Source: a virus. Taken from it: a DNA stretch of 49,893 nucleotides. This document shows, piece after piece, positions 1-49,893 of this stretch. A model generated the notes under the pieces. It searched no databases, was not told the DNA's origin, and saw nothing but the letters and a program-made list of their open reading frames with translations. The first letter of the stretch is position 1, and the number at the start of each line of letters is the position of its first letter. The stretch lies in the IMG/VR virus record IMGVR_UViG_3300028844_003870, one strand, 5' to 3'. Both the position numbers and the translations under genes were made by a program.

Positions 1-144
1 CACGAGCAAATCTATACTATCAATCAGTCAGGAAGTTTGGCGGCAAGGCATACTGGAGGGGCAAAAAATAGCAATAAATATTGATTTTGGTTATACTAGG
101 GGAAATCCTATTAACTAAAGAAATTTTTATGTCGCTAGATGTTC
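1..144. repeat. terminal direct repeat copy 1, identical to 49750-49893 (circular-closure overlap or physical terminal redundancy)
   Basis: Compared base by base: 144/144 identical to the window end. Contains the 3' end of the PLA2-like CDS (stop TAG 69-71) and the start of the 129-542 CDS. Confidence 0.95.
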
Positions 145-542
145 ACAATCCAAAAATAACCTGGGCTGTTTTATTTACTGTAGCAACGCTAGTGTTTTAC
201 TCTGGCGGCCTAACTTATCAAATCAATCAAAATGAAATGACTAATGTAACTCAATGGCGATACATCAATAAGAACGGTGATGGCGTTGAGGCGTTAGGTC
301 ATGACTCCGCAAAAATAGAGGCTTTATCTAACAGCCTCAATGAAATGAAAGCCTCAAATAACGCGCTAACCAGTGCAGTCACTCAACTAACCATTACGAT
401 GGGGTCGCGCGAAATGCAGGACTCTAGAGCAAAAGAGGATAGGGCAAAGCTTGATGCCTTCATGCTTAGGGTTAGTGCAGAGCTTAGTGACGTAAAAGTA
501 AAGGTAACTCGTATCGAGGCGACCCAAGCAAAAAAGCCCTAA
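129..542 (+). CDS. membrane-anchored coiled-coil protein (i-spanin-like topology, function unproven)
   Basis: ORF-track frame 81-542 trimmed to first ATG. N-terminal hydrophobic helix ITWAVLFTVATLVFYSGGL, then a long helical segment. No clear RBS. Confidence 0.5.
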   Translation: MSLDVHNPKITWAVLFTVATLVFYSGGLTYQINQNEMTNVTQWRYINKNGDGVEALGHDSAKIEALSNSLNEMKASNNALTSAVTQLTITMGSREMQDSRAKEDRAKLDAFMLRVSAELSDVKVKVTRIEATQAKKP

Positions 543-568
543 CACCATAACTAACAGGATAAACGACC

Positions 569-928
569 ATGGCTAAACGTGAATATTTTAAAAATGAAGG
601 TGAAATTGATTTGCCTATTGATGGGACTTTTTACACGGATGAATTCTCGCCCGATATGGAAGCTGGTATTGTTATCATTGCTCTTTATGATGCAAATGGT
701 GATATTGTTAGCGCGACTGCTGGGACTTGTACGCCGGAAGTTTCGCCAATTAGCGGCCAGTGGTTTAATGGCGTGTCGAGCGGTGATGAAGAAATAGATC
801 TCTCTGAAGCAGGTCCTGCTGCAACTTACAGTCCATCTACTTTTTTAGGTCCGCAGATGCAAGCTAGAATTACTTTGTCTAGTGTGTCTGGCGCATTGTA
901 TGCTCGCGCGTATTTGTGGAGAAAATAA
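569..928 (+). CDS. hypothetical protein (119 aa)
   Basis: ORF track; ATG with AGGA 9 nt upstream; no recognisable motif. Confidence 0.6.
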   Translation: MAKREYFKNEGEIDLPIDGTFYTDEFSPDMEAGIVIIALYDANGDIVSATAGTCTPEVSPISGQWFNGVSSGDEEIDLSEAGPAATYSPSTFLGPQMQARITLSSVSGALYARAYLWRK

Positions 929-929
929 G

Positions 930-1625
930 ATGTACCCATCAAAACTTACCCTTAGCAATATAATTAGCCTTGCATCAGGAGTTAAAGCTTTTGGTGGTGA
1001 CTCTGGCGGTGTTATTCCACCGGAGCCAGTTGAGCGTTGGTACTGGGACATGACAAGGCCCACCTACGTATTATTACCTGCCCCTGTTAATATTAATGGT
1101 GCGTTTTCTCACAAATTGACGGGCGTTTTTAACTCGAACAGTTTTTATTTACTTTCAAATAAAGACAGCGAAACATTTAGAGTTTTCTTATCTGGTACGT
1201 CTTATAACCTCTTCGCAGGGACAACTGCCAATTTAGTCAGTGTAGTAAGCCTTGGTGAAGAAAATAGGAGGATTCTAGAGTCAGGAGTTCATGCATTAGA
1301 ATACGGACGCGACGACCTAGGTGAGTGGTATGTGAAGATAGATGATGTCCGTGTTGGGACTACTCTGAGCCTTTACCCTGATTTTGTCTCCTATAATGCA
1401 TTTGGAAGAGAACTTGAAGGGTCCTCCGTTCCCGCTTTTGACGGATACCACTGGGATCACAAGATAACAGGGGCTAGTGCGGTCGAGTACCCAACTGGCG
1501 AGCTAGTCATGCCGTTTGATGAGGGTTACAATGATGAGCATGAGTCACTAGAAGAAAGTAACGGACTTACTATCTTAAAGGTTGGTGACACTCCAGGTAA
1601 ATACACGCAGACTATGCCAAGCTAG
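930..1625 (+). CDS. hypothetical protein (231 aa, beta-rich)
   Basis: ORF-track frame 882-1625 trimmed to the ATG at 930, 1 nt after the upstream stop (TAA 926-928); followed by a terminator. Confidence 0.6.
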   Translation: MYPSKLTLSNIISLASGVKAFGGDSGGVIPPEPVERWYWDMTRPTYVLLPAPVNINGAFSHKLTGVFNSNSFYLLSNKDSETFRVFLSGTSYNLFAGTTANLVSVVSLGEENRRILESGVHALEYGRDDLGEWYVKIDDVRVGTTLSLYPDFVSYNAFGRELEGSSVPAFDGYHWDHKITGASAVEYPTGELVMPFDEGYNDEHESLEESNGLTILKVGDTPGKYTQTMPS

Positions 1626-1643
1626 AATTTAACACTTCTTAAT

Positions 1644-1669
1644 AAAGCCTCTTAAGTGAGGTTTTTTTA
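1644..1669 (+). terminator. rho-independent terminator
   Basis: Hairpin AGCCTC-TTAAGT-GAGGTT followed by a T7 run. Confidence 0.7.
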
Positions 1670-1680
1670 TATCCAATGAA

Positions 1681-1730
1681 AAATAAAGTTTAAAAAAAGT
1701 TTACTTGTTATTTTAAGGTGTTAGTATACA
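1681..1730 (+). promoter_or_regulatory. early promoter candidate with tandem AAAGTTTA repeats
   Basis: 26-mer AAATAAAGTTTAAAAAAAGTTTACTT (1681-1706) recurs with 1 mismatch at 4868-4893. TTTACT (1701-1706) is -35-like; TATACA 18 nt downstream is -10-like. Confidence 0.5.
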
Positions 1731-1758
1731 CGCACTGAAACGAAATAAGGGCTTTGTT

Positions 1759-1866
1759 ATGGGAAACAAGATTTACGGTTTAATGGTTATCACTTTTGTT
1801 GCTTGCATGCTGTCAGGTGCGGGAATTATGATTCACGGTATATTATCTAGTAAAGGGGTGTTGTAA
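1759..1866 (+). CDS. small hydrophobic protein (35 aa)
   Basis: Hand-translated: MGNKIYGLMVITFVACMLSGAGIMIHGILSSKGVL. AAGGG 7 nt upstream; stop overlaps the next ATG (TAATG). Confidence 0.4.
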   Translation: MGNKIYGLMVITFVACMLSGAGIMIHGILSSKGVL

Positions 1867-1988
1867 TGTGGGACAAAGAAGGCAATTTAAATGGTAAGGC
1901 TTTGTTTGTAATGCTTTGTTGTACAGTGTTCACAGTTGGCTATATTGCTGTGGGCGCATATCAATTAATAAAGGGGTGGATGCAATGA
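1866..1988 (+). CDS. small hydrophobic protein (40 aa)
   Basis: Hand-translated: MWDKEGNLNGKALFVMLCCTVFTVGYIAVGAYQLIKGWMQ. Start and stop both overlap neighbours (TAATG, ATGA), suggesting translational coupling. Confidence 0.4.
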   Translation: MWDKEGNLNGKALFVMLCCTVFTVGYIAVGAYQLIKGWMQ

Positions 1989-2566
1989 TTAGCGAAAAAG
2001 ATAAAATGATAGTTGATGCGGTTAATTTTACAGAGGCATACGTTAGAAGTGATAATGTAATCTTGGAAACTGTAAGAGTTAGTCCTCAATACCCCGAGTT
2101 TAATGTTGGCTCTATTTGCGTTGGTTACAGCGGATTTAATGAAAAGTTCTACAAAGAGGCCTGCACAATGAAAGAATACAATCAATGCATTCGCGAAATG
2201 TCAGAAGGCGCTTTTGTGCCAGATGCAAAGACTGAGTTTGTTTATGGGCAAGAGGTTTATGTTGAAGATCCTCTATTTTCAAATAAAGAACTAAAGTTTG
2301 GATGTTTGACTCTAAAGGGAGATTGCGCAATATTGCTTACGGGTGGTGGTCACATGGTTTATCCGTTAGTTGGCATATCAAGCACCCCATTAAAAACAAA
2401 AGAAGAAATTGAACTTGAAGAGGCTAAGAAAAAGCAGGTTGATTTGATTTCCAATGCATACAGTCACTACTTTAAATCTAAAAGCGACGCTAAAGATTTG
2501 TTTTTATTTATGCAGAAGCGCGGCGACCTATCTGAAATTATCTTACCACTGGAGTCTAAGCAATGA
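1985..2566 (+). CDS. hypothetical protein (193 aa)
   Basis: ORF-track frame 1916-2566 trimmed to the ATG at 1985 that overlaps the upstream stop (ATGA). Confidence 0.6.
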   Translation: MISEKDKMIVDAVNFTEAYVRSDNVILETVRVSPQYPEFNVGSICVGYSGFNEKFYKEACTMKEYNQCIREMSEGAFVPDAKTEFVYGQEVYVEDPLFSNKELKFGCLTLKGDCAILLTGGGHMVYPLVGISSTPLKTKEEIELEEAKKKQVDLISNAYSHYFKSKSDAKDLFLFMQKRGDLSEIILPLESKQ

Positions 2567-2709
2567 AAAAGTATCCATACAAAGCAATTGAAAATCATTG
2601 GCACGTTATATTCATCATTCGCGCAGGTGTGCGTAGATTTGAATTAGGTGAGTTTGATAATTTAAAAGATGCACAAGATATGTGCGATTCATTAAATAAA
2701 GGGGAATAA
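2563..2709 (+). CDS. hypothetical protein (48 aa)
   Basis: Hand-translated MKKYPYKAIENHWHV...; ATGA overlap with the upstream gene. Confidence 0.4.
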   Translation: MKKYPYKAIENHWHVIFIIRAGVRRFELGEFDNLKDAQDMCDSLNKGE

Positions 2710-2710
2710 A

Positions 2711-2854
2711 ATGATTAGATACAAAGTAACAACGGGCGATAACTCAGTGCAAGTTGAATTTGAAAACATGGTTGAACTGTTTCAATACCTGGCCTATGAA
2801 AAAGGCATGGCAGAGCAGAAAGAACTCATTAGCTCTATGACTGCGCCAGAGTGA
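2711..2854 (+). CDS. hypothetical protein (47 aa)
   Basis: Hand-translated MIRYKVTTGDNSVQVEFENMVELF...; GGGGA RBS-like upstream. Confidence 0.4.
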   Translation: MIRYKVTTGDNSVQVEFENMVELFQYLAYEKGMAEQKELISSMTAPE

Positions 2855-2887
2855 AAAAAACACAATAGACTAACAAAAATTAGACAT

Positions 2888-2919
2888 GTAGCACGTTATC
2901 TAGTTTAATAACGCGCTAC
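2888..2919. promoter_or_regulatory. 32-bp near-perfect palindrome upstream of ssb
   Basis: GTAGCACGTTAT-N8-ATAACGCGCTAC: 12-bp arms with 1 mismatch, no U-tract, 33 nt before the ssb ATG. Confidence 0.5.
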
Positions 2920-2951
2920 TATGTTTGTTCATATTAAAAAAAGGAAATAAA

Positions 2952-3515
2952 ATGTTTAACAGAAGTGTAAATAAAGTTGTATTAGTTGGTAATGTAGGTA
3001 ATGACATTGAAATGAAATATGCAGCTAATGGAAATGCAATAGCTAACTTTTCAATCGCAACGTCTGAATCATGGAAAAACAAAGAAACTGGCGAGTACGA
3101 AAATAAGTCGGAATGGCACAACATATCAGTGTTTGGAAAGTTTGCCGAGCTAGTTGGTCAATACGTTAAAAAAGGCGGCAAGGTTTACGTAGAGGGGAAA
3201 TTACAAACTCGTAAATGGCAAGACCAAAGTGGAGCTGATAGATACAGCACAGGCATCATTGCAAGTGATATTCAGCTACTTGACTCTAAGCAAAGTGGTC
3301 AGAATCAAGGCCAACCACAACCACAACAAAACAATTACCAACAACAAGCGCCTGCACCACAACACCAACCTGCACCGCAAATGGCACCGCAACAACAAGC
3401 GCCACGCCCAACGCCTACACATGCGCCACAACAAACACCAGCGCAGAAGCGAGCGCAACAGCAACAAAGTCAACCTGCAAACATGGACTTCGACGACTCA
3501 GAAATACCGTTTTAA
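2952..3515 (+). CDS. ssb: single-stranded DNA-binding protein
   Basis: MFNRSVNKVVLVGNVGND... OB-fold N-terminus typical of bacterial SSB; long Q/P-rich linker; acidic tip DFDDSEIPF. ATG at 2952 with AAGGAAA RBS. Confidence 0.9.
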   Translation: MFNRSVNKVVLVGNVGNDIEMKYAANGNAIANFSIATSESWKNKETGEYENKSEWHNISVFGKFAELVGQYVKKGGKVYVEGKLQTRKWQDQSGADRYSTGIIASDIQLLDSKQSGQNQGQPQPQQNNYQQQAPAPQHQPAPQMAPQQQAPRPTPTHAPQQTPAQKRAQQQQSQPANMDFDDSEIPF

Positions 3516-3537
3516 ATAAATATATTTTCAAATCACA

Positions 3538-3561
3538 GTCCGTTAATTCGGGCTTTTTTAG
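3538..3561 (+). terminator. rho-independent terminator
   Basis: Hairpin AGTCCG-TTAATT-CGGGCT followed by a T-run. Confidence 0.6.
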
Positions 3562-3582
3562 ATCTTAATAAGGAAAGGCAAA

Positions 3583-4005
3583 ATGATGACATTAACAAGC
3601 GGTAAGCGTTACCACATAAAAACATTTGACGGGATAGAGGTTGTTTGTTCGTTTTATTTAATTGGTGCAAGTTCTTATTTTGAACTTGGATCATTGGGTC
3701 GCCTAGAAATTTCAGATGTGCATGTAATCAGAGAGGTTGATCCTGGGTCTAAATTGGAAATAGACAAAACATCAAAATCACCTTGGGATAGCCAAGTAGG
3801 AGGTAGTCACTACACAGACAAAGCAATACAACCATTGCAACGCACACTATTAAACAAAGGCTATGAGGCGTTCTCTGGAGCGTGTTATACCAAGATTGAC
3901 AAGTACACTACTCGCGTTAAAGATAACGAGGTTGAGCAGCTAAAGAAAGCTAAGCATGTGTTAGAGCTTTGGATTTACGAGGCTGAACAGCAAGCTAACA
4001 AATAA
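3583..4005 (+). CDS. hypothetical protein with DUF3310-like C-terminal region
   Basis: GGSHYTDKAIQPLQ...KIDKYTTR...LKKAKHVLELWI resembles the phage DUF3310 family (recalled from memory, unverified). Confidence 0.55.
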   Translation: MMTLTSGKRYHIKTFDGIEVVCSFYLIGASSYFELGSLGRLEISDVHVIREVDPGSKLEIDKTSKSPWDSQVGGSHYTDKAIQPLQRTLLNKGYEAFSGACYTKIDKYTTRVKDNEVEQLKKAKHVLELWIYEAEQQANK

Positions 4006-4010
4006 ACACA

Positions 4011-4040
4011 AAAAAGCCGCAATTAAGCGGCTTTATTTTT
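4011..4040. terminator. bidirectional terminator
   Basis: AAAGCCGC-AATTAA-GCGGCTTT flanked by A- and T-runs, between convergent genes. Confidence 0.7.
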
Positions 4041-4051
4041 ACCTGCATTAT

Positions 4052-4399
4052 TTAACACGTAACACCTAAAAACCTGTTGAGTAGTATGTCTGTGCTTGAT
4101 AATACGTTTTTGGTTATTACTTGCTTAGGGTTCTTTGTTGATATTATTTTACCGTTCTTACCAATGCGCTTTTTTAAGTCATTCAAATCATAATTGGAAA
4201 TATAAAATTGCGTCACCTTTGAATTTTTAGTTCCTGGCTTTGGTAACTTTCGAACTTGAAACTCTTTTATTCCTTTCAATCTAGATCTAATATTTGAATG
4301 TGAAATATCGACTTTAACCTCTGGCGCATCGAACCAAATTCCACCGGGTATTGCATTTAATAAGTCAGATATCACTACTACTTTTCTTTTGTCTATCAT
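4052..4399 (-). CDS. hypothetical protein (115 aa, basic)
   Basis: ORF-track 4052-4420 trimmed to the ATG at 4399, preceded by AAGGGA. Confidence 0.55.
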   Translation of the reverse strand: MIDKRKVVVISDLLNAIPGGIWFDAPEVKVDISHSNIRSRLKGIKEFQVRKLPKPGTKNSKVTQFYISNYDLNDLKKRIGKNGKIISTKNPKQVITKNVLSSTDILLNRFLGVTC

Positions 4400-4525
4400 G
4401 TTGATTCCCTTTACTTCCATCTACCGCATCGAACGCAGTAGGTAATTGATTTATATTTAATGCCAATGTTCGGCATTTCTTGCGTGTGAGTTACGTTGTC
4501 GTGCCCCTTAAAGAAGCACGCTATC

Positions 4526-4657
4526 CTACCAAATTGCAATGACCGCATAGACAGCTCCAATTGCTACGACGCAAGCGATACACGCGCAAACTATAGCGGC
4601 ACATGCGATTTCGATAAGCTCTCTTTCTTCTGACACTTGTTTTTTAAATTTACTCAT
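4526..4657 (-). CDS. small Cys-rich single-pass membrane peptide (43 aa)
   Basis: Hand-translated MSKFKKQVSEERELIEIACAAIVCACIACVVAIGAVYAVIAIW; start overlaps the upstream stop (TAATG). Confidence 0.4.
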   Translation of the reverse strand: MSKFKKQVSEERELIEIACAAIVCACIACVVAIGAVYAVIAIW

Positions 4658-4806
4658 TACTTACACTCCCTTTTGTGTTGACGCGCTACTAATTGCGCTA
4701 CGATGTTTTGCTTTGCCTTTACTGGGTCGCCTTTGGCTTCACGAACTTGCTTTATTTCGTCCAGTTGTTTATTTGTTTCTTCTGATAATTTAGTTTGCTT
4801 GCTCAA
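4657..4806 (-). CDS. small ribbon-helix-helix-like protein (49 aa, TTG start)
   Basis: Hand-translated LSKQTKLSEETNKQLDEIKQVREAKGDPVKAKQNIVAQLVARQHKRECK; GGAG 8 nt upstream of the TTG. Confidence 0.35.
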   Translation of the reverse strand: MSKQTKLSEETNKQLDEIKQVREAKGDPVKAKQNIVAQLVARQHKRECK

Positions 4807-4867
4807 TTTTTCTGCTCCGTTGTGTGTTTATATGCTCAAGTATATAGAAAGTTTAATTATGGTCAAC

Positions 4868-4930
4868 AAATAAAGTTTAAATAAAGTTTACTTTAATGCT
4901 TTACATTTAATTTAATAAGCGTAAAGTTCT
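4868..4930 (+). promoter_or_regulatory. early promoter candidate with tandem AAAGTTTA repeats
   Basis: 26-mer AAATAAAGTTTAAATAAAGTTTACTT (4868-4893) matches 1681-1706. TTTACA (4900-4905)-N16-TAAAGT (4922-4927) is a possible -35/-10 pair. Confidence 0.5.
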
Positions 4931-4963
4931 CCACATCGAAGCAACTTAACGAAAGGAATTAAC

Positions 4964-5143
4964 ATGGCCATTCATAATAAAGCGAAATTTAAATTAAACA
5001 ACGGATGCAAGATGCTAGTGATATTAGCGCTTGTTGCATTAGCTCAAACACTGGCTTATTCAGATGAAGTTGAGCAAGGTAAGGTTAGTTGCTCAAGTGT
5101 TACTTATGCAGTAGATAACCAAGGGGTATGTAATGGGAAATAA
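4964..5143 (+). CDS. small protein with signal-peptide-like segment (59 aa)
   Basis: Hand-translated MAIHNKAKFKLNNGCKMLVILALVALAQTLAYSDE...; GAAAGGAA RBS; 11-nt overlap with the next gene. Confidence 0.4.
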   Translation: MAIHNKAKFKLNNGCKMLVILALVALAQTLAYSDEVEQGKVSCSSVTYAVDNQGVCNGK

Positions 5144-5423
5144 AACTAAATTTACAAAAGGCAAATGGAATCAGTCGCACAGGCATGTTGGTGGTGGAAT
5201 GTACAGCACTCAAGTGTACGATAATACAGGCGAGACAATTTGCACCTTGGCTTGGCATGCAATCAACACGGAAAGCGGCATTCGCACTGACAGAAGCGCA
5301 AACGCAGACCTAATTAAAACAGCACCAAAACTTTATGAAGCACTACGAGCAATATCGGAAGGAGAGGGGTTGCAACCTGGAACAACCATAGAAAGGTTAC
5401 TAGCAGAAGCAAGAGGAGAATAA
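5133..5423 (+). CDS. hypothetical protein (96 aa)
   Basis: ORF track; tightly packed early operon. Confidence 0.6.
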   Translation: MGNKTKFTKGKWNQSHRHVGGGMYSTQVYDNTGETICTLAWHAINTESGIRTDRSANADLIKTAPKLYEALRAISEGEGLQPGTTIERLLAEARGE

Positions 5424-5424
5424 A

Positions 5425-5721
5425 ATGATTTGTAAAGTATCGAAAGACGAAGCGGATTACGCTGAAATGCTAGGTGCGCAAGACGTTAAAGATAGTGATA
5501 TTGAATCGCTAGCCACTCATTACTATGATGAATTAAAAGCAGGCAAGTTCATCACTGCAAATGGAAGTCAACACCATATAGACGATTTTATTTCAGACCT
5601 TGAGATTGACCCGTATTTATTAGCGGAAGTACTTAGAGGTAATCCTACAGGCTTAAGCTTGCTAATGATTGAGTCTCTAAATGATTTATGTTTTAAGCTT
5701 GCCAAAGAGGAGTTTCTATAA
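5425..5721 (+). CDS. acidic hypothetical protein (98 aa)
   Basis: ORF track; by my count 20 D/E versus 8 K/R. Confidence 0.6.
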   Translation: MICKVSKDEADYAEMLGAQDVKDSDIESLATHYYDELKAGKFITANGSQHHIDDFISDLEIDPYLLAEVLRGNPTGLSLLMIESLNDLCFKLAKEEFL

Positions 5722-5876
5722 TGACTATATCAACAACACTGCCGCCACCAAAAGAAAAGCCGTGGTTTACTTGCTCTAAAGCTAGTTGCGATAACAAATG
5801 GCAAGCTTACCACGGTAAAATTGGGTGCTTGTGTTATTCGTGTGACGATAAAACAGATAAGGATGATAGGAAATGA
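5721..5876 (+). CDS. small Cys-rich protein (51 aa)
   Basis: Hand-translated MTISTTLPPPKEKPWFTCSKASCDNKWQAYHGKIGCLCYSCDDK...; overlaps both neighbours (ATGA at the 3' end). Confidence 0.45.
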   Translation: MTISTTLPPPKEKPWFTCSKASCDNKWQAYHGKIGCLCYSCDDKTDKDDRK

Positions 5877-6193
5877 AAGAACTAGAAATGATTAAAGCCT
5901 TTGCGGAATTGGAAGGGTTTAAATTCTCAAGCAACAAACCAAGTTACAAAAAAGATCTGGGTTTATGGTGCTCTATTTACTCCGATAACTGTTATGGGTG
6001 GTACAACCCATTACTACCAAACGCCTTAAACTGCGCGGCGCGTGATAAGTACCAAGTTAAAGTTTGCTACAGGTACAGGGAATGCTTGATTTGGGTTGAG
6101 TCGACGTGGGTTAAAGCAAGCTTTAAAGACCAAAGTATTGATAAAGCCGTTATCGAATGCATCCTTAAATCAGAAGGGAAATGGATAGATTGA
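5873..6193 (+). CDS. hypothetical protein, NinX/DUF2591-like
   Basis: AELEGFKF...GWYNPLLPNALNCAA resembles the NinX-type family; a second member lies at 41545-41919 (from memory). Confidence 0.5.
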   Translation: MKELEMIKAFAELEGFKFSSNKPSYKKDLGLWCSIYSDNCYGWYNPLLPNALNCAARDKYQVKVCYRYRECLIWVESTWVKASFKDQSIDKAVIECILKSEGKWID

Positions 6194-6209
6194 TGTGATC
6201 TAAATCACA
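6194..6209. promoter_or_regulatory. perfect TGTGA-N6-TCACA dyad (CRP-consensus-like)
   Basis: TGTGATCTAAATCACA starts right after the stop at 6193. TATACT (-10-like) at 6235-6240; head gene ATG at 6277. Confidence 0.6.
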
Positions 6210-6276
6210 TTGTTGCACCATAGTGTTATCGTGGTATACTGTACTCATTGCATAAGCTTCGAGTACACAACACGCT

Positions 6277-7485
6277 ATGAAAGATAAATTAATAGTTTCA
6301 GAAACGTTCGACTTTAAACCGTCATCGAGACAATATCTTGATAACGGTTTTTTGCGTGTATCTGGAAAAGCTGCCCGCACTGGCGTCTATGAGTACTTAG
6401 CTTGTGAGCTAGGCATTGATAGCTTACCACCTACCGACATTGTAAGAGTTTACCGTCCAGAGCTAGAAGTATTTAATGCTGACTCGCTAGCTTCTTACAG
6501 TAACGTTGATGTAACTAACGACCATCCTAAGTCATTTGTTGATGCGGATACTTACAAAAACACTTCTGTCGGCCATGTTGTTTCAGCTACTCGCAATGGT
6601 GACTTTGTAGACGTTGACATTATCGTAAAAGACAAATCAGCTATTGCAGACGTAGAAAGCGGCAAGACGCAATTAAGCCCAGGATACACAGCGGTTTATG
6701 TTGCAGAAGATGGAGTGGCACCGTGCGGAACAGCTTACCAATTCAAACAAACAGCAATTGATGTGAATCACCTTGCAATAGTATCAAGAGGTCGCGGCGG
6801 CTCTCAAGTCCGATTAAATGATAAACAATCCACCAACCTACCGGAGAAAACAATGATTAAAGTTGTTTTAGATTCTGGTCGTTCTATTGATCTCGAGGAT
6901 GGTGCTACTGCTGCGCTGGTTCAAGACTCATTCGAGCGACTAACAAAACGAGCTGAAGATTCAGAAAGTAAAGTTGATACTTTGCAATCTACATCTGACG
7001 CACAAGCTGAAAAGATTACTGATTTAGAAGGCAAGTTAAAAGCTGCTAATGATGGTGAAGCACTTAAAGCTAAACTGATTGAACTTGCAAGCGTTAAAGA
7101 TTCAGCGGTTAACATCGCGGGTAAATCTTTCGAATGTGATTCTGTTGATTCGATGGTTATTAAGCGCGCCGCTCTCGCAATGGTTCGCGATTCTATCGAG
7201 TGGACTGATAAGTCAGATGGTTACGTTGACGCCGCTTTTGAATTTGCTGATATGGACAAAGACAAAAAAGACGACGACGAAGACGAAGAAAAAATGAAAG
7301 ATATGGAAAAAGCTACTGACGCACAACGTCGTCAATTAGCAACCGACGCGGCAGCAGTGAAAACTAAAACAGTTGATCACAGTGGCAAGCGTAATTTCTT
7401 AGATTCAAATACGTGGAAAGTGAATGCTGGTCAAATGACTAAAGCAGAACTTGAAGCACAAGCTAACGCACAATTCGGAGGTTAA
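6277..7485 (+). CDS. prohead protease/scaffold-like protein (DUF2213-like)
   Basis: First gene of the head block; N-terminal RQYLDNGFLRVSGKAARTGVYEY motif; coiled-coil and acidic C-terminal half typical of scaffolds. Confidence 0.6.
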   Translation: MKDKLIVSETFDFKPSSRQYLDNGFLRVSGKAARTGVYEYLACELGIDSLPPTDIVRVYRPELEVFNADSLASYSNVDVTNDHPKSFVDADTYKNTSVGHVVSATRNGDFVDVDIIVKDKSAIADVESGKTQLSPGYTAVYVAEDGVAPCGTAYQFKQTAIDVNHLAIVSRGRGGSQVRLNDKQSTNLPEKTMIKVVLDSGRSIDLEDGATAALVQDSFERLTKRAEDSESKVDTLQSTSDAQAEKITDLEGKLKAANDGEALKAKLIELASVKDSAVNIAGKSFECDSVDSMVIKRAALAMVRDSIEWTDKSDGYVDAAFEFADMDKDKKDDDEDEEKMKDMEKATDAQRRQLATDAAAVKTKTVDHSGKRNFLDSNTWKVNAGQMTKAELEAQANAQFGG

Positions 7486-7488
7486 CGA

Positions 7489-7974
7489 ATGGCTGTTCAA
7501 ACTACCTACAGTGTATATCACGCTGAAAAATACGCGGGCGCAGTCAACTCTGTTAACCCATACGGTACAGTTTCAAAACTAAACGCAAGTGACGCAGTTG
7601 TTCCTTACGGTTACGGTGTTGTAACTGACGGCAACGGTGGCATGGAATTACCAAGTGCATCTTCTACTGCATTAGAGTTTATCGGTATTGCAATGCGTGA
7701 AGTAAATCGTGCATACGCAGACGGCGAAGCATTCGGCGATCCAATCGGTCGTGATGGTACAGTTGTTACATTCGGTAAAGTTGCAGGTGTTGCAGGCATG
7801 GCAGTTGCAGAAAGCGAACAAGTCTTCTTAGGTGTTGGTTCTGCTGTTGCAGGTAAATTTATGTCAGAAGCAGGTACAGGCACTAGTGCTGCAATCTCAA
7901 TCACTGGCGCTAAATTCCTAGAGTCTGGCGTTGAAGATGGCGCAGTCTGGATTTCATTAAGCATTGGAGGTTAA
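7489..7974 (+). CDS. head structural/decoration-like protein
   Basis: Gly/Ala-rich 161 aa between the scaffold-like gene and the major capsid gene; GGAGG RBS. Confidence 0.5.
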   Translation: MAVQTTYSVYHAEKYAGAVNSVNPYGTVSKLNASDAVVPYGYGVVTDGNGGMELPSASSTALEFIGIAMREVNRAYADGEAFGDPIGRDGTVVTFGKVAGVAGMAVAESEQVFLGVGSAVAGKFMSEAGTGTSAAISITGAKFLESGVEDGAVWISLSIGG

Positions 7975-7978
7975 TACC

Positions 7979-8983
7979 ATGCAAAAGAACTTAGTAACAA
8001 AAGCTGTTGATTCAGCAATTCAAGAAAAATATGGCCTTACGATGGATAGCGTTTCATTCAATCCTGCAATGAAAACTGTTGATGATGGTATTGCCTTTAC
8101 TATTTCACAACTTAGCTCTGTTGAAGCAAAAATCTACGAAACGAAATATCAAAGTATTCGCTTCCAAGAGTTTGTTGCTCTAGACTCAAGCGATCCAGAG
8201 TGGGTTGATAACGTTACTTACATTTCATACGACGCAGTAACAATGGGTAAATTCATTGGCGCTAATGGTAAAGATTTGCCAGAGTCAGATTTGAATGCAA
8301 GTAAATCAACTATCCCTGTTTTCTACGGTGGCCTAGCTTCTCGCTGGTCTCTTGATGAGCTTCGCAAGTCTCAAGCAATGAATATGCCTATTGGCTCAAT
8401 CAAGTCACAAATGAACTACCGTGGCTACCTTGAACACAAGCAGCAAGTTGCATACTTCGGTGACGCAGAACGCGGCGTGACTGGTTTATTCAATGGTTCA
8501 AACGTATCTGAAACAGTGGCAACGGGTTTTACTCCTGCAACTGCAACGGGTACTGAATGGGTTGATATGTTAAACAAGCAAATTGAACTTGTTTACACTT
8601 CATCTGCAAATGTTCACGTTCCAAATGTTCAATTAATCCCGCAAACACTTTGGGGTTTCTTGTTGAAGCCAATGAACGAATACACGAACAAAACAATCTA
8701 TGAATACTACATGGAAAATAACTACGCTAAATCATTAGGCGTAAACCTTGTTTTGACTCCTGTGTTCCAGTTAAACACTGCTGGCGTGAATTCTACAGGT
8801 CGCATTATGACTTATGAATTAACACCAGAAAACTTGACGATGAAAGATCCAATGCCTTACCGCACGATCGCTCCTCAACCAGAAGGTTTAACTATTAAAG
8901 TGCCTGCTGAATACAAGTTTGGAGGCGTTGAGTTCCGTTACCCAGGTTGTGCAATCTACACGGATATGCCTGGACTAGTTTAA
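7979..8983 (+). CDS. major capsid protein (DUF2184-like)
   Basis: ORF-track 7964-8983 trimmed to the ATG at 7979 (GGAGG 9 nt upstream); position after the scaffold; strong terminator immediately downstream. Confidence 0.7.
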   Translation: MQKNLVTKAVDSAIQEKYGLTMDSVSFNPAMKTVDDGIAFTISQLSSVEAKIYETKYQSIRFQEFVALDSSDPEWVDNVTYISYDAVTMGKFIGANGKDLPESDLNASKSTIPVFYGGLASRWSLDELRKSQAMNMPIGSIKSQMNYRGYLEHKQQVAYFGDAERGVTGLFNGSNVSETVATGFTPATATGTEWVDMLNKQIELVYTSSANVHVPNVQLIPQTLWGFLLKPMNEYTNKTIYEYYMENNYAKSLGVNLVLTPVFQLNTAGVNSTGRIMTYELTPENLTMKDPMPYRTIAPQPEGLTIKVPAEYKFGGVEFRYPGCAIYTDMPGLV

Positions 8984-9014
8984 TTTGCAAAGCTAGTCAT
9001 TAAGTAACATAATA

Positions 9015-9043
9015 AAGGTCACTATTTAGTGGCCTTATTTTTT
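9015..9043 (+). terminator. rho-independent terminator after capsid gene
   Basis: AAGGTCAC-TATTTA-GTGGCCTT followed by a T-run. Confidence 0.7.
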
Positions 9044-9054
9044 GGAGTGATAAA

Positions 9055-9372
9055 ATGAAAGTAGAAAATTTAAGCGCAAAGCGTTACTTTGTTCAATGTA
9101 AAGATGAGTTGTTTGATGTTTTACCTGCACAAGGCGCTGTTGATTTACCAAAAGGCGCAGACGTTGATTATCTAAAAGCGTTAGAGGCTCAGGGTAAAGT
9201 TCGACTATCTCAAATGGTTGAAGCAGAAGATGCAGTAATTATTGAAGATAAACCAGACTTGAGCGGATTACGTGCTGAGTATAAAGAGTTGTCAGGCAAA
9301 AAAGCAGACTCTCGATGGTCAGAAGCTAAGCTAAAAGAAAAAATTGCAGAAGTACCAACCGAAGAAGAATAA
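9055..9372 (+). CDS. hypothetical protein (105 aa, acidic)
   Basis: ORF track; GGAG RBS. Confidence 0.6.
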   Translation: MKVENLSAKRYFVQCKDELFDVLPAQGAVDLPKGADVDYLKALEAQGKVRLSQMVEAEDAVIIEDKPDLSGLRAEYKELSGKKADSRWSEAKLKEKIAEVPTEEE

Positions 9373-9377
9373 AAAAT

Positions 9378-9400
9378 AAAGCCTCGTTATGAGGCTTTTT
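9378..9400. terminator. bidirectional terminator
   Basis: AAAGCCTC-GTTAT-GAGGCTTT between convergent genes; overlaps the methylase stop codon. Confidence 0.7.
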
Positions 9401-10301
9401 CTATCCTTTCTTTAGCAATATTAAAATACCCTTCATCCATTTCAATGCCTATAAATGATCGGCTTAGGTTTTTAGCTGCTACGCCCGTGCTGCCACTACC
9501 CATAGTCATATCAACTATTAAGTTACCTTCGTTGCTAAATGTCTTTATTAAGTCCTCAAGCAATAAGACAGGCTTTTGCGTTGGGTGGTATCCGTCATAA
9601 TCTTTTTTGTATTTTAGAATGTTTGATTTGAACTTTGCACCTTCTGGTAGGTTAAATACACTGTTAAATACACTGTTAATTTCTGACAGTTCGTCAAATG
9701 ATTTAAACCACACCTCAGCGTCTATACTGTACTTATCGATAAGCGACTTGTAAGCCTGTTCCGTGCATAAGCCAAATTGAGACGACTGACTATTCGCCTC
9801 CATAAAATGCTGTAAAGCACCACTGCCAAATTCAAAATAAAACCTCGACCTACTGTAATTCGTAAAATCCTTTACTTTTAGCGCATAATCTCGCAAAGGA
9901 TGAAGCCCTAAGTGGTCGTGATTTTTACTAAAAACCAAAATATCTTCGTAATAATTTAAAGGTGCTTTTTTTGCTGTTAGAGCATTTGCAAAGTGATCTT
10001 TCTCCCAGATCATTGAATAACTAAACGGCAAGTTGGGAATTGCATTTGTAATTAACTCGGTTGTAAAAGGTTGTTGTGCAAATAAGCACATTTTCCCATT
10101 CTTTCGTAATATTCTGTTTGTTTCATTCATTATAGTGTTAGTATCAATAACAACGTCCCAATTACTAATTCCTAGCTTCCTCCCTCCGTCAGTGTTCATA
10201 GTCCCATATGGCAAATCGCAGACAATTAAATCAACACTACCGCTTTCTATTTCTTTCATTGCAATTAAGCAATCATCATTTATTAATTTTATTTCTTGCA
10301 T
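9387..10301 (-). CDS. DNA methyltransferase (N6-adenine or N4-cytosine, beta-class order)
   Basis: DLIVCDLPYG (motif IV, D-PPY-like) near the N-terminus; MTMGSGSTGVAA...IGIEMD (AdoMet motif I) near the C-terminus. Confidence 0.85.
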   Translation of the reverse strand: MQEIKLINDDCLIAMKEIESGSVDLIVCDLPYGTMNTDGGRKLGISNWDVVIDTNTIMNETNRILRKNGKMCLFAQQPFTTELITNAIPNLPFSYSMIWEKDHFANALTAKKAPLNYYEDILVFSKNHDHLGLHPLRDYALKVKDFTNYSRSRFYFEFGSGALQHFMEANSQSSQFGLCTEQAYKSLIDKYSIDAEVWFKSFDELSEINSVFNSVFNLPEGAKFKSNILKYKKDYDGYHPTQKPVLLLEDLIKTFSNEGNLIVDMTMGSGSTGVAAKNLSRSFIGIEMDEGYFNIAKERIEKAS

Positions 10302-10797
10302 TTATCTCTCTTCCTTTCGGTTCTTTATAGTGGCATGGCTTGCATAGAGTCAGTCCATTGGATATGTCAAGTCTTAACTCTTTATGTGTAGCAAACGGCT
10401 TAATGTGATGGGCCTCAATTATTACGGCGTTTCCAGTTGAACTCCTTGCGTTGCACTTTTGGCAAGTCCAATTATCTCTAGAGAAAACTTTTTCACGCCA
10501 ATCTTTGTATTCTGGGGATCTTCTTATTCTCGCATTCTCGCCGCTAATCCCACCCTTCCAGTTGGGGTTATTCTTGCCAGATCTATCATATACTGCTGAC
10601 TGGACTTTTTTCTTCCCTTTTTGGTGGGACTGGTAACAAATCTTAGAGCAAAATTTATTTTGACCTTTTTCTATCGCTGATTTTTTACGCCAAAACTCAC
10701 CACCGCAAACCAAGCAGTTAAATGCTCCTCCTGTCCTCAGTGATTCTGATATTCTCCTTTTCCTTGCTTCGTTATCTGAAAAAACACCCTTTGCCAT
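10276..10797 (-). CDS. HNH endonuclease with N-terminal zinc-finger-like region
   Basis: CLVCGG...CSKIC then RDNWTCQKC...EAHHIKPF...NGLTLCKPCH. Trimmed to the ATG preceded by GAAGGAG; overlaps the methylase start by 26 nt. Confidence 0.85.
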   Translation of the reverse strand: MAKGVFSDNEARKRRISESLRTGGAFNCLVCGGEFWRKKSAIEKGQNKFCSKICYQSHQKGKKKVQSAVYDRSGKNNPNWKGGISGENARIRRSPEYKDWREKVFSRDNWTCQKCNARSSTGNAVIIEAHHIKPFATHKELRLDISNGLTLCKPCHYKEPKGREINARNKINK

Positions 10798-10932
10798 AAC
10801 AGCTCCTTCATTTTTAAGATTCATGCGCATTGTAACATTGATTTGATTTACTCTCTATGCAGTCGCCCAACATTAAATTTATCATCTTTCACCTCTTCAT
10901 TTAAGTTGCACTAACCATACCCCACAACAAAA

Positions 10933-10956
10933 TGCTATACTGTTAACTGTGTCACA
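10933..10956 (+). promoter_or_regulatory. extended -10-like TGCTATACT plus TGTTA-N6-TCACA dyad
   Basis: TGCTATACT 10933-10941; dyad 10941-10956; 13-mer GTCACACTTTAGG (10951-10963) recurs at 44796-44808. Confidence 0.5.
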
Positions 10957-10970
10957 CTTTAGGAATTACC

Positions 10971-11402
10971 ATGGCAAATTACACAACAATTAATGATGAG
11001 GTTATTGCTTTGTTTCGATCAGAAATGGCGGCTTTTACTGATGAATCAGCGTGGCCTGATGATATCGTCGAGCAAGCTTTATGTGAAGCAGATAGCGAAA
11101 CAGGCAGTAGAGGTTGGGGAAAGTTTAAAGCTGAATGTCGAAACTTTAAAAAGCGCGGTATGTTTTATTATGCGGCTCATTGGTTGGCTACTACTTATGT
11201 AGATCAAACTGCTGCAGACGCCTCCAATGTATCACCTAGCGCACGTTTAAATGTAGCGAGTAAATCAGTAGGGGATGAAAGCGTAACCTATAGAGTAGGG
11301 GCAATCCAAAGCACCGAGGACGACTATCTTTCATTAACAAACTACGGTGTCCAGTATTTGCGACTTCGCAAGCGCGCTGCAATGGGAGCTAGGATCGCAT
11401 GA
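10971..11402 (+). CDS. head-tail connector/adaptor-like protein
   Basis: First gene after the head block; size and position typical (DUF4054-like by recollection). Confidence 0.5.
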   Translation: MANYTTINDEVIALFRSEMAAFTDESAWPDDIVEQALCEADSETGSRGWGKFKAECRNFKKRGMFYYAAHWLATTYVDQTAADASNVSPSARLNVASKSVGDESVTYRVGAIQSTEDDYLSLTNYGVQYLRLRKRAAMGARIA

Positions 11403-11992
11403 TAAACGTATCAGTAACAGGATTACAAGAAGCACAAAGCGCACTAAGAAAAGAAATAGAGAAGCTTGTTGCTGATAAAAAATCTGTACTGGTTGGTATT
11501 CATGATGACGCTGGAGACGTTGATGGCGGCGACCTGACCATGGCAAAGCTAGGCGCTATACTTCACTTCGGAGCTGACATCGATCACCCGGGCGGCACGT
11601 CATACGGATATAAAACAAAAAAAGACCAAGAAACAGGGCGGGTATCATTCCTTAAAAAAGGGGCTGGTGTTCTTGAGATTGGCGTCACCAAACCTCATAA
11701 AATAAAAATACCTCCTAGACCTTGGCTTGATGTTGGGGTTAAAACTGGCGTGAAAGATTACGTTAGCATATTAAAAGATAACGGTGACGATTTAGATAAT
11801 GCGCTTAATTTAATTGGACTAACTGCAGTGGGAAAGGTTCAGCAATATATGACCGAGCTGAAGTCGCCCCCTAATGCAAAGAGCACGATAAGAAAGAAAA
11901 AATCGGCAAATCCTCTTATTAATAATGGCGCATTACGTCAATCAGTTACATATTCAATCACTAGCGAAGAAGTTAGAGAGGGGCTAGAATAA
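11399..11992 (+). CDS. neck/head-completion protein (putative)
   Basis: ATGA overlap with the upstream gene; position in the neck module. Confidence 0.5.
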   Translation: MINVSVTGLQEAQSALRKEIEKLVADKKSVLVGIHDDAGDVDGGDLTMAKLGAILHFGADIDHPGGTSYGYKTKKDQETGRVSFLKKGAGVLEIGVTKPHKIKIPPRPWLDVGVKTGVKDYVSILKDNGDDLDNALNLIGLTAVGKVQQYMTELKSPPNAKSTIRKKKSANPLINNGALRQSVTYSITSEEVREGLE

Positions 11993-12378
11993 TGGCTAGA
12001 CTAACAAGTATAGACATGGGTGGTCACATTGATGACGTTTTCCAGTCTGGAACAGGATTTCGTATAGCTAAATCGGGGGGCGGTTATGTATCTGGGATTT
12101 GGGAGGATGGCATTGAAACAGTCACGCCGCACAAAATAAACATCCAACCACTCAACCAGAAAGATATTAACTTCTTGCAATTAGGCGGTGAACGCATACA
12201 GGACACGCGAAAGATTTATGTGAACGATGGTGTTAGCCCGTCCATTAGCGAGGCTGATACGTGGACTTTGGTTGATGTAAACGGAAATTTAATTAACGGC
12301 ACGTTTAAGGTATATAGCTTAGACAATAGGCCGTGGCGAAACTACTGCCGATTTTATGCAGTGAGGTTAGATGTATGA
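11992..12378 (+). CDS. neck protein (putative)
   Basis: Start overlaps the upstream stop; position only. Confidence 0.5.
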   Translation: MARLTSIDMGGHIDDVFQSGTGFRIAKSGGGYVSGIWEDGIETVTPHKINIQPLNQKDINFLQLGGERIQDTRKIYVNDGVSPSISEADTWTLVDVNGNLINGTFKVYSLDNRPWRNYCRFYAVRLDV

Positions 12379-12977
12379 CACGCGAAGAATTATTTGAAAT
12401 TATGCGCCCTATCGTTATTGCAAAAACGGGCGTAACAGAATGCATATTGGCTGATCCAAATGCTACAGCTCCAAGTGGTGATTATGCTGCAATAGAGCCT
12501 TTTTCTAACATTAGCGAAGTCGGCACGGGCGGAACATCACAAGAAATTATTAATGCGACTGATGGCAGTGGATATAAAGATATTGAAGTGACCGTTAGAT
12601 CTAGCCAAGAAGTTACAGTGTCAGTTAATTTCTATCGTGGAGACGCAAGAAACTACGCATCAAAACTTATGCAAGCGGATAAATTCCCATCTACTCATGA
12701 AACCATGCTTATAAATGGTCTAGGCTGGATGCGTACTAGCGAGGTTAATAATTTAACAGCACTAAATCAGGGCAGACAAGAACCTCGGTCACAAATTTAT
12801 ATTTACTTGCGCAGGATGGAAGTTGCAAAAGAAGCGGTTAATCAAATCTACAGTGTTGAAGCTATTCTTTATGACGAGTTTGGAAGAGTGGTAAGCGAGG
12901 TTGGAACTACAGCATGCAATGCCGATACAAACGATCTCGAACAGGCAGTTCAAAACTATGCTAATTCAACGAAATAA
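12375..12977 (+). CDS. tail-completion/terminator-like protein (putative)
   Basis: ORF-track 12333-12977 trimmed to the ATG at 12375 (ATGA overlap); lies just before the sheath gene. Confidence 0.5.
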   Translation: MTREELFEIMRPIVIAKTGVTECILADPNATAPSGDYAAIEPFSNISEVGTGGTSQEIINATDGSGYKDIEVTVRSSQEVTVSVNFYRGDARNYASKLMQADKFPSTHETMLINGLGWMRTSEVNNLTALNQGRQEPRSQIYIYLRRMEVAKEAVNQIYSVEAILYDEFGRVVSEVGTTACNADTNDLEQAVQNYANSTK

Positions 12978-12991
12978 GGTAATATACAAGG

Positions 12992-13007
12992 TGTGATACA
13001 CTTCACA
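12992..13007. promoter_or_regulatory. perfect TGTGA-N6-TCACA dyad
   Basis: TGTGATACACTTCACA, 29 nt upstream of the sheath ATG. Confidence 0.55.
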
Positions 13008-13010
13008 CTT

Positions 13011-13024
13011 TTGATTGCAATCAA
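13011..13024. promoter_or_regulatory. perfect 14-bp palindrome TTGATTGCAATCAA
   Basis: Self-complementary when read on both strands; sits between the dyad and the sheath RBS. Confidence 0.5.
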
Positions 13025-13036
13025 TAGGAAAATACT

Positions 13037-14185
13037 ATGTCATTAGATATTAGCGAAATCATTCGCTTAACAAGTACAATCAGCTCCGCTGGACTGGGTA
13101 CGGCTAACTTTGGGAGTGGTATGTTCTTCTGCCCTCAAAGCGAAATGCCCGCAGGAGAGTCAGTTGATACGTACAAAACTTACAACCTAACAAGCGCAAA
13201 ATCCGCATTTGCTTCTGATTCAGAATCTTATGATGCCATTGTTAATCATTGGTTTACATCATCACCAAGCGGCCAATCAACTATTAAAGTTTGGTTTGTT
13301 AACAGCACAGATGCAAGTTTAACAGAGACTCTAAACAAAGCCCGCAACGCTACGTGGTGGTTTGTTTCAATGTTTGATGCTGATACTTATGCAGTGCAAG
13401 ATGACGTGCTAGAGATAGCTATTTGGTGTCTTGCAAACGAGTCTTACTTCCCAAACTGTCAAACAGGCGCTTCTGCTGCGGCAATTCGTGATGAAAATGA
13501 CGACACTGACATTGCGAGCTTGCTTGATGCTACGGGTAACCGATGGGCGCACACCATTGCACATGCAACTGACCCTTATGCAGGTATTGCACTAATGAAG
13601 TGGTATGTTCGCGTAGACTACTCGGGCACCAATACAACTATCACGGGTAACTTAAAAACTACTCCTGGTGTTGTATCTGAAGATTTAGATGCATCTGCTT
13701 ATGCTGCAATGAACGCTAAAAACGTAACATACTACACAACCGTTGCAACTAAAGGCGAGGAAGATGCCGGAAACTGGATTGTCAATAAAACTCATAGCTC
13801 ATTTGGTGAATATCCAGACGGCATTTTTGATATTGCTGCAATGTCAAACGCAGTTGAAGTTTACGCGTATAATTTCTTGCGCGGTCAAACAACTAAGGCG
13901 CCTCAAACAACTAAAGGCCAAGCAGGTTTATTACGTGCAGTAGAGCAAGCAGGAATCCAATTCTTTAACAATGGTTACCTTGGCGAGCGTGAATATGTTG
14001 ATCCAGATGATGGCCAAACAAAATACACGCGAACAGGTTTTGTTATGCTATCAACACCAGAAGATATCTTGTCTATCTCAGCGGTTGATCGAGCAGCTCG
14101 TAAATCAGCACAAATTCGTTATCGTTTATACCCTGCTGGAGCAATTCAGTTCGTGGAAATCGATCAAACAATTTACAACCAATAA
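13037..14185 (+). CDS. tail sheath protein (putative)
   Basis: 382 aa followed in order by a 136-aa tube-like gene, a frameshifted chaperone and the tape measure; DUF3383-like by recollection. Confidence 0.65.
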   Translation: MSLDISEIIRLTSTISSAGLGTANFGSGMFFCPQSEMPAGESVDTYKTYNLTSAKSAFASDSESYDAIVNHWFTSSPSGQSTIKVWFVNSTDASLTETLNKARNATWWFVSMFDADTYAVQDDVLEIAIWCLANESYFPNCQTGASAAAIRDENDDTDIASLLDATGNRWAHTIAHATDPYAGIALMKWYVRVDYSGTNTTITGNLKTTPGVVSEDLDASAYAAMNAKNVTYYTTVATKGEEDAGNWIVNKTHSSFGEYPDGIFDIAAMSNAVEVYAYNFLRGQTTKAPQTTKGQAGLLRAVEQAGIQFFNNGYLGEREYVDPDDGQTKYTRTGFVMLSTPEDILSISAVDRAARKSAQIRYRLYPAGAIQFVEIDQTIYNQ

Positions 14186-14195
14186 GGTGAAATAG

Positions 14196-14606
14196 ATGAA
14201 TAACTTTTCTCCAAGCAATACAGACTTTCGAATTAATGGTCGAGAGTTAACAAGCTGGGGCACGGGTTCGCCACCATTAAAAATAGAACCTATCGACCAA
14301 AGCGGCACGTTAATTCGTGGTGAAGGCGGCGGCGCATTGGCACTTTATCGTGACAACCCGGGTTACCGTGTAACAGTGAGCTTGTTACCGGGCACTGCAG
14401 ATAGTGGCTACCTATCTGGATTAAAAAACAGTCGAGCTAATTTAACGTTTTCACATACAGTGATCGGGACTTTAGAAGCGGGTGCGGGTGCTGAGGGTAT
14501 ATTTGTTAATGTAGGTGCTATGGATAGATCTGGAACAACTTCTGTTTCTGATGACGTTTACATCATGGAGTTTAACACCGCTGATTTAAGTAAAGGCGGC
14601 GCTTAA
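14196..14606 (+). CDS. tail tube protein (putative)
   Basis: Size and position directly after the sheath gene. Confidence 0.6.
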   Translation: MNNFSPSNTDFRINGRELTSWGTGSPPLKIEPIDQSGTLIRGEGGGALALYRDNPGYRVTVSLLPGTADSGYLSGLKNSRANLTFSHTVIGTLEAGAGAEGIFVNVGAMDRSGTTSVSDDVYIMEFNTADLSKGGA

Positions 14607-14611
14607 ATAAT

Positions 14612-14639
14612 AAAGCCCTCGTAATTGAGGGCTTTTTTT
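14612..14639. terminator. bidirectional terminator
   Basis: AAAGCCCTC-GTAATT-GAGGGCTTT followed by a T-run; convergent junction. Confidence 0.75.
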
Positions 14640-14844
14640 ATTGCTCTTCTAGATATATGCGCACCGAGTTAAACGCCTCTCCGCTTATCTCCACCCTTCC
14701 ATTTTTAGTTATAAGATCTTGCATTAAATCCTTCTTTTTTATGGCATAATCCTTGTTATAAGTAACCATAATATCCATTCTATTTAGAAGACCATAAGAA
14801 GACCAATCTTCAACCTTTACCACGTAGGCGTAATTATTTATCAT
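14638..14844 (-). CDS. hypothetical protein (68 aa)
   Basis: ORF track; overlaps the upstream Imm-like gene by 11 nt. Confidence 0.55.
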   Translation of the reverse strand: MINNYAYVVKVEDWSSYGLLNRMDIMVTYNKDYAIKKKDLMQDLITKNGRVEISGEAFNSVRIYLEEQ

Positions 14845-15019
14845 CCATTACACTCCAAACCAAAGCAATAAACCAAGGGATAATTGTAAAAAATCCGATG
14901 ATGTTGCAGATCATAATTGGCAATAAGTTTCTGTGATTGCGCTTACTTGCAATAATTGAAGGTAAAAACGCAATCCAAATGCCAATCGCTAAAAAAACTA
15001 AAAATATTAAAAATTCCAT
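14834..15019 (-). CDS. superinfection-immunity (Imm-family-like) membrane protein
   Basis: Two TM helices with FLPSIIASKRNHRN...FFTIIPWFIALVWSV, matching the Imm-type motif as I recall it. Confidence 0.65.
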   Translation of the reverse strand: MEFLIFLVFLAIGIWIAFLPSIIASKRNHRNLLPIMICNIIGFFTIIPWFIALVWSVMDDK

Positions 15020-15078
15020 AATGTTTCTCTCTCTTGATTTAAGTTGTGTTTACTATAGACTTATAAAACAAACAATAC

Positions 15079-15094
15079 CGTGACGGTTATCACA
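15079..15094. promoter_or_regulatory. CGTGA-N6-TCACA dyad plus extra ATCACA half-site
   Basis: CGTGACGGTTATCACA with ATCACA again at 15097-15102; 23 nt upstream of the 15118 ATG. Confidence 0.5.
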
Positions 15095-15117
15095 TTATCA
15101 CACAAGAGGTCTAAATA

Positions 15118-15513
15118 ATGTCAGTTAAACAAGTAAGCATCAACGGAACAAGTTATAACATTGCACAAGTTAACGCTGAAATTCAAAGCGATATGCTTGA
15201 TGATTTATATCAGCTAACTATTACAGCATTTAAATTTACAGACGATACAGAAATCAAGCCTCAAGAATTAAGCGACTTAATCGGCTGTTATGCGTCACAA
15301 GGGAAAAAAGAAGTTGCTAAGCGTTTGCGCAAGAACTCTATTTTAAAAACAGTTAAAAGCGGTGAAGATCGACCAGTTGATATTATGGACTTTGGCGGTC
15401 AGATTGACAGCTATAACTTACTAACTGCTCATGCGATTATGGAGAACCTATCTGATTTTTTTACGCGATTGGGCAAAGAAAGAGCCGCCCGACTCAGCAA
15501 TCAAGTGGAGTAA
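15118..15513 (+). CDS. tail assembly chaperone (short form)
   Basis: Position between the tube and tape measure genes; contains a slippery T7 run. Confidence 0.65.
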   Translation: MSVKQVSINGTSYNIAQVNAEIQSDMLDDLYQLTITAFKFTDDTEIKPQELSDLIGCYASQGKKEVAKRLRKNSILKTVKSGEDRPVDIMDFGGQIDSYNLLTAHAIMENLSDFFTRLGKERAARLSNQVE

Positions 15514-15695
15514 AGGGCGGAGTCAACTGGTATTTCATGAGGTGCTGTGTAGGGATTCCTGATGTGTGCCCGCCTTTGTGCTCAATGAATGAGATTAAAG
15601 ACGGTACATATACATTAGCAGATATAGAGCGTATGAATCAAACAATGCTTGAGGCACTAGATGCGCACAAGCAGGCGATGGAAAGCTCTAAATAA
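15118..15695 (+). CDS. tail assembly chaperone, -1 frameshift-extended form (join 15118..15462,15462..15695)
   Basis: Conserved G/GT-type arrangement in tailed phages. The extension ...MNEIKDGTYTLADIERMNQTMLEALDAHKQAMESSK ends just before the terminator. Confidence 0.55.
15456..15462 (+). promoter_or_regulatory. -1 programmed frameshift slippery heptamer T_TTT_TTT
   Basis: In zero frame as GAT TTT TTT ACG. I translated the -1 frame codon by codon and it is open from here to TAA 15693-15695. Confidence 0.6.
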
Positions 15696-15696
15696 A

Positions 15697-15909
15697 TTAA
15701 GCCTCTTTATGGGGCTTTGTTTTTTTGCAATAAATCCACTTGCCTCGACCAATTAAAAAAGCGCACGGCATATCCCAGTTTGGTGGTATTATTTCGACAA
15801 TATTCCCATAATCATTTGTTACAAACTCATCATCAATAAGTTTGTAAGCTTTTCCTTTGGTTAGGCTAGGAACCCTGCTTTCACATTCAAATTTTACATA
15901 TACATCCAT
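15697..15909 (-). CDS. hypothetical protein (70 aa)
   Basis: ORF track; AAGGAAG RBS. Confidence 0.55.
   Translation of the reverse strand: MDVYVKFECESRVPSLTKGKAYKLIDDEFVTNDYGNIVEIIPPNWDMPCAFLIGRGKWIYCKKTKPHKEA
15699..15727. terminator. bidirectional terminator
   Basis: GCCTC-TTTAT-GGGGC followed by a T-run; overlaps the 3' end of the minus-strand 15697-15909 gene. Confidence 0.65.
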
Positions 15910-15998
15910 TTCACTTCCTTAGTTATCGTTAAATTCACAGCGATTATAAACCATGCTATTATACAAACAGTGATACAACTCTCATTTTTAGGATTCTC
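15910..15998. repeat. divergent intergenic cassette, copy 1 (homologous to 17995-18084)
   Basis: Identical 16-mer GTTATCGTTAAATTCA (15922-15937 and 18001-18016); shared ATTATA..AACC; extended -10-like TGCTATTAT; AGTGA-N6-TCTCA (15969-15984); AGGATT RBS. Confidence 0.7.
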
Positions 15999-17354
15999 AT
16001 GGCAAACACTTTATCTAGCTTCCTCATTGGAATAGGGCTCGACTTCGACACAAAAGGCGCTAAAGAAGCTGAATCGTCTCTTAATTCAATAAAAAGTAGT
16101 GCGTTACAGGCGGCCACTGCTGTAGCTGGTGCGTTTGGCGTTAAGGCTGTAACTGCTGACGTGGCTAATCGCGTGCGAACTTATTCGTTACTTGCTGAGC
16201 AAATAGGTTCAACTGCTCAGGCTGTCGATGCTTTAGATAGGGTGTATCAACGCGCAGGAGGCGGTGCAGGTGAAGTTGTAGGGCAGTTACAGAGAATTAA
16301 AGACCTACAGGCTCAATTGCAAGTTGGCGGGTTTGAGTGGATAGCAGAAGCGGCTAGAGCAGGAATAAGCACAGGATCAATACAGGGAGAAGCCGATCCA
16401 GTAGATGCGTATAGAAATGTAATATCACAGCTTGCAAAGTTATCAGTTAATAGCCGCCGAAATGCAATCAAGGCGTTAGGCTTAGATCCCGCAGCAATCA
16501 ACCTTGCAATAGACGGCATCAAGGAATACGACAAACAGTTTGATAAAGCTATAGATAGAAATTCGTTCAGCAAAAAGCTTCAAAAAGACAGCGATATATA
16601 CTCCAAAAACTGGTTTGATATGTGGGATAATATAAACGGCATAACAACCCGAGCTGGTGCTCAGATAATACCAGAAGTGAATAAAATAACAGGTAGCGTA
16701 AACGAATTCTTTGAAGCAAATAGAAATGTTATAAACAGTGGCGCTGATGCAGTATTTGGAGAAATAGCTAAAAACTTAGATTTAGTGGCTATTGCTGCGG
16801 TGGCATTGTCCGCTTCAAGCATTGGATCTGTATTGGGTGTTATGTCTAAGCACATACCTATCATTGGCGGAACAGCAAGTAAGCTAGCAAGCGTGGCTAA
16901 GTCAATGGGCGCTATTGGGCTTGCTTATGGTGTCGCAAGTTACGCAGCAAGCAAGGCCGATCAAATAGGTCAAGGTAGCGAATGGTACAGAGAAAGTGAC
17001 AAGCAGCTAACAAAGTTTATATATGATGCTACAGGGTTCGATGTATCTCGCGGTGGTGTATATGATGGCGAAGATAGAGACAATCCACTATCAAGCGGAA
17101 GGTCACGCGCAAACAACCGAGGCACGGTCATATCACCAAGTGACGTTACAACGCCAGTTTCAGCAAGCAGTGGGAAGCAGTGGGGAAACAGGGTTAGAGG
17201 TGTTGATCAAAGATCTGTTGAAGCAAGGCAAAAGCGCCAAATAGTGGTAAATGTAAGCATTGGTGCACATGAGTTAAAACAGCAAATCCTTGAGATTCTT
17301 GATGATGAAGATGAACAAACATTAAAAGACTTGCGTAGCTCTGTTGATAGATAG
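15999..17354 (+). CDS. tail tape measure protein
   Basis: 451 aa, Ala/Gly-rich helical with hydrophobic segments; follows the chaperone pair. Confidence 0.7.
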   Translation: MANTLSSFLIGIGLDFDTKGAKEAESSLNSIKSSALQAATAVAGAFGVKAVTADVANRVRTYSLLAEQIGSTAQAVDALDRVYQRAGGGAGEVVGQLQRIKDLQAQLQVGGFEWIAEAARAGISTGSIQGEADPVDAYRNVISQLAKLSVNSRRNAIKALGLDPAAINLAIDGIKEYDKQFDKAIDRNSFSKKLQKDSDIYSKNWFDMWDNINGITTRAGAQIIPEVNKITGSVNEFFEANRNVINSGADAVFGEIAKNLDLVAIAAVALSASSIGSVLGVMSKHIPIIGGTASKLASVAKSMGAIGLAYGVASYAASKADQIGQGSEWYRESDKQLTKFIYDATGFDVSRGGVYDGEDRDNPLSSGRSRANNRGTVISPSDVTTPVSASSGKQWGNRVRGVDQRSVEARQKRQIVVNVSIGAHELKQQILEILDDEDEQTLKDLRSSVDR

Positions 17355-18020
17355 TTATTTAACCAGCGCCCAGTCTCCTACATGGCTGTATCTCCCAGAT
17401 TTTAAGTGAGATATGGCCCCTCTGCGCATCCCTGTCTTTCTTGCGATTTCATTCCCATTGTTGGCCTCTATAGTTTCACCTGTCTTAGTGTTTTTTAGTG
17501 TAAAGACTCCCATTCTATGCTTTGAGATCTCAATATTTCTTTCTTTGATAGTTACAATTCTTACTGTTTGTTTGCAGTATACGGTTGCATTGTTGTTTTT
17601 AACCATGAATAATTTTAAATCTGGGTTATTTTCTTCATACCATCGCTCGAAATTGGTGAAATTCAACCACTCACTGCAAACCCTAGCTCCTCCGCTAACG
17701 TAAGATTCTAGCATTGTTGCCCATGCGTTGTGTGTTTTTTTGTTTGTTTGTCCGTGCCTCCTTTCTCTACCCATGTATCCTATGCCGTATTTCAGCCTTG
17801 CGTATGGATCATTAACTTTTCCACGTCTAGCGTTTGCGTTGCTAGTCAATCTTTCATAACCAGTATTAATAAACTTAACTCGCACCTCTGCCAAAGTGTG
17901 ACCTATTTTTATGACTTTAAAGTCGCCGCATACTGTAGACGTAATAATCTCACCGACCCTTACAGGGTTTATCATCATTCTCATATCTTTTGTTTCCATT
18001 GTTATCGTTAAATTCAACAT
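17355..18020 (-). CDS. homing-endonuclease-like DNA-binding protein (start uncertain; 17999 possible)
   Basis: YGIGYMG...HNAWATML...VCSEWLNFTNFERWY block seen in free-standing phage endonuclease-like genes, plus a C-terminal NUMOD1-type HTH-like segment (ARKTGMRRGAISHLKSG). Opposite strand, wedged with 0 nt spacing after the tape measure gene. Confidence 0.5.
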   Translation of the reverse strand: MLNLTITMETKDMRMMINPVRVGEIITSTVCGDFKVIKIGHTLAEVRVKFINTGYERLTSNANARRGKVNDPYARLKYGIGYMGRERRHGQTNKKTHNAWATMLESYVSGGARVCSEWLNFTNFERWYEENNPDLKLFMVKNNNATVYCKQTVRIVTIKERNIEISKHRMGVFTLKNTKTGETIEANNGNEIARKTGMRRGAISHLKSGRYSHVGDWALVK

Positions 18021-18084
18021 TATAGTAACCTGTGATATGATATAAAACAGTGACGAACATCACAATTAACAAACAGGATTAAAA
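17995..18084. repeat. divergent intergenic cassette, copy 2
   Basis: Same 16-mer at 18001-18016; TGATATAAA extended -10-like (18038-18046); AGTGA-N6-TCACA dyad at 18049-18064; AGGATT RBS. Confidence 0.7.
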
Positions 18085-18744
18085 ATGTCTCTGCTTTCTT
18101 TATTAACAAAAAAACCGCCTAAGTTTGGTTATGGCGAAATGACAATTACATTTGATGCTGTGCTTGAGGATACCCTTGAGGCAGAGGTTCAGCTATCTGA
18201 TTACCCTATTGAAGTTGGCTCAGTATCAAACGACCACCGCATCAAACTTCCTATAAAATGGACTATTACGGGCGGCATATCAAATAACCCTGTAAAGATA
18301 TCTGCTACAGACTTCACCGGCGTACTCTCTGAAATATCAAGTGAAAACGGATTGCTATCACGAACTGCGGGTTATATGGCCGGATGGTTAAGCGGAGATA
18401 AAGAAACTAGAAACTCTGACGCACTCAGATCGCTATTAACTTTAATGTATCAGGGCGACCCGTTCACCGTTGATGCTGGTGATACTTCTTTGCCTAATAT
18501 GGTTATTCAAAGAATACGACGCACAAAAGACGCAAGTAACGAAAACGGTTTGGTGTTTATTGCTGAGTTGCGAGAGTGGCAGGATATTACAACCAGTCAA
18601 AGCTCAGTGTTAGACTTACCAACGAAAACAAATGAAACAGAAGAAGGCGCAAGTGCTATCTCTAACTATGTTAACAAAGGCTTAAAGCAAGTTAAAACAG
18701 CAGGCGCTACTGTTAATGACGCGGTTGCGGGGTGGTTTAAATGA
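18085..18744 (+). CDS. tail/baseplate hub-proximal protein (putative)
   Basis: First gene after the tape measure block; position only. Confidence 0.5.
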   Translation: MSLLSLLTKKPPKFGYGEMTITFDAVLEDTLEAEVQLSDYPIEVGSVSNDHRIKLPIKWTITGGISNNPVKISATDFTGVLSEISSENGLLSRTAGYMAGWLSGDKETRNSDALRSLLTLMYQGDPFTVDAGDTSLPNMVIQRIRRTKDASNENGLVFIAELREWQDITTSQSSVLDLPTKTNETEEGASAISNYVNKGLKQVKTAGATVNDAVAGWFK

Positions 18745-19094
18745 AGCAAGTAATACCTTTGTCGGGCGGCATTGCAAACTCTAGTTACTCTCAATATGTT
18801 TCTCTTGGTGATTTTTCATTGCAATTGAATATTAACTATCAACAAAACGGGCAGTGGTACATGGATATTGTTGCAGACGGTGATGTTGGAGAAGTGCCTG
18901 TAACTACCATTGATGATCTTGATTATATTGCACTGGGTGTCATGTTAGAAAGTGGCGTTGATATTGTTGGCATGTACGGTATATCAAAAACTTTCGGTCA
19001 ATTGTTTTTTGTTGGCGATGAAGCAACATTAAATAACCTAGGCAGTGATAACAGCTTGGTGTGGTATTCATCTGACGATGCGGTGGGATTCTAA
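18741..19094 (+). CDS. baseplate-associated protein (putative)
   Basis: ATGA overlap; position only. Confidence 0.5.
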   Translation: MKQVIPLSGGIANSSYSQYVSLGDFSLQLNINYQQNGQWYMDIVADGDVGEVPVTTIDDLDYIALGVMLESGVDIVGMYGISKTFGQLFFVGDEATLNNLGSDNSLVWYSSDDAVGF

Positions 19095-19957
19095 TGAGGC
19101 AACGCGTATACTCAGTGCTTATTGACGGAAAAGAACTGATAGAAATAAACCCGTCAGGCGTACAGGCTAGAATTCAATTTGAAGTGACCGTTGACGCGCT
19201 TGGATCAATTACACTTTGTGATATGACACTATCTAACCTTAAGAAAGAAACAACAAACTACGCATTTAGGCGTGGCGCTATCCTTGAACTAATAGCAGGT
19301 TACGAAGACAACTATGGATATATCTTCAAAGGTGCAATCAGGAATGTATTCAAAGGCAGAAGCGGAGCAACAACTACTATACAGGTTTTAGCCCGTGGTG
19401 GTGTTCTTGAGAAGGGCGTTGTTAACGTATCGCTTGGAGAGAATGCAAAGCTTAGTGATATATTAAAAGATGTTGTTTCTGCAGCAGGGTTTAAATTGGT
19501 TTTTAATGAAGCTGATTATGCGGATGTTTATACGACTGGATACTCTATAACAGCAGACCCTAGAATTGTTTTAAATCAATTGTCTAAAGCATGGCGGTTT
19601 AAATGGGCCATTGAAAACGATAGCATCATTATCTTTAGGCAGTCACAACCGCGCAGGTCACCAACTAAAGTAATTAATATGAAAAGCGGCATGGAAGGAA
19701 TTCCAGAAGTAACTGAAATAGGTATAAACTTTTCAGTAAGGTTAGATCCAAGTATTCGCATAGGCTCGCTTGTTACGCTTGATACTGAATATAAATCATT
19801 TAACTTTAGCGGTGTTTATTACCCTACAGGGCTTCAAGACGTACAAGGCACAGGTGAGTACACTGCAGCTAAAATCGTTTTCTCTGGTGATAACTACGGG
19901 TTAAACTGGAACACTAAAGTAGAAGGATGGCTACAGAATGCAGAGGAGATTAATTAA
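19094..19957 (+). CDS. baseplate hub protein (gpD / Mu gp44-like, putative)
   Basis: Size and order before a spike-like and a gp25-like gene. Confidence 0.5.
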   Translation: MRQRVYSVLIDGKELIEINPSGVQARIQFEVTVDALGSITLCDMTLSNLKKETTNYAFRRGAILELIAGYEDNYGYIFKGAIRNVFKGRSGATTTIQVLARGGVLEKGVVNVSLGENAKLSDILKDVVSAAGFKLVFNEADYADVYTTGYSITADPRIVLNQLSKAWRFKWAIENDSIIIFRQSQPRRSPTKVINMKSGMEGIPEVTEIGINFSVRLDPSIRIGSLVTLDTEYKSFNFSGVYYPTGLQDVQGTGEYTAAKIVFSGDNYGLNWNTKVEGWLQNAEEIN

Positions 19958-20707
19958 ATGAATGCAGGAAGAACACAAGAAATATTTAGAGAGCTATTAA
20001 AAGATGTAGGGACAAACATTACAGGTCATTTGCTTGCGTTTGATACTACAACTCAGCTTGCTCAAGTTCAGATTGGCGTACTTGCTTCAGATAGAAATGG
20101 CAATGTAATCACCCCATCGCCAATCATTCAATGTCCCGTTCATTTTTCGGGCGGTGCTGACTGGCAGTTTGAGCACAAAATAATGCCGGGTGATGAAGGC
20201 TTGATTGTATTCTCTCAGCGATGCATTGACGGATGGATACAAACAGGAGGAGTTGCCAACAATCCTATTGCACGGTTTCATGACAAACAAGACGCCTGCT
20301 TTATTCCTGGGTTTAGATCTAAATCAAAAGCGATTAGCGGCTTTGCAAATGATGGCGTTAAGCTAAGAAATAAAGACAACACTATTTACCATTGGATAAA
20401 AGACGATGGCACTATTGAATCTAAAAACCCACTGGCGACACACAACATAATGCCAACAGGCGCTATAAATTCAATTAATGCGGCAGGGTTTATCAGTTTG
20501 TTAGATAATGGAACCGTAAATATTAACGGCTTCACTATTACTCCAAACGGTGCAGCAGTAAGCCCTGTATCGGTAACGGCTGCAACATTAATTGCTGTCA
20601 CATCATTAACTGTTGCAGGTAAAGAGCAAAAAGGCCACGCGCACGCGCCGGGTACATATAAAGCAGGTAGCACAGACGTAGTCGGAATATCAGGGGTACA
20701 ACCATAA
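19958..20707 (+). CDS. baseplate spike / gpV-like protein (putative)
   Basis: Order hub, spike, wedge; C-terminal Gly/Ala/Thr-rich beta segment. Confidence 0.5.
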   Translation: MNAGRTQEIFRELLKDVGTNITGHLLAFDTTTQLAQVQIGVLASDRNGNVITPSPIIQCPVHFSGGADWQFEHKIMPGDEGLIVFSQRCIDGWIQTGGVANNPIARFHDKQDACFIPGFRSKSKAISGFANDGVKLRNKDNTIYHWIKDDGTIESKNPLATHNIMPTGAINSINAAGFISLLDNGTVNINGFTITPNGAAVSPVSVTAATLIAVTSLTVAGKEQKGHAHAPGTYKAGSTDVVGISGVQP

Positions 20708-21084
20708 TGAGCGTTGAAACAGGCAAGTATAAAACACGTAGATTAGATGCTAATGGTGATTTTGTTATTAGTGGAGAGGTGTGGATTTATGATATTGAAG
20801 CAATTCAGCAAACTATACAAACACGAATATATTTATTCTCGGCTGAATATTGGCGCGACGTGTCAGATGGTACACCGTGGATAAATAGTATTTTAGGTAA
20901 AAATAACTCGGTAAATACCATTCAATCTAAATCTTCTTTGCTAAAGAATAGAATTTTAAACACTGAAGGTGTAATAACAATACTGGAATGGTCGAGTGAT
21001 TTTGATTACAGCACTCGTAAATTTACCATTGTAGCGACCATATTAACTGAGTATGGTACTATTAGCGTGAGCGAAAGCGTTTAA
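20707..21084 (+). CDS. baseplate wedge protein (gp25/gpW-like, putative)
   Basis: 125 aa directly after the spike-like gene. Confidence 0.5.
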   Translation: MSVETGKYKTRRLDANGDFVISGEVWIYDIEAIQQTIQTRIYLFSAEYWRDVSDGTPWINSILGKNNSVNTIQSKSSLLKNRILNTEGVITILEWSSDFDYSTRKFTIVATILTEYGTISVSESV

Positions 21085-21107
21085 CCAACTTAAATATGGG
21101 GCTTTAA

Positions 21108-23609
21108 ATGGCTGATCTAGACAATGCAATAGAAAAAATAAATACCGCAGCAGAGAGAACAACTTTGTCATCTGAATTTATCGATGATGTTTCAACTGGT
21201 GGCGTTGAAGAAAGCTTCACTAATCCTAATAACAGCAAAACAGTTCCGAGCCTGCAAAAGCAAATCAAGGCGTTGTATGACGTAGATGGTAACTCTTTGT
21301 CTGTATATGCAGGTCAAGCAGAAGATGCCCGCGACGAGGCTGTTATCGCTAAGGACGCGGCGGTTAATGCTCAAGTTGAAAGTGAAGATGCTTTTGCAGC
21401 TGTTGAGGCCGCAAGTGATGCGGCGATTGATGCTCGCAATGAAGCGGTAGAGGCTCAAGGCATAAGCGAAACAGCACGAGACGAATCTGCTTCTTCTAGA
21501 GACAGTGCGATCGTAGCTAGCAATGAAGCTATTAATGCCAAGGAGTTGAGTGAGTCTGCAAGCCTTGCCAGTGCAGAAGCAAAATCATTAGCTTTGACAG
21601 CTCAATCAGAAAGCGAAAAAGCTAGAGATGAATCTGTAGTTGCAAAAGACGCATCTGAAACTGCACAGGCAGAAAGCCAAGCATCACGCGAAGCCTCGGA
21701 AACTGCTCAAATATCATCTGAAGAAGCGCGCGATGAATCAGTTGCAGCTAAAAACGAAGCTGAGGCGATAGCAAGCGACCTGCTATATCCGAAGAACGAC
21801 GTTCAATATTACGGCGCAACGGGAACGGGGGACGAGAGTGAAGAAGTTCAGAGTGCGATTGATTACGCAATGGATAACGGGCTTAATTTCGTCATTGTCA
21901 ACGTTGATTTTACCAGTAATTTAACACTAACAAATAGATCCAACGTAACCTTTATAGGTAACGGTTCTTTCCGATCATCAAACTTGGACACAGGGACATA
22001 TCGAAGACCTGTAGTTCCTTTTAATGCCACTGTTGCTCACCCTTATCTTGATGATAATACTTCAATTGAGTTAAATAAGATGGGTGACATAAAAATTGTT
22101 GTCACTGGGGATAGCTTAACAACTTTTTGGGCTAACGCATTAGGTTCATCTGACTGCTCGACTCAAATACTTATAAATAAGTTGACCAATGCCAACCCTG
22201 ATATCAACTTCACCTTTGTGGGTAGAGGTATTGGGGCAGAGGATTTTACAGGTCTTGATAGCGTAGCAACTTCTAGCCTTGAACGTTACGACTGGTATAC
22301 CGACCCCGACAGAGAATGGTTAGAGTATATATTCGATGAAGAGCCTGATGTTGTGATCATATCAATGGGAATAAATGACCAACAAAACTTAGATAGGGCG
22401 TCTGTTGAAAGCGTGGTTGCAAAAATAGAAGCTTATGGCGCACAGGTAATGTTTGCAACAAACTTAGGCGTTAATTTATCACCCGATGCCACATACTCAG
22501 GATTTGGAACCTACGCAGGACAAGAAGGTCGAGATTATTCCGCAGGTTGGATCAGAACATACTGCCTTTATCACGGGTACCCTTGTATAGACATAAACAG
22601 AACGTTTAATTTAATGAGAGATGGGCGTGACATCATAAACACTGAGTTGGTCGAGACCGATGAAGAGATTTACGAGTCAATGCAGGCTTACACAGCTCCA
22701 GACACTTATAGATGCAGGGATTATTCTTTACTGGCTACCATTGACCCTAGTGGTTGGGTAAACTCATCTCCTTTATCTGTGTCTTTGTCAGAGGGAGCAA
22801 GTAACGCCGTGTTTATCGAGGACGCCAGTGGGTTTCTAAGGTTTAAGTTTTATAGAGGTGACAGCGACGGACTGTATAAAACTGTTGTTTCAGATATAGA
22901 AACTCCGACCGCATCGGTTGAGGTTGAGATTGTATTAAAAAACAATATGTTTTCATTTAGAATTATCCCTGCGCCTGCGGGTTACTTGGCAGGTGTTCAG
23001 CCATTCACTGAGAAAGTCATTAGATACGGAGGCCTAATGATTCCGACTGTCGATTACTTTGGCGGAACGGGTGGCCCAGTTACAAAAGCAACTCTTTCTA
23101 TGGGTACTGAGAAGCTATACTTGCCAGCAATAACTGACATTGAGTTTTTTGGTGCTCCGGATGATGGCGCATCAACTAGACCTGTAACTGGAGGGAATGG
23201 ATTAAATCACCCTGCATCCAAAGGTATAGCAACGATATACAAAAATCACTGTGACGTTCAAAGCTTTAAGTGGTATAGAGGCGTTGAAACGGTAAGAGGT
23301 GATCAAGGTGTATGCTACCTTTACCCCGACGGTACGCAGCGTTGTGAGGCGACAATAACAGAAGCTAACGGGGCAACAATCCCTGATGGATCAATGTTTG
23401 TCGGAGATGGTGACTCATGGGTATATCCGACGCCATTCATATCAACTCCTGTTATCTTTGGGAGCGCCGCTGGAACGTTTGCAGTTGATGTGACGTTCAA
23501 TTCAGGTAGCGCAGTAGCAAACGGGATTAAAGCAAGATCTAACACTTCTTATTCTTCATCGGTTAACTTGAAAGTTGCGGCTGTAGGTAGATGGAAAAGC
23601 TTTGATTAA
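21108..23609 (+). CDS. tail spike/fibre with SGNH(GDSL)-type esterase-like domain
   Basis: aa 68-222 form an Ala/Glu/Ser-rich repeat; YYGATGTGDESEEVQSAIDYA...IGNG resembles the start of beta-helix tailspikes; VVTGDSLTT (GDS block) and ISMGINDQ (GxND block). Confidence 0.6.
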   Translation: MADLDNAIEKINTAAERTTLSSEFIDDVSTGGVEESFTNPNNSKTVPSLQKQIKALYDVDGNSLSVYAGQAEDARDEAVIAKDAAVNAQVESEDAFAAVEAASDAAIDARNEAVEAQGISETARDESASSRDSAIVASNEAINAKELSESASLASAEAKSLALTAQSESEKARDESVVAKDASETAQAESQASREASETAQISSEEARDESVAAKNEAEAIASDLLYPKNDVQYYGATGTGDESEEVQSAIDYAMDNGLNFVIVNVDFTSNLTLTNRSNVTFIGNGSFRSSNLDTGTYRRPVVPFNATVAHPYLDDNTSIELNKMGDIKIVVTGDSLTTFWANALGSSDCSTQILINKLTNANPDINFTFVGRGIGAEDFTGLDSVATSSLERYDWYTDPDREWLEYIFDEEPDVVIISMGINDQQNLDRASVESVVAKIEAYGAQVMFATNLGVNLSPDATYSGFGTYAGQEGRDYSAGWIRTYCLYHGYPCIDINRTFNLMRDGRDIINTELVETDEEIYESMQAYTAPDTYRCRDYSLLATIDPSGWVNSSPLSVSLSEGASNAVFIEDASGFLRFKFYRGDSDGLYKTVVSDIETPTASVEVEIVLKNNMFSFRIIPAPAGYLAGVQPFTEKVIRYGGLMIPTVDYFGGTGGPVTKATLSMGTEKLYLPAITDIEFFGAPDDGASTRPVTGGNGLNHPASKGIATIYKNHCDVQSFKWYRGVETVRGDQGVCYLYPDGTQRCEATITEANGATIPDGSMFVGDGDSWVYPTPFISTPVIFGSAAGTFAVDVTFNSGSAVANGIKARSNTSYSSSVNLKVAAVGRWKSFD

Positions 23610-23615
23610 TTAAAT

Positions 23616-23645
23616 AAAGCCCTTGCATAAAAAACAAGGGCTTTT
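23616..23645 (+). terminator. rho-independent terminator
   Basis: AAAGCCCTTG-N9-CAAGGGCTTT followed by T's. Confidence 0.7.
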
Positions 23646-23701
23646 ACCATTGATCTTATTGATGTGTTATTATTGATGAATAAATTTAAAAGTGAATAAA
23701 T

Positions 23702-24925
23702 ATGACTGATATTATACAAGTAACAGACGAGGGAATATTAACCCTTTCTGAAAATGAGATTTTCTCAGCTATTAATGAAAAGTGGCTTGAAATAGATCCA
23801 AACTTCAATACCGACCCATCTACCCCTGACGGATATATGAACGCTTGGCATGCTCAAAATTACAGAATATTAAATGAAGCTATACGCGAGGCTTGGAATT
23901 CTAAAGACCCTGCAAAGGCGCGCGATACTCAGCTTAGTATTATAGGGAGCTTAACAGGCGCAAGTTTTGAAGATGGAACGCCAACAAAAATACAGTGTAC
24001 TGCAACGGGAACAGAGGGTACTGTTATTTTATCTGGCTCTGTGATATCTGGAGGTAATTACGATTGGTTTATTGATAACGACGTAACAATCGGAGAAAAT
24101 GGAACAGCTCAGGTTGCAGCTACATGTGAAATAGACGGGGTGGTTGAGCCTAACGTTGGAACAGTAACCAATATTAAAACCACAATTGGCGGATGGACCG
24201 GTATCACTAACACGTCAGTCATACAGGTTGGCACGGACAAGCAAAGCAACGCATTATTTCGAGTAGCAAGAACAAGGGCTGTAGCTAGGCCTAGCAGCAA
24301 TCAGACCGACTCAACTATAGGTGAATTATTTGCTATAGATGATGTTTTGAGAGTGGCTGCTTATGAGAACCCAACTGGTGATTCTGCCGTTTCAGATGAA
24401 AATCCTTTTGGGCTACCAAAAAATAGCGAAACGTATTTGATTCAAGGCGGTGACAGTGATGAAATTGCAAAAGCTATTTACATCAAAAAGAATCCAGGCG
24501 TTTACTTGAATGGCGCAGGCGTTGTAGAAACTGTAACAGTCACGTCTGATTTGCATATAACAAACACAAAATTAATTAGGTTTGGACGTCCGACTCCTGT
24601 CGCAATGAATACTGTTATCGAGCTTGCAGACCCAAATGGGAAGTTACCAACGATAATAGAAACATTGATAGCTGAATCAATTATTAGTTATGCAAACGGG
24701 AGCTTGTTAGAAGGATCAACAGGGTTTGATCAAACAGGTTTTGATATTGGGGAAAATGTACCAATTAGGCGCATAGACACGCCAATAAATAACGTCATTG
24801 GTGAGTACGAAGGTGTTTATATTAACTCCTCTACAATAAACGGCGTCTCATCTGGAATTGCTGTTATTGATTTTGATGAGATCAGCTCATGGTCATCTGA
24901 CAATATTACTGTAACGGTGGTTTAA
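23702..24925 (+). CDS. baseplate J-like protein
   Basis: 407 aa; order and size typical of gpJ / Mu gp47-like wedge proteins. Confidence 0.6.
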   Translation: MTDIIQVTDEGILTLSENEIFSAINEKWLEIDPNFNTDPSTPDGYMNAWHAQNYRILNEAIREAWNSKDPAKARDTQLSIIGSLTGASFEDGTPTKIQCTATGTEGTVILSGSVISGGNYDWFIDNDVTIGENGTAQVAATCEIDGVVEPNVGTVTNIKTTIGGWTGITNTSVIQVGTDKQSNALFRVARTRAVARPSSNQTDSTIGELFAIDDVLRVAAYENPTGDSAVSDENPFGLPKNSETYLIQGGDSDEIAKAIYIKKNPGVYLNGAGVVETVTVTSDLHITNTKLIRFGRPTPVAMNTVIELADPNGKLPTIIETLIAESIISYANGSLLEGSTGFDQTGFDIGENVPIRRIDTPINNVIGEYEGVYINSSTINGVSSGIAVIDFDEISSWSSDNITVTVV

Positions 24926-24927
24926 GT

Positions 24928-25491
24928 ATGGCTAATAGGTTGTATGCTCAGTATCGAGATAAAACAAAGGCTTCAAAATTATCTGAAATACCTGTTTCAT
25001 TTAGGGGGCAGATGTTAAGCGTTGCCGAGTTTGTTCGTGATAGCTGGGATATAGATAGAAATTCGGGTGAAGCGCTGAATGTGATAGGTCGTATTGTTGA
25101 TGCTAATCGCTCTCTTCTGCAAACAAGCTATTTAACTGTTTATGAATGCAATAGTGACGGTGACTTTGAGTGTGGTGACGATTCTATACAGTTATCTACC
25201 CCATCCGTTGCAGACGACGCGAATCTTAGTGATGATTATTACCAGTATTTGCTAAAGGCCAAAATAGCAAAAAACAATAGTTCAGCAACAATCGATGAAA
25301 TACTTACGTCTGTCAACTTTATTATTGGCGACCAAAATGCAGTTGCTACACGATTAATAGATAATGAAGATATGACATTCTCCATCGTCATTGAGGGGGA
25401 TATAAATAACGTTGTTCGTGATTTGATGACCAACGGTGATATTATACCTAGACCGCAAGGCGTAACTTTTAGTGGTTTTGTTGAAATTTAA
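24928..25491 (+). CDS. baseplate wedge/tail-fibre-proximal protein (gpI/DUF2612-like, putative)
   Basis: Follows the J-like gene. Confidence 0.5.
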   Translation: MANRLYAQYRDKTKASKLSEIPVSFRGQMLSVAEFVRDSWDIDRNSGEALNVIGRIVDANRSLLQTSYLTVYECNSDGDFECGDDSIQLSTPSVADDANLSDDYYQYLLKAKIAKNNSSATIDEILTSVNFIIGDQNAVATRLIDNEDMTFSIVIEGDINNVVRDLMTNGDIIPRPQGVTFSGFVEI

Positions 25492-25508
25492 AACAGGAAA
25501 AAATTACC

Positions 25509-26597
25509 ATGGCAATAAATAAAGCAGTTAGGTATGAAGGAAGATGGGAATCATCAAGCGATGAGTTTCCAATGGGAAAACCTAAAAACAGAACGGCAGA
25601 AGCAGCAAGAGACGGGACTTACTTTGAAAAAGATTGGCTAATTGACTATGAAGCTTTTTTTGGCGCGGTGATGAATGAAAATGGATCATCCCCAAATGGA
25701 GTTTCAGATACAGCGACCAACAGCCAAATATTCGAGGCTATGATTGCTCAAAATGAAGTTGTTAATATGCTATCTCCAAATCAAAACTTTAATGTTGTTG
25801 AGAATGACGGTGACATTCTACCATCATCAACACCAAGAACTTACACAGTTGGAAGCTCTATAGCAAAGGATAGGCTTGCTATTTATAACGACCTTGTGAA
25901 CGCCACATACATAAACGGCGTATTTAGCGCTGACTCTGGATCCTATTACGCGAGGTATAGAGGTGGAGATTTCAGAGATTACTTTTATGGGGTGAAATTA
26001 GAAGACGGAACAATAACTACAGATGGCGTGACAGTTGGTTACCTTTCAGGATCTAACATTACGATCGTTATCGTTGACGTTGCAGTGGTTGGCCCTCACA
26101 AGTTTACAGGCCTAAGCATGACAAGAGGTGTATGGCCAGACATATCAAACAATGAGTCTCTTAGATTAACAGGTTATGGTCAGGTTTTTGTTTCTGACCA
26201 AGGTGGAGAACTAACACAATCACTACCTCAAGTTCAAACAATCCTAAACAATGCTGTTGAAACTACTACCACAACATTGTACACGGGTACGCTTGCTTCT
26301 GGTGATTCTGCTTCATTATCAGAAAGCATAAGAAACTTTCACATGATATCGGTTGTACTTGGTGACAATAGCGAAGACAGCGACGTTAAAACCATGCCGA
26401 CGGCCGCTTTAAGCTCGAGCTTGGTTGTCAACAGTTATGTTGTTGATGCCAGTGAGGGTGATACTCAGGCAAGTCAATTTGCCTTTCCTGATAACACTAC
26501 TATTTCACTGTACAGAACATATAGAGATAATCGACTACAGCCAGACGGAAATACCAATCACGCTATAAGACGTGTGTACGGTGTGACCAGATTATAA
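25509..26597 (+). CDS. tail fibre / receptor-binding protein (putative)
   Basis: Last gene of the late block before the convergent terminator. Confidence 0.5.
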   Translation: MAINKAVRYEGRWESSSDEFPMGKPKNRTAEAARDGTYFEKDWLIDYEAFFGAVMNENGSSPNGVSDTATNSQIFEAMIAQNEVVNMLSPNQNFNVVENDGDILPSSTPRTYTVGSSIAKDRLAIYNDLVNATYINGVFSADSGSYYARYRGGDFRDYFYGVKLEDGTITTDGVTVGYLSGSNITIVIVDVAVVGPHKFTGLSMTRGVWPDISNNESLRLTGYGQVFVSDQGGELTQSLPQVQTILNNAVETTTTTLYTGTLASGDSASLSESIRNFHMISVVLGDNSEDSDVKTMPTAALSSSLVVNSYVVDASEGDTQASQFAFPDNTTISLYRTYRDNRLQPDGNTNHAIRRVYGVTRL

Positions 26598-26599
26598 AA

Positions 26600-26629
26600 A
26601 AAGGGAGCTTAATTGCTCCCTTACTTTTT
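26600..26629. terminator. bidirectional terminator at the late/early convergence
   Basis: AAGGGAGC-TTAATT-GCTCCCTT with flanking A/T runs. Confidence 0.75.
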
Positions 26630-27218
26630 AGTGTTGATCTCCTTCGTCTGCGTCTAGCGGTCGCGAGTCTGAAAGCCGTTTAAGTTGTTCTTGTGTTAAC
26701 GTGCCGGTTTGTTGGCATCGGTGTATAATCGCTTCCAATGTCATTTTTCCGCTTTCCATTGCGGATACCATTGAAGGCAGCGCGTTATTAAACTGCTCTT
26801 CTGGATATGCAGGGGATTGCATTGTTAAGTGTGCAACAGGGAAAGGTACACGCTTAGAACGGTTAATTGACAACGTCGCCTTAATTCCGCGCTCTGGAAT
26901 ATCTGACATTGCTCGAATGTGTATGCCGCCTACTTCTTTACCAGCATAAACAACAGTTGGCTCGTTGAATATTTGAACTGATTTACCAATCCAATTATCC
27001 GACTCTGCACCCCATCCTGCCGATAGTATACGAACCATTCCAGTGCTTACACGCCACGGACGACCTTCGCCACCATGATAGTGAACCCACACAGTTGGCT
27101 TTCCTGATTCATTGGTAATATTTACACTTGCAATAGTGATTACAGGCTCAACACCTAAAATATCCATTGCATTAAGCTGATTGCTCTTTGCTTGCATTGC
27201 TCCGCTTACATCTGCCAT
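26628..27218 (-). CDS. hypothetical protein with acidic C-terminal tail (possible ssDNA-binding/annealing partner of the exonuclease)
   Basis: 196 aa ending LDADEGDQH; start overlaps the exonuclease stop; function inferred from context only. Confidence 0.55.
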   Translation of the reverse strand: MADVSGAMQAKSNQLNAMDILGVEPVITIASVNITNESGKPTVWVHYHGGEGRPWRVSTGMVRILSAGWGAESDNWIGKSVQIFNEPTVVYAGKEVGGIHIRAMSDIPERGIKATLSINRSKRVPFPVAHLTMQSPAYPEEQFNNALPSMVSAMESGKMTLEAIIHRCQQTGTLTQEQLKRLSDSRPLDADEGDQH

Positions 27219-28081
27219 TATGATAACGCCTCTTCAAATTGATTTAGAACCCAGTTAGGGAGTGAAATAATTGTACTTTGATTATTGTTATGTGCCTTTA
27301 CATTGCCTTTTTTATACTCGAGTAGTGAAAGCATATCTATCTTAACTTCATCTGATGCTATTTTCTGTGATAGGTCGCACAGTTCATATACTTCTACAAC
27401 ATGTGGGTAAACATCTTCTACCGCTATAAATTTAAACACAGTTAAATCTTTACCAGTTATCGCTTTAAAACCCATTTTATAAATGCAATCTTGAACATGG
27501 TATCGATAATCCCAGATTGATTTAGAGAATTTGTAATCATCTGCGCCTTGTGTTTTTTTAAGATCAACGCCTACCCATTCATTACCAATAAATGCCAACT
27601 TATCGAATCGGACACGCATTTGCAATCCACTAATAGGGCATAAGAAAAACCCTGACACTTCAAAATAGCCCGGTGCAGTAAGCAATACATTCGCATCATG
27701 ATTATTATGCACCGCTGTTTGCATGCCTGATATTTTTTCGCAGTCGTCATTTGTGAATACTTTTCCTTCGCCAAGCGCTTTAGCAGCTTGTTTGTATTCT
27801 GGTTGGCGGCGATCTTTAACCTCTGGCAATAACATATACTCCTGAGCAAATAAATCAGGCTCTAAACAAGCCGCATGGATTGCACTGCCTAATTCCATTG
27901 GTCGAGTTTGCTTGCGTTGTTTTCTGTTAAAATATTTGTATGGGTTTTCATGGAAAACGTCGATACTTGATTTACTGTCGCCCTTTGATGCGTGGTACAC
28001 GTCATTAGGCATGTTTAAATAAAAGTATCCGTTTTCTATTTCAAGACCTTCTTCATATATTTTTAATGGTAAGTTGTTCAT
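27218..28081 (-). CDS. PD-(D/E)XK family exonuclease (RecB/Cas4-like fold)
   Basis: GSAIHAACLEPDLF, ...VGVDLKKTQ... (D..(D/E)xK core), YRYHVQ. Confidence 0.65.
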   Translation of the reverse strand: MNNLPLKIYEEGLEIENGYFYLNMPNDVYHASKGDSKSSIDVFHENPYKYFNRKQRKQTRPMELGSAIHAACLEPDLFAQEYMLLPEVKDRRQPEYKQAAKALGEGKVFTNDDCEKISGMQTAVHNNHDANVLLTAPGYFEVSGFFLCPISGLQMRVRFDKLAFIGNEWVGVDLKKTQGADDYKFSKSIWDYRYHVQDCIYKMGFKAITGKDLTVFKFIAVEDVYPHVVEVYELCDLSQKIASDEVKIDMLSLLEYKKGNVKAHNNNQSTIISLPNWVLNQFEEALS

Positions 28082-28083
28082 TA

Positions 28084-28323
28084 TTATTCATCCTTAATTA
28101 TTCTTGAAAATCTTATTGTATTGTAATCACCAAACATGTTTTTAATTGTAGTGTCTGCATTACCGCTTTTCATAGTTGCAAGCTCTAACATCGGAGCGTA
28201 ATAGTGCAAGTAAATTGCTATTTCTTCATTTGTAACTCTGGCTGGTGCTGTAAATGTGTGTAGAGCCATGCCAGCATAGTATTCAGTTACAGCTTTTGTT
28301 ACACCTATATCAAATATATTCAT
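28084..28323 (-). CDS. hypothetical protein (79 aa)
   Basis: ORF track; packed operon. Confidence 0.55.
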   Translation of the reverse strand: MNIFDIGVTKAVTEYYAGMALHTFTAPARVTNEEIAIYLHYYAPMLELATMKSGNADTTIKNMFGDYNTIRFSRIIKDE

Positions 28324-28805
28324 TTGTACTCCTTAACGTATTCAGTGAATGCTTGTTTAACTGCGTCTAATCCAAGTGCAACAATAGCAATGTTTCCGTG
28401 TTGCTGTTGTGATGAAAGTCTCAGTAATTGATCTTCAAAATGAAATTTCATCTTTTTGCTTGCTAAAGACTTCGCTATGTTCTTTCTCTTTAGCTCGCAT
28501 ATAAACGCAGGAGCGCCTTTTGATATTGGCAGGCACACAATGTCAGCTAAACCATCTAAACGCCCCTTAGCTTTCGATTTGGCGTGGTATGCGTAAGAGC
28601 TACCACCTTGCGGGTTAAACTCTGTTTCAGCATGAAATATTAAATTGTAATATTCTTTATGTTCATAACGAACCCATGCAAAGAAACTAGCCAAGTCTGT
28701 ATCTTCTTTGGGGCAATCGCCACGGTATTTAATATCGCCAACAATTTTAATGCGTAAATCTTCCGCTAACTCAATTGATGATTTTAGTGTTTTATTCTTC
28801 TGCAT
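28320..28805 (-). CDS. PD-(D/E)XK nuclease, VRR-NUC-like
   Basis: GLADIVCLPISKGAPAFICELKRKN fits the G-x-PD...E-x-K core; trimmed to the ATG after AGAGG. Confidence 0.5.
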   Translation of the reverse strand: MQKNKTLKSSIELAEDLRIKIVGDIKYRGDCPKEDTDLASFFAWVRYEHKEYYNLIFHAETEFNPQGGSSYAYHAKSKAKGRLDGLADIVCLPISKGAPAFICELKRKNIAKSLASKKMKFHFEDQLLRLSSQQQHGNIAIVALGLDAVKQAFTEYVKEYK

Positions 28806-29022
28806 ATTCAACCTCTACCCTGACCTCGTTAAAATCAAACCCACGCTCTTCTTTTATAGTTATATAGTCATGCTTATCAATTATCGACTGCATATGCTCC
28901 CTCATTTTTATTGCTATATTTACATTAAAATACGACTTGTAAACATATTCTAAAGATACTTCACCATGCATGGTTTCAACTAAGATTAAGTTGAACTTTA
29001 ATTTTTTATTTTTGTTATTCAT
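28792..29022 (-). CDS. hypothetical protein (76 aa)
   Basis: ORF track; AGGAG RBS. Confidence 0.55.
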   Translation of the reverse strand: MNNKNKKLKFNLILVETMHGEVSLEYVYKSYFNVNIAIKMREHMQSIIDKHDYITIKEERGFDFNEVRVEVEYAEE

Positions 29023-29024
29023 AA

Positions 29025-30863
29025 TTACTCCTGGAATAGTTTGCGGGCTAGAATATCAAAGCCTTTTGCGTTTACTCTGTGCGTCACTCGCAACGGTGTT
29101 CTAATGGCCCCTTTAAACTGCAGCGCTTGTTTTGCATCGTAACATTTTGTTAGGGCTTTTTTTGCTTCAGAGTCTAAACAGTGATCCTTTAAAAACTTAT
29201 TCCATGCGCCCCTAATCCATTTATCTTTTTTGCTAATGTTAAATATTTCTCTTGCTGTTTTTCCGTTCTGAAGTTTATAAGCAACTAAAATTTTATCTCC
29301 TGAATTGGTAACACCGAAGCTAAAGCCGCCAACAGGAATCAAATCATTTTCAGTATAATGTTGACCGTTTAAGTTTTCGCTGGGATCGTCTAACCATTCC
29401 AGGCAGTTTCTACAAACTTTAGATCTAGTGTCGTTTTTTGTGCCGCAACCTTTTGATGCAATCATGCCGTTTGGGGACACTCTATCTACACACTCTTTAA
29501 ATGAAAAAAAGTGGTCGCATCTATCGCCATTCGAAACCCTTCCTATACATCTTCTTGCGCTTAGGCTGTTTTCAGTTTGGCACTCAGGGCATTGCACCGT
29601 TGGCTTATCATAAGCTTTATCTTCACGCGCTCTACATTCATCTAAAATTGGGTTTTCATACAACTCCATCATTTCGTCTAAAGTGCCAGAGTAATCAAGA
29701 ACAAGATGATCATCTTTAACCATACCCCTTTGCTCATGAACTTCTTTTAGCAGCCTCATTCCTCGCCCCATCAATTGAACAAGAAGAGTTAGAGAGCCAA
29801 TTCTTCGTAACAAAACACTAGTGTCAATGCATGGCTCATCGTAACCCGTTGTGAGACATCCCACTTGCAATAGGTACTTTGCACTACCATCGCTAATAGC
29901 TTTTAGTGAGTCGTCGTTAATTTGCTTTGACTGACCAGAATGAACGATTACAGATTGTCCAGCGGGTAAAAATTTTGCTACTTCTTTGCAGTGTTTGACC
30001 CCTGAGCACGTGAACATAACTGAGTTTCTATTGGCAGAAAGACGGACGACCTCGTCGCATATGCGCTGTAGCTTTGGAGTGTCTGCAACCATATCGCGCT
30101 CCATTCTTGATAGCTCTGCTTTCGTGTAGTCAGCAGTACCATTTTCAGACTTGATGCCGTATTTAGATAGATCGTAATCAAGGCTTTTATCATGACCAAC
30201 TTGCGCTCCGTAAATAGTTGGAACCAAAAAACCCATCCCCACTAAGGTAGCAGTGTCAATTGTATAAAGGCACTCTTTCCACATATCACCCATAATTGAT
30301 GTCGTGTGGCGGTATGGACTGCCTGTAAATCCCAGCAAAACTATTCTATGACCATATTTTTCAACGCAACGTCGGTTAAGCTCTATCAATATTTGCATGT
30401 ATTGAGCTTCGTCGTTATCAACCGGTATTTGGTGGCATTCGTCCGCAAGTATTGCACGTGGTGTGTAACTGTCCCAAGCAGTGCCGTTTATTGCTCTTGC
30501 CGCTGTAGCTTCGTTTGAGACTATAACGCCTACATCTTTATAAGTCATAGCCTTACTATAAGCAGCCGAATATATGCTGTTTTTTATTCTCATATCCCAA
30601 AAAGTTTTGCTATTTTGCTCAACCAGCTTTAGATCCCTAGCAATACAAAGTACTGGCCAACCCATTTTCACAAAACGGTCTAATATCGCGCCCATAACAG
30701 GCGTCTTTCCTGCTCCCACAGATGCTTCAACATAGGCACCAATAAGTTTATCTTTCTTTTCCGCCTTGAATCTAGACAAGGTTCTTATGTGATTTGCAAC
30801 TGAATCGTAACACTCAGCTTGATAAGGTCTTAACTCGTAACTTCCGTATTTATAATCGTTCAT
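29025..30863 (-). CDS. SF2 DEAD/DEAH-type helicase with C-terminal zinc-ribbon region
   Basis: SVGAGKTPV (Walker A), LADECHQ (motif II), TGYDEP...QLMGRGMR (motifs V/VI), CPECQ...C..C and C..C..C clusters. Trimmed to the ATG after GAGG. Confidence 0.85.
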   Translation of the reverse strand: MNDYKYGSYELRPYQAECYDSVANHIRTLSRFKAEKKDKLIGAYVEASVGAGKTPVMGAILDRFVKMGWPVLCIARDLKLVEQNSKTFWDMRIKNSIYSAAYSKAMTYKDVGVIVSNEATAARAINGTAWDSYTPRAILADECHQIPVDNDEAQYMQILIELNRRCVEKYGHRIVLLGFTGSPYRHTTSIMGDMWKECLYTIDTATLVGMGFLVPTIYGAQVGHDKSLDYDLSKYGIKSENGTADYTKAELSRMERDMVADTPKLQRICDEVVRLSANRNSVMFTCSGVKHCKEVAKFLPAGQSVIVHSGQSKQINDDSLKAISDGSAKYLLQVGCLTTGYDEPCIDTSVLLRRIGSLTLLVQLMGRGMRLLKEVHEQRGMVKDDHLVLDYSGTLDEMMELYENPILDECRAREDKAYDKPTVQCPECQTENSLSARRCIGRVSNGDRCDHFFSFKECVDRVSPNGMIASKGCGTKNDTRSKVCRNCLEWLDDPSENLNGQHYTENDLIPVGGFSFGVTNSGDKILVAYKLQNGKTAREIFNISKKDKWIRGAWNKFLKDHCLDSEAKKALTKCYDAKQALQFKGAIRTPLRVTHRVNAKGFDILARKLFQE

Positions 30864-31113
30864 CAGAAACCTCAAATATTTCACGAAGTATAGGCAACTC
30901 CTCGATTAGCTCATTAGACGTTTTTCCTAATAAGTCAGCCACATATTTAATTTCATTTTTTAGTGATTCAACACCGCGACCACTTAGGCAAGTAAAATGC
31001 GAATGAAAAATACCAAATCCACCTTCCTTGCTCCCTAATTGACAAACTGGCTCTTCACGCATCTCTAATTTTTTAGCGGCTGAAACCATATTTCTATAAG
31101 TAAATTCTTTCAT
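30850..31113 (-). CDS. hypothetical protein (87 aa)
   Basis: ORF track; GAGAGG RBS. Confidence 0.55.
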   Translation of the reverse strand: MKEFTYRNMVSAAKKLEMREEPVCQLGSKEGGFGIFHSHFTCLSGRGVESLKNEIKYVADLLGKTSNELIEELPILREIFEVSDERL

Positions 31114-31152
31114 TTTGCGCCTCTCATTTGTTAAGTTACGCTTACAATACCC

Positions 31153-32028
31153 TTATGCGTTACGCATTGCAACTATTTCACCAGGTAAATATATTTTTTT
31201 TCTAACTTTGTTTGTTTTTGAGTCGAATATCATTTGATTTAGATTAAGTGAATCTGCCTCTTCTGCTTCTGATTTGTTACTAACAATAACCAGCGCATCG
31301 GCAAATAAATTGGCAATGTCACAAATATTTTCTTCTTCCCATACGCAAAGCACTTGTTTTCCTGTAAATACGTGTGATTTAGATGCCACAAGAGGCGATA
31401 CAGTTAAATATGTATGATTACCCTTATCTGAGCCAAAAACGCTGTACAGGCCGTTTTGAATGATTGTGTTTCCATTGGTTGTTTCCCATCTACCATTAAT
31501 ATTGATCAAAGCAATGTCTGATTCTTTTCCATGTTCATTGATCAAAGGTATAGATGCCTTGTTTTGATAAGAATACATGTTAATCATTTGCAATCCGTTG
31601 ATGCGTTGCCACGAATTAACAACCTGTTCAGACTCGTTTTTTATCTTCTGATATTGATCTATATCAAACTTGTACCATTTTGAAAAAGTCGCTTTAACTT
31701 CAAAATCTCGTTTTATGACTTGCATTTGCTCTACTGGTATTTGACCTAAATGGTCTCCAACTGCGTTAATGGCTTCATTAAACCCTAACCCTGTACACTC
31801 CATTAGCATGTTTATACCGCTACGACTTCCGCAATTATTACAAAAGAACGGGGCTTCAAGACCTGCCGGTTGGTCTCGATATCTAAATCTAGTTTTCCCA
31901 CCACATACAGGGCAAGGATGTTCTTTTTTAGGGTTGAATATACTTGCATCAAGACTGGTCATTTGCAAAAGTATATTAACCCACATAGGAGCGGCGGCAG
32001 GTAATACGTCATCTTTGTTATGGATCAT
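31153..32028 (-). CDS. DNA primase (zinc-ribbon plus TOPRIM-like)
   Basis: CPVCGGKTRFRYRD...FFCNNCGSRSGINMLMECTGLGFNEAINAV matches the primase-helicase zinc-binding domain. Trimmed to the ATG after GAGGGG. Confidence 0.7.
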   Translation of the reverse strand: MIHNKDDVLPAAAPMWVNILLQMTSLDASIFNPKKEHPCPVCGGKTRFRYRDQPAGLEAPFFCNNCGSRSGINMLMECTGLGFNEAINAVGDHLGQIPVEQMQVIKRDFEVKATFSKWYKFDIDQYQKIKNESEQVVNSWQRINGLQMINMYSYQNKASIPLINEHGKESDIALININGRWETTNGNTIIQNGLYSVFGSDKGNHTYLTVSPLVASKSHVFTGKQVLCVWEEENICDIANLFADALVIVSNKSEAEEADSLNLNQMIFDSKTNKVRKKIYLPGEIVAMRNA

Positions 32029-32030
32029 AA

Positions 32031-32249
32031 CTACCCCTCGATAATTGACCACCAGTTTAATAATTCTTCTTCGGTGCAATCGGTGTCGTATAAGCATTCA
32101 ACAACATCACCATCAACACCATAATGCACGAATAACAAGCAAGACCTATCTGTTAAGCTAACCGATGATTGAATTCCTTTTCTTGCAAGCAAAACAGCAA
32201 TGCGAGACATCATGATAAATTTGTTTTCTAGTTCTGACATGTTAGTCAT
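32031..32249 (-). CDS. hypothetical protein
   Basis: ORF-track 32031-32288 trimmed to the ATG after AAAGGAA. Confidence 0.5.
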   Translation of the reverse strand: MTNMSELENKFIMMSRIAVLLARKGIQSSVSLTDRSCLLFVHYGVDGDVVECLYDTDCTEEELLNWWSIIEG

Positions 32250-32349
32250 GGTAATTCCTTTAAGTGGGTTTGTTTTAGATAGGTACATTAAACCCCATTA
32301 CAAAAATAATATCTGTGATGGGGTTCATGGTTTTGTGATTAGATAAAGG

Positions 32350-32922
32350 TTACTGGTTTAATTTTATTTCAATAGAGTTAGGGGCCTCATTTCCGAAAAC
32401 GTCCCAACCCTCCGAAGCATTTCTGGCGAACATTTCAAGCCTTGGGATGTCTCCGAATAAGCTTTCTATTCTAGTCATCACTTCTTTTGGCTTTCTGCTG
32501 TGCTTTGTTCTTTCTGCAATAACGAGTGACTCTATATTATTCGCTAACTTGTATTTTGACATCGCCCCTTTTGTAGCAAGAATGCAAACTTCACTGCTTT
32601 TCATTGTCCATGGGGCAACGTTTTTGCAATAATTCCCCTTGCTTGTGGTTTTAACCCAGTTGAAGGCAATTGTTTTGAACTTAAATCCCCACGCACTAAC
32701 TAACTCTAGCGCATCTGGAAGGTGTGAGTCGGTCACCCACATGAACAAAGCGCAGTCATCGTCGCTTATGGACTTAATGTCCATCATGGCAAGGTCTTTT
32801 GTTTTTGTTGTCATGTATTGCTCCGATAAGCTTTTAATCTCGTTTCCTTTAGAATTGTTAACTGCAGACTTACTTCCATAGTGCCATGGTGGATCAGCGT
32901 AAATTACTTTGTATTTTTTCAT
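32350..32922 (-). CDS. MT-A70-family DNA N6-adenine methyltransferase
   Basis: KVIYADPPWHYGS (DPPW catalytic motif) at the N-terminus; 190 aa. Confidence 0.85.
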   Translation of the reverse strand: MKKYKVIYADPPWHYGSKSAVNNSKGNEIKSLSEQYMTTKTKDLAMMDIKSISDDDCALFMWVTDSHLPDALELVSAWGFKFKTIAFNWVKTTSKGNYCKNVAPWTMKSSEVCILATKGAMSKYKLANNIESLVIAERTKHSRKPKEVMTRIESLFGDIPRLEMFARNASEGWDVFGNEAPNSIEIKLNQ

Positions 32923-32946
32923 TTTATTTTTTCCTTTTATTTAAAA

Positions 32947-34428
32947 TTAAAGTGCTCTATAAGTCACTTCTTTACGGTTGTTTAAAATTATCACGCTACC
33001 TTTGATAACGAGGCGGTCAACTGATTGTTGTATCTTGGCCTGAGCCTCACCACGCTCTCGGTAATAGCTGAATGGGTTGTCTTTAGTAACACGCTTAACG
33101 TTTCGTTTTAGTTGCTCATTTGTTTGGTCTCTGTGCTTGGTAATGTAATCAACAATAAAGTCATCTTCTACCTCGTCTCCGTATGTAGCATTGTCACCAG
33201 CTAAACTATCTACACCTTCAAATAGTGATTCAGCTATTTTGCATGCAATAGTTACTGCCTCGGAACTAATCACATTAGGAATTGCACCATTCATGCTTGC
33301 ATCTGATACGTGTATTGTTGCTGCAATACGCATAATTTGCATATCTATTTTTTGGAATAGAGAGCTTTTAAATGAGTTAGGCGTATTTTCACTCATGCGA
33401 TGGTAACGCAATTGCTCAGCGTGAATTTTTAGCCAGCCAAATTCTGATATTTTTAAGCGTGTTAAGTTGTGAAATTCCATGCTATGGCTTTCGTTCATCT
33501 GGCGGCGCATTGTTGCCATTCTTCGCATCATGGTTGCAAACTGGTCTGTGTATGGTGTTTCTACTTTCTTGCGAACTGTTCCTCCGATCAACTCGTCATA
33601 TGCTGACTCATCATTTGACACGATTATTTCACTAATTTGCTCGTTTGTTAGGTGTTTAAGTGGGCTATATTCACTTTTGTTTATTTTATCTTCCTTTAGC
33701 ATAAGAAAACGTTCAGCCATACCAGAACCATTTGCAGAGTTTAAAACGCTGCTTATTGTTCCTGCTTGAGACAAACAAAACACGCCGCCAAATGGATAGC
33801 CTGAGAATGTAACACGCTTGTCATTCGCACGGGCTGACTCAAAGTGTTCCGCATTAAATGCGCTGTTGATTAATCCTGGCACTGCTTTACCGTCACTGTA
33901 TAAACCGCCTAACAACGTGTCAGTAAGGTTTTGCTCAGTACTTAAAGCAATAAAGCACCCATCACTCATTGCAGCCTTACCTTCTAATCCTTGAGGCGTA
34001 GTGTCACTTACATTTGTTGGCAGTAATGAATAATTATTTGCTGCGGCCTCTTCATTTTCCGAAACTATTTCACCTTTTTTAACGCGCATTGTGATGTTTG
34101 TTGTTGCATCTTTCTTTAGCTTTGCAATTTCTTTGTTAATCTTTACCGCTTCAAAAGTGTATCCGTCATATAATCGACGAATCAACGGGCTTTTACCTGA
34201 TCCGGCAGGTTGTTCAGATAATCCGTAAAGCTGAATAGGTAGAATGCCTCCGTCACGATATGCAACAGAAAAAACCGTGCCAATTGCATGGCTAGCAGCT
34301 ACCAATGCAGATAAAGCAGACGTCTCTGGTGGAAAAATAATTACTTCTGATAATTCTCTAGCAGTTAACCCGATCAATGTTTTCTTAAGGTGCGGCGTTA
34401 TGTATGATGATGATTTGAATTCAGCCAT
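32947..34428 (-). CDS. P-loop helicase-like replication protein (DUF3987-like)
   Basis: EQPAGSGKSPL Walker A; size and neighbourhood with the primase resemble split P4-alpha/D5-type primase-helicases. Confidence 0.55.
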   Translation of the reverse strand: MAEFKSSSYITPHLKKTLIGLTARELSEVIIFPPETSALSALVAASHAIGTVFSVAYRDGGILPIQLYGLSEQPAGSGKSPLIRRLYDGYTFEAVKINKEIAKLKKDATTNITMRVKKGEIVSENEEAAANNYSLLPTNVSDTTPQGLEGKAAMSDGCFIALSTEQNLTDTLLGGLYSDGKAVPGLINSAFNAEHFESARANDKRVTFSGYPFGGVFCLSQAGTISSVLNSANGSGMAERFLMLKEDKINKSEYSPLKHLTNEQISEIIVSNDESAYDELIGGTVRKKVETPYTDQFATMMRRMATMRRQMNESHSMEFHNLTRLKISEFGWLKIHAEQLRYHRMSENTPNSFKSSLFQKIDMQIMRIAATIHVSDASMNGAIPNVISSEAVTIACKIAESLFEGVDSLAGDNATYGDEVEDDFIVDYITKHRDQTNEQLKRNVKRVTKDNPFSYYRERGEAQAKIQQSVDRLVIKGSVIILNNRKEVTYRAL

Positions 34429-34477
34429 TACTGGTCCCTTTTGTTTTTAATGGCTACATTGTGCCACGATTGGAAAA

Positions 34478-34627
34478 TTATTTTGTGATGGATATCGAAG
34501 TTTTTCTTTTTTTAACTGGAGCATAAATAACACCATCAACCAAAATAGCGCCTCGCTTGATTAAATCCGCTACTGTATTGCGGTGAAACCCTAGTGCTTC
34601 ACCTTTTTGTTTTGTTAGTTTTTGCAT
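34478..34627 (-). CDS. small HTH protein (AlpA/excisionase-like fold, 49 aa)
   Basis: Hand-translated MQKLTKQKGEALGFHRNTVADLIKRGAILVDGVIYAPVKKRKTSISITK. Confidence 0.45.
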   Translation of the reverse strand: MQKLTKQKGEALGFHRNTVADLIKRGAILVDGVIYAPVKKRKTSISITK

Positions 34628-34632
34628 GAGAT

Positions 34633-34866
34633 TTATTTTTTACCTCTATCTAATATTAATTGCATTTCCTTTGCTGAAACCCTAGTGCCGTCTAACTTTA
34701 AGTATGTTGCAGCGGTGTTTATGTAAACCTCAAGAGGAAAACTCTTTTTGTAGCCATCCATGTTCTTTAGGAATACGTGCACAGTAGTTGTGATTTCACG
34801 GCAATTAAGCGCTTCTCGTGTTAACTTTACAGCCTTCACTATATTCTTTATGTTAGATTCTCTCAT
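34633..34866 (-). CDS. hypothetical protein (77 aa)
   Basis: ORF track. Confidence 0.55.
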   Translation of the reverse strand: MRESNIKNIVKAVKLTREALNCREITTTVHVFLKNMDGYKKSFPLEVYINTAATYLKLDGTRVSAKEMQLILDRGKK

Positions 34867-34922
34867 GGTTTTTATCCTTTTATTGGTTTGGGCTTATCCC
34901 TTAACCTTGAAACCGAGTATAC

Positions 34923-34955
34923 GCACTTAATTAAGTAATGCAACTAATTAAGTGC
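34923..34955. promoter_or_regulatory. 33-bp palindrome (11-bp perfect arms)
   Basis: GCACTTAATTA-N11-TAATTAAGTGC between two minus-strand genes; on the minus strand it lies directly upstream of a TATACT -10-like hexamer. Confidence 0.5.
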
Positions 34956-34963
34956 AAATTATT

Positions 34964-35287
34964 TTATTTATTTCCAATATATCTGATTTCAACAGAAACT
35001 CCACGCTCTTCTGCTCGCTTTATTCCGTACTCCATGCCACTTGTGATACCACGGTCAGCATAAACAACTGAACCATGAGACACTTCGCGCCACGCTAAAC
35101 CAGCATCGATGCCCATTTTGCGCTCTAGTGGGTTTTCATCGTCTAATATTCCTTCTTGCGTGTAAAGCAAATGACTCGCAATTGGTGACTCACCTCTCAA
35201 TAAACTGTCTTTTACGCATTTACGGGCGTATTTGATGTTTGCTTCTACGTCACCCGCAAATGGGCTTTCCAATATTACTAGTTTCAT
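34964..35287 (-). CDS. small Rossmann-like protein (nucleoside 2-deoxyribosyltransferase-like? unverified)
   Basis: MKLVILESPFAGD...SPIASHLLY pattern; AAGGAG RBS. Confidence 0.55.
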   Translation of the reverse strand: MKLVILESPFAGDVEANIKYARKCVKDSLLRGESPIASHLLYTQEGILDDENPLERKMGIDAGLAWREVSHGSVVYADRGITSGMEYGIKRAEERGVSVEIRYIGNK

Positions 35288-35335
35288 GCTTTTCTCCTTA
35301 TTGGTGCAACAGGTTATTCCGCTGCACCTATTTAT

Positions 35336-36538
35336 TTAATATTTACCAAACATTCCAGCGTCGTCAGAGTTTCCGACTTCTTCCTGGTGTAGCATATAGT
35401 TTTGACGGCCAACTTCTTTGCCGCATACATGGTATTCAACCATGACGCACTCTAGCTCACTCAGATAGCCTTTTGATGCGTGCCATGCATCATTGGGAGC
35501 TAAGTTTGCAAAGCCTTCTACCTTGCCGCCTAGGGACTCAATGACTGATTTAGAGTGAAAGTGACCGTGTAATGCTCGACGCAAAATAGTATCGCCCCAC
35601 ATTTTAGGCTCTTTAGCAGACATATAAGGGATCATCTTTATTGGTGTGATGTTGTGACCATGAGTAGCCATGAGCATAACTTTACCGAACTGATAAAACC
35701 ATGTATCTGCTGGGGACATTTCTATTGATACCCGTGGTTCATTTCTCCAGTAGGCGTCCATTTGATAGCGCAAAGCCATTGCCAGCTCTAAGTCATGATT
35801 ACCTAACACGTTTCTCACAACTACTTTTTTGTGCTTCTGCAGTGCCATTTCTGTGATCTGGTTCATAACTTGGCATGTGATTCTAAATATCTTATCAACA
35901 CGACCATCTGCATCTAATGGGTTGCCACTTGCCTTGGTGGAATGTGTGTCATCATGAAAGTGAATTGCATCACCTAAGTTTAATATGATCGCTGTTTCTG
36001 AGTTGTTTGCACGTCCTATTAAGTCGGCCATTGAATTTATCATATCGCTTGTTGCAATCTTAAGATTGAAATCTACTCCTACCTCTTCATGCCAGGCGTG
36101 CATACCAAAGTGCATATCACCGATGTTGTAAACACTTAGCAAGTCTTTGTTATTTTTACGTGGCACTCGTATCTTTGGCGCTAAACCTTCGATCTGTTTA
36201 GTCATATCAGTAAGAACTCGGCTTACTGCTGCAATAGGATCGTTAGCTTTTGTCTTGATCCAACAAGGCTTACCCTCTGCATTGGTAACCATGTTAGAGA
36301 CTTCTTTAATATGAAACCCATCTGGAACCATGTCGCCAATACCTACATCATGAGGCTTGGTTAGTTGTTTATTTGCCTTGTTACGTACCGCTTTTAACTG
36401 TTGTGTAACGCAAGGCTGTGTAATGCCCAAGTGTTCAGCTACGGCTTTTTGCGTGCCTAATTTAACAAAAGCATCTACAATTTTTTTCTGCTTGTTAGTG
36501 CAAAACTGGTCTATATTTGGATCTGTGTAATCAAACAT
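35336..36538 (-). CDS. HTH domain fused to a calcineurin-like metallophosphoesterase
   Basis: N-terminal KIVDAFVKLGTQKAVAEHLGITQPCVTQQLKAVRNKA (sigma-r4/LuxR-like HTH), then IGDMHFG, LGDAIHFHD, LGNHD, THGH, HGHFH phosphoesterase blocks. Confidence 0.75.
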   Translation of the reverse strand: MFDYTDPNIDQFCTNKQKKIVDAFVKLGTQKAVAEHLGITQPCVTQQLKAVRNKANKQLTKPHDVGIGDMVPDGFHIKEVSNMVTNAEGKPCWIKTKANDPIAAVSRVLTDMTKQIEGLAPKIRVPRKNNKDLLSVYNIGDMHFGMHAWHEEVGVDFNLKIATSDMINSMADLIGRANNSETAIILNLGDAIHFHDDTHSTKASGNPLDADGRVDKIFRITCQVMNQITEMALQKHKKVVVRNVLGNHDLELAMALRYQMDAYWRNEPRVSIEMSPADTWFYQFGKVMLMATHGHNITPIKMIPYMSAKEPKMWGDTILRRALHGHFHSKSVIESLGGKVEGFANLAPNDAWHASKGYLSELECVMVEYHVCGKEVGRQNYMLHQEEVGNSDDAGMFGKY

Positions 36539-36572
36539 GGTGTTTCCTTATTTTGTGTTGAATTGATAAAAT

Positions 36573-37598
36573 TTAAAGTGCTTCGCATGATTCAGAGCAT
36601 CCGCCATCTTCATCTTCTGAAGACTTTCTCATGCTTCTAATTGTGCTTTCAAGTTCAGAACGACTCAGATGCTCGAACTTCTTGATGATTGAATCTATAT
36701 TATTATTTCCACGATAAATAATTCCGTGCTTTTGTAGCTCATGTATTTTTGGCAGGTCTTCTCTTAAGTTCGCTTTGTTTAAAGCTTCCTTCCATTTTTC
36801 AAATAACTCTGGCTCATCCCTAATTGCCAATGCAATTTTATTGACTGACTTTTTCACGCAGAAAACACAGTTTCCTAGGTGTTCTTTGATCTCTAAATCA
36901 AATGGCATCTTAGACCAAAACCTCAACACGTCAGATTTGTCAAAATCTGAAATCTCAGCAAGATAGTGTAAGTCTTCTTTTTTATCTCTAGCATCAAGGT
37001 AATTGAATGCGTTTTTAAATGCGATTGCGTGTTCAGCTCCGTTATAAAACATTTTCGCAAATGGCAATTCACCGCCTTCTGCCCAAGCTAAAAACATATC
37101 TGAAATATATTCCTTGTCGTAACCTAATGATGAAAGCTCCTTGTACGCTTCCTGTCCTATTAATCTTGATGGTTCATCTCGACGAATACCTAGCCACATC
37201 TCACTTCCGTTTTTCCCAAAGTTATCAACGCGCCACTTATCAGCAAGCGTTTTCTTTAACTCTCTAGTGCAAGAAGCAGCATTGAAGCTTGGCTTTCCGT
37301 ATTTCTCCATTACTTGTGTTATTGGTAGCATGTCACAACCAATCTCATCGATAGGTACGACTTTGTAATCGCTAGACTTACGCCCTGTTCTTACTATTGG
37401 TCTTAGACACGCCAAGTCTATTTCAAAGTGATTCACTACGTTCTTAATGAAGTCATAAGTTTTAGGGTGCTCGGCTCCAGTGTCTAGGTATAAGAATTTA
37501 ATATTATTCTTGCCAAACTTCTTAATCATCTCTGCAACGTTTACTGCGCTAGATCTTCCGCCGCTAAAGCTTGATACTATTTGCTTTGAATTGCTCAT
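36573..37598 (-). CDS. PAPS-reductase-family PP-loop ATP pyrophosphatase-like protein
   Basis: SFSGGRSSAV (PP-loop SGGxxS) and YLDTGAEHPKTYDF (PAPS_reduct-type block); CVFC and CSESC cysteine pairs. Trimmed to the ATG after GAGGAA. Confidence 0.75.
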   Translation of the reverse strand: MSNSKQIVSSFSGGRSSAVNVAEMIKKFGKNNIKFLYLDTGAEHPKTYDFIKNVVNHFEIDLACLRPIVRTGRKSSDYKVVPIDEIGCDMLPITQVMEKYGKPSFNAASCTRELKKTLADKWRVDNFGKNGSEMWLGIRRDEPSRLIGQEAYKELSSLGYDKEYISDMFLAWAEGGELPFAKMFYNGAEHAIAFKNAFNYLDARDKKEDLHYLAEISDFDKSDVLRFWSKMPFDLEIKEHLGNCVFCVKKSVNKIALAIRDEPELFEKWKEALNKANLREDLPKIHELQKHGIIYRGNNNIDSIIKKFEHLSRSELESTIRSMRKSSEDEDGGCSESCEAL

Positions 37599-37674
37599 TT
37601 TATTCCTCAATGGTGATTATAATGCTCATTGCCCCATGATTTTTAGTTGATGGGGAGTATAGTCGTCGGGTTAT

Positions 37675-37878
37675 TTAAGCAATGCGTTTAACAATTAATC
37701 GGCCAGATGATGTGACAGTGGAAAACTTCTTTCCTGACTGAGCACCGTAAACATGAACGTAACCCTGCAATCTTTTTTCCATTGTTGCTAAGTCTCCCAC
37801 TTCCATTTTTTTAAGTGGGTGTGACTCTCTAGGCTTGTGCTTGTCAAACTCTGCTTGCAACTCTTCTTGATTTGTCAT
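37675..37878 (-). CDS. hypothetical protein (67 aa)
   Basis: ORF track; GGAGACACC upstream. Confidence 0.55.
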   Translation of the reverse strand: MTNQEELQAEFDKHKPRESHPLKKMEVGDLATMEKRLQGYVHVYGAQSGKKFSTVTSSGRLIVKRIA

Positions 37879-37890
37879 TGTGGTGTCTCC

Positions 37891-37950
37891 TTATTATTTA
37901 ATATATATTTAATATATAGGTTATTATTTATATATGCAAATTATTATTTA
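37891..37950. repeat. AT-rich iteron-like cluster
   Basis: TTATTATTTA at 37891, 37921 and 37941; TTTAATATATA twice between 37897 and 37918. Confidence 0.6.
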
Positions 37951-38160
37951 AAATTTATTACTGACGAATGTGGTCACTGATACCGTTTTCTTTTTAAGAC
38001 CTAGATCAGCAAGCATTGCATCAGATGGTGGTTTATTCTTGTTAAGAACGGCATTAAGATACTGCCTAGATACACCCTTTCTTTCAGCATAAACGCTATT
38101 TCTGCCGCATTGAGCTTTAATGAATTTCTCTAGTTTTTTAATTACTTCATCTATTTCCAT
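37948..38160 (-). CDS. Cro/YdaS-like HTH regulator
   Basis: NSVYAERKGVSRQYLNAVLNKNKPPS; first gene of the minus-strand early block; trimmed to the ATG after GAGGAG. Confidence 0.6.
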   Translation of the reverse strand: MEIDEVIKKLEKFIKAQCGRNSVYAERKGVSRQYLNAVLNKNKPPSDAMLADLGLKKKTVSVTTFVSNKF

Positions 38161-38187
38161 GCTTTTCTCCTCTGTTGATTTACACAA

Positions 38188-38759
38188 ACAATATAATAGT
38201 AATATAGAGATGTCAACCTTATTTTGGCTTACAAGTTAAACCGTTTCTTGGTTGACAAAAATGGGGCTTTTTACCAATTTTCTTGAACATTGAAGGTGAT
38301 CCGCACGTAAAAAACAATGCAATCTGTCACTTTAAACGGGCTTGCAAGCCTTGGTATCACTAGCTTTATGTTTTTTAGATACCTCTATTTGCAAAAGTAC
38401 AGTGATATCCCCCACTACCAACCTAGCACCAGATAAAACTAGCCTCTCTAATCTAATAAAAAATAAATAATATAAGGGATTTATTGTATATATTATTATT
38501 ATAAGGAATTATTTAGCTAAAAAGCTTTATAAATCAATAGCTTACGTCATTTTCAAATGTGCAGGCGCTTGTGTACTTAGACTGTACTTATACAGAAAAT
38601 TTTTTTTGATGATGGTAAGTTGTTGATAAATAAGACTTTGATATATTTCTCAATGTGCACAGTAAATAAATCACGCCCATTCAATCAAAGCTATACCACC
38701 AAAGCCCCATAAGTGGTAAAGTTTAATCTCATTATTATTTGTTTTTTATAGGGGGATTT
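38188..38759. other. 570-bp noncoding control region (divergent early/packaging junction)
   Basis: No ORF of 60 aa or more. Palindrome GGCTTGCAAGCC 38339-38350; inverted repeat GTCAACC (38212)/GGTTGAC (38250); TGTACTTA motifs at 38395-38401 (rc), 38572-38579, 38583-38590. Confidence 0.6.
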
Positions 38760-39197
38760 ATGGCGAAGGAATTGTGGGAGGTTGTCAAAAGACCCGGGCA
38801 ACCTGCAATATTCAAATCATCGGATGAACTATGGGATAAAGCAGTTCAGTATTTTGATTGGTGTGGAGATAATGTCATGCTTGAAGAAAAGGTTGGGTTC
38901 TTCCAAGGCGATCCTACTTCTGCATTCGTAGCACACAAGCGACCAATGACTCAGAACGGGCTTTGTGTTTTTATAGGCATCAGTGAGCAGACGTATAGAA
39001 ACTACCGCGAGAAGCCCGAATTCTTTGAGGTCTGTAGTACCATAGATAGCATTATGTTCGAACAAAAGTTCTCTGGTGCTTCTGTTGGGTTGTTTAATGC
39101 AAATATCATTGCTCGTGATTTAGGGTTGTCTGATAAGCAGGAAGTTAAAGTTGATAACGGTAGCGTGACACCGTGGTCTGACATTGCGGAGGATTAA
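38760..39197 (+). CDS. terminase small subunit (putative)
   Basis: 145 aa directly upstream of and overlapping terL; ELWDKAVQYFDWC N-terminal motif; GGGGGA RBS. Confidence 0.6.
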   Translation: MAKELWEVVKRPGQPAIFKSSDELWDKAVQYFDWCGDNVMLEEKVGFFQGDPTSAFVAHKRPMTQNGLCVFIGISEQTYRNYREKPEFFEVCSTIDSIMFEQKFSGASVGLFNANIIARDLGLSDKQEVKVDNGSVTPWSDIAED

Positions 39198-40678
39198 TGG
39201 GTAAAAAATTAATATGGAATCCTCAAGATTCATTTAAGCCATTCTTCAACACTGCAAAAGAGGTTTTGAAATATAGATCTGTGTTCAAGGAAGGGATCCA
39301 ATATATGATCCCTTATGGCGGCCGTGGTAGCGGCAAAACTTGGACGTTTGCAGATGCAATAATTGTCGAGGCATCACTGCGACCAATACGCGTACTGGTA
39401 ACGAGGGAAATGCAGAACTCGATCGTTGAATCAATCAAGCAAGAGCTTGAGGACGCAATAAAAGGACGGGAGCTTGAAGGATTCTTTGACATACAAGAGC
39501 GAGTCATTAAAGGCATTAACGGATCTAGATTTATATTCAAAGGTATCAAGGCCAATATAAACAACTTAAAATCAATATCCAACGTTGATATTGTTCTTGC
39601 TGAGGAAAGCGAATCAATAACTCAAAACTCATGGGAAAAGCTTCTTCCGAGCATACGCCCAAAGAGTGGCAAAGATCCTTTGTTCATTATAATCTTCAAT
39701 CCTGGCTCAAGTCTAGATGATACATATCAAAGGTTTATTATAAACACCCCGCCCGGTTCAGTTTGCAAACTTATCAATTGGCGAGATAACGAATATTTCC
39801 CTGCTCACTTAGAAAAGCAAAGGAAACACGCGTTACTTACCTTACCAAAGAAACAATATGATCACATATGGGAAGGTGTGCCACTAGGCTCAGAAGATAA
39901 CGTAATCATTGATTTAGAGTGGGTTAAATCTGCTAGGTTCGCAAGCAAGTTGGATAGCTGGGTTGTTACTGGCAAAAAAGTTGTTGGTTACGATCCAAGT
40001 GGTCAAGGGCGAGATTACAATGCTGTTGCTGTTTTCGATGGTAACTGCTTAATTGAAGTTGATGAGTGGTTGCGCTCGTCAGACCTTCGTGAAGCTTCAG
40101 AGAGAGCATTTAGCTATGCAGTCAAGCACAACTCCAAGTTCTTTACATACGATGAATGTGGCGGCTTTGGGGATGGTGTAGACGTATTTGTTAAGGATGC
40201 AAAGATTGCTGTTAAAAATGAACTGCTAAAGGAAAAGAAAAAAGCACAGGCCGCAGACTTCATTAAAATGCGTATTAGTGGGTTTAATGCTGGTAACCAA
40301 GTTCATAATCCTGACTCACGCATCAAGGGAACCAAGAAAACTAATGGTGAAATGTATGCAAACCTTAAGGCTCAAACGTGGGCTATTGTGGCTCAACAGC
40401 TGTATAACACGTATCGTTACGTTGTACTTGGGGAGCGAGATATTGATATGCGTGACATGATCTCGATTGATATTGAAGATGACACGACTTTTAATAAGCT
40501 TGCTAAGGAATTATCTACTGGAATTTGGGAGAAATCAGAGGCTAACAGCAAGAAAAAAGTTGAGTCGAAAGATAAAATGTTTAAAAGAACGTCCCAACCA
40601 TCACCGAACATTGCAGATGCATTCGTGATGACCAGGACCCCCAAACTACCAAGCGGAAACATTAAGGATTTGCTTTAG
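39197..40678 (+). CDS. terL: terminase large subunit
   Basis: YGGRGSGKTW Walker A, VLAEES Walker B-like, C-terminal nuclease region; 493 aa. Confidence 0.9.
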   Translation: MGKKLIWNPQDSFKPFFNTAKEVLKYRSVFKEGIQYMIPYGGRGSGKTWTFADAIIVEASLRPIRVLVTREMQNSIVESIKQELEDAIKGRELEGFFDIQERVIKGINGSRFIFKGIKANINNLKSISNVDIVLAEESESITQNSWEKLLPSIRPKSGKDPLFIIIFNPGSSLDDTYQRFIINTPPGSVCKLINWRDNEYFPAHLEKQRKHALLTLPKKQYDHIWEGVPLGSEDNVIIDLEWVKSARFASKLDSWVVTGKKVVGYDPSGQGRDYNAVAVFDGNCLIEVDEWLRSSDLREASERAFSYAVKHNSKFFTYDECGGFGDGVDVFVKDAKIAVKNELLKEKKKAQAADFIKMRISGFNAGNQVHNPDSRIKGTKKTNGEMYANLKAQTWAIVAQQLYNTYRYVVLGERDIDMRDMISIDIEDDTTFNKLAKELSTGIWEKSEANSKKKVESKDKMFKRTSQPSPNIADAFVMTRTPKLPSGNIKDLL

Positions 40679-40683
40679 TTTTT

Positions 40684-40707
40684 AGCCCCTTAATTGGGGC
40701 TTTTGTT
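40684..40707. terminator. bidirectional terminator
   Basis: AGCCCC-TTAATT-GGGGCT followed by T's; near-identical to 43745-43762. Confidence 0.7.
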
Positions 40708-41035
40708 ATTCAAATGAAATTTTACCTAGTGATTCGCCTATTTTGTCGATACTATCTGGAGAAACTCCGTCAATATCACCCTCTTCTGCCACAAGATCTA
40801 CACCATCCCACATTTTGACGCTAACATATCCATCATCTAAGCAAGGATACCAATGCCCTATAATTAAATTGACCTTCTTAACTCTAATTTGCCTTTTACC
40901 GCGCATATCAGCAAGAACATCGTCAATATCAATAACGCCTGTAGCTATGTGGTCAAACTCTTCAGGTGCTGTATTGCGGTCGTCTAGCCATTTCTTGGTT
41001 AGCTCTGAGTGTGGGTGTTTATTCGGTGCTTTCAT
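40706..41035 (-). CDS. hypothetical protein, paralog A (109 aa)
   Basis: Shares MK..NKHPH, GHWYPCL and SLGKI.F with 43947-44306. Confidence 0.6.
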   Translation of the reverse strand: MKAPNKHPHSELTKKWLDDRNTAPEEFDHIATGVIDIDDVLADMRGKRQIRVKKVNLIIGHWYPCLDDGYVSVKMWDGVDLVAEEGDIDGVSPDSIDKIGESLGKISFE

Positions 41036-41092
41036 AATAACCTCTTAAATTATTGTTAGTTTTACTAGTATACGCGCCACTTAATATTTATC

Positions 41093-41108
41093 CGTGACGC
41101 GTTTCACA
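41093..41108. promoter_or_regulatory. CGTGA-N6-TCACA dyad
   Basis: CGTGACGCGTTTCACA followed by CTTTA, as at 10956 and 44801, but no plus-strand gene follows. Confidence 0.45.
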
Positions 41109-41110
41109 CT

Positions 41111-41392
41111 TTAATTAATATCAAGGTAAATAGACGAGCCGCGTGTAATTCCATACGTGGCCTCTATGTTTGATGTGAATATCACTTTGCACCCGAACAG
41201 TTCGATTGTTTTGTCTTTCATAACTGCTCGATATTCAATCCCTTCTGGTATTTGCTCAATGAACTGCTCCATACAGTAAATCGCATAGCTAGGATTATCA
41301 TAATAAGCGATAGTGACCTTTGATTTGCGCATACCTTCTTTGATTGAGTCTACGCGTGTGAATCTTGTTAGTAGGCTTTCTATGAATTGCAT
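41111..41392 (-). CDS. hypothetical protein (93 aa)
   Basis: ORF track. Confidence 0.55.
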   Translation of the reverse strand: MQFIESLLTRFTRVDSIKEGMRKSKVTIAYYDNPSYAIYCMEQFIEQIPEGIEYRAVMKDKTIELFGCKVIFTSNIEATYGITRGSSIYLDIN

Positions 41393-41395
41393 TGT

Positions 41396-41572
41396 TTAAT
41401 CCTTTTTATATACTGGCCGGAATTTCTGTTTTCCATTGGGGTGTGTGCAGTAATCATCCCTTATGCGCTTTGAAGCTGAAATTATTCCTCGAAGTGAAAA
41501 CAGGACAGCCCCAATCTTCCCGCTTGTGTAAACTCGATTGTACCCTATAACTTCTGGCTTAATTTGTTGCAT
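41396..41572 (-). CDS. hypothetical protein (58 aa)
   Basis: Hand-translated MQQIKPEVIGYNRVYTSGKIGAVLFSLRG...; GGAG RBS; fills an otherwise empty 150-nt gap. Confidence 0.35.
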   Translation of the reverse strand: MQQIKPEVIGYNRVYTSGKIGAVLFSLRGIISASKRIRDDYCTHPNGKQKFRPVYKKD

Positions 41573-41919
41573 GCTTGCTCCTGTTTAACTAAGATATAAA
41601 CGATTGTTACAGCGCGTTTAGGATTTTTGCCCATAGCCAGCATTTCATTGCTAAATTCAGTCCTTACAAACCACTCTACTTCACCTCCTAAATTAACAGG
41701 GTCAAGCCCTATTTTAAATTCATCAATCAAATCTCCGCAATTCGACCAACTACCGCAAGGGTTGTAGCTGCCATCCACAAACGCCCCGTTAACGTGAACC
41801 TGCACACCAAACTTTGCAGGGGATGTTGTTATTTCACCGCTGTCATAAAAATTATTAGCCGCGACCACGTTTAATTCAAAGTCGCTCATTGATTCTAATT
41901 GTTCTTGTGTAAATTCCAT
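41545..41919 (-). CDS. NinX/DUF2591-like protein
   Basis: MSDFELNVVAANNF...YNPCGSWSNCGDLIDEFKIGL resembles the NinX family (from memory). Confidence 0.55.
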   Translation of the reverse strand: MEFTQEQLESMSDFELNVVAANNFYDSGEITTSPAKFGVQVHVNGAFVDGSYNPCGSWSNCGDLIDEFKIGLDPVNLGGEVEWFVRTEFSNEMLAMGKNPKRAVTIVYILVKQEQACNKLSQKL

Positions 41920-41933
41920 TGTTAACTCCTTAG

Positions 41934-42278
41934 TTACATTAAACCGGCTTTCTTTAGGATAGCCTCTGCGTCAGTTATGGTGCTTGTGATTACTTGCTCG
42001 ACTGGCTTTCTACGCTTGCCCTGCATGCTTCTTTTTATGTTACCCTTTATTATCATGGCCTCTTGTTGCGCCTCGCTAATAAAATAAAGAACACTTCTAT
42101 TTTTGCCAGGCTTTTGACTGATTAGCTTTTCTTTTCTTGATAGCATCCACAACCTAGTATTGGCTATGTGCAAATCCATCCCAGTAGCCTCTGCAAACTC
42201 GTATTTATTAAACCATCTATCAACGGGCGCTGTTTGTGCTATCTGCTTAAGCGTTGTTGTTACTTGTTTCTTTTTCAT
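41934..42278 (-). CDS. hypothetical protein, possible winged-helix DNA-binding
   Basis: ORF track; basic; FAEATGMDLHIANTRLWMLSRKEKL. Confidence 0.5.
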   Translation of the reverse strand: MKKKQVTTTLKQIAQTAPVDRWFNKYEFAEATGMDLHIANTRLWMLSRKEKLISQKPGKNRSVLYFISEAQQEAMIIKGNIKRSMQGKRRKPVEQVITSTITDAEAILKKAGLM

Positions 42279-42341
42279 TGGATGAGCCTTAATTATCTGT
42301 TTAAATTACCCATCTATAATAACTAATTTATTTAATGTACA

Positions 42342-42357
42342 ATGTGAGGACTATCAC
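42342..42357. promoter_or_regulatory. perfect TGTGA-N6-TCACA dyad
   Basis: TGTGAGGACTATCACA, 26 nt upstream of the portal ATG; closely resembles 18049-18067. Confidence 0.55.
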
Positions 42358-42383
42358 AATTTGCAAATTGATGAGTAAAATAA

Positions 42384-43739
42384 ATGAAATATAAACAATT
42401 AGATTCTGGAATACTGGTCCAGTATAGCGGTAAAGATTACGCAAAAGATGGGCTAATTAATATAGCTAGTGGCCTTGGCACATCTAAAGCCAAGTCATCT
42501 CACAACACCTGGGCGCATGAGGCTACAAACTGGCCTGAGCTGTCAGCTATGTATCAATCAAACTGGATTGCTCGTGCTATCGTTGATGAGTGGGCTGCTG
42601 ATGCTGTTCGTGAATGGCGATCTATTAAGTCTGAAGGTGCAGAGGAAGTCGAGCAATTAGAGGATGAGTTGTGCCTGCCTCAGATTGTTGAGGAAGCTAT
42701 TGCGTGGTCTCGCTTATATGGCGGCGCTGGTGTTGTGATGATTACGAACCAAGACTTAGAAAAACCTTTAAACGTTAACAACATCAAAAAAGGCGACTTA
42801 GAAAAGTTTTTGGTGTTTGACCGCTACGATTTAACTCCATACGGTGATATCAATACGTGGGACTTGTTGGCCGATAATTACATGCGACCAGAGTTTTACA
42901 ATGTATCCGGTGGCTCTCAGCGCATACATCACTCGCACATTGCACTGTTTAATGGCGCTAGACTTCCAAAGCGTGAAGCTCGTATAAACTTTGGCTGGGG
43001 TGACAGTGAGTTGCGCCGCTGTATCACTGAAATCAACGATATGGTTTCATCTAAGGGCGGTATTGCTGAGCTTATGCAAGAGGCCAATCTTGATGTTATT
43101 ACTCGCAATGGCTTAATCGACGAACTTGCAACAGACCAAGACGATGCCATTATGCAACGTTATGAAGTGTTTTCTATGATGAAGTCAGTCATTAACATGG
43201 CTCTGCTTGATGGCGAGGAGAAACTGGATCGTCAAACTCTACAGTTAGGAGGTGTTGCTCCTATACTTGATACGTTCATGACGTGGATTTGTGGTGCGGC
43301 TCGTATGCCTGAGTCTAAAGTATTTGGTAAAGCTGCAGCAGGATTGTCTAACACTGGCGAGCAGGATTCTAAAAACTATTACGACTCTATCCGTAGCAAG
43401 CAGAAAGGCGACATATCCAGAGCAATGCGCACGATAGATGAAGTGCTAGTCCGCTCTGCCATGGGTAGCTTTCCAACTGGATACAGTTACGAATGGAATC
43501 CACTTGCGCAATTAAACGGTGTTGAAGTGGCTCAAGCTGAACTGTTGCAAGCGCAGAAAGATCAAATCTACCTAGGTATGAGTATTGCCACGCGCTCGCA
43601 AGTTATGCGCAATAAGCAGTCAAATGAAGAGTATCAATATAAAGCCGATGAAATAGATAAGCTTGAAGAACTGGAGGAAGGTAATTTGTTTGATGAGGTT
43701 GATATTGAACCAACCGAAGAAGTAGATATAACTGAGTAG
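42384..43739 (+). CDS. portal protein
   Basis: 451 aa near terL; acidic C-terminus; DUF1073-type portal by recollection. Confidence 0.8.
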   Translation: MKYKQLDSGILVQYSGKDYAKDGLINIASGLGTSKAKSSHNTWAHEATNWPELSAMYQSNWIARAIVDEWAADAVREWRSIKSEGAEEVEQLEDELCLPQIVEEAIAWSRLYGGAGVVMITNQDLEKPLNVNNIKKGDLEKFLVFDRYDLTPYGDINTWDLLADNYMRPEFYNVSGGSQRIHHSHIALFNGARLPKREARINFGWGDSELRRCITEINDMVSSKGGIAELMQEANLDVITRNGLIDELATDQDDAIMQRYEVFSMMKSVINMALLDGEEKLDRQTLQLGGVAPILDTFMTWICGAARMPESKVFGKAAAGLSNTGEQDSKNYYDSIRSKQKGDISRAMRTIDEVLVRSAMGSFPTGYSYEWNPLAQLNGVEVAQAELLQAQKDQIYLGMSIATRSQVMRNKQSNEEYQYKADEIDKLEELEEGNLFDEVDIEPTEEVDITE

Positions 43740-43741
43740 TA

Positions 43742-43769
43742 AAAAGCCCCGTGATTGGGGCTTTGTTTT
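43742..43769. terminator. bidirectional terminator
   Basis: AAAGCCCC-GTGATT-GGGGCTTT followed by T's. Confidence 0.75.
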
Positions 43770-43950
43770 ATATAAGCGATAGGCTTGTGATTGTTAAGTT
43801 AAAAGCCCACTCGCTATTAATTAGCATTTTTAGATCTCGATAGTCTTCAGTCGATTTTACTTTTGTCTTTAGCGTGACTACGCCATCCATGTAACCCATT
43901 TCACCGGGTGCAATTTGACACTTAGCGCAATAGTGATATGTAAACATCAC
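43768..43950 (-). CDS. hypothetical protein (60 aa)
   Basis: ORF track; ATGA-type overlap with the upstream gene. Confidence 0.5.
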   Translation of the reverse strand: MMFTYHYCAKCQIAPGEMGYMDGVVTLKTKVKSTEDYRDLKMLINSEWAFNLTITSLSLI

Positions 43951-44306
43951 TCACCCCCAAACTCAATTTTACCTAGTGATTTGCCTACAATCATACCGTA
44001 TGTGCTAGGGCAATCCCATATTATGGAGCTAACACGGTGATTAGAATTGATAGGCTCCTTTAAAAATTCCCCAGTGTAATAACAGATGAACTCACGCCCT
44101 TCAAATAGGCAAGGGTACCAATGCCCTTTAATGAATTCGCGCGGTTTGATTCTGAATTTGTAAAGACCTTCTGTGTCAGCTATAACATTAGGAGCTTCCA
44201 CGTAAACTACCGAATTTGAGCCAGTTATCATTTCAACCTGTTTTGATGTGTCACCAATCAATTCAACTATCAAATCATGGTGTGGGTGTTTGTTGTTATT
44301 TTTCAT
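43947..44306 (-). CDS. hypothetical protein, paralog B (119 aa)
   Basis: Paralog of 40706-41035. Confidence 0.6.
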   Translation of the reverse strand: MKNNNKHPHHDLIVELIGDTSKQVEMITGSNSVVYVEAPNVIADTEGLYKFRIKPREFIKGHWYPCLFEGREFICYYTGEFLKEPINSNHRVSSIIWDCPSTYGMIVGKSLGKIEFGGE

Positions 44307-44384
44307 TGTTACTTCCTTAATTACTTGTTAGTTTACATAATAATGTATCAAGTGATATTATAAACCGTGATGTAACTCATGCTT

Positions 44385-44726
44385 TTACATAACACCCATA
44401 TGAACATCAACATCATTAAATGATATAAAGTGATTTGCTATACCGCTTATAGAGCTCATTTGATGTCCAGTTGCCTTTCCAGTGCATCTATAATTAACAC
44501 CATTAATAATGATTACAGAATCTGATGCACCGCTGTAAACAAGATCAACCAGCAGGTCTGACTCTTTTGATCCAGATTCGCAAGTTACTCTTATCGCAAT
44601 TGACCACGATGCGCATCCATTTGATGGGCTTGTCAGCTCCCCAGTCACATTTTTAATTGAATGCCCTGCCCATATAAACTCCATGACTGCATTTTTAATC
44701 AAACGTCCTCCCCATATGAATTCCAT
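44385..44726 (-). CDS. hypothetical protein with duplicated N-terminus
   Basis: MEFIWGGRLIKNAV / MEFIWAGHSIKNVT: a 42-nt tandem duplication at the 5' end. Confidence 0.5.
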   Translation of the reverse strand: MEFIWGGRLIKNAVMEFIWAGHSIKNVTGELTSPSNGCASWSIAIRVTCESGSKESDLLVDLVYSGASDSVIIINGVNYRCTGKATGHQMSSISGIANHFISFNDVDVHMGVM

Positions 44727-44785
44727 AACTTACCCCGTATATTTATTTGTGTTAAAGTATAATAATCTAAACAGAAAACATTTAA

Positions 44786-44801
44786 TGTTAACCACGTCAC
44801 A
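44786..44801. promoter_or_regulatory. TGTTA-N6-TCACA dyad
   Basis: TGTTAACCACGTCACA, 13 nt upstream of the 44815 ATG; leader 13-mer shared with 10951-10963. Confidence 0.5.
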
Positions 44802-44814
44802 CTTTAGGTAACTC

Positions 44815-45711
44815 ATGGCTATATTATCAAGTAAAGATTTATTGCAACAACAACTGGCAGAAATTAGCGAGTTACAAGCAGCTAAAACAAAGCCTGTGGA
44901 ACTGCCGAAAGATATAGGTGTGCAATACAATGCTTCACTGCAAAAACTTGTTAGGGCTATGAATAAGGATATTAACAAAGCCATCTTGCCGCAGGTTAAG
45001 GCGTTGAAGTTTGAATACACTGCAGATAGCTGGGTTGATGTTATTGAAGTGACTATTGCAGCATTAAAAGCACGATGGAATGGCGAACGGTTTAATCAAT
45101 GGGCTAGTCGAACAGCTTCGACGTTTATTAATTCAGTAAATCAAAGTAACCAGGAAAAATTAAACAAGCAATTTAAAAGCTTTGGTATTAATGTTTTCGG
45201 TAATAATACGGCTGTAAGTGATTACCTTGATGCTTCAGTGAAAGATAACGTGCGATTAATAACGTCCATACAAGAGCAGTATTTAACGCAAGTTGAAAGC
45301 ATAGTGTTGGGTGGCATGCGTCAGGGCTCAATGCCTAGTGCAATTACAGAGCAGCTACAAGCGCAGTTTGGCATTACTAAGCGCAGGGCTAGGGTAATAT
45401 CGAGAGATCAGACTTCTAAGGCTGCAAATGGACTAGCCAAAAAAAGAATGGAGTCGGCAGGTGTTAAATACTTTCAGTGGCTAGATAGCAATGACCAAAG
45501 AGTAAGAACTCGTCATCGTCACATTGCCAACAATGTGACCAAATATGGAAAGGGTATTTATTCTTTTGATGATTTACCTATAGGTGAGCAAGGTGTGCCT
45601 GTGGCTCCAGGAGATCCAATACAATGTCGCTGTGTAATGAGGCCAGTGCTAGAAAGTGAAATAAAGGCCAACATAAAAGCTGGCCGTATTGATAAGGGTG
45701 TTAGGCGTTAA
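44815..45711 (+). CDS. head morphogenesis protein (Mu F / SPP1 gp7-like)
   Basis: ...WLDSNDQRVRTRHRHIAN...PGDPIQCRCV typical of the Mu F family. Confidence 0.75.
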   Translation: MAILSSKDLLQQQLAEISELQAAKTKPVELPKDIGVQYNASLQKLVRAMNKDINKAILPQVKALKFEYTADSWVDVIEVTIAALKARWNGERFNQWASRTASTFINSVNQSNQEKLNKQFKSFGINVFGNNTAVSDYLDASVKDNVRLITSIQEQYLTQVESIVLGGMRQGSMPSAITEQLQAQFGITKRRARVISRDQTSKAANGLAKKRMESAGVKYFQWLDSNDQRVRTRHRHIANNVTKYGKGIYSFDDLPIGEQGVPVAPGDPIQCRCVMRPVLESEIKANIKAGRIDKGVRR

Positions 45712-45948
45712 CTACACCTTACTTAATTTTTCATCAATCTTTAGCAGCATGTAGCTCAGCCTGTTAGAGATTATATCAATTCTGCACATGTGTGCTGTTT
45801 GAAAGTCTATTCTAATGGTCATAGACACATTGTCTTTCTCGATGCGTATTTCGTAAAAGTTCTTTTTAGTGTCGATTACTATCTCATAATAAAGATCATT
45901 AGACCTCGCAAACTCTTTAACTTTCCTTTTTACGGCTGAGTGATCCAC
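45712..45948 (-). CDS. hypothetical protein (78 aa)
   Basis: ORF track. Confidence 0.5.
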   Translation of the reverse strand: MDHSAVKRKVKEFARSNDLYYEIVIDTKKNFYEIRIEKDNVSMTIRIDFQTAHMCRIDIISNRLSYMLLKIDEKLSKV

Positions 45949-46154
45949 TACTTCCCCTCCAATTCATTTATCTTATCATGTAGCAACCTAACGCGCGCTT
46001 TGAGAGATCTTTGATTCATCTTTAGTGAGTTAATAGCTAAAAACAAAGTCTCCGCTGTGTGCGTTATGCTGTCCGTATGAAGCAATTCAGCTTTAGACTC
46101 TTTTATTGCTTCTTCGATTTTCTTTGTGCTTAGGATGTTTAGCTTTGAACTCAT
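45948..46154 (-). CDS. hypothetical coiled-coil protein (68 aa)
   Basis: ORF track. Confidence 0.5.
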   Translation of the reverse strand: MSSKLNILSTKKIEEAIKESKAELLHTDSITHTAETLFLAINSLKMNQRSLKARVRLLHDKINELEGK

Positions 46155-46226
46155 ACATCACACCCCCATTTGTTAGCTCGATTTGATTTATAAAAGAATA
46201 GCCATTGCTGCAATTTGAATTTCATT

Positions 46227-46502
46227 TTAATAATCCTTAATGATAATTGTTCCGACTGGCTTGTCGGTAATTCCGACTAACTCAATGTTTACGTTTTCTT
46301 GCATCTCTGCAACAGATAAAGGGGCGCCAGTTGATATTACAAATGGAAAGGTTTTACCATCTGAATGCCCTTTGTTTTTATTGTCAGGCCACATGCGCAA
46401 TGCTGATACGTAATTACTAGCCACTACTAGCATATTATTTAACTGGTCGTAGTCTTTCTCTTTTGCTTCTAGGTGATATAAATTATTCATTTGCCACTCC
46501 AT
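46227..46502 (-). CDS. hypothetical protein (91 aa)
   Basis: ORF track. Confidence 0.55.
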   Translation of the reverse strand: MEWQMNNLYHLEAKEKDYDQLNNMLVVASNYVSALRMWPDNKNKGHSDGKTFPFVISTGAPLSVAEMQENVNIELVGITDKPVGTIIIKDY

Positions 46503-46731
46503 TGTTATTAACCTTACTTAGCAAGCAGAAAGCTGTATCTCTTGCTTCTTCCTCATTTATTTCAAAATCACTACCCATAACGATTTTGGTTATCGCTTCT
46601 AAATTTTCCGTGTCAGAAGCAGTTAGGGTGAAGTGAACACCGTTTTTACATAGTCCGATTGACTTTCCAGTGTTGAATTTTGATGGCTTATCAATTGTTC
46701 CGGTTACTCGCTTAAAGTTAATTGCTTTCAT
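46483..46731 (-). CDS. hypothetical protein (82 aa)
   Basis: ORF-track 46483-46755 (TTG) trimmed to the ATG after AAGAGG. Confidence 0.55.
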   Translation of the reverse strand: MKAINFKRVTGTIDKPSKFNTGKSIGLCKNGVHFTLTASDTENLEAITKIVMGSDFEINEEEARDTAFCLLSKVNNNGVANE

Positions 46732-46755
46732 TGCTATACCTCTTGTTAATTTCAA

Positions 46756-47259
46756 TATCCAAATAATACCCTAAACACCTAGGGCATGTTGTGATGGGTG
46801 TCACGATTATTTAACAGGGTTACTTTTTATCATTCAACCTCCTAAGTAAAGAGTCAATAAATAGCGCTAAATTGTGGTGATTATTGCCATTTTCCTGCAC
46901 CAATCCACCAAAGTGCAATTGTCTGTCGAAATGGATTTGCTTGCAGGCTATTGATATTAATAAGGAATCGGGATTCTCTGGACTTAGTACAGTAAGTACA
47001 CGCCCTAACGCACTAACTATAAATTTATCTCTAAATAATATTTAATAAAAAATATTATATATAATATATTGTATAATTGTACTTATAAGCTTTTTTAGAG
47101 TCTAAGTGTTTGATATTAAAAGGAAATCAAAAGTACAGTTCGACTGTTTTTTATGTGCACTTGTACAATTTGTTCGTTTTTTAACCAGTAAAGCTTTGTT
47201 TTATTATCTTTACTTGCCTAGGGAGGGTGTTAATATTTAGTTTTTAATCGAGGTGAAAA
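46756..47259. other. 500-bp noncoding control region
   Basis: No ORF of 60 aa or more. TGTACTTA motifs at 46993-47000 (rc), 47078-47085, 47131-47137 (rc); AGTAAAGAGT at 46847-46856; very AT-rich core 47030-47075. Confidence 0.6.
46790..46805. promoter_or_regulatory. TGTGA-N6-TCACG dyad
   Basis: TGTGATGGGTGTCACG, upstream of the minus-strand 46731 start. Confidence 0.45.
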
Positions 47260-47661
47260 ATGAAATTCGAACACGTAACAAGTAAAATTATCCAGTGGCA
47301 TCATGACCGCAACTTGATTGATGGTGCAACAGACTGGACGCAAACAGAAAAGATGATGGAAGAACTGTTAGAGTTGATTGCATCACAGCTACCAGGTGAA
47401 TATGAGCCGTCGGATATAGCCTTTGCAGGGAATCAGATTATTAATGACCTTTTGCTTAAGGGTAGAATTAAGTCTGTCGCAGAAGAAGATAAGGCAAAAG
47501 CAAAGTTAGATGCTTTAGGTGATATGACCGTTGTTGCTATCAACATCGCAGAACGTAATAGCTCATCATTAGATACATGCATGAACCTTGCGTGGAATGA
47601 AATTAAAGATCGTAAAGGTCAAATGATTAATGGTACTTTTATTAAGGAGTCGGATTTATGA
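47260..47661 (+). CDS. MazG-like nucleotide pyrophosphohydrolase
   Basis: IIQWHHDRNLIDGATDWTQTEKMMEELLEL typical of the MazG/NTP-PPase fold. Confidence 0.7.
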   Translation: MKFEHVTSKIIQWHHDRNLIDGATDWTQTEKMMEELLELIASQLPGEYEPSDIAFAGNQIINDLLLKGRIKSVAEEDKAKAKLDALGDMTVVAINIAERNSSSLDTCMNLAWNEIKDRKGQMINGTFIKESDL

Positions 47662-48113
47662 ACATATTAAAATTGCTAGAGTTTGAAGAGGGTTATCGCG
47701 AAAAGCCATACATTGATAGCCTTGGTTACCCAACGGTTGCCATAGGTAAGCGTATAGGCCCAAAAGGCGCATCAATTGACCTGTACCAGTTTAAGGTGTC
47801 AAAGCTAATGGCTTCTTTGTGGCTAGAGGAAGAAGTTGCTCATACCGTTCGCGTTGCTAATGCGCAGGAATGGTTTAAGCCTTTAAGCGATGATCGAAAG
47901 GTAATTATCCTATCGATGATTTATCAAATGGGCTTGGTTGGCGTGCTTAAGTTTAAAAATATGATTAAAGCTTTAGAGTCTCGCAACTGGAAAGAAGCAG
48001 AGAAGCAAGCTTTAGATAGTTTGTGGGCGCGACAAACCCCTGAGCGAGCATTGCGCCATGCTAAGGCGTTAGGTGGTGATAAACTGGCGGATGTGTACAA
48101 AGGTTTAATTTGA
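47658..48113 (+). CDS. endolysin, T4-type lysozyme (GH24)
   Basis: LLEFEEGYREKPYIDSLGYPTVAIG carries the E-D-T catalytic triad spacing. Confidence 0.85.
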   Translation: MNILKLLEFEEGYREKPYIDSLGYPTVAIGKRIGPKGASIDLYQFKVSKLMASLWLEEEVAHTVRVANAQEWFKPLSDDRKVIILSMIYQMGLVGVLKFKNMIKALESRNWKEAEKQALDSLWARQTPERALRHAKALGGDKLADVYKGLI

Positions 48114-48130
48114 TGCAATTAGCATAACTA

Positions 48131-48166
48131 AGCATTGACCATCATATCAATGCTTGGTATTGTTTA
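48131..48166 (+). terminator. terminator-like hairpin after endolysin gene
   Basis: AGCATTGA-N8-TCAATGCT followed by a T-rich tail. Confidence 0.5.
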
Positions 48167-48194
48167 TCTCGTTGAGCGGAAACGCTTACCCGAC

Positions 48195-48213
48195 ACTCAG
48201 TAAAGAGTAAATC
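48195..48213 (+). repeat. 19-bp direct repeat, copy 1
   Basis: ACTCAGTAAAGAGTAAATC, identical to 48314-48332. Confidence 0.9.
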
Positions 48214-48310
48214 AATGCGCGGATCTGGAAATTGGTACGCATTGGCAACAAGCGGACGGATCAGATGGTGCGCAAAGTCGCATTACTGTTTCGATTCCAG
48301 CCCGCGCATT
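48214..48310 (+). ncRNA. structured element with tRNA T-loop-like motif (alternatively a 35-aa ORF 48215-48322)
   Basis: 9-bp closing stem AATGCGCGG/CCGCGCATT; GTTTCGATTCC at 48288-48298; GC-richer than its surroundings; I could not fold a cloverleaf. Confidence 0.35.
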
Positions 48311-48313
48311 TAT

Positions 48314-48332
48314 ACTCAGTAAAGAGTAAATC
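48314..48332 (+). repeat. 19-bp direct repeat, copy 2
   Basis: Identical 19-mer, followed by hairpin TTCAATG-N18-CATTGAA (48333-48364). Confidence 0.9.
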
Positions 48333-48566
48333 TTCAATGTAAGCGAACCGAATAGCGCATTGAATACCTTTCGGAGTTACTGGTGTGTTAACGCTGACTA
48401 ATAGGAAAGACTATTATTGATAGAAAGCTTCTTACTAAAAATAAGGTAGATGATTTATCTACCGCGCAGGTTTAAGCGCATAAGTGATGAAACAAGGCTC
48501 TAGTTAGATGCGATACTCAAGCACCCTATATCACAGGCAAGTGGCTTGCATGACGCGAGCAACCAA

Positions 48567-48648
48567 GGTGAATTAGCTCAGTTGGTAGAGCGCATAGGCG
48601 ACTAGTTAAGCCATGAGGCCATAGGTTCAAGTCCTATATTCACCGCCA
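48567..48648 (+). tRNA. tRNA-like gene with over-long anticodon arm (identity unassigned)
   Basis: Acceptor GGTGAAT/ATTCACC, D arm GCTC-AGTTGGTA-GAGC, T arm ATAGG-TTCAAGT-CCTAT, encoded GCCA tail. The anticodon arm is CAT(A)GGC-GACTAGTTAA-GCCATG (23 nt instead of 17). Confidence 0.6.
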
Positions 48649-48650
48649 AT

Positions 48651-48724
48651 GCGTTATTAGCTCATCGGTAGAGCAGCCGACTTTTAATCGGAAGTGGCAG
48701 GTTCAATTCCTGCATAGCGCTCCA
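48651..48724 (+). tRNA. tRNA-Lys: tRNA-Lys (anticodon UUU)
   Basis: Hand-folded cloverleaf: GCGTTAT-TA-GCTC-ATCGGTA-GAGC-A-GCCGA-CTTTTAA-TCGGA-AGTG-GCAGG-TTCAATT-CCTGC-ATAGCGC-T-CCA. Confidence 0.85.
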
Positions 48725-48820
48725 AATTAAAAATAAACTTCCTATCGTGTTGTCGATTTAAAGAAGAGAGGAGAATATCCTTTTTCAGGGAGACCAAATT
48801 CAAAACAAACAGGAATTGTC

Positions 48821-49294
48821 ATGCAAAAGTTTAAAGTGTTTATCTTATCAGCTATCATCGGAACGTCTTTGTCAGGGTGCCAGTTGCTAACGTCATCTGT
48901 TGATTTAGCTGCTGATACGATCCTAGCGTCTGTAGAAGTCGACGCAATGCAAACAGATTTGGGTAATTACGTTGATAATCAAACTGCACTGGACGAAGTT
49001 GATGCACTGCAAGCGGATATCTTAGAAACTTTAACTACTGGCAATGGCGCTGAATATTTATTTAGCTATCAAGGCCGCGCATTGATCGCTTATGCAACTT
49101 TACGAGATGAAGCTTTAAGTCGTTGGGACGAGTTATCAGCAGAGCAACAAACCAACCTGGTTGATTTAGATAATCAGTTAATTGCACTGAATGATGAATT
49201 TAACTCAATGAAAGACTCAACATCGTTCACGACTGAGATTTTAGATATTCTTTATCGCGCAGCTATCCTTATGAGTTATTACAAAGCAATCTAA
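48821..49294 (+). CDS. lipoprotein (157 aa)
   Basis: Signal peptide with lipobox LSGC (MQKFKVFILSAIIGTSLSGCQ); helical mature part. Confidence 0.7.
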   Translation: MQKFKVFILSAIIGTSLSGCQLLTSSVDLAADTILASVEVDAMQTDLGNYVDNQTALDEVDALQADILETLTTGNGAEYLFSYQGRALIAYATLRDEALSRWDELSAEQQTNLVDLDNQLIALNDEFNSMKDSTSFTTEILDILYRAAILMSYYKAI

Positions 49295-49296
49295 TT

Positions 49297-49416
49297 ATGG
49301 GCGAAGCGATGGTTGTTTTTCTTTGTGGTGTTGTCGCAATAACGTCAGTTGTTGGATTTGTTTTTGCAGGTCTAGGGATTTGTTTGTTATTTAATTTTAA
49401 AGGCATTCGTCGATAA
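49297..49416 (+). CDS. small single-pass membrane protein (39 aa)
   Basis: Hand-translated MGEAMVVFLCGVVAITSVVGFVFAGLGICLLFNFKGIRR; stop overlaps the next ATG. Confidence 0.4.
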   Translation: MGEAMVVFLCGVVAITSVVGFVFAGLGICLLFNFKGIRR

Positions 49417-49820
49417 TGGCCAAATACTCACTATTCAAATTGTTAAAGGCTCAAGATATGGCGCGTAAAGGCGTCATTTCTGGATCTAAAAGTTTTAAGA
49501 ATGCGAGTATTTTACAGCTAGTCGAGTATTGCAATGGATGTGGCGCTGCTGGTTCGTGGTTTCGCCCTCCTGCTTACATCTGGGGCACTTGGATAGGTGC
49601 GGCTTGCATTCCTCATGATTGGGATTACTCATTTGGCACAACTGAGTGGGGAAAGCTTAAAGCAGATCGCCGCATGTACAAAAACATAATAAAGTTAGTC
49701 ACTGCAGATGAAGCCGTTAACTGGTGGAAGCCTTTGATTCTGCAAAAGTCACGAGCAAATCTATACTATCAATCAGTCAGGAAGTTTGGCGGCAAGGCAT
49801 ACTGGAGGGGCAAAAAATAG
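49416..49820 (+). CDS. prokaryotic secreted-PLA2-like protein
   Basis: YCNGCGAAGS (Gly-rich loop), AACIPHDWDY (C-x-x-HD-x-x-Y) and C-terminal YYQSVRKFGG resemble the bacterial/fungal secreted phospholipase A2 family. Confidence 0.65.
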   Translation: MAKYSLFKLLKAQDMARKGVISGSKSFKNASILQLVEYCNGCGAAGSWFRPPAYIWGTWIGAACIPHDWDYSFGTTEWGKLKADRRMYKNIIKLVTADEAVNWWKPLILQKSRANLYYQSVRKFGGKAYWRGKK

Positions 49821-49893
49821 CAATAAATATTGATTTTGGTTATACTAGGGGAAATCCTATTAACTAAAGAAATTTTTATGTCGCTAGATGTTC
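49750..49893. repeat. terminal direct repeat copy 2 (identical to 1-144)
   Basis: 144/144 identity. Confidence 0.95.

What the first reader, a model, noticed from the sequence alone, without database searches (positions are those of the whole stretch)
49416..49820. Phage-encoded prokaryotic-PLA2-like protein in the lysis neighbourhood
The 134-aa protein contains YCNGCGAAGS (a Gly-rich loop like the Ca-binding loop) and AACIPHDWDY (the C-x-x-H-D-x-x-Y catalytic segment). Downstream are KADRRMYKN and a C-terminal YYQSVRKFGG. As I recall, these parallel the Streptomyces/fungal secreted phospholipase A2 family (ACARHDFGY ... YYQAVKIFG). It is translationally coupled (TAATG) to a 39-aa single-TM peptide and preceded by a lipoprotein. 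Across the junction it is followed by a TM plus coiled-coil protein. A lipid hydrolase here could take part in envelope disruption, as a spanin substitute or helper. Alternatively it could be a virion enzyme for entry, as PLA2 is in parvovirus capsids. No signal peptide is obvious.
Basis: partly seen in the sequence, partly recalled or inferred. Interest (0 to 1): 0.65.

Follow-up and report, generated by a model that had tools for sequence, protein, structure and literature searches.

The report
Phage phospholipase A2 paired with lipoprotein
A small phage gene encodes a real relative of bacterial and fungal secreted phospholipase A2; it is always paired with a lipoprotein gene and usually lies beside the phage's cell-wall-degrading gene, so it probably helps break the host's membranes when the phage bursts out, a role not yet described for this enzyme family.

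Summary
The sequence alone hits no PLA2 model. A 91-sequence family profile hits only solved bacterial/fungal group XIV PLA2s (1FAZ 1.2e-7, 4AUP 1.2e-6), aligned on C-x-x-H-D, the dyad Asp and YYxAVxxFG. H67, D68 and D84 are conserved in at least 160 of 164 relatives. The clade lies between Pfam PF09056 (prokaryotic PLA2) and PF07087 (DUF1353). The founding DUF1353 member, TtaP, was shown to be a PLA2 in 2024, and a Vibrio phage homologue is already annotated as a PLA2 domain protein, so the enzyme identity is not new.

Three points are new:
- The gene is significantly associated with endolysin genes of five unrelated families (18 of 35 loci).
- It is tightly coupled to an upstream lipoprotein gene (about 30-fold enrichment; the window's lipoprotein family is followed by it in 8 of 8 contexts).
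- It has no signal peptide but keeps a covarying Cys pair that matches a disulfide of the secreted enzymes.

My best reading is a holin-released lipid hydrolase that acts with an outer-membrane lipoprotein during lysis. The phage has no conventional spanin pair. The function is inferred from context only. The 39-aa TM ORF is a non-conserved insertion.

The parts
49416..49820 (+). PLA2-like enzyme, 134 aa, no signal peptide. Predicted catalytic residues H67, D68 and D84. Covarying pair C42/C64. C-terminal YYQSVRKFG.
   Evidence: ORF and motifs. Profile hits to PLA2 structures only. Residue conservation and Cys covariation. AF2 model pLDDT 86, with best PDB fold match 1FAZ and best viral matches annotated PLA2.
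48821..49294 (+). Lipoprotein, 157 aa (signal peptide, lipobox LSGC, Gln at +2). Predicted as a short tether plus a five-helix bundle. It is the conserved partner gene of the PLA2-like gene.
   Evidence: Lipobox. It is 34% identical (E 3e-17) to the gene immediately upstream of the PLA2 homologue in Vibrio phage 1.097.O. It is followed by a PLA2-like gene in 8 of 8 contexts. Model. No informative fold match.
49297..49416 (+). 39-aa single-TM ORF. It is a window-specific 120-nt insertion between the lipoprotein and PLA2-like genes, possibly a holin or antiholin-like peptide. Its status as a gene is uncertain.
   Evidence: No homologue in any related locus. DNA alignment shows it is an insertion, and L005 carries an unrelated 66-aa two-TM ORF at the same junction.
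129..542 (+). 137-aa protein with an N-terminal TM segment and a coiled coil. It is immediately downstream of the PLA2-like gene across the circular junction (its start also appears at 49878-49893). Candidate holin or i-spanin-like protein.
   Evidence: Sequence. Only weak coiled-coil family hits. Conserved in L005 and L030 (46% identity) and L032 (30%), absent from the other lipoprotein/PLA2 contexts.
47658..48113 (+). Endolysin, T4-lysozyme type (GH24), 151 aa, no N-terminal TM segment, so it needs a holin. It lies 1.3 kb upstream of the PLA2-like gene.
   Evidence: PF00959 at 5.4e-7 and 30.4 bits against a cut-off of 22.3. PHROG 7 endolysin at 7.7e-18.
48567..48724 (+). Two tRNA genes between the endolysin and the lipoprotein gene: an aberrant tRNA (48567-48648) and tRNA-Lys(UUU) (48651-48724).
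   Evidence: ARAGORN default found only tRNA-Lys. Rfam tRNA model scored 55.2 and 62.9 bits. ARAGORN with relaxed settings found both.

Best explanation
The gene encodes an active-site-intact phospholipase A2 of the bacterial/fungal group XIV superfamily. It belongs to a phage-borne clade that sits between Pfam 'prokaryotic PLA2' (PF09056) and DUF1353 (the TtaP class).

Proposed mechanism:
1. The enzyme is made late, without a signal peptide, from a message that also encodes an outer-membrane lipoprotein. In related phages the lipoprotein stop codon abuts the PLA2 start codon.
2. It accumulates in the cytoplasm, where it is harmless (reduced cysteines, very low free Ca2+).
3. When the holin permeabilises the inner membrane, it escapes to the periplasm together with the soluble GH24 endolysin.
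4. There the C42-C64 disulfide can form and Ca2+ is available, and the lipoprotein positions or activates the enzyme at the inner leaflet of the outer membrane.
5. Hydrolysis of phosphatidylethanolamine and phosphatidylglycerol to lysophospholipid plus fatty acid destabilises the outer membrane (and membrane debris) and completes lysis. This phage has no conventional spanin pair.

Shown here: homology, conserved catalytic residues, lack of a signal peptide, Cys covariation, linkage to the lipoprotein gene, linkage to endolysin genes, and absence of any other lipoprotein in the genome.

Inferred: enzymatic activity (by analogy with TtaP), timing, route of export, the disulfide and Ca2+ switch, the role of the lipoprotein, and the outer membrane as target.

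Confidence by step: about 0.9 that it is a PLA2-superfamily homologue with an intact active site, about 0.55 that it works in lysis, and 0.45 for the whole mechanism as written.
For: Homology:
- Profile A3 hits only PLA2 structures, at 1.2e-7 to 3.8e-5; profile A1 gave 0.0017.
- One family member passes the PF09056 cut-off (31.0 against 29.4 bits), and three pass the PF07087 cut-off.
- Fold search returns 1FAZ as top hit (probability 0.77), and the viral library returns annotated PLA2s.

Active site: H67 in 163/164, D68 in 162/164, D84 in 160/164. These correspond to TtaP H70/D71/D85. TtaP is a demonstrated PLA2 that degrades E. coli PE/PG and also has no signal peptide (PMC11525133).

Targeting and cysteines: no credible signal peptide in 162 of 164 members. 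C42 and C64 are both present in 142, both absent in about 19, and present singly in 3.

Lysis context:
- A Pfam-supported peptidoglycan hydrolase lies within about 2 kb in 18 of 35 loci, from five unrelated families (M15_3, M15_4, GH108, GH24, Amidase_2), with holin families also present.
- 12 of 25 in the first set against about 9% expected gives p about 5e-7.
- 4 of 5 in an independent set, including two Mu-like phages where the gene sits between the endolysin and the terminase.
- In Fusobacterium phage FNU1 the DUF1353 gene is two genes from the amidase.

Lipoprotein coupling:
- 20 of 37 loci have a same-strand lipobox ORF within 700 nt, against 3 in 236 kb elsewhere.
- The window's lipoprotein family is followed by the PLA2-like gene in 8 of 8 contexts, across myovirus, N4-like podovirus and a temperate phage.
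- Start and stop codons abut or overlap.

Spanins: there is no other credible lipoprotein in the 49.7-kb genome.
Against: - No experiment bears on this clade, so activity, localisation and phenotype are all unknown.
- The window protein alone matches no Pfam PLA2 model, and the fold match to 1FAZ is weak (E 0.27, TM about 0.5).
- In the N4-like Vibrio phage the lipoprotein/PLA2 pair lies between the terminase and the head completion adaptor, about 12 kb from the M15 endolysin. About half of all loci show no recognisable hydrolase nearby.
- Several loci also carry spanin-like TM plus lipoprotein pairs next to the gene (L022, L008). There the enzyme cannot be a simple spanin substitute.
- A ttaP deletion in S. 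Typhi gave no envelope phenotype.
- The window clade has Ala at position 53, where most of the family (101 of 164) has Asp.
- Promoter and terminator scans were at chance level.
- The lipoprotein's function is unsupported by any fold match.
Confidence: 0.45

Rival explanations
1. The enzyme is an accessory to a non-canonical spanin. In this reading the 157-aa lipoprotein and the 137-aa TM/coiled-coil protein form a separated o-spanin/i-spanin pair that does the outer-membrane fusion step. The PLA2-like enzyme between them only speeds membrane breakdown or clears membrane debris that would trap progeny.
For: The TM/coiled-coil protein has i-spanin-like topology, and the lipoprotein has an outer-membrane-type lipobox. 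Both are conserved in L005, L030 and L032. Separated spanin architectures are known: 118 of 677 phages, and one pair is split by a 700-bp insertion (PMC6139136). Other loci show TM protein plus lipoprotein pairs beside the PLA2-like gene.
Against: The lipoprotein co-occurs with the PLA2-like gene in 8 of 8 contexts but with the TM/coiled-coil protein in only 4 of 8. The gene order is lipoprotein first, which is reversed relative to the lambda-type i-then-o order (my own knowledge; not checked in PMC6139136), and two genes intervene. The lipoprotein is a large, compact five-helix bundle, whereas most o-spanins are short and largely unstructured. In L003, L029, L031, L039 and L040 the lipoprotein has no adjacent TM partner.
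Confidence: 0.2
2. The enzyme is a virion-borne entry enzyme. It would be packaged and delivered to the envelope at infection to help the tail or the DNA cross the membranes, as the VP1u PLA2 domain does in parvoviruses. The lipoprotein could then be a periplasmic inhibitor that blocks superinfecting phage, by analogy with T4 Spackle, which inhibits the gp5 tail lysozyme (my own knowledge).
For: In the N4-like phage the pair lies between the terminase and the head completion adaptor. In L002, L006 and L016 the gene follows tail-fibre genes. In Francisella phage KIRK the DUF1353 gene lies between head-tail and tail-fibre genes. The model gives weak fold matches to densovirus VP1 PLA2 domains.
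Against: Family members are almost all free-standing proteins of about 130 aa (median 133), not domains of tail or internal virion proteins. The neighbouring hydrolases are small endolysin-type genes accompanied by holins, not tail lysins. Lysis cassettes often lie at the end of tail modules, which explains the tail-adjacent cases. No virion proteomics exists for any member.
Confidence: 0.15
3. The pair is a toxin-immunity or moron module unrelated to phage release. The PLA2 would be a host-benefiting or competitor-killing lipase and the lipoprotein its periplasmic immunity protein, like T6SS Tle/Tli pairs (my own knowledge), or a virulence factor like TtaP in the typhoid toxin islet.
For: An adjacent lipoprotein gene is typical of phospholipase effector/immunity pairs. 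TtaP sits in a toxin islet. The pair moves as a two-gene module between unrelated phage types.
Against: No secretion-system genes appear in any of the loci; the neighbours are phage structural, lysis and replication genes. The enzyme lacks any export signal, while its supposed immunity protein is exported, so the two would be in different compartments. The association with endolysins is unexplained by this model. The window phage shows no integrase among the ORFs I annotated.
Confidence: 0.1
4. The protein is a catalytically inactive structural relic: it keeps the PLA2 fold but serves a non-enzymatic role such as lipid binding or membrane tethering.
For: The single sequence is too diverged to hit Pfam PLA2 models. 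The window subclade has lost the widely conserved Asp at position 53.
Against: The His, the adjacent Asp and the dyad Asp are each conserved in at least 160 of 164 sequences at 29% mean column identity. That is the signature of purifying selection on catalysis. The more distant relative TtaP is active.
Confidence: 0.08

Closest known systems
TtaP (STY1887/t1110) of Salmonella Typhi, founding member of the DUF1353 (PF07087) class of PLA2 (Gartly et al., J Biol Chem 2024, PMC11525133)
   Same: It is a small free-standing protein (125 against 134 aa) with no signal peptide. The catalytic His, adjacent Asp and dyad Asp have nearly the same spacing (H70/D71/D85 against H67/D68/D84). It is a distant homologue of group XIV PLA2. 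It is encoded next to a phage-type muramidase (TtsA), and the authors note prophage DUF1353 relatives. Relatives 50-56% identical to the window protein pass the PF07087 cut-off.
   Different: TtaP has none of the conserved cysteines, whereas this clade keeps a covarying pair. The window protein itself does not reach PF07087, and where relatives do, only about 33 residues around the HD helix match. This clade keeps the group XIV C-terminal YYxAVxxFG motif and scores better against solved group XIV enzymes. TtaP lies in a toxin islet, not a phage, and no lipoprotein partner is reported for it. I could not obtain the TtaP sequence, so no direct alignment was made.
Group XIV secreted PLA2 of Streptomyces violaceoruber (PDB 1FAZ/1LWB) and Tuber borchii TbSP1 (4AUP); Pfam PF09056
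   Same: Profile-level homology at 1.2e-7 and 1.2e-6. The C-x-x-H-D motif, dyad Asp and C-terminal YYxAVxxFG all align. It is an all-helical fold with 1FAZ as best fold hit. C64 aligns with Cys61 of the Streptomyces enzyme, and C42 lies upstream in a position comparable to Cys45.
   Different: Those enzymes are secreted with a signal or propeptide and have two disulfides. This clade has no signal peptide and at most one Cys pair. Identity is only about 17%. There is an extra N-terminal helical segment of about 35 residues and a 6-residue insertion between the CNGCG loop and the Pro-Asp segment. It is phage-encoded and coupled to a lipoprotein gene.
Vibrio phage 1.097.O._10N.286.49.B3 gene NVP1097O_09, annotated 'phospholipase A2 domain protein' (MG592470, Schitoviridae)
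   Same: It is a true orthologue: 50% identity over 97% of the length, with a predicted structure at TM 0.89. It is preceded, with overlap, by a homologue of the window's lipoprotein.
   Different: It is in an N4-like podovirus, between the terminase and the head completion adaptor and 12 kb from the endolysin. Its lipoprotein is annotated only as 'coil containing protein'. No function has been studied.
Outer-membrane disruptors of phage lysis: two-component and unimolecular spanins, the phiKT disruptin, and mycobacteriophage LysB esterase
   Same: The proposed role is the same: removing the last envelope barrier after holin and endolysin action. The gene sits in lysis cassettes, and the phage lacks a conventional spanin (13% of surveyed phages had none). 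LysB is a precedent for a lipid-cleaving enzyme in that step (my own knowledge).
   Different: Spanins and disruptin are non-enzymatic. LysB is an alpha/beta-hydrolase acting on mycolyl-arabinogalactan in mycobacteria. No His/Asp PLA2 has been assigned this role. A 2025 survey of phage lytic proteins does not mention phospholipases.
Patatin-like phospholipase A2 in the putative lytic cassette of Wolbachia phage WO (PMC9203015)
   Same: It is a phage-encoded PLA2-type enzyme next to a small holin-like single-TM/coiled-coil protein, and is hypothesised to act in lysis.
   Different: Patatin is an unrelated Ser/Asp alpha/beta fold. In phage WO it is proposed to replace an endolysin in a host without peptidoglycan, whereas here the enzyme accompanies an endolysin. 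Both roles are hypotheses.
Colicin/bacteriocin release lipoproteins that activate the host outer-membrane phospholipase A (my own knowledge; not checked in the library)
   Same: A small lipoprotein plus a phospholipase A generates lysophospholipids that permeabilise the envelope and release macromolecules. This is the same two-part logic as the module proposed here.
   Different: In that system the phospholipase is a host beta-barrel enzyme (PldA), not a phage-encoded soluble His/Asp PLA2, and the lipoproteins are unrelated.

Membership tests
PLA2 superfamily, group XIV bacterial/fungal secreted PLA2 (PF09056; 1FAZ, 4AUP) | Significant sequence similarity to family members or the family model | tested here: met
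   Met at family-profile level: A3 against PDB hits only PLA2s, at 1.2e-7 to 3.8e-5, and relative P0160 passes PF09056 (31.0 against 29.4 bits). Not met by the window sequence alone: no Pfam PLA2 hit at E up to 1 and no PDB hit by phmmer.
PLA2 superfamily, group XIV bacterial/fungal secreted PLA2 (PF09056; 1FAZ, 4AUP) | Catalytic His with adjacent Asp (C-x-x-H-D) and a dyad Asp about 20 residues downstream | tested here: met
   H67/D68 align to H64/D65 of 1FAZ, and D84 aligns to D85. They are conserved in 163, 162 and 160 of 164 relatives.
PLA2 superfamily, group XIV bacterial/fungal secreted PLA2 (PF09056; 1FAZ, 4AUP) | All-helical fold with the three-helix catalytic core | tested here: inconclusive
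   The AF2 model (pLDDT 86, pTM 0.83) is all-helical, with the motifs on helices H61-73, H77-101 and H107-129. 1FAZ is the top PDB hit but weak (E 0.27, probability 0.77, TM 0.47-0.51). Annotated phage PLA2s and densovirus VP1 dominate the viral hits.
PLA2 superfamily, group XIV bacterial/fungal secreted PLA2 (PF09056; 1FAZ, 4AUP) | Two conserved disulfide bonds | tested here: not met
   Only one candidate pair exists. C42 and C64 covary (142 both, about 19 neither, 3 single), and C64 aligns with Cys61 of 1FAZ. The second pair has no counterpart.
PLA2 superfamily, group XIV bacterial/fungal secreted PLA2 (PF09056; 1FAZ, 4AUP) | N-terminal secretion signal or propeptide | tested here: not met
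   There is no hydrophobic N-terminal segment in the window protein. Four of 164 relatives passed the hydropathy cut-off, and only two of those (P0027, P0060) look like real signal or TM segments.
PLA2 superfamily, group XIV bacterial/fungal secreted PLA2 (PF09056; 1FAZ, 4AUP) | Ca2+-dependent sn-2 phospholipase activity | not testable with these tools
   This needs a biochemical assay. The proposed Ca2+ loop (CNGCG) lies outside the HMM alignments to solved structures.
DUF1353 / TtaP class of PLA2 (PF07087) | Match to PF07087 above the gathering score | tested here: not met
   The window protein has no hit. Relatives at 50-56% identity pass: P0010 at 26.4, P0011 at 25.7 and P0014 at 23.3 bits against a cut-off of 22.5, but only over about 33 residues. 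Eight of 13 close homologues hit at E up to 1.
DUF1353 / TtaP class of PLA2 (PF07087) | Small free-standing protein without signal peptide, with catalytic H, D and D | tested here: met
   134 aa, no signal peptide. H67/D68/D84 compare with TtaP H70/D71/D85.
DUF1353 / TtaP class of PLA2 (PF07087) | Lack of the structural cysteines of group XIV enzymes | tested here: not met
   The paper reports that TtaP lacks all four. This clade retains C42 and C64 in 142 of 164 members.
Two-component spanin (for the lipoprotein 48821-49294 plus the TM/coiled-coil protein 129-542) | Outer-membrane lipoprotein and type II inner-membrane coiled-coil protein encoded by adjacent, overlapping or embedded genes that always co-occur | tested here: not met
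   The topologies fit. However the genes are separated by two ORFs and in reversed order, and the TM/coiled-coil protein accompanies the lipoprotein in only 4 of 8 contexts. The lipoprotein is a 138-residue helical bundle. No embedded lipoprotein ORF lies in or after 129-542.
Parvovirus VP1u PLA2 domain (PF08398) | Match to the family model, and being a domain of a capsid protein | tested here: not met
   Only 1 of 13 homologues hit, at E 0.24. Fold matches to densovirus VP1 have E above 0.3. The protein is free-standing.

The most novel reading that the evidence does not exclude
The lipoprotein plus signal-less PLA2 pair is a self-contained, enzymatic outer-membrane disruption system. That would make it a further class alongside spanins, disruptin and LysB. 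It would replace spanins in a scattered set of phages of diderm bacteria, and it would be kept silent in the cytoplasm by a redox/Ca2+ switch until the holin fires. A corollary is that the ttsA-ttaP pair of the typhoid toxin islet is a domesticated remnant of such a cassette. That would give TtaP its missing function: outer-membrane permeabilisation for toxin release.
Probability: 0.3. Interest if true: 0.8.

Novelty: new variant of a known kind. Interest (0 to 1): 0.6.

Why it matters
About one in eight phages of Gram-negative hosts has no recognisable spanin, and how they breach the outer membrane is an open question. A phage-encoded PLA2 that needs no signal peptide and travels with its own outer-membrane lipoprotein would be an enzymatic answer, and it can be tested directly with knockouts and complementation.

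It would also give a rationale for TtaP, the only gene of the typhoid toxin islet whose biological role is unknown. TtaP sits beside a phage-type muramidase that alone is insufficient for toxin release.

On the practical side, the family has at least 457 clusters at 50% identity. Almost all are labelled 'hypothetical' and fall between two Pfam models, so a dedicated model would improve phage annotation. Small bacterial PLA2s are also of industrial interest.

Tried and rejected
- Single-sequence searches (Pfam, PHROGs, PDB phmmer) gave nothing for the PLA2-like protein. The only PHROG hit, a tail assembly chaperone at E 0.043, was rejected as noise.
- Nucleotide search of the region against GenBank phages found only tRNA and short lysozyme or MazG matches, so there is no close sequenced relative.
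- The broad alignment A3 was too diverse for the genome scan. The narrower A6 found only three MAG loci, so the host of this phage was not identified. GC is 39.9%, and the nearest homologues come from marine or aquatic metagenomes and a Vibrio phage.
- I could not retrieve the TtaP sequence, so the comparison with TtaP rests on the paper's description.
- Model coordinates are not exposed, so the C42-C64 distance could not be measured.
- Fold and profile searches with the lipoprotein returned only generic helical bundles, so I make no claim about its mechanism from structure.
- The 39-aa TM peptide was considered as the enzyme's functional partner and rejected because it is not conserved.
- Promoter and terminator scans were at chance level and were not used.
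- I first guessed that L020:5644-6075 was an M15_4 peptidase. Pfam did not support this, so it is not counted.
Full report
**What is there.** The window is a circular assembly of a 49,749-bp phage genome: the first 144 bases repeat at the end, and GC is 39.9%. PHROG matches show a myovirus layout with terminase, portal, Mu-F-like head protein, head protease, major head protein, tail sheath and baseplate. The flagged ORF (49416-49820, + strand, 134 aa) and all four quoted motifs are present exactly as described.

Its neighbours on the same strand are, in order:
- a MazG-like gene (47260-47661);
- a soluble T4-type lysozyme (47658-48113; PF00959 at 30.4 bits against a cut-off of 22.3, and PHROG 7 endolysin);
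- two tRNA genes;
- a 157-aa lipoprotein gene (48821-49294, lipobox LSGC);
- a 39-aa hydrophobic ORF whose TAA stop overlaps the ATG of the flagged gene;
- the flagged gene itself;
- across the circular junction, a 137-aa protein with an N-terminal TM segment and a coiled coil (129-542).

**Is it a PLA2?** The sequence alone gives no significant hit in Pfam, PHROGs or PDB. It has relatives, though: 13 close clusters and 457 clusters at 50% identity with E up to 0.001 in an exhaustive search.

A profile of the 13 close sequences finds the Streptomyces violaceoruber PLA2 (1FAZ) at 0.0017 and three further bacterial or fungal PLA2s as its best four hits. A profile of 91 diverse members finds only those four structures, all significant: 1FAZ 1.2e-7, 4AUP 1.2e-6, 7YGK 2.7e-6 and 8K1W 3.8e-5. 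The alignments place AC-x-x-H67-D68 on ACARHD, D84 on the dyad Asp (RID85), and YYQSVRKFG on the C-terminal YYQAVKIFG.

Across 164 aligned relatives, H67 is present in 163, D68 in 162 and D84 in 160. Y71, N90, Y117, V121, G125, G41, G43 and P52 are also above 90%.

An AlphaFold model built from the 13-sequence alignment is confident (pLDDT 86, pTM 0.83) and all-helical. Its best PDB fold match is again 1FAZ, but weakly (E 0.27, TM about 0.5). In the viral library the top hits are a Vibrio phage 'phospholipase A2 domain protein' (TM 0.89), a 'Phospholipase A2' of an uncultured siphovirus, and then a long series of weak densovirus VP1 PLA2 domains.

**Where it sits among known families.** Pfam places the clade between two models. 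Relatives at 50-56% identity pass the DUF1353 (PF07087) gathering score, but only over about 33 residues around the HD helix. A more distant relative passes the prokaryotic PLA2 model PF09056 over most of its length. The window protein itself reaches neither.

DUF1353 is no longer of unknown function. Gartly et al. (J Biol Chem 2024, PMC11525133) showed that TtaP of Salmonella Typhi, a 125-aa DUF1353 protein with no signal peptide, is a genuine PLA2 with catalytic H70/D71/D85. It degrades E. coli PE and PG, is a distant homologue of 1LWB and 4AUP, and lacks their four cysteines. They also note that it resembles prophage DUF1353 proteins and that its neighbour TtsA resembles prophage muramidases.

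The window clade shares TtaP's size, lack of signal peptide and catalytic triad spacing. It differs in keeping the group XIV C-terminal motif and one cysteine pair. C42 and C64 are both present in 142 sequences, both absent in about 19, and present singly in only 3. C64 aligns with Cys61 of the Streptomyces enzyme. Only 2 of 164 members have a credible N-terminal signal or TM segment.

So the protein is a secreted-type PLA2 scaffold, probably with one disulfide, that is made without an export signal.

**Context: endolysins.** I fetched 25 loci from viral contigs and metagenomes. Pfam scanning of all ORFs within 1.6 kb of the PLA2-like gene found Peptidase_M15_3 four times, GH108 three times, Phage_lysozyme three times and Amidase_2 twice. 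That is a peptidoglycan hydrolase in 12 of 25 loci, from four unrelated families, with two holin families also present.

An independent set of five long contigs, chosen only for contig length, gave 4 of 5 with a hydrolase one to three genes upstream on the same strand (M15_4 twice, Amidase_2, M15_3). Two of these are Mu-like phages in which the gene lies between the endolysin and the TraR/gp27/terminase block, which is the Mu lysis region. Adding L029 (Amidase_2 immediately downstream) and the window gives 18 of 35 loci across five hydrolase families.

In the closest relatives the endolysin slot just upstream of the lipoprotein gene is filled by GH24 (window), GH108 (L003, L005) or DUF5675 (L030), while the lipoprotein/PLA2 pair stays constant. 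Fusobacterium phage FNU1 has its DUF1353 gene two genes from the amidase.

There are exceptions. In the N4-like Vibrio phage the pair lies between the terminase and the head completion adaptor, 12 kb from the M15 endolysin. About half of all loci show no recognisable hydrolase nearby.

**Context: the lipoprotein.** The gene immediately upstream of the Vibrio phage homologue, annotated only as 'coil containing protein', is 34% identical (E 3e-17) to the window's lipoprotein, with the lipobox Cys aligned. This lipoprotein family is small, at 15 clusters. In all eight independent contexts where I could see its surroundings, a PLA2-like gene is the next or next-but-one gene. These contexts span the window myovirus, related contigs L003, L005, L030 and L032, two N4-like phages L001 and L031, and an integrase-bearing element L029. 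The stop and start codons often abut or overlap.

More generally, a strict lipobox scan finds a same-strand lipoprotein ORF within 700 nt of the PLA2-like gene in 20 of 37 loci, against 3 such ORFs in the remaining 236 kb. That is roughly a 30-fold enrichment. The scan misses several lipoproteins with less canonical lipoboxes that are visible by eye. These lipoproteins belong to several unrelated families.

The window's lipoprotein models as a disordered tether followed by a five-helix bundle (pLDDT 75). It has no informative structural or sequence relative.

**The other neighbours.** The 39-aa TM ORF has no homologue in any related locus. DNA alignment shows it is a 120-nt insertion at the lipoprotein/PLA2 junction. 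L005 has an unrelated ~200-nt insertion at the same point, encoding a 66-aa two-TM protein. In L030 and L003 the two genes abut.

The TM/coiled-coil protein is conserved only in L005, L030 and L032. It could be a holin or an i-spanin-like protein.

Genome-wide scans with strict and relaxed lipobox patterns find no other credible lipoprotein in the window, and no lipoprotein ORF is embedded in or follows 129-542. The phage therefore has no conventional spanin pair. In the published survey, 91 of 677 phages had none.

**Mechanism.** The best-supported reading is that this is a lysis-cassette enzyme that behaves like a canonical soluble endolysin in its logistics. It accumulates in the cytoplasm, is released by the holin, and then attacks lipid rather than peptidoglycan.

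A secreted-type PLA2 scaffold with a conserved Cys pair but no signal peptide would be reduced, and starved of Ca2+, in the cytoplasm. It would become competent only in the periplasm, which offers a simple safety switch. The co-translated outer-membrane lipoprotein is the obvious candidate for targeting or activating it at the inner leaflet of the outer membrane. Lysophospholipids and fatty acids produced there would destabilise that membrane.

Every step beyond homology and gene linkage is inference. I put about 0.9 on 'PLA2-superfamily homologue with intact active site', about 0.55 on 'functions in lysis', and about 0.45 on the full mechanism.

The rivals are:
- an accessory to a non-canonical spanin made of the lipoprotein and the TM/coiled-coil protein (0.2);
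- a virion entry enzyme with the lipoprotein as an exclusion factor (0.15);
- a toxin/immunity or moron pair (0.1);
- an inactive structural relic (0.08).

**Novelty.** The enzyme identity is not new. TtaP established the activity of the sister class in 2024, and the Vibrio phage orthologue has carried a PLA2-domain annotation since its deposition.

I could not find three things described anywhere:
- the association of this family with lysis cassettes;
- its obligate pairing with lipoprotein genes;
- the combination of signal-less enzyme and conserved Cys pair.

In the held library only five papers mention DUF1353, and none discusses lysis. The 2025 survey of phage lytic proteins does not mention phospholipases. 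The only phage-PLA2 lysis hypothesis concerns the unrelated patatin of phage WO.

The family is almost entirely labelled 'hypothetical' in public sources. It is present in only two cultured phages among 50,697 GenBank records, which explains the lack of experiments. I rate it a new variant of a known kind, with interest 0.6.

Noticed in passing
window 48567-48648 (+): There is a second, aberrant tRNA gene just upstream of tRNA-Lys(UUU). The Rfam tRNA model scores 55 bits, but default ARAGORN missed it. With relaxed settings it is called either tRNA-Leu(UAA) with a 6-nt intron or a tRNA with an 8-nt anticodon loop and a four-base anticodon (GACU). It could be a frameshift-suppressor-like tRNA or an intron-containing tRNA.
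   Followed up: partly
L030:753-1145 and L021:4298-4684: A DUF5675 (PF18925) protein of about 130 aa occupies the slot just upstream of the lipoprotein/PLA2 pair in L030. In sister contigs that slot holds a GH108 or GH24 endolysin. In L021 it also lies two genes from the PLA2-like gene. DUF5675 may be an unrecognised endolysin family.
   Followed up: no
window 49297-49416 and L005:1032-1232: The junction between the lipoprotein and PLA2-like genes has independently acquired two unrelated small membrane-protein ORFs: 39 aa with one TM segment in the window, and 66 aa with two in L005. In L030 and L003 the two genes abut. The junction looks like an insertion hot-spot for holin- or antiholin-like peptides.
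   Followed up: partly
window 14834-15019 (-): A 61-aa two-TM ORF on the opposite strand, inside the tail module, matches the superinfection immunity family PF14373 (E 1.6e-12, 47.6 bits against a cut-off of 27.9).
   Followed up: partly
window 1759-1866 and 1866-1988 (+): Two tandem ORFs of 35 and 40 aa, each a single hydrophobic helix, lie about 1.2 kb downstream of the TM/coiled-coil gene. They are further holin- or antiholin-like candidates in a phage with no annotated holin.
   Followed up: no
window 1-144 and 49750-49893: An exact 144-bp terminal repeat marks the window as a circularly closed assembly (unique length 49,749 bp). Genes at the two ends of the window are therefore neighbours.
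   Followed up: yes
L006:4550-4996: In one relative the gene immediately upstream of the PLA2-like gene is a Peptidase_C92 (YaeF/YiiX permuted papain-like amidase) just at the Pfam cut-off (27.3 against 27.0 bits). It belongs to the NlpC/P60 superfamily, which I recall includes both cell-wall amidases and lipid acyl-hydrolases.
   Followed up: no
L041 and L042 (Mu-like contigs): In two Mu-like phages the PLA2-like gene lies between the endolysin (Amidase_2 or M15_3) and the TraR/DUF2730/gp27/terminase block. In L041 the 253-aa ORF just upstream combines N-terminal TM segments with an internal lipobox (LSGC), which may be a mis-joined or fused spanin-like pair.
   Followed up: no
window 47260-47661 / L033:43728-44111: The MazG-like pyrophosphatase whose stop overlaps the endolysin start is 50% identical to a gene of the same Vibrio N4-like phage that carries the lipoprotein/PLA2 pair. 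This suggests gene exchange between these two otherwise unrelated phage types.
   Followed up: no
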